Source: Styela clava
Taxonomy: Eukaryota
Length of the DNA: 64,000 nt
Assembly: GCF_964204865.1 (NCBI RefSeq)
Contig: NC_135258.1
Coordinates: forward strand, 21,514,001 to 21,578,000
Reading direction: 5' to 3'
In this document: positions 1 through 64,000 of the stretch, piece by piece
Layout of the letters: every line of letters begins with the position of its first letter
Numbering within the stretch: the first letter of the stretch is position 1
Notes under the pieces: generated by a model
The model's input: the letters and a program-made list of their open reading frames with translations, nothing else
Database searches by the model: none
Told to the model about the DNA's origin: nothing
Program-made: the position numbers and the translations under genes

Positions 1-3000
1 TACCTGGTAAGCCATGAATTATATAGTTTTGGACACAAGGCGACCTGTCAACGGCCCCATACCAATCGGGCGGTCAGCAGCGATCTTTCGCTCAAAGAAA
101 CTGACCCCTTGCTTACCTTTTATGATGAAATCAATATAAAGCGAACAATTTTTTGAGTAGGGGTCAGTTTTCTCATGTGACGGCTATTTCACACACCTCG
201 ACTTCAGCAATTGACCGTGGAAAGTTTCCTTATGATATTTTACTACACTGTGCACACAGCCGGAAGGTGGTTAAACATAGGGGTGACTGCGATAGGGACT
301 GGGATAGTTCTTCTAAATAGGATAACTGAAAGGTTTTCAAATTCGGCATTCAATGGTAAATAATTTTTAAGTGATTGGCATATGCATGAAGACAAAGGCT
401 ATTATTTCATACATGGACAGGGAACACTAAAGCGCAACAAAATACTACAACACAACGAACAAAAAGATCGCGTTCCTGTAACAAACGAAAAGCATGGTGC
501 GTTTAACGGATAACGTCACCGAAACTTCACTGCCCGGTTCAATATAATGTGATAGCCAAATCAGAAAATACAGGATGGATTCGAATCAATTTGATTATCA
601 TTTATCGCACAACAACCAAATTCGTTTAATGGCGGCTCTAAAATACGACAGCGATGAGGAAATATACTTTGTTTTGAGCGAGAGAAAACTACACTAGATG
701 TGTACTTTTGGAATGGACAGTATCAATACCTAATAATATTTACGAAAAAATCAGAATGTTCCATTAAGGGCATATTTATACTAATTCGTATAATATGCTT
801 TGCATAGCACTTTAGATTGGTCGTTTTCGGTCACGTAAAATATTCCCGATTTCAGTTGAATGGCGCCTCGGAAGGATTCGCCCGATTTGATTTATATAAG
901 AGAACCCGGGCAGTTTGACACCTTTAAGTATACATATAGGACAACAATAGCGTTAGATATTTTTGGCAGTCTGCATTATTGAGTACATTCACGATGACTC
1001 ATGGACGCATCTTCCGCGCCGTAGTTCATAGATGGATGAATTAATAAAAAATTTTCAAGTTAGTGGCATTATTGTTAACATCAATTAAAATCGTCAATAT
1101 ATACGTATTATGTTAGGAATTGTATGAAAAAGAAAGCAATATTTATTACTGTCAGTCACATGCGAATTATATGTTCAATCCTTGAGGATATTGTAGATAA
1201 ACCCATTTTACCTACAATCCGACTCAATGAATTTCCTGAAAGAAACGGACACAAGGACCAGTTTTTGAAGTAGGTACTTCATTTTATTTATGACGAATTA
1301 CTTATCCCACTTATACGATAGTCGATACATGTGCGAAAATTTTATGTTCTTGAATTTTTACCAACTTCGTAAAACTGTATGACATCATAAGATAATTAAC
1401 GCATTGCTAATATGCCGATATGCTTGGTAAATTAATGAGAATTGTTCATTGCGCTATAATATATGAATACAGTAAGGAAAAACCTGGAGAAATATACTCT
1501 AAATTACATATTTGCTTCGATGATGAGGTAGATATTTTATCGGATTGAGAGTTTACAACGGTATTAGCGAGTAGAAAGACAATTCCGGCTAAATTAGCTA
1601 AACTATTCTATAACGTACACGTATAATCATAACGTCACCTCGCAAAATCACAACGTCAAGCGGTTCGGCTGGAAACAAAAACACGTCTTTGAGTGCCTTC
1701 GGAAACATGTTATCTTGTGTTGATAAATCATACGACATTGCTCATTTGTTTAATTAACTAATCAACACCGCGCAAACAGTACCCAACTCTTTCGCAATTG
1801 TAAAGTCCTCAGAATTAAGAATGTTTTGATTGTTTCGTGTTTCTCAGCAATTCATCGCGTTAACACCATTGAACGGAGATTTGCCAGAACAAGCTCGAGC
1901 TCTCGATAACTTTGCATTATGTACTACAAAAACCCATTCCACAGACTCGTTTAAGGAAAGGTTGGGACAAATTCTGATAGCTCCAACTAATTCGAACACA
2001 ATGTTGTCAGTGTAACGGGTCCTCAAGAGGACCTCGTCGACTCTTCGAGTGGTGCTCGAAGTTTTTTGGCAAATTAAATGAATCGGTGAGAAACGGTGAG
2101 TTGTTTTCTTTCTGAATATTTCATTTATTTTATCATTGTCAGCATTCTGTTTGACTTGCGTGCACGAGATATTAATTATCTAAAATATGATTAGTCACAT
2201 ACAAAATAGGAGTGTTGTTTGTATTGCATGATATGACACGTATGGTATATATAGGAAATGGAATCTAAATGGATAACATGAAAGAGAAAACTACAGGAAG
2301 AACTAAAACTCTGCGATATTCTTGTTTATTCTGATATTATCAAATACAGATAAAAGATTAAGAAAAAATGGCCCGGAGTCCTAACTTGGTACCTTGATAT
2401 TAACATTGTAGGCGGAAAGGTTTCCAAATTGCATACTTTTTGGGTTTAGGAAGTATATGAATCAAACAATCTATGTCTTGAGCAGATGATACACATGTAA
2501 ACCAGCGCATTATCCAAGCTGCGATCTGCAGCATGCTAATCAAAACATCTTTTTTGAAATTTCAATAGAGATGGAAGTGTATCGTCTCTTGCGTATATTA
2601 AAATTTCATAACTGTCCTCGGTTTGACATGCGAACAAGGTATGCTAAAGATAATTATTTGCGTTTCTACCCTCCATTTTCAGGATTAGAAACTTTGGAGA
2701 ACTGGAAATCTGAGACGATTGTCTTTTAAACTATTAGTTTCTTATGTAGGGTATATTTATAAAATTAGTTTGAAAATATTTTGCATCACTGCGTCCTACT
2801 TGATTCGCAAATACATGGGGTAACTGAGTTCTGTGGTATATGTGGTTACAAGACTTGCAGTAAATTCCACTTCGAAAATAAAATAAAAAATAACTTAACC
2901 GCTAGTTTTATCGTCGTGACAAAAATGACTGTAATGACTTTACAGGTACATTCAAAACAAGAATATTAAGACTAAAATCGCGATAATATAACCTACTTAT

Positions 3001-3555
3001 GGGAAATTTGATATGTTGTCATACCTCGGAGCCAGGAAAGGTATTAAGATGCTGCGCAAGATTAAACCAAAACGTTTTCTAACGCTGCAAATAAAATTAC
3101 AAATACTTCCATCAATCAAGAATGATACAGACATAAAATGCAGATATGGACCATTCCTGGCAGAGAATACCGATACGTCACAATGCAATGCGATTTTCAT
3201 AAAAATTTCCACTTTTCAAAGCGAGACTCATGAAATCTTAATGCCACTAAGGGATCGGCTTACAGCTAAGGAACCCACCATCATAGCGCTGACCAATTAA
3301 GGTGAATGAGCAAGATATATGAAGGTCATTTGAATTTTGAGCAAGTTATTTGAGATGCAAAAAACTGATACCGACGACCGCGGAAGGATGATTTGTAACC
3401 AGAACCGAGGAGATATTGCGTTTTCAATTTCAAATTATCCAAAAAGCAATACGAGAACTCGAGAATCAAGTTTTCGTCCGCAGGCTAAAGTCGAATAATT
3501 TCTTCGTGAAAATCGAATCGCAAACGTCTAAATAAATGAAAAAGTGTAAGGCAAG

Positions 3556-5884
3556 TAGGCTTGCACGTAATTTACGGATTTACGGAATTACGTAATTATT
3601 TTGAGTTACGGAAGGGAAGTTACGAATTCCGTAAAGTCGTAATTATTGCATTGAAACGAGCTTTCTTCAAAGCAGTCAATTTCGTCGATTGCGAAAAATG
3701 AAAGCTCAACAAGTAGAAGTTAGAGTTCCGGTATTCGCAGCCGTTTTTCTCTCTCTTGTTACGTAGGTGAAGGAGGGCATGACGCGTTGCCATTCACTAA
3801 CCTATTATCAACTTCTCTGGCATGGCCAATGTAAATTATTAACGTAGTTAAGGGGGAAGAACTGAGTAGGGCCGTTTGACGCCAACACACCTGGTTTTAA
3901 CTTCTCCCGTAACTTAACCGTAGATAAGAGATAGAATTGCGTTGAGACCGATTGACGCTAACACACCTGGTTTTAACTTCTCCCGTAACTTAACCGTAGA
4001 TAGGGGATAGAATTGCGTTAAGACCGTTTGACGCCAACACACCTGGTTTTAACTTCTCCCGTAACTTAACCGTAGATAAGGGATAGAATTGCGTTAAGAC
4101 CGATTGACGCCAACACACCTGGTTTCAACTTCTCTCGCATCTTATCTAGCATGGCCATGGCCAATGTACATAATAACCGTAGATAGGGGGAAGAATTGTG
4201 TTAAGACCGATGGACGCTAACACGCCCGGTTTCAACTTCTTCGGGTGAAATGACTAATGAACGCAGGAGATCAATCTTTCAAACATGGTCTATCAAACAT
4301 TTGTATCCATTTTACTTTTATTTATTATTTACTTGTTCCAGTTTTCCGTTACCTATGGTATATATGTTCCGTTTCTATTTCATTTTATTTTATAGTCACG
4401 CGTTTAAATAGTGGGAATTCCCCACCAAGTGTGGATTAGCAATGCTTAACCATTCTTTAATGTTAATATCAACACTTGATATATGAACATGGAATATCAT
4501 ACTGTTTTTGGCTGTTTTATTTCATACTTAGGGTATAAACAGGAAAATATCCATAACCTTTCAACACGACGATTTTGTGAAATTTAACGAAGAGCTTTCG
4601 CGACGAATTGGAACCAAATAAGCCAAAAGAGCGATTGATCACTCGCGCCAATACCTCGCCGTGATAATTAATGTCGCGCTTATCAAATAGCAATATGACG
4701 ACAAAAGAGAGATTGCGTAATGAACCAACGCAACTTCGTCTTCTCGGCATCGGTAAAGCGATTGAGACGGCAGAGAAACAGCAAAACGACGGATTCCTCG
4801 CGGACCGCAAAAAAATTTAACTGCTATCATATATAATCAAATATGAGCCAGTGTGTTTATTCTGTGCGAGATCCATTTTCTATTACAAAATCTTGATGTT
4901 CTGTTAACGGTTTTATCGTTATATATCAGTCCGGACTTGGTCTTGCGCATGATGTTTTTCACAATTCCTCTCAATATTTCGGCCATGTATGATTAACTGT
5001 CTTACCAAATGCGGCAACTTATTTTGATTTATCGTCTACTTGAATACCACCGGCACTCGACCAAACTTGTGTCAATCTTGGCCGATAGGATCGCCGACTT
5101 GAGTTAGCAAATTAATGTCGTGAGTGTAAAATAAATGTCACAAAATGCATTGTTTTGCGATATAACTTTTGTATTTTCGGAGAAGGCATATCATATAAGT
5201 TCGATATTTAAACTATACTCAAATAAATAATATTTAATCTAAATTTATCGCAAATAATGTTTTAAACATTCAGTCCGCGAAATGATTAAATGTAAAATGA
5301 AGCATGGTAATCGGAATATCGTCAATAAGTCGACATCAATAATTATTATTATAAAATGCTAACAAGGCAGTAATGTCGGATAATGCAGAAGACGCTGCAA
5401 AAACAAGTCTTCGTCGCGAGGAAATCGCAAGTATAATCAAATGAGTGAATACGCTCGTCGTTGGTTAATAAATTAGAAACCCTTAATTTTTATTCAGTAC
5501 TAAGGTGGTTTTAAAAAACTATCGTTTCCATAAATATCCGTATACCAGTGTCGGTAATGATAAAATAAAATTGATCGCATAAAAATGGGACGGTTAATTT
5601 GCGAAGGTGATAAAGGAAATCAAAGCTAACACAAAAGATAAAAATCAGAATAAAATTAATTTGAATTCACTCCTTGATATTTGTCTTTAACATCTGCCGA
5701 TGGCGTGTAGTACTGCCAAGAATATGAAAACCCAACTTCAATGTCCCATTCGGAAAAGAAGTGGATTCAATTGGTTGTTATGATAGGTTTAAATGCGTGG
5801 AAAAATATCACAATTACGGGGTCATTACGTAATTGATTTTGCCGTAATTACGGAATTGATTTTTGTCAATTACGTGCAAGCCTA
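3556..5884. mobile_element. Non-autonomous hAT-superfamily DNA transposon (2.3 kb) in an FGFRL1-like intron
   Basis: Perfect 17-bp TIRs (TAGGCTTGCACGTAATT ... AATTACGTGCAAGCCTA), perfect 8-bp TSD AAGGCAAG at 3548-3555 and 5885-5892, clusters of TTACG/CGTAA motifs inside both ends, no transposase ORF. Confidence 0.93.
3808..4240. repeat. 76-bp minisatellite (~5 units) inside the hAT element
   Basis: Unit starts (CCG[T/A]TTGACGC[C/T]AACACACCTGG...) at 3872, 3948, 4024, 4100, then 4207 after a longer variant unit; a degenerate partial unit lies upstream from ~3808. Confidence 0.92.
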
Positions 5885-7301
5885 AAGGCAAGTACTGTGA
5901 AAGATAATAATCAAGAAGCAAAGATATAGAGGTATTTATGATATCAGAAAGTGAGAAAATTCGTATGTGCAGTTTCCAAATAATATATTAAAGACGACCC
6001 CCTAAATACTGTATCGTATATAATATATATGATAGGAATTTGACCTCTTAATTGGCCATCATTTCTGCCACCCTTCGCCCATGTTTTGCAAGATTAACAC
6101 TAAGGTATTCCACCTGTACATATCCGTAACCTGTTTTATGGTTAAGTTGAAACAACTCATGGATGAAAGTGGGGATTCGTTAATTTAAGAGTTTCCTTTA
6201 TTACTATACTACAAGATTACCCAATCTGTGTTGCAGTTTCTTTGGCATCTTGATAAATTCCTATACCGATAGGCACCCAATTAAGAAGGCTACAATTGTA
6301 TCGAGTTTGTGAAAATATGCCAATTAGGTTAGTTTTAGTGTCCAAGCCACGCACATCTGCCTCTTACGATTGATATGTAGTTCTCGTTGAGTACTCATCA
6401 CTTAAGAATAAAAGTAGTTTGTACTCGTTCAGTCAAGCTTGAATCAGTGGGAACTCGAGTTTTTAATGTTCATTCATCGGGGATCACTACTCGGCCGGGC
6501 GCCACACGCTTATCAGGCGAAATAAGCCGTAAAACCTGCGTCACGCTTACACTGAAGGTCAAAGGTTTCCAAGATAGTTGCTAATTAGTCAGTGGGTAAG
6601 TACTCAGAATTAATCAAAGCTAATACTGAACACCTATTCAAACAATGGACGGAAATGATCAAGGAAAAGCCAAAAATAAAGACTTTGTTTTATTTAACTT
6701 CCCGTATCATTGCACTCGCACAGAAAAATGAATATTTAATACTATGCTATGACATGTTTGTAATTTTTCAATATATTTTCAATAAAATAGAGTACGTTCG
6801 GAATAAACTGAAAAAAATCCATTTTTGTATGTTTATAAAATCATTAACACCATAATGCCTTTCCCCCATTTCCGTAAATTTATTCCGAGTGGGAACATTA
6901 TTACCGTATTTATCAGTATCCTCCAGCGATCATGTAATCCCATAATAAACAAAATTAACATGATGAGATCAAAGAAAATCCACGAAAAAAATGAAAATTG
7001 TGGTAGCATATTCGAATACGCTTGAATAAGCGCACATACCAGAGAAACAGGCAGTAACGAATGAACGAAAAAAACTTAAACCATACAATGAGAATTATAT
7101 GTGTGAACCAAGTGAATTTTACCCATTTAACATGTGTTTATAATTAATGGCGACGAATTAGCGCAAATCGGTGCTTGGCTTATAACATCATGATAAATTT
7201 CGGCGCGTTTCAACGTTTTACGGTCTATCTATAACATCAACATGAATAAACCAAAAAGCTGAAATTTGCATACCTATGAAAAAACACGAAAAAATATATA
7301 C

Positions 7302-10300
7302 CTTTAACAGTTAATTTAATCTCATGATCCACTGATCCATACGGATTCGTAGCAGTGCACTTGTAAGTTCCTGCATCACTTATTCTTACATCACGTATTC
7401 GAAGATTTAATCCAGATTTTAAAATCTTAAATCTGTTCCGTAATCCCAAAATCTCTTCACCTGAAATGGTAGATGACGTCATAAGTAAGTACGTCACTTC
7501 TGAAATATGTCTTTTGTTTAGTATATATCTTTCGTTTTAGTACTATTCAATGATTTCGCATGACAACTTAATAAAATAATTGTACTCAAAACAAATATAA
7601 GTGTCAGTACTAAGTGTCAATAACTAACATTTTAAAAACCAAGCCAACTGCTTGTAAGACTTCCAGCAGTTTAGATTTTCGCCTTAAGCAGAGTATCAAT
7701 AAAATAAAAACTTGGTCCTTTTAAAGTGCACGAGATCTGTTCGCCCAAGAGTCGAATTTTAAAAAAATTGGGTCGAAGTGAAAGCGCCGGTCGACAACCG
7801 ATAAGTGACGGTTAAGATTTCTTATAAAGAAGCTTGGACCCTTGCTTTGAAATTCGGCATACAGTTTCATGAAATAACCAATTTAAAATTATTTGATTTG
7901 TGGGTTTGTATCTAGTTTTTGTTTCATTTTTGAAATGCCAAACCTATCTAAAATGATAGCTTTCATTTTTTAATAAAATTTGATTTTCACCCTTTTGTAT
8001 TCTATAGGTATAGGGTTCAGTTCAAATCATGACGTACCTCGTACATCGTATTAGTTCATTGAATGAAAAAACAAAAACAATTCGAGTAATATTCCGTTGG
8101 TGGTCTTACACTCCGAGCATGTATCACCCACTTGACAGGGAGGGTTAGACTTAAGGGTCAAGAGCCGGATGCTTTGCGTGCGAGCAAAGCTACAACGAAA
8201 GTGTGAAGAAACACGACAGAAATGGTCGCTATGAAAACACGCTAATTTTGATTACGGTAAATTTTTCAAGTTCTTGTACATGATCAGTTATATTAGACAT
8301 ATTTGACACACAATTTAACGGATTATATATAGTTACCTATACAGATTTAAGAGACGTGAATCGACTCGCCAATCAAAGGCCGGATATAACAAAAAACATG
8401 TAACCCACTAATAACTTTAACGAATTCTTCAATAAGATTAGTTTTACCTTTTTTTCTGAATAACCGACTTCAAATAAATTAGGAATCCGTTATTCAGAAA
8501 CGCTGTAAAATGATCCTTACGTTTCATTGCTATGTCGATTGCATAATGAACGAAACTGATACAAAAATCGTAAATTCAAAATTTACATCGAAAAATATTT
8601 TCAGCGGTAGTACAGCGTTTCTTGATGGATAAATTTATCGTTAGTTATGCAGTTGACGTTGTCGGGTAGTCTTGATTGACAAGAAGTTAAAAGTACCACA
8701 CTTGAGCAAACTACAAAAATATCTTTTTTGTGGCGAGGTTGAAAACCAAGTCTATGACCTCGGCGCCTATCGCCAAATATCGTTGACGTACGACAAGCAA
8801 TCAATCGGCATAGTTCTAATGTATTGAACAATAAAAGTTAGACGAGATAAAAGAGCCGCTTTGGAAGTGGGTATGTGTGCCTAGCCATATAATCCACTAA
8901 ACAAGCATTCGCTGAGTACACACGGACTTCAGAATTAGGAAGTGCACGTTCACCACAATTTAAAAGTAGTTGCTTTCAATACAATACTCTATTTTGAAAA
9001 CTCTAAACCACTCAATATCATCACAACACGCAAAATATAGCTTTCAAGGGTACGCAAAAATCTCGACCGGAGTTTATACTGCGCACACCAAGAACATGAA
9101 ATTATGTTAAAAAAAAGAGCTGAGAAATTGAGAATACATAAAAGAAAATATACGGAGTAACTTTGAAACGATACTGCCAACATGCTAGTTCCACTGAGAT
9201 AAAGCTAAAAAATTTTATCATGTGTATGTTTTTCGAATACGTCTTGTCAATAAGTATGATTTCGAATCTGTTCCCAATGTATATGTCACTGTGACGAAAC
9301 GCATATGACGACACCTAACTTCTTTCTTTTTCTGCTTGTACGAAAAGTCAAGCAATAAGTGATCATGAATGCTTATGACGATCCTCATTAAGAATACATT
9401 TATAAGTCTGCGGTAACCTAGTCTGTTGACAGTGCTTTTTCATTAAGTTAGGTCTCAAAGGTATGGATGGCCTTCAAAATAACTCTAATTATTACATGCA
9501 GCTCTCGTAGCTCACGAGTTCGCCTGAAGTGAACAGAATGTCACGTCAAACTTGTATAGTTAGCAAACGTCTTTATAAAGCTCATTGTACACGCAGCACA
9601 TGCTCGTTAGTATGATGTTTGATGACGATATAAGGACGGCATTGAGTATACATGTGATGGTAATCTGTGTCACATTAAATAAATCTTATATGTAGAGTCC
9701 TATAACTATGAGTATGTTACTTGAACAGCTTCATCCTATTTGTTAATTTCTTGAACATACGGAGCACCACATTTTTAAATTTGGTGATATATATTGATGT
9801 GATTTCCTATCAACCCAAGCATTTAAACTATTCATATGGAGCGATTGGAAATTATTTGCATGTACTGCAATTATTTGAAGCGTCCGAGATATTCGATAGT
9901 AGCGATTTGGAATAGGAATGTGCAATATGCCCAGTAAATAGCTCATAACTGGACTTGGCGACAATATTATGCCTCCTCCCTACCAGCCAAAATGCTATTT
10001 TTTTTCTCAGTAAAAATGGTTCTCAATTGCGTAATATAAAAATAAATTTTCATAAACTTTAATTAAGCAGTGTTTGTTATATTGTTCCTTATATAGGGCT
10101 ACACAGCTGCTGCTCACTAATATGCGACCCAATTCAGTTAAGACAAAATTAAAGTTGAAACTAAATTGTTTGACATTCCACAGTATAAACGGATACAGTA
10201 CAAACTGAATTGGTTTCATTTGTACACCTGACGGATAAAACTGATTCTCTCTTATTTACAGATTTGTGTGTCGCGAAACTACATGTAGCAAATATAAACC

Positions 10301-13300
10301 AATATTGAGAGGACCAGTAAACCCGGCAAAGTATAATATTTGAACAACATCTATTTACAGAAAATGTTTATCCCTCCTGAATTATGAATTGATAAACACA
10401 ACTGCACATGATGCTTATGAATAAAATTATCGGAAAAAAAACTGAGTATTCCGTTTTTCTTTTCTATTTTGGCAGAAGTCCAAAATTGACGAAAAAGTAT
10501 GTGAAAGTAAACCTAATATTTTAGTGATTATGCGTTAAAATAAAAACTTGCACGTCTGTGCCATGCTGTTAAGACATCATCTGCAGAACATCATATATAC
10601 GTTTACTATACACGGACTCAACACTTACGAACGTACCGTTTAGTTTCCATGATATAAGAGGTGGTGAATCTGCCTCAATTGTACAAGGCAGTACAACAGC
10701 TTCGCCAATCACTGCTGATAACTTGACTTTTGATTCCCCGGTCAATCTTGGAGGACCTGAGAAATGAGGAGTATTATGAATAGGTTGTAACGCTACTACA
10801 GGTCATTTTTGTGTAAGATTCATTTAGTATTAGGGTTATAACATTTTCACATGAGTCGCATCGAGCGCTATTTGCGGTATTTTGGCCACAATAGCGATTA
10901 CAGGGATGGATAGGTTTATTCCGTACCAAACGGAATTTACTGTACACAGGATTAAATCGTAATTAAAAGGTTGGCCGCGGTTGGCGGCACACCAGTAACT
11001 TGTAAGCGATTAGTGCCGGTAGCTTAGCATACAGATTATAGTAACCAGACATGGTTTTCGTGGTGATCCAACGATCAACCCATGATGGTTTCATATGAAA
11101 TCGAATGGCTACTCCGACGGACGCCATATTCAGCGTGAAATTGTCAAGATTTTACGGATGCTTTATTCACAACGGGATTCGAACCCAAGATCTCTTCCGA
11201 TGCGAAATCATTTTTGCGAAAACGATCTCGCTACATTAATACCAAAAACGTATTCATTTCTTCAATAATGGATAAACACCTTGGATTTACTAATAAAACA
11301 TTTCACTTTTACTCTATTGCGCAGAATATTTAGCTTGGAAACGACGTCGATTAGTAACATTTACGTCCTAAAGAAAATAACAGTCATTTTATTAATACAG
11401 CGCCCCACTCGCGCTAGAGATTTTTTATTAGTAATTCTTTAACAGTGTAATGAAATCGTCTTGTCATAAAACTAAGTATTATTTGTATTTGATAATACGA
11501 AATCTCGATAACAATGTGTACCATTATAAACATCACAATGAGTCAAATTATGATCACAATCTCAAAAATATAGGAAAATGAGCGCGATTTCTATGGTCAC
11601 CTAACTATATTCAATCCGTGAAAATTACTGGTGTTCTGAATTTAGAATTACTGATTTTTGCACTTTATAAAAGTGACTCTTCCCTTTACGACAGGAACAA
11701 ACAAAAATCGCTGTATTTGTACCACCGCTCCGACTAAACGATTGTCATATAAACATACTATTTGCCCAGGAAATCGAAAAAATTTTATGTTTTACTTCTG
11801 TCTCGGCGTTGGCCTCATGTATAGAGTAATGGACGAACCGAACATAAATATGCGCCTGATTCTACCTATAACGTAAGTATGGTTATGTACTGATTTACCT
11901 ATCTGCAGACTCAAGCCGTGTAATCTGCTACCAAAAATTACATACTTTTGTCTATTCTAGTTGCCATAAATGCCTTGCAAACAAGTCACTGAACGGAATA
12001 TATGGATTGTACTAGGGCCCTGTAAATATATTTATACTGGTGTTGCTAGTAGTCGCTGTGCTACGTTTATATAGGAAAGTTTAGGAAGTATTCTTCAATA
12101 CTAATCTCTAAATAATATATATTTTTTTGGAAAAATGTCGTATATTATGCGCGATCCTTTAACAAATTAAAAGGAAGGTTCATGATAATAAGATAAACTG
12201 CCATAACAAAGCTCAAAACTAAGACGAATTATTAAGGTCGTAATATTTGGTCTTGGTTGGCCCGTTAATCAAGTTCATTGGCGTCATGCTTTTAAACAGT
12301 TATAAGTGAAAATTAGTTTTAGATAAAGTATGTCAAAATATAACAAACGCGAGTGGACCTCAACTATTTTTTACAACGTATTTCGAGTACAACGGATGAA
12401 CATGCGATCAAAAGTATATATGGCGTTTTATTTGTTTTTCCAAGAGAAAGTTACAAGATACGTTTGATTAGATATAAAAATACAAGTCACTGTATGATAT
12501 AGTTTATTATTCTTTCGGGCTGGAGAAAATGTAATTCGCTGTTGAGTTTTGTAAATCTTACATAGGAACGTACTTACATAATGTAAAAGGGTTTGCAAAA
12601 AGAATCAAATTACAGCAATTTTAAACAGTTTTTTCTTTTCCAAGTCCTAATCTATGCACAGAGGATCAATTGACTACAAATAATAAATCGACTAACAGTC
12701 AAATGCTAAAATGTGACCTATGTTTTCAGTGACTAATTGTAAAGTTTGCGTTAAACGAAATTGTTGAAGTTTTGTACAGCCGTCAGCTGGTGTTTCTGTT
12801 TCACGCCAACAAAATAAGCCAGATAATGATTGTGTTATTTACTAAGCATTATGTTCATTTATTCACAAAAGAAACTTCGTTTACTGTAAATACTATCTTT
12901 CCCATACGCCAGAAGGCATTTAGATCCTTTTCTCGATCTACGTGACGGGCTGAATGCCGTTATCTCATAAATTACGACGGAGATGGTGCGTTAGAAGTTT
13001 AATACGGTTTTTGTGGTATTTTGTATGAAGTTCGGAATTCAACATAAAATATGGTAAGAAAATCCATATTCGGTAAAGAACAAATAAAAGTTTTAATTAA
13101 GCGTTTTATTCGTCCCAGTGTTCCCATTAGTGCAAAATTGAGTATTAAACCTGTGAAATTTTTTACCTGGTTTTTAAAGATAAAACGACTAATTAATGAA
13201 TATTCGAAAATGCCATAACCAAACCAATATATTTCTATGTAATCAATGAAGGATTTAGGTGAGATTTTCTCAAGTGATTGATGTCACATCAGTAAAACGC

Positions 13301-15961
13301 TTACACACACCCACGAAAATTATTAAACGTCCTACTGAAGGTATTTAGGTTTTACATTATAACACATCAAAGCGAAAAATGCCGCCGTGTCACAGATTAT
13401 CTCCTGTTGTTAATTCCAAGATGCTTCACTTCAAGGCCACCGAGTGCTTGTCGTTTATTCTGCCTATTCAAATCAATATGGCTTGAATTGGTGTTCAATT
13501 GCAGTGCAAATACTCGAGATAAAAGAGAGTTTTTGGCTGTGGAATATGCTCGGGCCTTTTACCCTAGCACAAAAAGGAATGTTGCTCTGTAAAAGTCAAA
13601 CTCCAAAACAACGAATTTTCACGGTATAAGTATTACAAAAAAAGCACTGCTTGGTTTGCCTAATTCATACGGTATTCCGAGTCAATCGAATCAAAAAGTC
13701 AAAATATATTTTTGCATACATTGCATTTCTAGACAGGACTTACAAATTTAATACAATACCAGGAAGCCTCAGAGAGCTATTGTGTCCGCTGAAATAATTA
13801 AATTTTTCGTTCAATTTGGTATAATATAATAACAGATTTCTTTTGGTCTATGAGTCGCTACTTACGACTTAATAGAAAATAAACACATTAGAAAAGCATG
13901 TGGAAACAGAAATTATCGTTTTAGTCATGCTATTCTGAAATAATTACTGTCGCCAACAGTAAATACCATCATTAAGAGTTACCGGATGTACCTGACTTCT
14001 GTTGGTCGCGCATGAATTACTCTGTAATTTTATCTGCAGTTAAACAGTGTCGTTTTCGTAATATCGTGTTTGGTCAAAAATGATACATCATTAAATAAAA
14101 TTTAAAATCTGTGACTTGCAAACCAACGATAAGGATAAGGACCGAAAACAACTTGGCGACACCGTCCTAAGCAATTGATATTAGTCGTATATTATATATT
14201 AAAATGACAATTTCGCAAACGTAAATAGGGTTGTCAATTTCTGAGTATGAGCCGTGAATATATTACCTGAACAATAAATTTCTAACTGATAAAATTTTGT
14301 AATTACTAGTTACACAAAACAATTTATCAAAGCTATTTTAGTGATAAGTCACACTCAAACTTTTGAAACGCCACATTTGACAACAATAGGGGTACTGAAT
14401 TTCCAGTAAGAGTTTGACATTAATGAGAAATGATTCTAATAAATAAATTGAGCCAGACCGAAAAAGAATCCGATAGTGAAAATTCAAAGCTGAAATCACT
14501 GCTCAAAACCACGTCGCAACGAATGCCAAGTCTTCTTATTAGAATGGCGTTCAATATTTAACGTCTGCATTTAAAAATCCTCTTGTAAAATTAAATTATA
14601 TATTTTACAGATAATCCGAAGCGAAAGAGTCTAATTTAAGGGTCGAGCACCTTTACAAACAATTGGCACCTTCTTATTTTTTTTTATCGAAGCTTGCCAT
14701 TCGTGCTATTGAAAATAAGCATTAATTACTTTGTACTTATCGGTACAAGATATACATGATAATAACTACCTCTAGTTTCACACGACCCTAATCGCGGTAA
14801 GTAAACACTAGATATTCAATGAGTCTGTTAAGCTGAAGTGCTATTTCAATTTGTGCAGGTGTGATAAACTGGAACATTAGCGATAAAAACCGGAGTATGG
14901 ATCTTACGTAGATTCTGAGTAAAACATCGGGTCATTAATAAATATATTTGAAATATGACAAAGAATAGGCCTACAGATATTATAATTTGGAAATCAGTGT
15001 TGTTCGCTAACCGAAAATGTTCTTTGCTGAACAAACGCAATTTTTTGGGTCTCAAAATATTTACACGAAAATGCGCGGCATACGACCAAAGTAACAAAGC
15101 ATAATAAGTTTACTATAAAGAAATAGAGGAATGAATTTTTAAGCATTCTCGTGTTTTAATGTCGTTTGAACGGAGTATTCCATCGCCAGGCCATATTCGA
15201 ATGAGTTTAAAATAATGAAAATTCTGATGGAATATCGGACAAGTCTTTGCTACTATTGATCACGATTCAGTTATGATAAAATTAGCACATAAACAATGCG
15301 AATTATCCGTGGACCATCCACAATGGGGCGTGTCCTGTTTGAATAGCTCATTCCTACTTCCGCGGTATCTGTTCGACATTACTACAGGCACGGAAGATGA
15401 CAAACACTAAAACTAGGTCTTGCTGGTTAATAATTAGACAAATGATTAATAACGAAGCCAATTGCTCGTAAAATACAAATAGGCGATCCGTTTTTTGATC
15501 ATAAAAATGTTGTTTATACAAACTGAGTATATACCGAGACCAGGCAATCGCATCTGATTATCCAAATGTACTCTAAGATATAAATCAATTTTGGTATGCC
15601 GAAGAAAAAAGACATTTCAATTATGTGAAGCTGTTTGTGTTTGGCGAAAACATGTTTCAATTTTTTGATTAACGTGTTTGTTAACATTTGTTGCACCTTT
15701 CTGTTCCAGGCTCTATTGCGTAAAGTCTGTGGCAATAATCGTCCTATAATCAAGAATGAAAAGTCCTCTGTAACGCTGGAGAGACACCGTGAAATCTGCT
15801 CGCCAACTTACCGCTATCTAATATTAGCGCAGAGCAATTAAAAGTATATATATTGTAAATAAACCCTTACCTCCTTTTAGTGAAACTTTCGCTTCACAAA
15901 TCATAAAACAAAAGAGAAAACATAAGAAACTCGACCACGCTGTTGTTGACAATTTCGGCAT
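7302..15961 (-). CDS. FGFRL1: FGF receptor-like 1 (FGFRL1)-like protein, 5' part: signal peptide and first Ig domain; the rest lies left of the window
   Basis: Exons 15961-15871 (MPKLSTTAWSSFLCFLFCFMICEAKVSLKG), 10756-10637 (GPPRLTGESKVKLSAVIGEAVVLPCTIEADSPPLISWKLN) and 7460-7302 (GEEILGLRNRFKILKSGLNLRIRDVRISDAGTYKCTATNPYGSVDHEIKLTVK); all GT-AG, phase 1. Resembles vertebrate FGFRL1 Ig1 (GPP...C.VEGDPPPLTMW...RFRVL...DAGVYVCKATNGFGS). Only one Ig domain is visible, so orthology is tentative. Confidence 0.72.
10901..11200 (-). mobile_element. tRNA-derived SINE (degenerate)
   Basis: Pol III B box GGGTTCGAATCCCG on the minus strand (11173-11186) and an AATAAACCTATCCATCC-type tail at 10901-10920. 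Boundaries approximate. Confidence 0.5.
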
Positions 15962-16997
15962 CTTTCTCCTGCAATAAAAGTAGCAATGATTAAACTGGAT
16001 TACTCGTAGAAGGATTCTCTACTATCGAAGCCCAGGAGTACGCGATACGACTTTTCATTGTGATGTCACAATATGCTCTTTTCATCAAATCGATAAGTGA
16101 ACAAAGTGTGTCATGCACGCAATCGAAATGAGAAGAATAGATGTTCCCCGGATCACCGAATTCCTTGTTCAACTTTGCCTATCAGTAAGGACTAAGAAGT
16201 CAACAGTGACATAACAATTGAGCAGCCGCTCTGAAATCATCTATTTCAGGCAAATTTAACGCGTGATTATATATGGTATTCATTCGTTATTTTGTCTTCA
16301 GGATTGTATTAGTTTGGTTGCAGTTATCAAGAATATCCGAAAAACTAAATAGACAAAGCTTGTAAAATTAACTGTACTTTTTAGTGGCGTTTCACACCTT
16401 GGGACGAAATGTTGATTTTAAAAATGTAAGTCGAATTGCCACTCGCTATAATGTTCTTCAGATAAGCATAAAAATTTGCAATGGTGAATTATAGCAGTTG
16501 TCAAGGGTCAATCCACTGTAATCATTCTGTGAATAAGAGATGCGAAATACCATCAAACCTATTTCAATAATATCTCCACGCCAAAAGCATAACCGCGCAA
16601 GTTTTGATGAGATCGGGGTATTGAATTTTACACCACCCTGTGGACACGTAACTATTATCAACTCAGAATAATGTAATGACAACTAATGTTTCAAGATTGA
16701 GAATAGCAAGAAACAATGAAATCGTTGGTGGTGTTTGGGTAGAGGACATTATTTGCGAAATGGTAAATAACCTCGGGTTCCAGCTTCGCACTCGACTATA
16801 TTCACTTATTGAGAATATTGGGCATCTTTGTGATGGTTGAGTTTTTCACGATCATATAGAAAAGGGTCACAGAATATTTAAGCAATTATTATGTCAATGT
16901 CAAATACTTAATTGAATATACCGCCATTGATTTTGATCATCTCACAAATATGATAATTCTGGAGTTCAATATTCATAATAATATTAAATGAACGCAC

Positions 16998-17304
16998 CTG
17001 AATTTTGATATAAAAGCATCTTCTCGATAAAGGCATGCGGCCGATGGCAAGAGTTTTGTTTTTGTTAAAATATTGTTCTTTGAAACGCCACTACTTATTA
17101 AATAATCCATGTTCTCCGAAGTTCTATTGGAACGAAAAGATGAGCATTTGTTGACCGGATGTCGGCCATATTTGTCCCATGGGTCCATGCTGAATCGACG
17201 CACTATCCGACAAGTAGTTTCGGCGCATTTGAAAGCATCTAACTCCCGCCGACCTTCCAGACAATTTGCGGCATTCATGTTTGGCACATCAATTCAAAAT
17301 TCTC
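16998..17304 (-). other. Upstream exon of the FGFRL1-like gene (5' UTR or in-frame N-terminal extension)
   Basis: Acceptor ctcacag| at 17305 and donor AG|gtgcgt at 16997. The ORF from ATG 17278 would splice in frame to the acceptor at 15968. Confidence 0.5.
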
Positions 17305-19814
17305 CTGTGAGTATTCAATATTCAAATGTCGCTCAATTCTTCTTTTAAATACATTTCCACTGAAGGTTAAACCGAAAAGTCTTGAAACACTGAATTGCTG
17401 ATTTTAGATTATCTGATGTTAAAAGCGTATTATATTCATAAACAACAATTTTCTGCAACCAACTATAAATGCAGTATTATTAATAGTATCGTATACTGTA
17501 ATCAAGTCACCTGACCAAAATGATATCCATTTGAGATATGAGTTACCTTTGAAATCGACTAGTCACATAACATAAGTACGAAAGCAAACGCTATCGCTGT
17601 TTGAGCATGGCACGTTGATAAACTGGCCATTTCTGTCTAGATATAATCGTAAATTACGGAAAATAATTATGCAGTGCTAAAAAAAATTCCTCGGTAATAC
17701 CAAACGATACTCGCTGATAAATAAAAACTATACAGTGGTATGATCTACTACAACGTAATTCTCTTAATTTTCATACATACAAACCCCCTAATCAGACGGT
17801 AACATGTCGAAGCCACACCTGCGACAGAAACGACCGCGACATAACAATGCGTACAGATACAAGTCGCTCGCTATCTCCGTCACCTCTCTCTCTCGTGTTT
17901 CGCAACTTTTTTCTCCCAGTGTCGAATTTCGCGTACCTCAACTGCACACCGATAGTACGATATGCTAGGTACGTTCTGCTTATTGTAAGTTTGTAAAGCG
18001 GGACAATTCACAATATTTTTAATTGCTGTATTCATTCAGTAATTTTTCTAATACTTCGAAAAAAATGTCATATTCTAGTAGTGCGTGGATTACATTCTTG
18101 TATCTATGCTATATAACAACGGCAAGTTTAATGCTTACTTTATATTTTGTTTTAACTATTATTTCACCGTATATATTCAGAGTCAAATTTAATAAAAACA
18201 TTAGCCTTGAACTCGCGAAATTAAAGTTTCCAAAAAATTCAAATTTTATCACGCAACACGAAACGGCGAAAAAAGTGTACGTAATATTTTTCTGCTCAAT
18301 ATTGCTCAATTAGCCCCTAATTTAAATAAGAAAAAGTTGCACATGGCGCGAATAGAGCTATATGCAAATCCATTCTAATGACATAGTTATTAATAGGCGG
18401 TGGTCATCTCAGAGAAGTCAACACCGCTATCCCATCAATTCAACGAAACGGATTCTTTTTGAGAAAAAAACATCGAAGCGTAGAAATTGATCGGCAAGCG
18501 AAAATCATCCAATTTTACCATACGCCGGGAGGCAGCGCTAGTTTCTGCTCACACGGCTATGTATATACGAGACTCTAATAGACTCAACACTTTTTCAAGA
18601 AAACTAAGTTAGAAGAATTATTTCGGTTTTGTATATATATACAGTATATCTTCAGAATTAAGCCAAAAAGTTGAACCGCGGCAGTCTTTCTCCCCATTCC
18701 CCAAAATTGTGAAACAAAAAATTTCCACAAAACAAGTTGTTTGCACTAATGCGTATCCATCATATGTACGGCCAGCCTAATAAAAGTTATTTGACCGAAT
18801 GGATCCCAAGTTGATTCAAGCCTAATACTACAACTTGCATGGTGGTCTTTCTCATTTCTTCACATTTAGTTGCAAAACTTTGGTACAATGATCCTGTGCC
18901 GATTTCGGAATTGTGTCGTCGAAACAAGAATTAGCGGATCATTATTTGCGATACAGTGACTTATACAAATAATTCAACAAAAATATCAGCTAATTGAAAT
19001 GTCATGTATCGCTCGCTTTCCGGCCCGCGTAAGTAAAGAAAATAAACTTGATGTAGCCTTTGGCTTATCAGCAACTTTAACCTTAGTTTCATTGTGAATG
19101 CACTGCCCTGCAGTAACAATATCGACATTGCTGATCTGCGTTCATAAACCATGATCCATAGATGATTCTACGTTTAGATCACGCATGAGGGATAAATTTG
19201 ATGCCAACATCATAACATTCATAATCAACTCAAAAAGTCACAACGTACCTGCCTTAGAAAGGTCGTTTTCTTTATCCCAGATCACCCCTTTCATTTATGC
19301 AATTAAATGGTGGAAAATAGAAATATGAGCGCATGTGGCTCAGCCGTGACATGTGAACCGCACATAATTCCGCACGACGAGACAAACAGAAATACAAACA
19401 AAACGAGTCCAGTGGTTCTTATCTTGATGTGCGACATCTCATTAGTAATAAAAATCATCACTTTATAAATTTACAAAACAGAAGATGATAGCTCTATTTC
19501 ATAAATCTTCACAGTAAATACAATGGAAAACCATGACAAACATTTGAAACTAATAGACTTTTAAAAGATTGTATGATAAATGCCAAGTGTGGTCTATTAA
19601 GCATGTTTCATAATGAAGTTGTTTTTTCTTGTCTATGTCACTCGATTGTCTAATAACTTTTCAAAATTTCTAGAACATGGCTGCGATAAAAACGGTACAA
19701 CACTGTTAAAGTCCATTTTACATATTTAATAGTTAATTCATAACTAAACGAATCCTGTTGGTCAAGTCTAGTAGATTACTGAATAATCGGAGGAAAATGA
19801 GAAAAAACTCCACG

Positions 19815-22800
19815 TTACAGGATACAACATCTTGATTCGTTGGTTATAGCCATACTTCCTTGACCCCGTTGCGCCATCAAGTAGCTAAGACAATCAGTTA
19901 CGGCACGAGCAAAAGCAACAGCATCTTGCGCTGAGGTTTTGCTAGAGACAGTGGTGTGCATATCAGCCTTGCTGTGGAAGGGCAGGAATGACTGAAACAC
20001 TAAATCGTGACAGTCACGCTCTCTAAAGAATCCTTCTTTCCTTTGACCGCGCTTGCTACAAACCCCGAAAAAAGTCGCCTCACGGATTGGTGGTTGATAA
20101 TCATCTGAAGTAAATAAAAAAGTACATAGAAGTAATAAATCTACATGGAAGTAATATGCAAATATCTAAACTCAATATTAAGGAAATAGAACAGGTAGTA
20201 ATATATATGTTTTGGGAATTAGATCAGCCTATCGCGCGGTTAAACGGAATAATGTAATATGACGTCACATACACTTCAGATTCACTATTTTTTGAATAAC
20301 GTATTTATACCTCTTTAGCTTATGCCACTATAGTATGGCAGATCGGCATTGTCTACTCACCATAGTTGAGTATAGCGCTTTATTGACCACGGGGCCACTG
20401 TGTTATACATTAGAACTATTGCAACATCAGCAGTACAAACCTTCTTGCTGCATCATTTCCGTTGTTACATATTGATTTGTTAATGGATTTAGCTTTCTCT
20501 TCGTCTGTTTGTTTACTGATTGCAATGCCGATTTCCCACCATCTCTGCTTCTATCGAAAGTTGCCGTGACACAAGACGCATAAGGCGGTGGACCCGATTT
20601 TTGTATTGTTTCGAAATCATCCCAATTAAACGTGCTTTTCCGATACCACATTCCTGGTCCCCGGACATCCACTTCACTGTCAATTACTACAATGACGTCA
20701 TAGCAAGGGCGAACTCTGGAATTAAAGCGCATAATTGAGTTCGTCTTTCCCAAGAATAATTTGAATAGGAATGAATTACATAATTAAGTAAAAAAGAGTA
20801 AGAATTAAGTAAATAACTTAAATAATAACAAAAGATGCTCAAATATATGGATACGCAGGCCAAAACAAATGAGTGTCTATCGCAGTAGAGCAGTGTTCCC
20901 GACTTCGCCTGACCACCAGATCACAAACGCGGAACCGCCACAAGGTGCGCAATATTTAATTTTGATGATGTTGTCGCACAAAAAAAAATTATACCCCTTA
21001 CATCCAACAGAAATAAATGAAAGCAATAACTTTCGAGCAAAAAAATACAATCTTTAACCACTGAAAATTTCAGAGCAATTGATCCTGTAGTTAATGAGAA
21101 AAATGATTTTTTTCATAACAATGAGAATGAAAAAAGGGTACTCCTGAAGTATACGCATCAAGATGTTGCATAACCTGAACCCTGACCTGGTACACAACCT
21201 GAGTGCAGGTTGTGCGCCATTTTGGTGCGCATACTTCAGGAGGTCCGAAAAAAGAATTCTATCAACAACATAATAATAATAAACGATCCATATGTAATGT
21301 TCGTGTCCAAAAAGGGATCAAAAACATATAGTATAAACGAAATTACGTTTCAATAGCAGCGTCACATCGTATCTGAAACATTCCATGTGTTGTGATGAAA
21401 GGATCTCTTGTTTTTAATATCGATCGATCACAAGCAATAACGTCAGTTGGGATTTTGAATTTTTTCCTGAGTTCATGAACAAGAACAGCAAGTAGTTGCT
21501 CGTTTACTCGATTCGCTGTAAGAATAGCTGCACGGCACATTGTCAGGGGTCTGAAAACAAGAAATAAAACAAAAAAGTTATAAATATATTTATTCAAGTT
21601 TTACTAAAACAGAATAATTGAAGTCAGTTTTATGTTGATTACCTGGATTTTTCGAACTCTCAAACTTATCTTATTTTCCATTCTCTGCAAAAGAATCTGA
21701 TTTTCACTTCTGAGGTCTTGCACATCTTTAGCGCATTAAACCAATGGCTAGTCTAAATTTCGAGTTCAAATGCCTTTTGTAAAATCTGACATTACCGAAA
21801 ACTTTCACAAAAATACCATCCACGTAGGTGTAAATTGGTAACAATTCGTGTATATTATTATATTAATATATACTATAACCTTTTTCGTAGCTGCAGGGAT
21901 TCTTGGACAAATTTCCAAACAATGTTTACTGCATATGATGATGATTTTGTCAACAAATCTATCGTGGTTTTTGTTGAATGAACTTCAGCTTCTTCACAAT
22001 AATCACAACTCTTCCCAGGATGAAGTTTCCCCATATTGAAAGCATGTGGTCTCTCCGACTTCACGACAGCACATATGGGGATTAAACAAAATTTCCGTAT
22101 AATCAAAGGAATCCGAGGATTATCTGTGAGCTTCATCAAAATTTTTCTTATATTTTCTGATACATTGCGACCCAATTCTATCTTTCTATATGTTTCAATC
22201 ATCGAAAATGTATAATTTCCGTATTTCGACAACTCTTCTTTCTTGCGACACTTGATCATGCACATTCGTGCAACAGCGGCGCATGCATTTACTGTTCGAA
22301 GTGGATCGTTCTCAGGTGCGGGAGAGCACATAATAATTTTAACATTTTGTCGATTTGAAGGTATATTGTGAACTATTTTTGATCCCTTCGCTTCTGTTAT
22401 CATCCAAGTCTTTACAAAATTCAATATTGCTTTCGGTCCTCCCTCTGAGCATTTTGTCAGAATATTCCAAGTGTATAACAGCCTCACTGACCCTCCAGCT
22501 GTGATAATCCAGGTGTTATTATTTGTTTCAACAACATCCGTTTTGATTAGTTCAGTATGTCGAGGTTCCTCAGTAATTGCTTTTACAATAGAAGATAATA
22601 CTGGATGAGTATTCAAGCGACCAATGCTGACGTCATCTCCATCGGGAAGAAGTAGCAGATCAAACAACCTGTATGCAACATTTGCTTATTAATATGTCTA
22701 TGTTGGGAATGTTCATACTATAAATCGAATTATACCTACAGTATTTTTGAATTTATTATTGACTTGCTTATGTCGAGGCTAAATTAAAACTAGACGATAT

Positions 22801-23317
22801 ATTATTTTTCAATCAAGCGAGACGTGGCCATAGCAACAGAACAAAATTGAACAAAGCAGAAATTGCAAGAGGAATCAATAAACTGACATCCTTATAATAT
22901 AAATATGTCACTTAGGAGAATAAATTTAGACAATTTAATGAAAACGCTACATCAGACCTTGCTATGACCGTGACAAAGTTAGATCGTGAATAATTCTTTT
23001 CGAAATAGAAGTAATAGACTCACTCATTAGAACTTCTGAATGCTCGTTCAAGGCTGCATGTCGGTTTAATTACCAAACCGTTTTGGAGCGTGACAGGGTA
23101 CCAACCTACGAGAGAGAAACAGAGTGACATATTGCAGAAATACCCGTCAATGAAGAGACTGCTATGTGGAATGTAGAAGTAAATTACCCAAGACTTACTT
23201 ACCATCGGCTGATGCAATGATGACTTGAACTCCAAGATTGGAAAGCACTGATGATGTCACGATTACATCAACATCACTACTACCAGACGCTATTGCGATC
23301 AGAGCTTTGGGCTTCAT
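19815..23317 (-). CDS. Uncharacterised ~584-aa protein with two tandem divergent DJ-1/PfpI (class I glutamine amidotransferase-like) domains
   Basis: Six phase-compatible GT-AG exons: 23317-23203, 23105-23024, 22668-21880, 21550-21347, 20715-20441, 20104-19815 (1755 nt). An in-frame TAA lies two codons upstream of the ATG. N-terminus MKPKALIAIASGSSDVDVIVTSSVLSNLGVQVIIASADGWYPVTLQNGLVIKPTCSLERA...FDLLLLPDG aligns by eye with DJ-1 ([34 protein letters not shown]...VVICPDASLEDA...YDVVVLPGG). A second copy reads RAAILTANRVNEQLLAVLVHELRK...FQIRCDAAIETVRPCYDVIVVID...TTVSSKTSAQDAVAFARAVTDCL. Confidence 0.75.
21137..21246. mobile_element. Palindromic 110-bp MITE (GG...CC ends, 8-bp TSD)
   Basis: GGTACTCCTGAAGTAT...ATACTTCAGGAGGTCC; perfect TSD GAAAAAAG (21129-21136, 21247-21254); related copies at 31347 and 37748. 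Confidence 0.85.
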
Positions 23318-25193
23318 TTCTTAGTAATGATGATTTTAAACTCTCGAAAAGATTTAGTACTGTTACTTGTGACGAAATAATGAAACGAATTACAAACTAC
23401 AATATTTTTATCACTACCAGTAGAAGTAGCGCGAGATTTTACGTCGCTATCTGTTTCTAAACATAAATAATTGTTTGGGCACAATTAATCCGAGAATTCA
23501 ATTTCAAACAAATTCATTTAACGCCGTATTTGCACCGCGTGATTGTTTTTTTCTTGCCATTGATGTAAACTGCTTGTCTGGGGAAGTCTGATTTTGGTCA
23601 GACGAACGTCACAGAAATACATTTGTGTTAGTATGCAGCAAGACTCTTCGAATTGCATGGTACAGCATTACTATTTTTTTTTTTATAAATCCATGTTAAA
23701 CAACCATACCAGATACATTTCCACCCACCCCACTATATCTGAAGGTGCTTTAAATGATTTCTATGCAAAAGAATATATTCTGTCAAATTTCCCTTGCATG
23801 TTCCTTTGAAACATGTCTTTTTCCTTGTTGGTTGAGGAAGGAGGAGATTAGGCCTCGATAAAATCGACTAGTGCGTCAGATCGCCAATGGATGCGTCAAA
23901 TGAATCATAGCGTGCGAAGGCTATGTGGATCCTTACGGCGAGCTTCATCAAACCTCATAAAACTTCTATTTTCATTTACGGATGACAATCCCATACAAAG
24001 AAAACAGTTTCTACTGTGGCAAATGTTTTATTGCAGAAAGAAAAACAAAACTTACCGATAAATAAACTCCACAAGTGAATATAAAATAAGTATATACAGT
24101 CAAAACATTTCATTTGTTATCTAGGTTTCACGGCAAGAAGATCTAGAATGGCACATTCATTTAAAAAACAAAACAAAAGAGGCGTTAAGGGTAATGCCAA
24201 CTAGGCAAGAGATTCAACTAGAGGAATGTAAATAAAAATAAGTTATGAGATTAGGTACCTAATAGCAAAAACTCAAATTCAATATTAATTTGGATAGACT
24301 GCATTGTTTATGCCACTTTAACTAAGGTGACCAGTGTGGCGTTCTACTTGGCTGTGGTTCAATTTTTTTCTGCTCAATTCAAATTGCAATTTATCCCAGA
24401 GAAACCAAGAACGATTGGAAAAAAATGAGTTAAAAAAAGAACAGAGTTGTACTAGGTTACTACAGTTCAAACTATGATCACAGTGGAAAATATGATACTC
24501 TATAAAATACTATTGTGAAGTTAAGAAGGAAGAACAATATTATCATAAGGATATTAGTAAGTGGTGACAGAGGAATAGCTTAATTAGAAAAATATTAATC
24601 CCATCGAAGAAACAATATAGCAATGCCTATTGCCTACCATATTGGAGTAGTTTATTGATACTGATGTATTTAATAAGAAGTAACTAAGGCAACTGCCAGA
24701 ATAATTTGTCAAAAAAGGAGTTGATATTTCAAAACAAAATAAGTTCAGTACATTTACAACATATAAATCTTTTGCACCTTTTGACCTGTGTTGATTAGAT
24801 ATAAACAAAAAATGGCAATATGACCAAAAATAAAAGAAATCCATACACTTTGAAGAGAAATGAAAGAAGAACTAATTAGATTAATGCACATTGCACATAT
24901 TTCAGAATATACATAAATAGATTGATTTTTAGGGTTTATAGCAGTATAACAAACGCAACTTGATGCTTCAATATTTAGTGAATTTTCAACCGTTTTCCCA
25001 AATGAAAAAAAATTTGCACTCAACCCCAAAAGAATATTCACAAAAATAAAATAAACAAACAAAAATATATATGAACTGAAAACAGTGGAATAGCAATACA
25101 GAATTAAACACAGTGGTAGATGAACATTCATCTGCAACTTCTCCCAGCCAAAATTGAATTACAAGGTTTTTCTGAAAATTTATAGATCAAATA

Positions 25194-28100
25194 CTAAGTA
25201 CGTTTCATAGAATAACCTCTATTGTACCTGTAAATGGGAGCAAGAGATGAATGTGCGGCAGGAGCCACCGGTGCAACCATGCAGCCATATTGTGCCTGGT
25301 ATTGCTGAAGTGATGCCGAGTCTTCAGTCATCTGTGGAGGAACTGGGGACGCGATTGGAGTGTTCCCAGTGCTGTTTAAAGCCATTTGATGTTGCACAGC
25401 TGAACTTGCTTTCGCACTTTCCTGAGTTGCTTTACGATCTTCATCATGCAATCTAAAATACCATAACGTCAGTCTTTCAAGTGATAAAAACTTCCCAACA
25501 ATACTACTGAGTACTGATTAAAGGAATATGATGGAGTAAACTAAAGTACAGACTGTAGAATCATAATTTGAATTTCATGTATATGAATACAGTAAAATAC
25601 TATCATAAATATGCTTGTGCCTACAGCAAAATTGAGCATTGTTTTCAGTTAATAAAATTCTTGCTTCATATGGTACCTTAATAGTATTTCAATGCATGGA
25701 ACAAGATGCGACCATGTAAAATTGCTCTGTCTCCTCATTTCCGAAGTCCATGTTGGTGATATATGAAGACAAATTCTTGCTGATGCAAGACAAGCAGCAG
25801 TGATTAGTGATGGCTTGAACACGAGAAATGCAGGATCTAAAGGTAAAATAAGATATCTGAGACCACTAACTTTAGTGTTATAGTAAACCTTACTAGCATG
25901 GAGTGACAAAAGGGCTAAAATCTAGTGTCAAATTTTATCCATTCATGTTGAATGTTTATGCAATCAATTAGAAGGGTTTGCCGTGGGTATGAGGAATAAT
26001 CAGGTATTAAATACAAAAATTGAAAATGACATTGCACCCATAAAATTAAAATAAATCTGTAATGAACGTTATGCTGGAAATGGTCAATAAATGTCTTAAT
26101 ATTCCAGTGTCAGAAATATTATTGGTATAGCAAATAAATCCATATATATACGATTGGTGTAGCAAGTTAAGACTAGTTTGTTAAATGTGTTGTGATAGAT
26201 GAAAGCCAAGGAAAGCCATTAGGTTCAGTTAAAAAAATACTGAGAATCTAAAACCTGCAAGCATGCAACATCATCTTAAAAATAGCTGCAACTATGTGGG
26301 ACAGATCTTTGATACAAAACATGTTATTTGTAGTAAGCTTGATGTAAAAGGCCATATCTCCAATCAAAAAAAAAAAGAGATAGCGTGTTGGCCTAGCGCA
26401 GGCCCGCACAACTCAAATCACCACGAGGGCCGCAAGCATAAATCTGAAGGCCCGGTGGGCCGCAAACTTTGCCAAATACATATTTCACGAGATGAACTAC
26501 AAATCAAAATAATATTGTGAAACAGTTAAATTTAATGAAACACTTTCACTACTGGGGAGCTTAAAAGTATGAAGAATCTTATTTTCTTGAGTAAAAACGA
26601 GGTACAGGATTTTTGCATATGAGATGGCAAATATGTATTTAGTGCTTCATCTACCTTGAAAACCCACCCTTCATTTTCAATATTTCTTTTTTATTAGAAT
26701 TAGGTATTGCGTGTTGCAGTATAAACTGACTGCATGAAAATGTTGTGCAGGTGGCCTAGCGGTTAAACAATTGAACAAATACTATGTCTTGGCTGTTCAA
26801 AACCCAGGATAATATAAATTGGATAGGCATACTGAACAGGACATTTGTCAGTCTTTTCAAAAACACTAGCTCCCTCTTATCTGTTCTCTTAAATAATAAG
26901 GAATTCTCTTCACACTAAAATAATCCAATTTTACTAAATAAAGCAGCAAACATATTGCTTTGCAAGCAACTCAACATGGGCCTATTTGCAAGATCAAATC
27001 CAGGTCTATATAACATATGACTGAAGCTGTTAAAATTTTACCTTGTAATGAAACTTCAAGAAAATAGTTGACATTCTTCTCCATGTAAATGTAGGCTTCT
27101 TCACGATTTACTAATGGTCGTCCAACATGTAAATCATGCGATCCCAATGCAACCTTAAAGAAAAAATTTAGAAAAATTAATAACGCAGCTGAATATTTTT
27201 AAATACGGTAACTACAATATCAAATCAAGTACCTGCATATAAAAATCTTTATAATGAGATGCAGTGGAGAATCCTATATTCCAACCAAATGCTGAAAGTA
27301 TTCTTAATTCCATATGCAAATAATCAGAAGCCTGTGATTAATGTAATGTAATTAATGTAATTAATCATTTGAAAAGTTTAATTACATAAAGTTTTGGGTA
27401 GATATGTATTTCAGAGTCTTTCCCAGTATCTCATTTTGATTTTATGATTTCTGAGTTGATCCCTCAATGTACCACTGATATCAGACTCCATATTTGGCAG
27501 CAATACAATAAATTTTATTAACGGTAATAAATTTTTTGACTCATTTTCCATCATACAGTTATTTAACTGAATCTTTGGAGGAAAAAAACACAAGCATTTA
27601 CAAATAAAATTAATCTGGAATATTAATTGAATGATTGAATTGTTAAATGATGAACTCCTTGAATTTCCCTAGCTTGCTCAAACAAGAAATATGAATGAGA
27701 TTCTATGAAATAAATCATTGTTTACAGTTGTCATTGCTGGATGGGAAGGATGGAAAGAGTCAAATTGAACTCTTTCATCAGGGCTCACTTGAATCTGCAC
27801 ATGCCATAGTTTTGATACTGTTTTATATAAAATTGTTAATTGCTGTTGTAGCCGTAATAAATTTACTTCGAGACAGCATGTTAATTCCCCCTTAAAAGGC
27901 TTATTCAGTAATTTGTAATATCATCATCCTCTGGGTTACAACTATAGACCAATGAAATTCATTCACTTTATTGGTAATCAAATTCACAATTGACGTACGT
28001 TAGCTTTAGATGTCCTAGATAAATTACTGAACCAACTTATTAAATCACCACAGTGAACACCACTTTGAAAACCAGTTTAAATTGTTGACTAATTTAATAA

Positions 28101-29715
28101 AAATAATTCTATATGTATATCCTATTATTACTGGTAAATACTGTATTATTATTGCTGTTTTGGATGCCACTTTACATTTATGTATTGGAATATTGAACCG
28201 GGAAACACTGATTCCAAATCAGATACAGTACAATATAGATACAATACCTTCAATTGCCATTGTAAGCCTTCCATCAAAAGTTTAAACTTAGGTATTTTTT
28301 CTTCTCTTTCTTCAAATTTGCCTACAATTAAAAAGAAGTGAAACTAGTTTACAGTTTCCAATTATAAATTCTGATAACTTCATCAACTAACATAATTCAT
28401 ATTCATAAAATCGTTGTGTTCATCATTGTTGGGAAAGATATGGGAGCAACTGACTAGTAAAGGTAATAGGTGTGTGCTTGTTTTTGGAACAGCAGTTACA
28501 GGAACACAAGCAAACTAGTAATAGCAAAAAGTAAATCAGTAGTACATAAAAAAAATTTATAAACTAATTTATTGCAGTCAGATAAAGAATTTGAAAAAAC
28601 CTTGATTTTCCCGTATTTGAAACAAGTTACAAGAAGGTGATGGCACATAAAAAGTAAAAGGTATCAACTGCTGCCAATTCATTAATGTATGTATGTATCT
28701 ATAACTTCCTAATATGTAAGCCTAAAACGGGTGGTTGCTAGCTGCAAACATGAGCATGACAGAATACTATGTTTTCATAATTAAGAGTGGTAGTGATATG
28801 ATATCTTGCATTCATTTGTGGTTACTATAAAAATCTACAACCCGCGTTGAAACTCGAGAGTAATACGTCAAAACTGAAAATATACTTAAAAAGAACATCA
28901 AATAGAAAAAAAAGTAAAAAAGGCATTCCAGGGTGAAGGGAGATATGAAACAACCAATGGTGGCTAAGAAGTAGTGGCACCCAGTGATTAAATCTAACAT
29001 TGATACAGGAGGATCACTGTAGTTATTGAAAAATCCAACTCACTAGCAATTAAGAGACAGCAAACAACAAGAACTTTTAAATCATCAACAGAAACTGTGT
29101 AGAGGTCAGTAAAGCGATCGTACAAGGTCACTGCCAGATGCTGCGCATTTCCATTCAGTCGAAACTTCTGACAAGTGAGAGCCAACCAATCAACCAAATA
29201 TCTTCTCAGATACATCAGTGGAGAATTACCCTGAAGTCCACATATCAAATTTTCCTAAAAGCAAAAAATATTTTTAGTTGAGAAAGTAGTCAACAAAGTC
29301 TGAAAGTGCATAATGATATCTGATATAAGCAATATTACTGTATTATGAGCAGGATCAATTTGCAAACAATAGGTTTGTGACTATATGAGAATTGAGATGG
29401 CTAATTGCCTGAAGGTTAAAATCGAACGTCCAAGTACAGTAGCACGTACAGCCTTAGGAATCTGAAGACAGACAATTGCACTACATTGTCTAGTTCAATA
29501 GTTTTTGCCTACACATCCTATACCATACATTATTTTTAATTCAGGCTACATTCAGACATTGCAATATTAGGCTAAGAGTAAACCTATTATTGCATATCAA
29601 CGATTCTCGTACTGGTATCCGTACCGTATAAAAATAATATCACCTTCAATTTCAAAGTGTCATGAATGTCTTTAGCAAGATCGCCATTCCACCATTCGCC
29701 CTTACGCCATTCCAT
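25194..29715 (-). CDS. CCNJ: Cyclin J
   Basis: Seven exons: 29715-29644, 29254-29044, 28321-28248, 27331-27233, 27153-27042, 25836-25677, 25452-25194. Characteristic sequence MEWRKGEWWNGDLAKDIHDTLKLKE...GNSPLMYLRRY...HLAVTLYDRF...CLLIASKFEE...[38 protein letters not shown]. Confidence 0.93.
26399..26468. mobile_element. Fragment resembling a hAT/Charlie-type terminus
   Basis: CAGGCCCGCACAACTC...GGGCCGCA...GGGCCGCA, a GC-rich island in an AT-rich intron; no partner end found. Confidence 0.35.
26747..26895 (+). mobile_element. Degenerate tRNA-derived SINE in a cyclin J intron
   Basis: A-box-like GTGGCCTAGCGG (26751) and B-box-like GTTCAAAACC (26795). Confidence 0.4.
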
Positions 29716-30239
29716 TTTCCCCTAGCAGGTTGTGCCAGTGCTGAAACGAATTTAGTGGAGAGTAGCACAAACAGCCCAAACACAAGACTTTGCGACTGAC
29801 TTCCCAACTAATAACAAAAATTTAATCACGTCAAATGCGTTCGAAACGCAACAAAGTAAGATCCGCGATCACCAAATTAGCAGTTCTGATTGTTCGCAGA
29901 ACGCAACAAACGCTTAAAAAGAATTGGGTAAATTTAACTTCAATTTAAATGTCAAAATTTCAATACTCGCGGACGCATAATTTAACCGCAGGGTTCAACT
30001 ACCAGCTTCAATACAAAGTGATCTTATGGGTATCATCTTTTTTCTCGTGTTTCAGCTAAATTGGTGTGAACCGAGTTTCGGTCACGCAAAATTGAAAGTG
30101 ATAACTTACGACTTTCGAGTAAACACACGTCTTTTGTGCAGCGTTGAAATTTCAACAATTTATATCTCGGCATGAGTTATCTTTTGCAACTTTTTACAAT
30201 CACGCCGAACATTAATACTTTCTCAAAAACACGGCTACA

Positions 30240-30350
30240 TTCTCTCAAAATATACTTGCTTCTTTCGCTATCTCTTTCGATACAGGGGAAGCCCCTAACC
30301 GGTGACAGATTTCCCCATTGCCGGAATTCCCCATGTCTCGAAGCATTGAT
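30240..30350. promoter_or_regulatory. Probable divergent promoter region between cyclin J and the ankyrin-RING pair, with kappaB-like motifs
   Basis: Head-to-head gene arrangement; GGGGAAGCCCC (30285-30295), AGATTTCCCC (30307-30316) and GGAATTCCCC (30323-30332). Confidence 0.4.
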
Positions 30351-30800
30351 ACCGTGCGCCCGCTCCTGTCAGTCTCCAAACTAACTGGAATGTGTGTCAA
30401 CTGTCAACCTATAGAATTATTATTCTTTCTTTATACTGACATACCAGTAACTTGCATTGCACACACCAGACTGGTGGGTACAGGATACTAAGATAGACTA
30501 TGTTTAAATTAGCCAAGCAGTCAGGAGTGTATTCATGAGCATCGATGAAAAATTAAATATCTGAATATTCAGTTGTTAGTGAATAATACATTAATCAAAA
30601 AAAACTTAGAAACTTTCTAGTAAGCTTAGAAAGTATGCTTAGAAAATTACTCTTGGCTATAAATATAGATAGAAAATATACGGAATTATAAATGCAAAAT
30701 ATCACCCATTTTTTAAATTTTATCCATAAGGAAGGTTTCATGAAATTTGGACTCTAATGTCCGAACTGAATGTGAACTCTGAACCAGCAATCGCTTAGAT

Positions 30801-31987
30801 CAGTGGTTCCCAAACTTTTTCAAAAAAATTGTCTGACGGACCCCTTGCAATTTTGTTTTTGTTTTGCGGCCCTGTGCACTAATTGACTTAAATAGAACAT
30901 TATCAAAGAAAGACAGAAAGATATCACATAAAACAAGATCACAACAAAAATAAATGCTTCACACGGTGTAGTGCAAAACATATCTTCACCTGCGTTTATC
31001 ACGATAAAATTACATACGATTATCTCAATTTTAATTTTAGAAGACATTTTGAAATTGATAATACAGAGTTGAAAACGTAAAAATATATGCCTACCGTTAC
31101 CGTGTGTCATTGACACCTAAAAACTAAAACGTAGTGCCTTTCTGACTGCGCTATATTTAACGCTATCCACCTTTCGAAACAAAAGCGTAAATCAGCATTT
31201 AGAAACGGAGTGGCATACTTTATCAACTACCTACTGTAATTCTCTCCTATAACAACAAGCATGCAAAAAGGCAGCGCCATCTACACCTCCAAGTGCAGTT
31301 TTAGGTATTTAGCGGGATTTCCAAACAATGGCCGCTATGGCTGAACGGCGCTCCAGAAGCATATGTACCAAGATGTCGCACGACCTGAACCCTAACCGGT
31401 ACACAATACCATGTTCAGGTTGTGCGCCATCTTGGTGCACATAGATTACTTCTGGAGCTCCGGTTAAACCACGGCGACTGACTTTTTAGATGCCCCAAAC
31501 CGGTACCACGACAGCAAATTAAAAAATCATGTCGGGTAAAATTTTGATGCCGTAACCAAGGCATGTCGGATGTATTGGCAGGGCTGCCTGCCCCTGTTGG
31601 TGACAAACAATGAGTAGGTTGGTACTTTTTTTGGTATATTAAACAAAAGTACGGCGCATGACTTTGTTAATATGCCGATAATACTGATTACTAAATTATA
31701 GCGCCATTAAACCATGGCATGAGACGCCGCGGTTTGTTCGTGGCAAGAGCTGTCATAGCTTTGTGACGTCACAATTGGGAAAGCCTAATCGAAACAAAAA
31801 GTGAAGAATCAGTGTCCTCAGCAGAGATTGTAAAGCATCATAAAGCGATAAATGTGTCTTTCCAAATTTAAGCAGTTAATTTTTGCATAATCAAACTGTG
31901 AGCCATTCAACAGATTTCTTTCGCGGACCCTCGGAAAGTACTTCACGGACCCCAAAAGGTCCGCGGACCCTAGTTTGGGAACCACTG
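30801..31987. mobile_element. Non-autonomous hAT (Charlie-like) element, 1.19 kb
   Basis: TIRs CAGTGGTTCCCAAACT / AGTTTGGGAACCACTG; perfect 8-bp TSD GCTTAGAT (30793-30800, 31988-31995); subterminal CGGACCC motifs. Confidence 0.92.
31347..31461. mobile_element. Palindromic MITE nested in the Charlie-like element
   Basis: Same family as 21137-21246 (CTCCAGAAG...CCAAGATG...CATCTTGG...CTTCTGGAG); degenerate TSD GGCTGAAC/GGTTAAAC. Confidence 0.8.
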
Positions 31988-32321
31988 GCTTAGATCTATA
32001 TACTGATATATGGATGTAGCCATTTCCACCAGGACATTCCACTTCTACTGGGTTACTATTTCATAGTGTCATAACAGAGTATCATGTGCTTTATGTAGCT
32101 TATTTAGTTGTTCACTAAGCCGAAATTATGTCATTTCCAGTTTTTATTGTGTATTGACTTTATATAACTTTTATAAATTAATTTCACTGTTGCGTGTGTT
32201 GGTCCATTTATTTAAATGGTTAAATTTGAAATTCTTTTTCCAACCAAATTTATCATATTTCTGTATATCTTTCTTTTCCAAAATTTACAGAATGAAGGGT
32301 TGAAATGAATAAATAGTGACA

Positions 32322-35300
32322 ATGCAAAGTGCAACAGACATTCTTAAAGCAGCTGAAGAAGGAGAGATACGTTTGGTGGAGACGCTTCTGAAAATGTATC
32401 CATCTCAGGTATTGGATTACATATGACTAGAATATACATTTTGAAACCATGGCTCGTATTAAATTAATTTCAAATCATTACTAGGTTGATATTCTTCATA
32501 TGGGACACACAGCTTTACATGCAGCTGCACGCAGTGGAAATGTTGATGTTATGAAGACATTGATTCATCATAATCCAAAACCAGATATTGATTTCCCCGA
32601 TTCGAGAGACTGCACACCATTGCATTATGCTGTGAAAGGGTAATTATTTGTTGTTTTCCAATAGTCGTGTATTTGTGTATGGGAACAGTTTTCTAATTTT
32701 TGACGTATATCAGGGTTCGCTAATACTTTGACTAGGTGAATTGATTGATATATATATTTTCAAGTTTTCAAGATCATTGTGCTAAGCATTAAACACATTC
32801 TAACCATCAGACCATCGATTACCCTGCACTGGTTTAGATCTAGTGAGGAATTATTATATCACAGAAGAATGCTGGATTCTTTGCTGTTGCTAGTCAATTG
32901 AGAGTTCCTCCAACATCAAGTCCATATATCTGAAATGAATACTTGTCTAACTATTTCCAAAACAGGCATGAACTGGTAATAAGATCATAGTTTGTCATAT
33001 AAGCGTGTCTTATCCGTTTTTCCCTCTCTTGCAATGAACGTGAAATCTGAATATTATTTTATTTTTACTTAGAAATCAACCAGATGCAGTGTTACTGTTA
33101 ATGAAAGCCGGTGCAAATTTGAAAGAAGAAGATGATTGTGGACAAACTCCACCTGATATTGCTTTCAATCAAAAGATTAAAGAATGCGTAAAAATTTTCA
33201 TAGATGAAGGAGTCACATTCAAGGTGAATATATTATTCCTTGAGAGACATAGATGTGTATTTTTATAAATGCAAATTGGTGGCAGATTTCTGTAACTTTT
33301 GTTTTTTATTTTTTATCACTAGTCAAAAGTGTCAACTTTTCAAAATAATACCTGTACACATAGCCATAAGCAAGAATGTGGTAAAAATGCTGGAAAGGAA
33401 GAAGAGGAACCTGTACAATCTAAATCAAAGGTAAACAATTCAAATTATCTCATTTAAGCTCTTGTGTGTTGTTGAGTGATGTGCTTAACTATCAATTACG
33501 TACATTCCTTTATAATAATGTATGTCTGGAACATTGTACATGCTATCTAGTATGGTAGAGATGAGGAAAAATTGGTTATTTAGCATTGCCATAGCTACCA
33601 GGCATGCTTTTGAAGGTGCTTTATTGAAATTAATAATATGCTCTACGATGTTTTTTTTTTTTTCAGGACCTCTGTATGCATTGTGGAGAGAGGGATAAGT
33701 TTGTTAAATTTGAACCATGTGGCTGCATTGTTCTATGTTTTGGTAAGTTTTGAATATTTTTTAATCAAAATTTGATGGTATCTGGGCCGGATAGCGACTG
33801 TCAAAACAGCGGCTGTCATAATGGCGACTTCATAATGGCGACGTAATCAAGTCGCTCGACTGTCAAAACAGCAACTGTTATGATAGCGACTTAACTCGTG
33901 TTCACTGAGTTGAATTCACTGAGTCGAATTTCCTTTCATAACTTCAAGAAAAGGTAGTGACATGATATGTCATGAAGGCTTTTTGTACAGGAGTGACAAA
34001 ACAAAGTTAGGGTTAGGGATAGGGTGTGGGGGATGGATTCGACTCAGTGAACACGAGTTAAGTTGCTATCATAACAGTCGCTGTTTTAATGCGGTCGCCA
34101 TTATGACAGTAGCGCACTTGATTACGTCGCTATTATGAAGTCGCCATTATGACAGTCGCTGTTTTGACAGTCGCTATTTGGAACCCGAGCCAAATTTGAT
34201 ACCAGTTCTGCTATTTGAGATATTTTTCAATGAGAAATTTCCTAGTAGATATTAGAGATGTACCGATACCACTTTTTTCGCAAATACCGATACCGATACC
34301 AGCTAAAAAAGCCATACTGATACACCGATATTCGAAAACGGCCGATATTGCCAATGTTCTGATACCGATATTCCGATACTATGTAATTATTACCTTAAGT
34401 GTACAGGGCTGACGGTTCAAAATAATAGTCTTTGAGCATTATTAACAGTGCACATTATTTCGGATCAAAAAAGAGTAATATCACACACACATATATATAT
34501 TAAGAAGTGGATGTTTGGGATCCAAATGCGTTAATTGATTCATATGCATTGAGCACTGGTGCTCATAATCTCGGTGTTCAATTAGAAAACTAATAGGATT
34601 TGGCTACTGTTGGTGGTAAAGTAAATAAATGTTTAGCCTACTTATCGTATGAAACTGATACATTAAGATACATGCGCATGATTTTGTGCCAATATAACGC
34701 CGTATTTTATATTTGACACATCGGAACATCCACTAATATTCGATTGATACATTTCTTCATAATTACCATGAAATATTGAAAATTTTAATATAAAAATTTG
34801 GCAGCAAAAATACTCAAATTGATTGAGCCAGTCTGGTTGATAAATGGCTAAAAACAGGTCGGAATCCGATTCTCGTTTCTACTAGCGGGGTTGGGGACGT
34901 GCGTGGCTCCTAGTTCACGATCATTGTCGATACCGATACCCGATAACAATACATCGGTAGATCTCTACTAAATATAGGAAGTATAAAAGTTTGAAGCACA
35001 TTTCCGTCATTTCACTAGATCATATGAATACCTGGGCGCTGGTGATTTATCAAAAATAAAGCTGAAAAGATTTACAATATATATTATTTGTTTCGCAGAA
35101 TGTTCATTCATCAATGCAGCATGCATGAACTGTGGAGAGCCTATTGAAAAATACACTTTCACAGAAACCTCCGCAGCAAACAGTTTAATAAAATATATTA
35201 AATATACAAGAAAAGAGGTAAAAACTGTTTTTATCGTACAGCTGGGGTCAGCAACCTACGGCCTGCGGGTCGGATTCGGCCCGCGGAGTAATATAATTCG

Positions 35301-36569
35301 ATCCGCGATGCTTCACTGAATTATAGTACCAAAACACCAGTTTTGACGATTATATTCTTTACGTAACAGAATTTATTGTGCGACACGTGTATACTTAATT
35401 ATATTATAACTTAACAGGTATAAAATTCACAGTTACTCATTCAAGGAGCCTATAATTTAATTATAATTAGACAGATGGCAACAAAACACAGAAAAATTGA
35501 TGCTAAATGCATAGGGTTCAATGGCGCCAAAAGTATTCAAATGGAATTTTTTGAGGAAATAAATGTATATTCTATGAGAGAGATGTAGCACTGCCTGGTT
35601 TTTTATTATAAAAAGTATCATTCGTTCGGTTTTTAACTTTCTGAAATTATGTGCGGCCCGCCAATAACTTGCAACCCTTAATTTTGGCCCCCGAGCGACA
35701 AAAGGTTGCCGACCCTGCCCTACAGAGTAGTGCAAAAAAAACCTCCCACATTTTATTTCCTATATTAAATTTTTAGTAGCCTTATGCTTAACAATGCTTT
35801 CAGTTGCCATTTTGTATAAATTATTTTCAAAAACAACGTTTTCATGGCCCCTTCCAGCTACAATACATTGCTGGGAGCATATACTAACATTTTCCATTAC
35901 CTTCTGAGTCATTTCCTGTGAATAATTGTTTTGCAAATGGCAGCTCTCAGTTCATCAATGATTGTAAGCAGGCGTTTGTATAACTCACGCACAAGATAAC
36001 CCCACAAAAAATAATCACAAGGTAAAATATTTGGTGAACTTAAGGGCCATCCCATATCACCATGCGAAAAAATTAAATACATTGAAAAGAGTTCTCAGAA
36101 GACATCTATTGTTTTTTTGCCACATGAACAGTTAAATAAATTGCATCATAAATTGAAACCAAAATGGCAATTTAGCTTTGTACATATGCAAACTTTCCAA
36201 TAGGCTTTTGTTCTAGTTCAAAATAGCAGTGTTATTGGCCAGCGCTTTTTTTGAAAATTTTTCACGTCTGTAAATATCCTTAGTAAATATGTTGTACTTT
36301 ACTTCTAACATGAACTACAGCAAATCATGATTGCAAATCATATTTTCTTGTTACAGATTCCCAGATTGAATAGTCTACATATATGTCGCATTTGTGAAGA
36401 TGCTCCTATAAATTGTGTTTTGAACTGTGGACATATGTTTTGCATTTCATGCTTGAGAAGAATTAAAACTCAAGTAACTCAAAATCCTATTCCCAGGCCA
36501 CCTTGGAATTGTCCTTACTGTGACAAGTCTTCAAGATATACGAAGTTGCATGCAGACTGGCTAAACTGA
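32322..36569 (+). CDS. Ankyrin-repeat / double-RING E3 ligase-like protein A (~302 aa; truncated Mind bomb 2-like)
   Basis: Exons 32322-32408, 32485-32639, 33073-33223, 33323-33430, 33667-33742, 35099-35217, 36357-36569, all phase-consistent. Ankyrin motifs GHTALHAAA, TPLHYAV, GQTPPDIA; RING1 CMHC...FEPCGCIVLCFEC...CMNC; RING2 CRIC...CGHMFCISC...CPYC. Confidence 0.88.
33777..34191. mobile_element. Foldback-type MITE with long modular TIRs and 9-bp TSD (Mutator- or Merlin-like)
   Basis: ~140-bp inverted arms built from GCGACTGTCA(A/T)AA modules; GG...CC ends; TSD AAATTTGAT (33768-33776, 34192-34200); GTTAGGGTTAGGGATAGGG in the spacer. Confidence 0.85.
34253..34967. mobile_element. hAT (Ac-like) MITE
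   Basis: TIRs TAGAGATGTACCGAT / ATCGGTAGATCTCTA; (ACCGAT)n subterminal repeats; TSD GTAGATAT/CTAAATAT (6/8). Confidence 0.8.
35242..35717. mobile_element. hAT (Charlie-like) MITE
   Basis: Ends CTGGGGTCAGCAACCT / AGGTTGCCGACCCTG; CGGCCCGC subterminal motifs; TSD TCGTACAG/CCCTACAG (6/8). Confidence 0.78.
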
Positions 36570-37063
36570 TCTAAATGCCAATATTTCAGAAGTTATGTTC
36601 TAATATATTATGCAACATGGTTAACCTTTAGAAACAAAGCAAATTGATGAAAGAACCAATCACTAAATACTGTTGTTTTGTATCTTTCAATTTATTTAAT
36701 TTGTTAACAATTTGTTAACAGAAAGAGGTTTTTCAGTTTACCAATTAGATTGTAAAATGAAGTGTAAATTAATATTCCTAAACCATCGATACTGACATGA
36801 GATACCAGTTTGTTATAAATATATGATTTCATTTGCAATGTCATTTCCAGGGGTTTGAATTCAAACTTTTCTGAATTGTACTCAAACTTGAAATGTACGT
36901 TGTTCTTTCTTTCAACTAATAGTGTTATAACTGTATATTTAGTATTCAACGATTTATAAAGTAGTTTTTTTATTATTAATAGTGCTTTCGTTAGTTATAC
37001 TTTAGTTATAAGTAAATCATTCCATTTACTGCCTGCCAATTCTTTTCTGGCAAAACTACTGGC

Positions 37064-40000
37064 ATGGAGGCTACCGATCTTGTTTCTGCAGCTAAGGATG
37101 GGGATTTACTTAAAGTTGAACAGATTCTGAAGTTTTATCCGACCCAGGTATATACAGTAAGGTGACATTAGAAGAGTTTAGTTCAAATCTCAAAATGTCT
37201 CAATTTCATTAATAAACACACAAAGTTATTCTCTGCTTTACCTAGTGTCAGGTATTGCATCTATTTTACATGCTTGTTTACTTGTTGCTCTAACTTGAAT
37301 TTCCAATGTGCTTTACGTCGACATTGTAATCACACGATACTTTATTTATCTAAAGGTGGATATTCGACAAAATGGACATACAGCACTTCATGCAGCCGCT
37401 CGTGGTGGACACCTTGAAGTTATAAAGACATTAGTTAATCACAGTCCCAAACCTGATCTTGATTTTCCTGATTCGAAAGACAGTACACCATTGCATTATG
37501 CTGTAAAAGCGTAAGATTATGTTGATATCTTTATTTTTTAAATGTAATTCAATGAGAAGAACACAAAGTTGTTATGAGTTTTCATGTTTATCACATGTAT
37601 ATTTAAAAAAAACGAACAATCTGTAATTAATTTGAAAACTGGACGAAACAGATAAATAACTAGAAGATGAATCACGAGAACAAGATGTATTCATGGGATG
37701 ATATAGTTTTGATTACTTGATAAGTTGAATATTTGAGTACAATTCATGGTACTCCCATATATGTGAACCAAGATGGCGGACACCGAAACGTAGTATGTGT
37801 ACCAGGTTTGGGTTAGGCCATAATTTTATTCCAATTTTCCTTATTTTAGGTCATAACGAGTTCGGAGACTAGCCAAGTGACTCCCATAGTATTTGTGCCA
37901 GGAATTATGGCTTAACGCTATACACATACTACATTCCGGTGTCCGCCATCTTGGTTCACATACTTCAGGAGTACCCAATTCATTGACTTCGCTAATATTA
38001 TAGCAATTATTCACATATATTCACTAATTTCACTTTCATTTTCAATATATATTGAGTTGCTGTTTGGTCATTAATTAATTATGACTTATTTTATATACAT
38101 GAATGTTTATAATAAAGGTGTTGTTATAAAGTATATACTATTCTAAACTTTTATTTAGAGATAAAGCTGAGGCAGTTTTATTACTTCTAAATATTGGTGC
38201 GAACCCAGATGAAGAAGACAGTGATGGTAAAACACCGTATGATATTGCTTGTAAAAGAAATTATGAAGATTGTATCAGTGCATTCAGAGAAAGAGGAAAT
38301 AAAGTACTTTCACATTTTTCACTTTGTGTATTAATTTATTGGATTTCATATTAAATCAATGTGATCAAGTTATCAATGGGTTTTATACAGTTTATTGCCA
38401 TTAATAAGAGTGAAAACTTCACAGTAAAATTGAAATAACAGAGTCAATCAACAACTAAAGACTTAATGCTTTACTATTCACTACTTTCGATATTGTATTT
38501 AGCCTGCACCAAAGAATGACGGCACGAGTAGTGATGATGAAGAGATGGATAAACCAACTAGTAGTGCAGATTCTGCAATTCCCCAACGCGTAAGTGTTCT
38601 GGATAAGCGTTTTCGACTTTAGTTTTTGTAACAATTTCCAGTTATCAATTTTCGACAATGTGAGAATGCAAGTATTAGAAAAAATTGTTTGAATTCTATT
38701 GATTAATAATATATAGGGCTGGGCATTTGAATCGAATATTCGAATCGAATTGTAAATTATTCAAATTGGTCCAGAGCAAAATGGCCGGGGTATATTCTTC
38801 AATTTTTTTTATTGAAACCATATTTTTTCAATGCAATTCTGACATATGACTATTTCCTGTAGTGAGTTATTGATAAAACGTGTTTCTTATTGTGTGTGAA
38901 CGCTCAGCAATCTGTCTGAGTGATTTATTCTATGTTTTCAGTAATTCATTTGTTGACAGGACCAATTACAATAAAAAGTCCCATACAACTACATATATCT
39001 CAAGTATTCGAGATTCGATCCAAAAAAAATATTCGATTCTGAAATCATCAGGTATTCAAAAAGCCCTAATAATATGTTATTTGATAATATTGTTAATAAA
39101 AAATTGTGTATTAGGAAAATTATAGTAGTACACCTTTGTTTGCAGAAATGTTGTAAATATTGCAAAGAAAACAGCAGGTTTATAAAGTTTGAGCCATGTG
39201 GATGCGTTATATCTTGTTTTGGTAAGTAAAATTTGGTAAGTAAAAACGAGCCTTAAGAACTAGTTAGATGGAACTGCAGTTTTGATGGAATAATACAGCA
39301 GGGTTGGGTGTTTTATACCGGTACCGGTATATATAAATCTTATACCTAAAACAATAGCATATTTGATGATTAATTTCCTTCATTATGTATTAATAATTAT
39401 CGATTATTCTTTATTACTCTGTCATGTTGTTTTCTCTGCGCTCATCTGAGCATTACGTTAATAAGCTAAACTGACTCCTATAATCAGTAATCTCCTTACT
39501 CTCTTGATTTTATTTTGCCAAATTTTATTCCCATTTTTGTTAAAGAATAATTAGTTGATTTTATTTGACGTCATCTGCTGTTGAACTCAGCAAACACGGT
39601 GTCGCTGACACGATGACTCTGGTAGTCTTTCGCGGCCCCGCGTCAATTGCGGAAATATTGTGTGCCTTTCTATTTCAATTGATCTTTTTGTTAGCATTTT
39701 TTTTTTCTTATTACTTGTGTCGCTACAATATTTCATGCACGACGGAAATAAAATATCTGAATCTGAATCTCGAATCTAATGAGGAAGCTAGTATCACAAT
39801 ATGGACATTACCACTGAAGTACACCTTTGAGGTATTAGTGATGACTGGAATTTGAATTGACTGAATAACTGCTCAAAAATTTGAATCCCATGACAGCACT
39901 CATCTTTCTTTTTTTAACCAATGGCTCCTTAATAATGTCACATTTCATCAGGACTATTCAACAATTTTTTTCTCCAGACTGTTTAAAAATTGCTGTCGTT

Positions 40001-40691
40001 GTTTGTCTTTTAAATTCAGATTTAGAATAGTATTGCCCCATTATTCTCCTGTTAATTATGAGCAAGCAAATGTATTTTCAATCAATGTGAAAAATCTAAG
40101 TCAGTTGCTTCTGTTTCAAATTCTTTTGAAAAAGTTTGGCAAACCTGGCTGCTTCACGGAATTTGATCCTTTGTTACACTTGATCAAAATTTTGTTATAA
40201 TTCAATCATTTCTCTCTGATCATAAGATTGAAGTCGTTTAAAACTATTCTTTTTTATAAAGAATGTTCCATGAGAGACCATAAATGCAGATGTGAAAAGT
40301 TTATTGAACAACGTTCATTCGATAAAACAACTGAATCAGCGAAATATGCAGAGGAAATTAAATCAATGAGAAAAAGGCTTGAGCAACTAGAGCATTATGT
40401 GAGTTTTATGTCAAATTGGTGCTCTTGCTTGAAAAAAATTTGTTAGCACTTGAAACGCCTGGCTAATATTTTTTTGCTCTTTAAAAACAGGTTGAACAAT
40501 TGGAAGACCAGAAAATCTGCAAAATATGTAGGTATAATCCAGTTAACTGCGCTCTGGGATGTGGACACTTGTTTTGTAAGTCTTGTATAAGAAAAACAAA
40601 AGACTCAGAGACAAGTTTTCCAGAGCAACTTTGGATTTGTGCTAAATGCAGAACACCTTCCAGATATACCAAAATTTACCCTGAGTGGTAA
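37064..40691 (+). CDS. Ankyrin-repeat / double-RING E3 ligase-like protein B (~294 aa; tandem paralogue of A)
   Basis: Exons 37064-37147, 37356-37510, 38159-38303, 38503-38589, 39146-39221, 40262-40398, 40491-40691. Same intron phases as gene A, with identical 155-nt and 76-nt exons. Coiled-coil-like EIKSMRKRLEQLEHYVEQLEDQ precedes RING CKIC...CGHLFCKSC...CAKC. Confidence 0.88.
37748..37975. mobile_element. MITE with ~55-bp TIRs, GG...CC ends and 8-bp TSD
   Basis: GGTACTCC...ATGTGAACCAAGATGGCGGACACCG / CGGTGTCCGCCATCTTGGTTCACAT...GGAGTACC; perfect TSD CAATTCAT (37740-37747, 37976-37983). Confidence 0.88.
38714..39068. mobile_element. hAT (Ac-like) MITE
   Basis: TAGGGCT...AGCCCTA ends; TCGA-containing subterminal repeats; TSD ATAATATA/ATAATATG. 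Confidence 0.72.
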
Positions 40692-40864
40692 TTGGAAGTG
40701 GGCAAACTGTGAGATATAAACAGATCGATGATGTAATAATATACTGACCTAATTTATAATTTAATACTATTTTATATATTTTGCACTTGATTAATCGTCT
40801 TTAGTAACACTCACTAAATTCCAACATATTGAGAGGATTTGGTTCTAATGAAGTATACCTAGGT

Positions 40865-41657
40865 CAGTGTTTTACAAATTTTCTTGAACTGCTGAATACT
40901 TATTATATCATAAATTGTTTGTGGGACATGTTTCAGATCTTTCAGTAACCATCAAATTAACTAACAATTATCTTGTTCGGTTTTGACATAAAGAAGAAAT
41001 TACGATAGGACCAATCGCTTGAGTTGAAAAAAAGAAGTAACAAATTCAAATTCAGGGCCAAAGTTGCTTGATATGATGAACGCTTGCTTAGATATCGACA
41101 GGGATTCAGGGAAGACACACTAGTAGGCCTAGTTCTTTTTTGACAAGTTCAAAATACACTTCAGAATGATAAAACATGCTGTATGCATTGGCAAACTGCC
41201 AACACCTGGTAAATCTTAACAGCTTACTGAATTTCCCTCTTACGATGGCATGAATCCTGGTCAAGTTTTCAAATTGAAGTCATGATTATTATTTTAAAAT
41301 GTTTCCACGACCTCTGAACTTTGAAAAATTCCCCCTATTTTTTACCATTGACAAATAATTGAGTGTTTTTTCTCAGGGCTGACCTCCGCAACCGTTTAAA
41401 ATATCATAGTAGCTGCCTGTAAAGAGTAGTGACTAGTGACATCTAATTTCAGCGAAGTCTGACCTAACTTTTTGTCGTTTTTGGATTACGGTAATTCAAC
41501 TGAAATAAAGCCCCCCAACATGACAGAGCATTGAGCAAATTTTCCTACAAAAAATGACCGCCAAGTTACTTTATTATTCAAGCTACCATTGTCGTGCAGC
41601 AGAGCTTGCTTAACACCAAGTACATGTGAAAGGTCTTTCACCGGTTGGAAATCACTG
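40865..41657. mobile_element. Old Charlie-like hAT element
   Basis: Degenerate ends CAGTGTTTTACAAA / TTGGAAATCACTG, each flanked by a CTAGG-containing octamer (5/8 identity). Confidence 0.5.
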
Positions 41658-43203
41658 CTCTAGGCAACTTGAAAATTTTTGCATCTGTTTATTGAGACAT
41701 AAAGTATTTGTAGCAAAAAAGAAAAGCAATTCAAAAGCAAAAATCCATTACAATAGGTAACAAAAATGTAGTTCTTTCATGAGGATCTTAAGCAGAGCTA
41801 TTGAAACTTGCTCTTTTATGGATGTATAATTGAAAAACATTTCGAAACAGGAATGGGCTGGAAATCTAATTTATTTACAGCATTCTGACAAATAGTTCTT
41901 GCCACTCTCCACTAGACTTTAAGCTCCACAAGGTGTTGATAAACAGAAATAAGACTTTTTTGGTACCGATTGTTGTAACAATATTTTTTAACGTACCATC
42001 CTAAAAAGTTACGGTAAGTCTTGTCACCTGGACAAGAATACGATAATTAGAATTTTTTTTTCATCTGAGAAGGATAAGTGTACCTTTTAAGTTTGGATAT
42101 ATATTCATGTTATAAACGTGGGTAAATAAGCTAGCTAAATAAACAGCAGTAAATACAGTCAATTTAAATTGAATTGGCACATTTCGCAGCTCAATAAACA
42201 AACATATGAATTGCACAAACAAAATTGCAAAAATTATTTTGACGGACAGGCTTGTGATTTGCACAAAAGATTGAAGGTAGATTGTAAACAAAATTGGTTT
42301 TTGAACAGTTGGCTAGTATTAAGAAATTAGGGCTAAGGGTAAGTCATGGGTGTTGCTGCTCGATAACCAGTATTGGTTTGTTATCATACCTTTCACCCAG
42401 AGATGCCGCTCTTTGTTCACGTTGGTGGAAAATGAAACTACGCGTAAGAGTATTTTGAAAAATTTAGGACGTGTGGAATGTTTGTGGGTCAATCTTATTG
42501 CCACAAACTCGCAATATAGTCAAAAATAGCTATTCACAGCTACTGTATTCCAGCATATGGTGTCAGGCTAATGATGTAATCACATATTGCTTTAAAGTAA
42601 ATAATAATTAAAACATTGGATATATCTCGGACATTAGCAGTAGAGTATACTTTTTAGATAGTATTATGATTAAACAATAGTTCATCTAGTAATAATATAA
42701 TAATAAATTAAATTTTATTTGTGGCGAATGCTCTTATTCTTGATCATGTCGATATTTATACAAAATATAAGAAACAATATACAACATGAAACGGAAAGTC
42801 TTCCTCATATTATAAATCAAAATAATGATGTTATTTGACAACATTAAAATATGGAACAAAAAAAATTTGTTTATTGAATGCAATATATTTTGACTAACTA
42901 CCATATCAGATTTTTCTGTAGCATCATTGTACACTTCATGTACATGGAACCATATTACAAGACTTATAATTTGTAAGTTCAACACACAGGAAGTACTCTC
43001 GCTTCAAAATGGTAATTTCACCAAACAACGATTTTTCATGCTTTTCTCAATAATTGCGTCTGAATTACTTAGACATGTTTAACATTAGATTACAAAAATA
43101 AACCAAACGTAAATTTCTTAAGCATATTCAGAATTAAGTTTTTTTTTTGTAACGTGGACTTCCCGACAACTTCATCAGTGATTTATTATTTCTTCTCACT
43201 AAA

Positions 43204-55295
<12,092 letters not shown>

Positions 55296-58200
55296 GTCAG
55301 TTGATCACACTGCAAAATTATAAACTTTCCAACTTTCAAATTTCCTGTCTACAGTTCCTAAAAATATGCTACTGCTTTTCCCACTCCGATAACTACGACG
55401 TTTTCGACTGTTCGAGGATTAAGCAAACACAGGCCATTCACACTCGTAAAACTGAAAAAGAAAACGCTATCTTGAGTGTTAAAGTCCCATGAGGAAAAAG
55501 CATAAAATCAACTTCCACGCCGCGTTCACGTGTTCCCTGAGTTTATACACGATCGCGTAATTTCCAAGTCATTCCCGACTGCAGTGCGATTGATTATATT
55601 TAGTTTGAATGGGAGGCCTTTAACCATTCGACATGAACATTATAATTGAATCCGGCTCTTAGACTAAACTATCGCGTTTCATTTTAATTTTTACAAAAAC
55701 GAATGTCCCCGCCAGTGAAACGCCTAAGGTAATTTGATCCGCAGAGCACAAAATGAGGTATATGGATCAAATAATATAATGGGTTGTATCGTTAATGTTG
55801 CGACAGCAGGTAATTTAAACAAAGTAAACGCGTTATTTTTGAGTCGGCAGCGACGCCTAAATAGCGGAAAATGGTTAGGCGAGGTCGAAATGGACTTTGG
55901 ACTTTGTACCGAAGGTTTTAGCGCTTTCTACTTGAATGCTTCTTCGCAATTCAGAGCACTTTGTATTTGACTGTTGATGTCACTCTGTCGCTTGAAATCC
56001 TGGTTCGATCGGTTTTCATTATCAGCCGCTATTATTCTCCGTAGTGTCATCAGCTCTCTCTCTCCTCAGTGGTTGCCCATAGTTTCGCTCAGAGATTTTT
56101 GCTTTGAGCAAATTTTCGCAAATCCATCCATGTATCTAGAAGACTTAACTGATAAGATACAGTAGAATAGTGGGTGAATCCTTTTTTTGCCGCAATAACC
56201 GTGGTCCGGCGTATTACCGAACTGTCTTATATTCCTTCTTATTCCTTTCATTATCGGATAAACTGGTAGCCTATATCTTATCTATCTTCACATTTGTATC
56301 ATCCATCATATTCAAACACGAAAATAAGTCTTCAGGCCAACCGAGCATACATTTTCGCATTGCCAATTTTATTCGTCTTAAAAGCTCACTAGTTGCTAAG
56401 TGAATCTTCTCAACTTAACCGGCAACTTTAAGTAATTTTTAAAATGAAAATAATGCCCGGCCCATTTCCATCAACCAATGAGCGTGCGTAAACAAGTCGT
56501 GCCAGAGGGCGGCTACGTGAGCTAAGCCACGGGTTAGTCCGCTCAGAATTTCTGGTGAAATCTGGCTGTTTCCATTGGCTTGGAAGTGAAAAATCTGAAC
56601 GCCCACGACAAGACTACTATTACAACGTGATATTTGAAGTCTACCCGAAAACATATATATACAAAATACGTTAAACCAGTAAACACCTAAGATTATATGT
56701 GAATCTACTGACAATAAAAACAACTCACAGTTGCAGCCCCCGTACCTATATATATATACACATATATATACAGTATATTTATAATTTTTCAATGCGAGTA
56801 GGCGTTATTTTATTAAACTGAAAGTTTACTAAATAAAAAACGACTATACTTATTTGTCAGAAATCTACACCAGACAACTTCATATTTATGAAAATGAAAA
56901 AATACTAATAAGTAGAACATGCGTGCCAATTAGTATTATGATAATTGAATTGCGCATTTGTTAGTAAAACATTAGTATAATATTGTTAGACTGTTAATAA
57001 TATCATATTTTGGGGGCACATAACAGGTGATATTCAAAATACCAAATCTTTTCTTCTGGTATTTGGGTGTCTTCATGCGAGGATTGGGTGCGCGATGCTT
57101 ATATAGCCTTAACATTTTCCGTCAAATACTCGACTCAAGATCATCAGAGTTCTTTGATTTAATCGTATTGAAGGGACTACTCGCCTTCCTAGCACAAGAG
57201 AACATATTTGCTGGTAATGGCTGTGTAGAAAAAGTTAGAAGATGAAGAAACTGTAGTCAAGTAGTCACATAGCGATACAAGTTTTTATTTAAGTTTTAAT
57301 TCTGCATAATTTCTTCGTGATTAATCGAAATCTACTGCAGGTATGTCAAATCGAATTGGACCTAGAGGAAAAACGAAGTTCCGTTTTAATAGTGTATTTC
57401 AGCTGAAAGTATGTATTTCAGCAGTTTGGTAATACAGTATATTGAAAATATGTACGCATTGGAGATGGAGAGCTTGCGCGCCCTCTGTTGGTAGATTGTG
57501 TCATAACTTTGGCATTTGGCTGCGAAAGGCAGATGCCCTGCAACTCTGGTGGTAACAAGTCAAAAAAAAGTCGTCATCGCAGCAAAAGTGAATTTCGTGG
57601 TTGCAGGTATAAAGGTAATAGTTTCGTCACATTGGGTCATTGTATTTCCTATTCGGTGATGTTTTAATGAAGGCTTTCGCCGCACCGTTGAGCAGTCTTT
57701 CGGCAGTAATGATAATGACCGATCTTTGAAGGGTGGAGCCAGCGGTCACGAGGAGGATTGTTCTCTGGCTCAACGTGCAGTATTTGAACCTCGGCGAGAA
57801 CATTTGATGTGGACCGAATGGCACTAAAGCGATACATCGATAAAGAAAAACATGATCCCTTGGTACAAGAGGATCCTAGAATTGCAAGCTCAAGAATATT
57901 ATATTTAATTCTGAAATGGAATCTGAACTAGTTATTCACATCAAAACACTTGGAGCGAACTACCAGGGCCTATCCAAAGATAAATGCCGATGTTTGGCAT
58001 TCGAGTTTGCAAAGAGTAACGGTGCCGATGTCACACGAAGCACAAGACGACTATAACGTCATTCATTTTTCAGGTCGTTTCGCGATGATAAAATCAATAC
58101 AACATCAAGCTTGTCCAACAATAATAGTGACAGCATCGATGAAATTTGCAAAGACTGACGAATCATCTATGATAAATTTGAACTGACTTTAGTAATTGAC

Positions 58201-58299
58201 ACCCTTGTCTAAAATCCATAAATATAAAAGGGAGAACCTTGCTTGAATCTTTAGGAACCTATATATTTCTATAACCTATTCTCCTACCTCATTACCATA

Positions 58300-58800
58300 C
58301 TCCCCTAATTATTCTTAATTATAATCACATATACTGACTAATAATATTTGCTATAATCTGGACTCTAATTTGGCTATATTTGGGCTTTGGTGAGTGAAGT
58401 GGGCTAGCTAGCCCACTTATTCATGCATCTATCTTGGCAAGTACGATTGGGCAATTTGGCGTTAGCATACTCCAACCATAGCTTGCTAATATCTTTTTAG
58501 AAATATTTTTCTATACATTTCAGTCCTGTTAACCAATTCGGTATCCAACTTGGCAATTGTTACAAAATATTAATATTGTGTGGCGAAATTTATTTTCTGT
58601 TTTTTATTTTGTTTGTATATTTTTTTTTTCTAGGCAATATACGTAAATTATGTTTCTCTATTTTTCTCTCCTCTAAAATTTTATTTTGTCTGCGTGATTG
58701 TATGTGTGTGTAATCAGTTGTATTTATATTGTTTTTATCAATTGTTTTATTATCTTTTATTCTGATTGTGGAGTCAAAATAAACTTATACTTATTATACT
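58300..58800 (+). mobile_element. Possible 3' end of a LINE (L2/CR1-like) remnant
   Basis: T-rich tract ending in AATAAA(CTTATA)n at ~58778-58800 and a perfect 22-bp palindrome at 58397-58418; no recognisable RT coding sequence. Confidence 0.3.
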
Positions 58801-59868
58801 CAACAAGAACACAAAATGACAAAACGATCCAAAGTTCATTTTATGCCCGATAGCCTCAATCAAAATGCAAGAGATAAAATGTTGTAGGATTGGTATTTGG
58901 CTTGGTGGGGAGTTTTTGCTTGACATTTATTTATACGTTGACTGTGACCCCTAATGACGACATTTAGAAATACAGGAGTAAGTGGCTATTTTTCGTCATT
59001 CTCAAAAATGTGGGAAATTTTAAACATTTCCCGAATTTATAGATTCAACCACTCATAGGTACATTTAGTATCCGATAATGTTTAAGTAACATACAAGGGG
59101 TGTAATGTTGTTGGATCGTTATTTTGGATTGGTCAGGAGCAACGACTCAGGAGTATGTATTTACTTTAAAGTTTTTGTAACAACTCTTGTCTTCTTAAAA
59201 AGTTTAATTTGAGCTCTGTAGAATCATACCAACCCGAGCGACTTCAATTGCAGCAGTGATGGGTTTAGATACACCTCAATGGTATGGTATTACTCAGCAA
59301 AACACATGTAGTACAGGTAATTAGGACATTAGGTACCTTGTAGTTAATTATTACCAAACTGGACAGTTGGTAGTAATAGCCGTGACAAGCTGACATACTA
59401 TGTAGTGTAGAACAAACAAATATAAAAACAAAACAGATCGAATGAATTTGTCCAGAATTTTAATGTTAAGATTTTTCGATGCAGGGGCTAGTGTACCTAT
59501 TCATCTAGATTCTAATATATTTGCCTGGTGAAGTCTATATTTGTACATCATCTATTGTGGCCCGATCTCATTAGTCTCCAATATAATTTTGGTCCAGAAG
59601 AAACGGCTATAGATGGATATTTAATGTATTTCTATGTGTTTGTTTGAGATATTATTGATAAAATTGTAGTTGATTATTGTTTGATATTATACGGAGCAAC
59701 ATGCTTTCGTTACCACTGCGTTCGTTATTAGTAAGTACGTTTTATAATTTATTATTACCAAAACAAATTTTCATATGGAACTGAATAACGATTCAATTTT
59801 GCATTGTTACATCACAAAATCTACACCGACATACTTTTCTGTGATAAACAAAATGTTAATTTGCATAT

Positions 59869-60675
59869 CGTCACGCTAATAACCGAATTGCGTAAGTCAT
59901 TTTTGGCGATTTTGAGTTTTTTTTTAAAATAGGTATTTATGTAATGCTGCGCTCAGATTTTATTTTAAGTATTCCGAAACCCATGAAAATGGAGATTTAG
60001 TATGACATGCACATTTGTGTAATTGTTTCGTCATAATAAATTATCATTGTTACCGCATGGCTATTGTGACGTCACAAGGGCAAAATAGCCTCATCTAAGT
60101 ATTTTCGAGTTTTTGCATCTCGGATTCTAGCTTAGCGCGTATTAATTTGAATTTATACTACAGTATAGGAAGATGTGCACTTGTGATTATCACTGTCCCA
60201 GTCCAATTCACCTTGGTTGGCTTTTATATTGGGTGCATTGCTGTTTTATTCTTTATATTTAATCTTAGTCTTATTTCGGTGGGTGTGCAGAACGTGTTAT
60301 ATTGATGAAATATATATTTTAACATAAAAAATAATGTAATTGAAACTGATCAGCTATTTTGGGGATTAGACATTGTAGATACTAAGAATTACATTCGTTT
60401 TTGGAATGTTTTGTTTTCAGGACTGGTGCATATAGTAAAGTTGCAAAATTGCGTATGTCCCCAAGTCATACCCACATTTCTGCCTAAGTCACAGTGCGCC
60501 ATTATGACGTCACTTAACTGCGTCATACAAATTAACCTAAATCCGGCTACGGGCAAAAAATTGAACCATGGCAAATTATTGCCTCTCAATGGCATAACAA
60601 TATCATTAGGAAGTTTTTTACGTTTTTCTCAAAACTGCTAAAAATGACTTACGCAATTCGGTTATTAGCGTGACG
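59869..60675. mobile_element. Non-autonomous DNA transposon, 807 bp, ATAT TSD (Sola1-like)
   Basis: 36-bp perfect (~48-bp imperfect) TIRs beginning CGTCACGCTAATAACCGAATTGCGTAAGTCATTTTT, flanked on both sides by ATAT, which fits the AWWT TSD of Sola1. Confidence 0.82.
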
Positions 60676-60843
60676 ATATTACGTTCCGAAATTCGTTAGC
60701 TCTTTCTATGCCATGCCAAATATCAATTTCTATCATAACAGTTCTGGGAGATTTTTGAACGTGTTATTTTCGACGTCAATATGGTGGTTGGAAATATAAA
60801 AATGCATGTATAAACAAATTAACGGAATTTTTGTCGCAGAGAT

Positions 60844-62391
60844 ATGTAATTGACGTCGAAAGTGGAACATAACAATACATAAGTCCATTTTTAACAGGTT
60901 GTTCACATCTCGATTACAGGCTCAAAAAATCTTCCATCGGACTGCTTTACGCTGTGTACATGTGACCTCAAAACATGCTTCCGAAGATGAGCCAAAGAAA
61001 AAATTTGACACATTCCCGATTTCTAGATATCCATTGCCAAAGGTGACTAAACTTTATCAAATACAAAGGTTATCTTTCTCAAAATTGGGTTTGTAATTGT
61101 TCTGTTTCCCTATAGATAGAAACACTACCACAGTCAATTCAGGATAGGATTTCAGAAGCTGATGAAAAGACTGGCTTTGTACCAAACGTTATGACGAGTT
61201 ATGCGCACAGACCCAAGGAATTTGAAGCATTCTTCAATTACTACGATGTTTTAATGCAAAAAGGTGAGTATTGTAGCAGTTTGCAGGTCCGAGAGCATGC
61301 ATTTACATAATATGTTGTTATATATTTTCTAAATTTTTGGAAATCGGAGATGCCTGGCCGAGATCCATGTGCTACATGTTTGAAATAATGAAATTTTATT
61401 TCTTACTGAATGGAATGGAAATCAGTAATTCATTGCTAGAAACAACTTTTTTCGCGAAATATAGAATTATTATTGTTTTGAAGCTGTATTGAAATACAAA
61501 ATTACGTTGGTTAACTTGATCGGCGCACAATTTGTAGCATTTTGTATTACTGATATATTTATACTAATAAAAAATATCCGATAACCCTATTTAAAAGGTA
61601 GAGTGTGAAAGTGTTCAGAACATATTGTTCTGTCGTAATCTATAGAGGCAATGTGTGGTTTTACAAAGTTGAATAAGGCTTTCTGCAAAAGCGATGGACA
61701 ACAAAATACACTTAACACACAAAACACATTACCTTTACAACCATATTCAACTTAAGATTATACAATATTTACGTTTCAGAGACCGGAAATTTATCAAAGG
61801 CCGATCGCGAAATGATTGTTGTCGCAACAAGTTCCTACAATTCGTGTTTGTATTGCGTGGTTTCGCACAGTGCTCTTTATAGAATTTTTTCGAAAAATCC
61901 CATCGTGGCTGACCAGGTAATAATGAATATCCATTTTTAAGTTAGATATGTTTCAATTCTTGGAAATAAATCATAGAAATTATATTCTTGATAATTCGAA
62001 ATTTCTTGAAATTTAGGTTTACAATTCCATTTCGAATAGAATGAATTTTTTTCGGATATCGAAAAAGAGGTCGTTCTAGTGATTCTAGATTCTATTTCAA
62101 ACTAAAAATTGACAGGTAGCGACGTGCTGGGAGGCAGCAGCTATCACAGATCGCGAAAGGGCAATATTAGAGTTAGCAATGGCCGTTTGCAAGTCTGAAG
62201 AAATTTCGCAACACTATTTTGACAACCTTGCAAAACATGGCTTGGACGCCGAAGATGCGTGGGACATTGCGGCAATTAGTGCCTTTTTCAGCATGTCAAA
62301 TAGAATGGCACACTTTATGAACATGAGGCCGAATGAAGAGTTCCATCTTATGGGCAGAGTACCGAAAACGAAAAGCAAACCTGCAAAATAG
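60844..62391 (+). CDS. AhpD / carboxymuconolactone-decarboxylase-family peroxidase-related protein (~235 aa), probably mitochondrial
   Basis: Exons 60844-60845 (AT of the start codon, inferred), 60898-61042, 61116-61263, 61780-61916, 62116-62391. Motifs GFVPNV...AHRPKEFEAFFNYYDVLM, LSKADREMIVVATSSYNSCLYCVVSH (E...S..N.CxxC...H AhpD core), DAWDIAAISAFFSMSNRMAH...PNEEF. Confidence 0.9.
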
Positions 62392-63735
62392 TACAGTGAC
62401 ATTTCCAGGTTCGTCAAATAACCACGCTATAAAATACATTTTTACAATAAGTCAAACTAAGGATTTTTGTTAGTAGATATTACCCTGAAAAGATACACTT
62501 TTATAGGTCATATGGTACCCCTCCTAGTATGATAGTGGTAATACTGCAGAGATATTATTTTAAAACGACCAGTTTTAAAACGTTTGTTCTAATACAGGAT
62601 TTGAATATTAAATGCACTGTAATTATGGCATCCTGTGTAGTTCCCGTTAGGTTATCCGCTTGTTGCGAATCAGATTCAGATTTATCGTAATTATCTTTAT
62701 CGTAAACCGAAGATAATTTTTTTGAATAGACTTGATTATATATTATATAATAATAATTAATACATGGATCGTGTGATTGTGCTGTGCGTTTGCGAAAATT
62801 CGTGGATATGTGGTTAGTGGCAATTTTTCTTAAGATGCAAAAATTGGAGCTCTTGTATAAGGATTTGGTAAAAAAAATGTCGGCGTAAGGGCATAAAGTG
62901 TTCTATTATCTCAAATGTTACGGGGAGGGGCTGAAACTCTCACGACGTACGTGTGTTTTGGTGTTACCAAGCATGAAACATTATACAGGATCCTGTGCGA
63001 CGAATTGTAACAGGGCACAAATTATGCGTTGGGCCAAATGACCGTGGTTGGATACCTAGAAATCAAAGACAACCCCATTATACATTGACATGTTGTAGAT
63101 AGTTTACCACTAACACCCTTTTAGTGTAACGTGTTATCCTTGGCACTGGATTGAGCATGCATGCAATATTGTTGGAATTGTGTTTGGCTGTTTGCCCCAC
63201 AGGGAGTCTGTCTGTGGTTTTCGACTCAGTGGTGATTTTTTTGTTTCGAATTCTATCTCCTAGTTTTCGTAGAAGTTTTGCCATGCGTCACTATAATAGG
63301 TTTGGCCAGATGATCCTGGAACACTGGGTAAATATTTGTTTTCAGAGAAATATATACAGAACCATTATTGTACTGCTTTTGAGAGGTCTTCATTCAGACT
63401 CTTCATGACGTCCTTTCCTCTGTGACATTGCTTTATTAGGCAAAACGTGAACGTTACATTATTCAGGCGGTTCAATTATTACCTACATTTGCCGCCGCCT
63501 TTGTGGTTTTCATGTTGCAACCGGTACAATTATTGTCAATTTTTTTTTAACATTTTCTCGGTTGGATTTATAATTATTCGCCGATCTATTATAGCTGTGG
63601 GAGACAGCTTAGGTAGAGACGACATGTTCCGATTTCTTATCTGAAATAGAAGGAGAGAGAACCTGTTGTTTGTGAGTTGGATTCGAAAGAGAACCATTAC
63701 TTGAAAGTTGGCAATGTGTCACAATCAAAACATAT

Positions 63736-64000
63736 CGTCACGCTAATGACCGAATTGCGTAAGTCATTTTTAGCAGTTTTGAAAAAAAAACGTAAAAAAC
63801 ACCTTAATGATATTGCTTATGCCATTGAGAGTCAATAATTTGCCATGGTTCAATTTTTGATCGTAGCCGGATTCAAGGTAATCTGTATGACGCAGTCATG
63901 TGACGTCATAAGGGCGCACTGTGACTTAGGCAGAAATGTGTCTATGACTTGGGGACATACGCATTTTTGCAACTTGACTATATGCACCAGTCCTGAAAAC
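63736..64000. mobile_element. Second, inverted copy of the Sola1-like element (truncated by the window edge)
   Basis: ATAT followed by CGTCACGCTAATGACCGAATTGCGTAAG...; 63736-64000 is the diverged reverse complement of ~60413-60675. Confidence 0.88.

Follow-up and report, generated by a model that had tools for sequence, protein, structure and literature searches.

The locus on the minus strand of the analyzed Styela clava window (the whole stretch of DNA, 64,000 nt long, to which all coordinates refer) raises the question of whether an animal gene can encode two DJ-1/PfpI-like domains in one chain and whether such domains have kept their catalytic residues. A reading made from the letters of the DNA (the sequence-only reading) had proposed a hidden six-exon gene for a tandem protein that appears catalytically dead in both halves and may act as a covalent pseudo-dimer.

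Gene model and transcript support of LOC120339501

Joining of six minus-strand exons yielded a coding sequence of 1755 nt, corresponding to 584 codons and a stop (Table 1). All introns have GT..AG ends, with an AG acceptor and a GTGAGT donor flanking exon 2, and the phases match. The model is identical to the RefSeq protein XP_039263574.2 (P0001; 584 aa), listed as "uncharacterized protein LOC120339501 [Styela clava]," on which all whole-protein analyses were run. The gene had thus not been hidden, since it was already annotated in RefSeq and a PF01965 match had been precomputed for its protein.

Table 1 Features of LOC120339501 in the 64,000-nt window
Feature	Position	Strand	Description
Exon 1	23203..23317	-	ATG at 23317; residues 1-38 and one base; donor GT 23202-23201; first strand and Asp17 region of the DJ-1-like domain
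Exon 2	23024..23105	-	82 nt; residues 39-66, split codon at both ends
Exon 3, whole	21880..22668	-	GT..AG boundaries
Exon 3, first part	22230..22668	-	Remainder of domain 1, residues 66-212
Putative elbow segment WIITAGGSV	22485-22511	-	Residues 119-127; in the first part of exon 3
Exon 3, second part	21880..22229	-	Conserved linker, residues 213-328
Exon 4	21347..21550	-	Second half begins; residues 329-396
Exon 5	20441..20715	-	Middle of the second half; motifs TAxFDxxxDGGxxAL and LNPLTNQ
Exon 6, coding part including stop	19815..20104	-	Styela-specific insertion with FFGVCS, then terminal strand and helix, CCIL end
3' untranslated region	19412..19814	-	About 400 nt; from transcript-like contigs

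Contigs of transcript-like runs (three runs from three studies) skipped introns 2, 3, 4, and 5 exactly. These introns had zero depth in the three transcript-like runs and a depth of approximately 15x in a DNA run. The exon 2/3 junction (22668/23024) was present in the X1 and X4 contigs, the junctions 21550/21880 and 20715/21347 were present in transcript-like contigs, and the exon 5 junctions, including that with exon 6 (20104/20441), were present in three runs. At the 3' end, the contigs reached position 19412 in run X4, 19493 in run X2, and 19584 in run X1. LOC120339501 is a genuine expressed S. clava gene. The six-exon structure with compatible splice sites put forward in the sequence-only reading was borne out by the intron ends, the phases, the contigs at introns 2 to 5, and the identity with RefSeq; of the five junctions, four were confirmed in RNA-like contigs, whereas the exon 1/2 junction was found in none of them.

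Family size and variation

A full HMMER search matched five species, and the family comprises five clusters among 1.84 billion representatives. The orthologs P0002 to P0005 were obtained from Logan; P0006 is the older, 588-aa RefSeq version. Comparison of P0001 with P0002 revealed 37 to 62% identity, depending on the region, along the whole length (approximately 500 residues). Exon 4 is the best-conserved region between these two orthologs (62% identity), and both exon 5 motifs are common to them.

Within S. clava, 10 of the 12 coding variants were nonsynonymous, so the constraint within the species looks weak. An in-frame 12-nt indel polymorphism is located in the linker near positions 22002 to 22006 and was seen in RNA contigs and in P0006. 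A decaying pseudogene was rejected as an explanation: several haplotypes carry an uninterrupted open reading frame, the indel keeps the frame, splicing of the mRNA was observed, and the ortholog is conserved at the identity given above. The literature search returned nothing on the LOC120339501 protein or on ascidian DJ-1 paralogs.

The N-terminal domain is related to DJ-1/PfpI

Residues 4 to 100 matched the Pfam family DJ-1_PfpI (PF01965) with 39.3 bits (E 7.6e-10; profile positions 2 to 93 of 165), exceeding the curated gathering cut-off of 26.6 bits, in a match that covers just the N-terminal 56% of the profile. The alignment is continuous over the exon 1/2 and 2/3 junctions up to residue 100. 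Exon 1 alone scored 17.7 bits (E 0.0032), and in exon-by-exon scans of Pfam and NCBIfam it was the only exon to give a (weak) DJ-1 match. P0006 reached 40.7 bits against PF01965, and the NCBIfam family TIGR01383 matched P0001 with an E value of 1.7e-4. Human DJ-1 chains in the PDB matched residues 4 to 100 onto DJ-1 residues 5 to 90 (E approximately 1e-5). A PDB search with the family profile was uninformative: the N-terminal columns, filled by two rows only, were dropped when the profile was built.

Members of the DJ-1/PfpI superfamily have a class I glutamine-amidotransferase-like (flavodoxin-like) alpha/beta fold, and structure prediction was performed with and without an alignment. The alignment-free ESMFold2 predicted residues 1 to 215 at a pLDDT of 65 to 71, returning neither coordinates nor a fold comparison. 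AlphaFold2 with a 6-row family alignment gave unusable models of P0001 (mean pLDDT 37.2) and P0002 (mean pLDDT 36.8). A Foldseek search with the first of these models placed DJ-1 chains on top, probably via sequence, with a best E value of 0.16, so the structural comparison envisaged in the sequence-only reading did not bear on the fold. From its sequence, the N-terminal domain (approximately residues 1 to 212) is predicted to keep the DJ-1 core.

The linker and the second half

Domain 1 is followed by a linker of approximately 115 residues that is present in all five species from the full HMMER search. It is predicted to be helical, carries the motif P-[IVA]-C-[AS] at residue 265, and gave no Pfam or PDB match. 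This conserved linker and the conserved CaaX-type C terminus described below had both been missed in the sequence-only reading.

The region beyond the linker (residues 329 to 584; approximately 255 residues) is a putative alpha/beta region. The earlier reading had assigned the DJ-1 motif order to both halves. For the first half this stands, with a Pfam score well over the cut-off; for the second half, none of the tests gave a result better than chance. Exons 4 to 6 gave no Pfam or NCBIfam match even at an E value of up to 10. Comparison of half 1 with half 2 gave E values above 0.9 in BLASTP and of 0.58 in hhalign, no better than linker controls. PDB searches revealed no DJ-1 match for the second half, the ESM Atlas returned no usable match for the second half of P0002, a protein homology search with exon 4 yielded no candidate, and BLASTP of exon 4 against the canonical DJ-1 exon of the same genome produced no alignment. 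ESMFold2 predicted the second half at a pLDDT of 33 to 40. Alignment of domain 1, the linker, and domain 2 to a 45-sequence GATD1 profile by hhalign was powerless and was discarded: domain 1, the positive control, failed at an E value of 0.16, and the linker scored better. The second half is thus not recognized as a DJ-1 domain by any tool, and the hints of such a domain come from P0002 and the ESM Atlas. The P0002 protein as a whole matched Pfam DJ-1_PfpI with an E value of 0.0024. Its sub-threshold stretch at residues 285 to 356 (profile positions 2 to 66; own E value between 1 and 10) is the counterpart of exon 4. The ESM Atlas feature search with residues 329 to 584 retrieved DJ-1/PfpI clusters at 0.85 to 0.86, which is a lead only. 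The C-terminal region is possibly another DJ-1-like domain that has degenerated much further than the first.

One tentative explanation goes further and holds that residues 329 to 584 form a true degenerate DJ-1 domain packed on domain 1 in the manner of the DJ-1 dimer. It is consistent with the P0002 stretch, which lies in the right register, with the Atlas lead, and with the DJ-1 order seen by eye in the second half (RAAIL, IRCDAAIE, YDVIVVI, TATFD...DGG, LNPLTNQ, and a terminal DAVAFARAV helix). The packing was addressed in a complex test of residues 1 to 215 against residues 329 to 584, which gave a score of 0.50 (best of three controls, 0.01), graded as weak support. This mark was attained by 51 of the 78 solved complexes and 2 of the 108 mismatched pairs, and scores of 0.60 or less comprised only 5 of the 78 solved complexes and all 4 mismatches that passed; the runs had at least 0% contact agreement and a partner pLDDT of at least 33. 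The proposed covalent pseudo-dimer is opposed by the nonsignificant comparisons between the halves, the missing Pfam, NCBIfam, and PDB matches, the failure of the Atlas with P0002 and of exon 4 with the genome's own DJ-1 exon, and the low pLDDT of the second half. The FFGVCS motif, which had been proposed to hold a possible elbow Cys, lies in an insertion that is mostly absent from P0002.

It is also possible, at a similarly low probability, that a single DJ-1-like N-terminal domain is joined to an unrelated lineage-specific C-terminal module consisting of the helical linker and another alpha/beta fold. The DJ-1 likeness of the second half would then reflect only the alternating strands and helices common to Rossmann-like or flavodoxin-like folds. 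All statistical tests of the second half are negative, as this explanation would have it, and conservation in the family peaks in the linker and exon 4, neither of which matches a known family. However, the first residue of the sub-threshold stretch of P0002 coincides exactly with the start of the second half and falls on profile position 2, and the motif order seen by eye spans the entire half, not only its start.

The 5' end of the transcript

Exon 1 was normally covered in the DNA run; its depth was zero in each of the three RNA-like runs, including one with a depth of approximately 160. The RNA-like contigs extend only to position 23106, at the 5' edge of exon 2; seven extra letters on one of them were not placed. 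Because no RNA-like contig covers exon 1, the 5' end is unconfirmed. The open reading frame of the ortholog P0002 (on a 2999-nt contig) starts with MAQVCANVYRP, approximately 11 residues ahead of the FDLLLLP strand. Taken together, these two results imply that the N-terminal strands of the domain might be missing from the main product. The annotated 5' end would then be wrong or rarely used, and the main mRNA would start from exon 2, for example by way of a spliced leader or from another first exon. Spliced-leader trans-splicing is common in tunicates. Such an arrangement is nevertheless unlikely here. An in-frame ATG is lacking in exon 2, and no Met follows in frame until residue 155; intron 1 is short (97 nt) and has GT..AG ends; and the contig data show presence, not absence. 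In addition, the Pfam alignment runs unbroken through exons 1 to 3, and the rise from 17.7 to 39.3 bits on joining would be improbable for an exon foreign to the gene. All the same, much of the DJ-1 signal comes from exon 1, and the absence of this exon from the RNA-like contigs counts against the overall reading of the locus.

Active-site residues of domain 1

In HMMER's own alignment, Asp17 of the query is aligned to DJ-1 position 18 (Glu18), in agreement with the by-eye placement of this Asp in the sequence-only reading. In active DJ-1-type enzymes, Glu18 forms a hydrogen bond with the nucleophile Cys. The best-scoring PDB chain in the DJ-1 search itself carries Asp at this position. At the nucleophile elbow, no Cys was found under any register in the four species that cover the segment (P0001, P0002, P0004, and P0005). 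Whichever plausible register is taken, the elbow position in TWIITAGGSVRLL and in the matching segments of P0002, P0004, and P0005 is occupied by Gly, Ala, Ile, or Ser; Gly124 of the segment is invariant. The absence of the nucleophile, noted earlier for the S. clava protein, therefore holds in all four species. Since the elbow segment is located outside the HMMER-aligned region (the profile match stops at position 93), this result is based on the family alignment and on registers set by eye.

Domain 1 would have Gly or Ala in the place of Cys106 and Asp for Glu18, and an equivalent of His126 is not apparent. With the DJ-1 catalytic residues gone, the domain is presumably unable to perform Cys-dependent glyoxalase, deglycase, or hydrolase reactions. 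It would most likely be a binding or scaffold module, and a non-catalytic role of the LOC120339501 protein is likely. That the protein is still an enzyme with another nucleophile, such as Cys180 or the linker residue Cys265, is very improbable. In favor of this reading, all five species share Cys180 and Cys195, four of the five have Cys265 (P-I-C-A), and hhalign put PICAVV on the GATD1 elbow KPICAIG (E 0.038). This pairing lacks significance, given that the positive control failed as well, and no known DJ-1-superfamily member is documented here to use those positions. The invariant Cys180 and Cys195, both encoded by the first part of exon 3, could support other chemistry, which counts against a non-catalytic reading.

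A conserved CaaX-type C terminus

Both full-length orthologs have a CaaX-type box at the C terminus of the protein (CCIL in P0001 and P0006; CNIQ in P0002). The CCIL codons are located at positions 19818 to 19829, directly followed by the stop codon (19815 to 19817). Cys is found at position -4 in P0001, P0006, and P0002 in a tail that is otherwise approximately 21% identical, and an aliphatic residue is found at -2 in both orthologs. This box is a new observation beyond the sequence-only reading. CaaX-prenylated cytosolic proteins have the same Cys at -4 and aliphatic residue at -2 at the extreme C terminus, a likeness at the level of the motif. Because the box is conserved, the protein probably carries a prenyl group that tethers it to a membrane on the cytosolic side, an anchoring suggested by the motif. 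No DJ-1-superfamily member is known to have been reported as prenylated.

Comparison with known DJ-1-superfamily proteins

An intact canonical DJ-1 is encoded elsewhere in the S. clava genome by a multi-exon locus on another chromosome-scale contig (C9; PF01965 at positions 27 to 164), which encodes the intact Cys and His motifs as LIGAICAAP and ITSHP. LOC120339501 is not the PARK7 ortholog. Over residues 4 to 100, the order of strands and helices is the same as in DJ-1/PARK7, and the N terminus of the LOC120339501 protein starts at strand 1 with no signal peptide. In contrast to DJ-1/PARK7, the protein is three times longer, lacks the elbow Cys, has Asp for Glu18, contains an insertion of approximately 15 residues ahead of the elbow strand, and adds the linker, the 255-residue C-terminal region, and the CaaX-type end.

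The plant two-domain DJ-1/glyoxalase III proteins, e.g., those of Arabidopsis, would share with LOC120339501 a possible tandem of two DJ-1-like halves per chain. In the plant proteins, both domains are recognized by PF01965 and are separated by short linkers (PMC8170915), whereas in LOC120339501 only the first half is recognized and the linker is far longer. Animal DJ-1 proteins are mostly single-domain, and in the few that are "double," the two DJ-1_PfpI domains are very short (52 to 90 aa) and overlapping or conjoint (PMC8170915). GATD1/PDDC1 (P0009), also encoded in the S. clava genome, is likewise an animal DJ-1-superfamily paralog of unknown function. It differs in being a 213-aa single-domain protein that is wide across Metazoa and keeps the elbow Cys (KPICAIG). 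Profile comparison of the LOC120339501 family with GATD1 was not significant.

Proposed nature of the protein and its meaning

The preferred reading, in which our confidence is evenly balanced, is that LOC120339501 encodes an expressed, single-copy, lineage-restricted DJ-1/PfpI variant that has lost its catalytic chemistry, has a C-terminal region that may be a degenerate DJ-1-like domain, and is probably prenylated. From the N terminus, the protein would consist of the DJ-1-like domain, the predicted helical linker, the alpha/beta region, and the CaaX-type box. A bolder and improbable version of this reading has two DJ-1 domains, both catalytically dead, linked by a new, conserved helical module into a covalent pseudo-dimer that is anchored to a membrane by prenylation; the protein would be confined to some ascidians and act as a non-enzymatic sensor or scaffold. 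If true, animals would have their first true tandem DJ-1 architecture, and the DJ-1 superfamily its first lipid-anchored member.

The practical reach is limited by the small number of tunicate sequences, their fast evolution, and the putative nature of the second DJ-1 domain, which would be the most striking feature of the family. DJ-1 is a Parkinson's disease protein whose actual biochemical role is still debated, and natural paralogs that have the fold but not the Cys nucleophile reveal the capabilities of the scaffold in the absence of catalysis. With a lipid anchor and conserved additional modules, a chordate paralog of this kind would be a useful natural experiment.

LOC120339501 is an annotated gene whose 5' end is unconfirmed

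LOC120339501 is a real gene, annotated yet uncharacterized. All of its introns have GT..AG ends with compatible phases (1, 2, 2, 2, 1), and the exons add up to 1755 nt, corresponding to 584 codons plus stop. The six-exon, 584-aa open reading frame with canonical splicing proposed by the sequence-only reading was thereby confirmed. A full HMMER search with the exon 3 translation, covering 1.84 billion representatives, retrieved a 584-aa protein (P0001) with 100% identity over residues 67 to 328. P0001 has the sequence of the proposed model and corresponds to the RefSeq entry XP_039263574.2 ("uncharacterized protein LOC120339501 [Styela clava]"), for which a PF01965 assignment had already been precomputed; the gene, described earlier as hidden, is therefore an annotated one. 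Exon pieces were used individually as queries, and whole-protein analyses were performed with P0001.

Features of LOC120339501 and the surrounding sequence (window positions)
Feature	Position	Strand	Remark
Exon 1	23317-23203	-	Boundary placed on sequence
Exon 2	23105-23024	-	Boundary placed on sequence
Exon 3	22668-21880	-	Boundary placed on sequence
Exon 4	21550-21347	-	Boundary placed on sequence
Exon 5	20715-20441	-	Boundary placed on sequence
Exon 6, including stop	20104-19815	-	Boundary placed on sequence
Intron 2	22669-23023	-	Skipped exactly by RNA-like contigs
Intron 3	21551-21879	-	Skipped exactly by RNA-like contigs
Intron 4	20716-21346	-	Skipped exactly by RNA-like contigs
Intron 5	20105-20440	-	Skipped exactly by RNA-like contigs
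3' UTR, far end	~19412	-	From contigs
CaaX-type box, CCIL	19818-19829	-	
In-frame indel	22002-22006		Exon 3, linker
Intron 4 element	20961-21262		Short
Inverted arms of the element	21141-21180 / 21203-21242		40 nt, 83% complementary
Upstream repeat	23528-23678		~210-360 nt upstream of start codon
Cyclin gene	25197-29248	-	
Cyclin_N exon ORF	28997-29248	-	E 3.2e-12
Cyclin_C exon ORF	25652-25909	-	E 2e-11

Three runs from three studies behaved like transcriptomes: their contigs covered exons and left introns 2 to 5 at depth zero, and a DNA run covered the whole gene, introns included, at ~15x. Because the RNA-like contigs skip introns 2 to 5 exactly, four of the five predicted junctions are confirmed. 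Exon 1 was at depth zero in each of the three RNA-like runs, including one with a depth of ~160, although contigs demonstrate presence, not absence. The RNA-like contigs end at 23106, one of them with 7 extra unplaced letters, and the 5' end is unconfirmed. Exon 1 is favored because the Pfam alignment runs unbroken through exons 1 to 3, with the score rising from 17.7 bits (exon 1 alone) to 39.3 bits (whole protein), and because exon 2 lacks an in-frame ATG, residue 155 being the next Met in frame. It is disfavored by the full-length ortholog P0002 (2999-nt contig), which begins only ~11 residues ahead of the FDLLLLP strand.

The summed contig depth of the intron 4 element reached thousands to more than a hundred thousand in every run; it is therefore probably a very high-copy MITE-like repeat. 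In every run, the second very high-copy repeat, upstream of the start codon, had a depth between the hundreds and the tens of thousands. The same-strand upstream neighbor is the cyclin gene.

The first half is a DJ-1/PfpI domain without the catalytic residues

Residues 4 to 100 of P0001 matched Pfam DJ-1_PfpI with 39.3 bits (cut-off, 26.6 bits; E 7.6e-10; profile positions 2 to 93 of 165), which places the N-terminal domain in the DJ-1/PfpI superfamily. TIGR01383 (DJ-1 family glyoxalase III) matched with E 1.7e-4, and human DJ-1 chains in the PDB matched with E ~1e-5, residues 4 to 96 aligning with DJ-1 5 to 90. ESMFold2, run within the complex test, gave residues 1 to 215 a pLDDT of 65 to 71 without an alignment.

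In the PDB search alignment, Asp17 falls on DJ-1 position 18, in agreement with the Asp assigned earlier by eye; the best-scoring PDB chain also has Asp there. The Pfam match ends just ahead of the nucleophile elbow, past a ~15-residue insertion. In the family alignment, the strand after the insertion reads TWIITAGGSVRLL in Styela, three further species have CVIAIGGAASAL, CIVFAGICVRL, and CIIASGNSLKIL, and Gly124 within this strand is invariant. As had been claimed for domain 1, none of the species in this alignment has a Cys at the nucleophile position, whichever register within two positions is taken. The His126 position is Gly143, by eye. Both the Cys and the Glu of an active DJ-1-type enzyme are thus missing from the N-terminal domain. 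Because of the missing elbow Cys, Asp17 at position 18, and Gly143 at His126, the DJ-1 catalytic apparatus is judged absent from this domain, on a family alignment rather than a statistically scored DJ-1 alignment.

The second half may be a degenerate DJ-1-like domain

Both halves had been proposed to follow the DJ-1 motif order, which holds for the first half; for the second half (residues 329 to 584), no significant match was found. Exons 4, 5, and 6 gave zero Pfam or NCBIfam matches, even at E <= 10, and residues 329 to 584 had no match in the PDB search. Comparison of the two halves gave E > 0.9 by BLASTP and E 0.58 by hhalign, not better than linker controls; the top local hhalign alignment is the pairing of both terminal strand-helix segments suggested before. 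The hhalign comparison with the GATD1 profile did not pass its positive control and was set aside. AlphaFold2, run twice with the 6-row family alignment, reached mean pLDDT values of ~37, and a Foldseek pass on the first model revealed no significant match.

Two weak signals point toward DJ-1. Against Pfam DJ-1_PfpI, P0002 gave a whole-protein E of 0.0024; its best stretch (285 to 356 on profile positions 2 to 66) is in the right register for DJ-1 but individually passes only at E <= 10. An Atlas feature search with the second half returned DJ-1/PfpI clusters at 0.85 to 0.86, a range graded by the tool as a lead only, and the P0002 second half returned nothing. P0001 and P0002 share the motifs TAxFDxxxDGGxxAL and LNPLTNQ and a terminal DAVxFA helix. 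No conserved Cys is found at the putative elbow across the two orthologs; FFGVCS, once considered a possible elbow, sits in a Styela-specific segment mostly missing from P0002. We judge it slightly more likely than not that residues 329 to 584 form a degenerate DJ-1-like domain.

A complex test of residues 1 to 215 against 329 to 584 returned "weak support," with a score of 0.50 (best of three controls, 0.01), contact agreement between runs of at least 0%, and partner pLDDT of at least 33. Among solved complexes, 51 of 78 attain the mark of this test, as do 2 of 108 mismatched pairs; only 5 of those 78 complexes score <=0.60, as do all 4 mismatches that passed. The tandem DJ-1 pseudo-dimer is possible but unproven.

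Conserved linker, cysteines, and C terminus

Linker conservation, the C-terminal box, and the invariant Cys residues were not mentioned in the sequence-only reading. The ~115-residue linker (213 to 328) was found in all five species, is predicted to be helical in low-confidence models, and matches no known family; its conserved motifs are KYGNY, RIPLxIR, P-I-C-A, GKLHPG, and SSSYxVNIVWKFVQxSLQLRKR. All five species have Cys180 and Cys195, and four of the five also have Cys265. A CaaX-type box closes the sequence of each full-length ortholog (CCIL in Styela, CNIQ in P0002), with Cys at -4 and Ile at -2 conserved and the remaining tail ~21% identical. At the motif level, this box suggests prenylation and membrane tethering.

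LOC120339501 is a fast-evolving third paralog

Exon 3 was matched by only five clusters among the 1.84 billion representatives, and P0002 was the only full-length match; all non-Styela sequences derive from Logan run assemblies. P0001 and P0002 are 38 to 40% identical overall (domain 1, 37%; linker, 33%; second half, 46%; exon 4, 62%). In contigs of four S. clava runs, 10 of 12 coding variants in exons 3 to 6 were nonsynonymous; this small sample hints at relaxed or diversifying within-species selection. A 12-nt in-frame linker indel separates haplotypes, the additional letters being present in all three RNA-like runs and not in the DNA run. Because of this indel, the older RefSeq version has 588 aa, with GKSLEKLPNYCEE versus GKSCDYCEE at the site. 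LOC120339501 is fast-evolving, with the frame kept.

The S. clava assembly also contains a canonical DJ-1 gene of several exons that retains intact LIGAICAAP and ITSHP (contig C9, 17242695-17243636; loci L002 to L004) and a single-exon, RefSeq-named GATD1/PDDC1 ortholog of 213 aa (contig C13, 15689375-15689650; locus L005). Since LOC120339501 is present as a single copy and these two lie elsewhere in the genome, it is a third, divergent paralog. Among known proteins, it is nearest to DJ-1/PARK7 and the DJ-1/PfpI superfamily. The well-known tandem forms are the glyoxalase III proteins of plants. In a family survey, animal DJ-1 proteins were mostly single-domain, and the few "double" cases had two very short DJ-1_PfpI domains (52 to 90 aa), overlapping or conjoint (PMC8170915). 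Our literature search found no paper on the LOC120339501 protein or ascidian DJ-1 paralogs. LOC120339501 is a lineage-restricted DJ-1-superfamily variant: its recognizable domain lacks the catalytic residues, its C-terminal extension is large and conserved, and its C terminus probably carries a prenylation signal.
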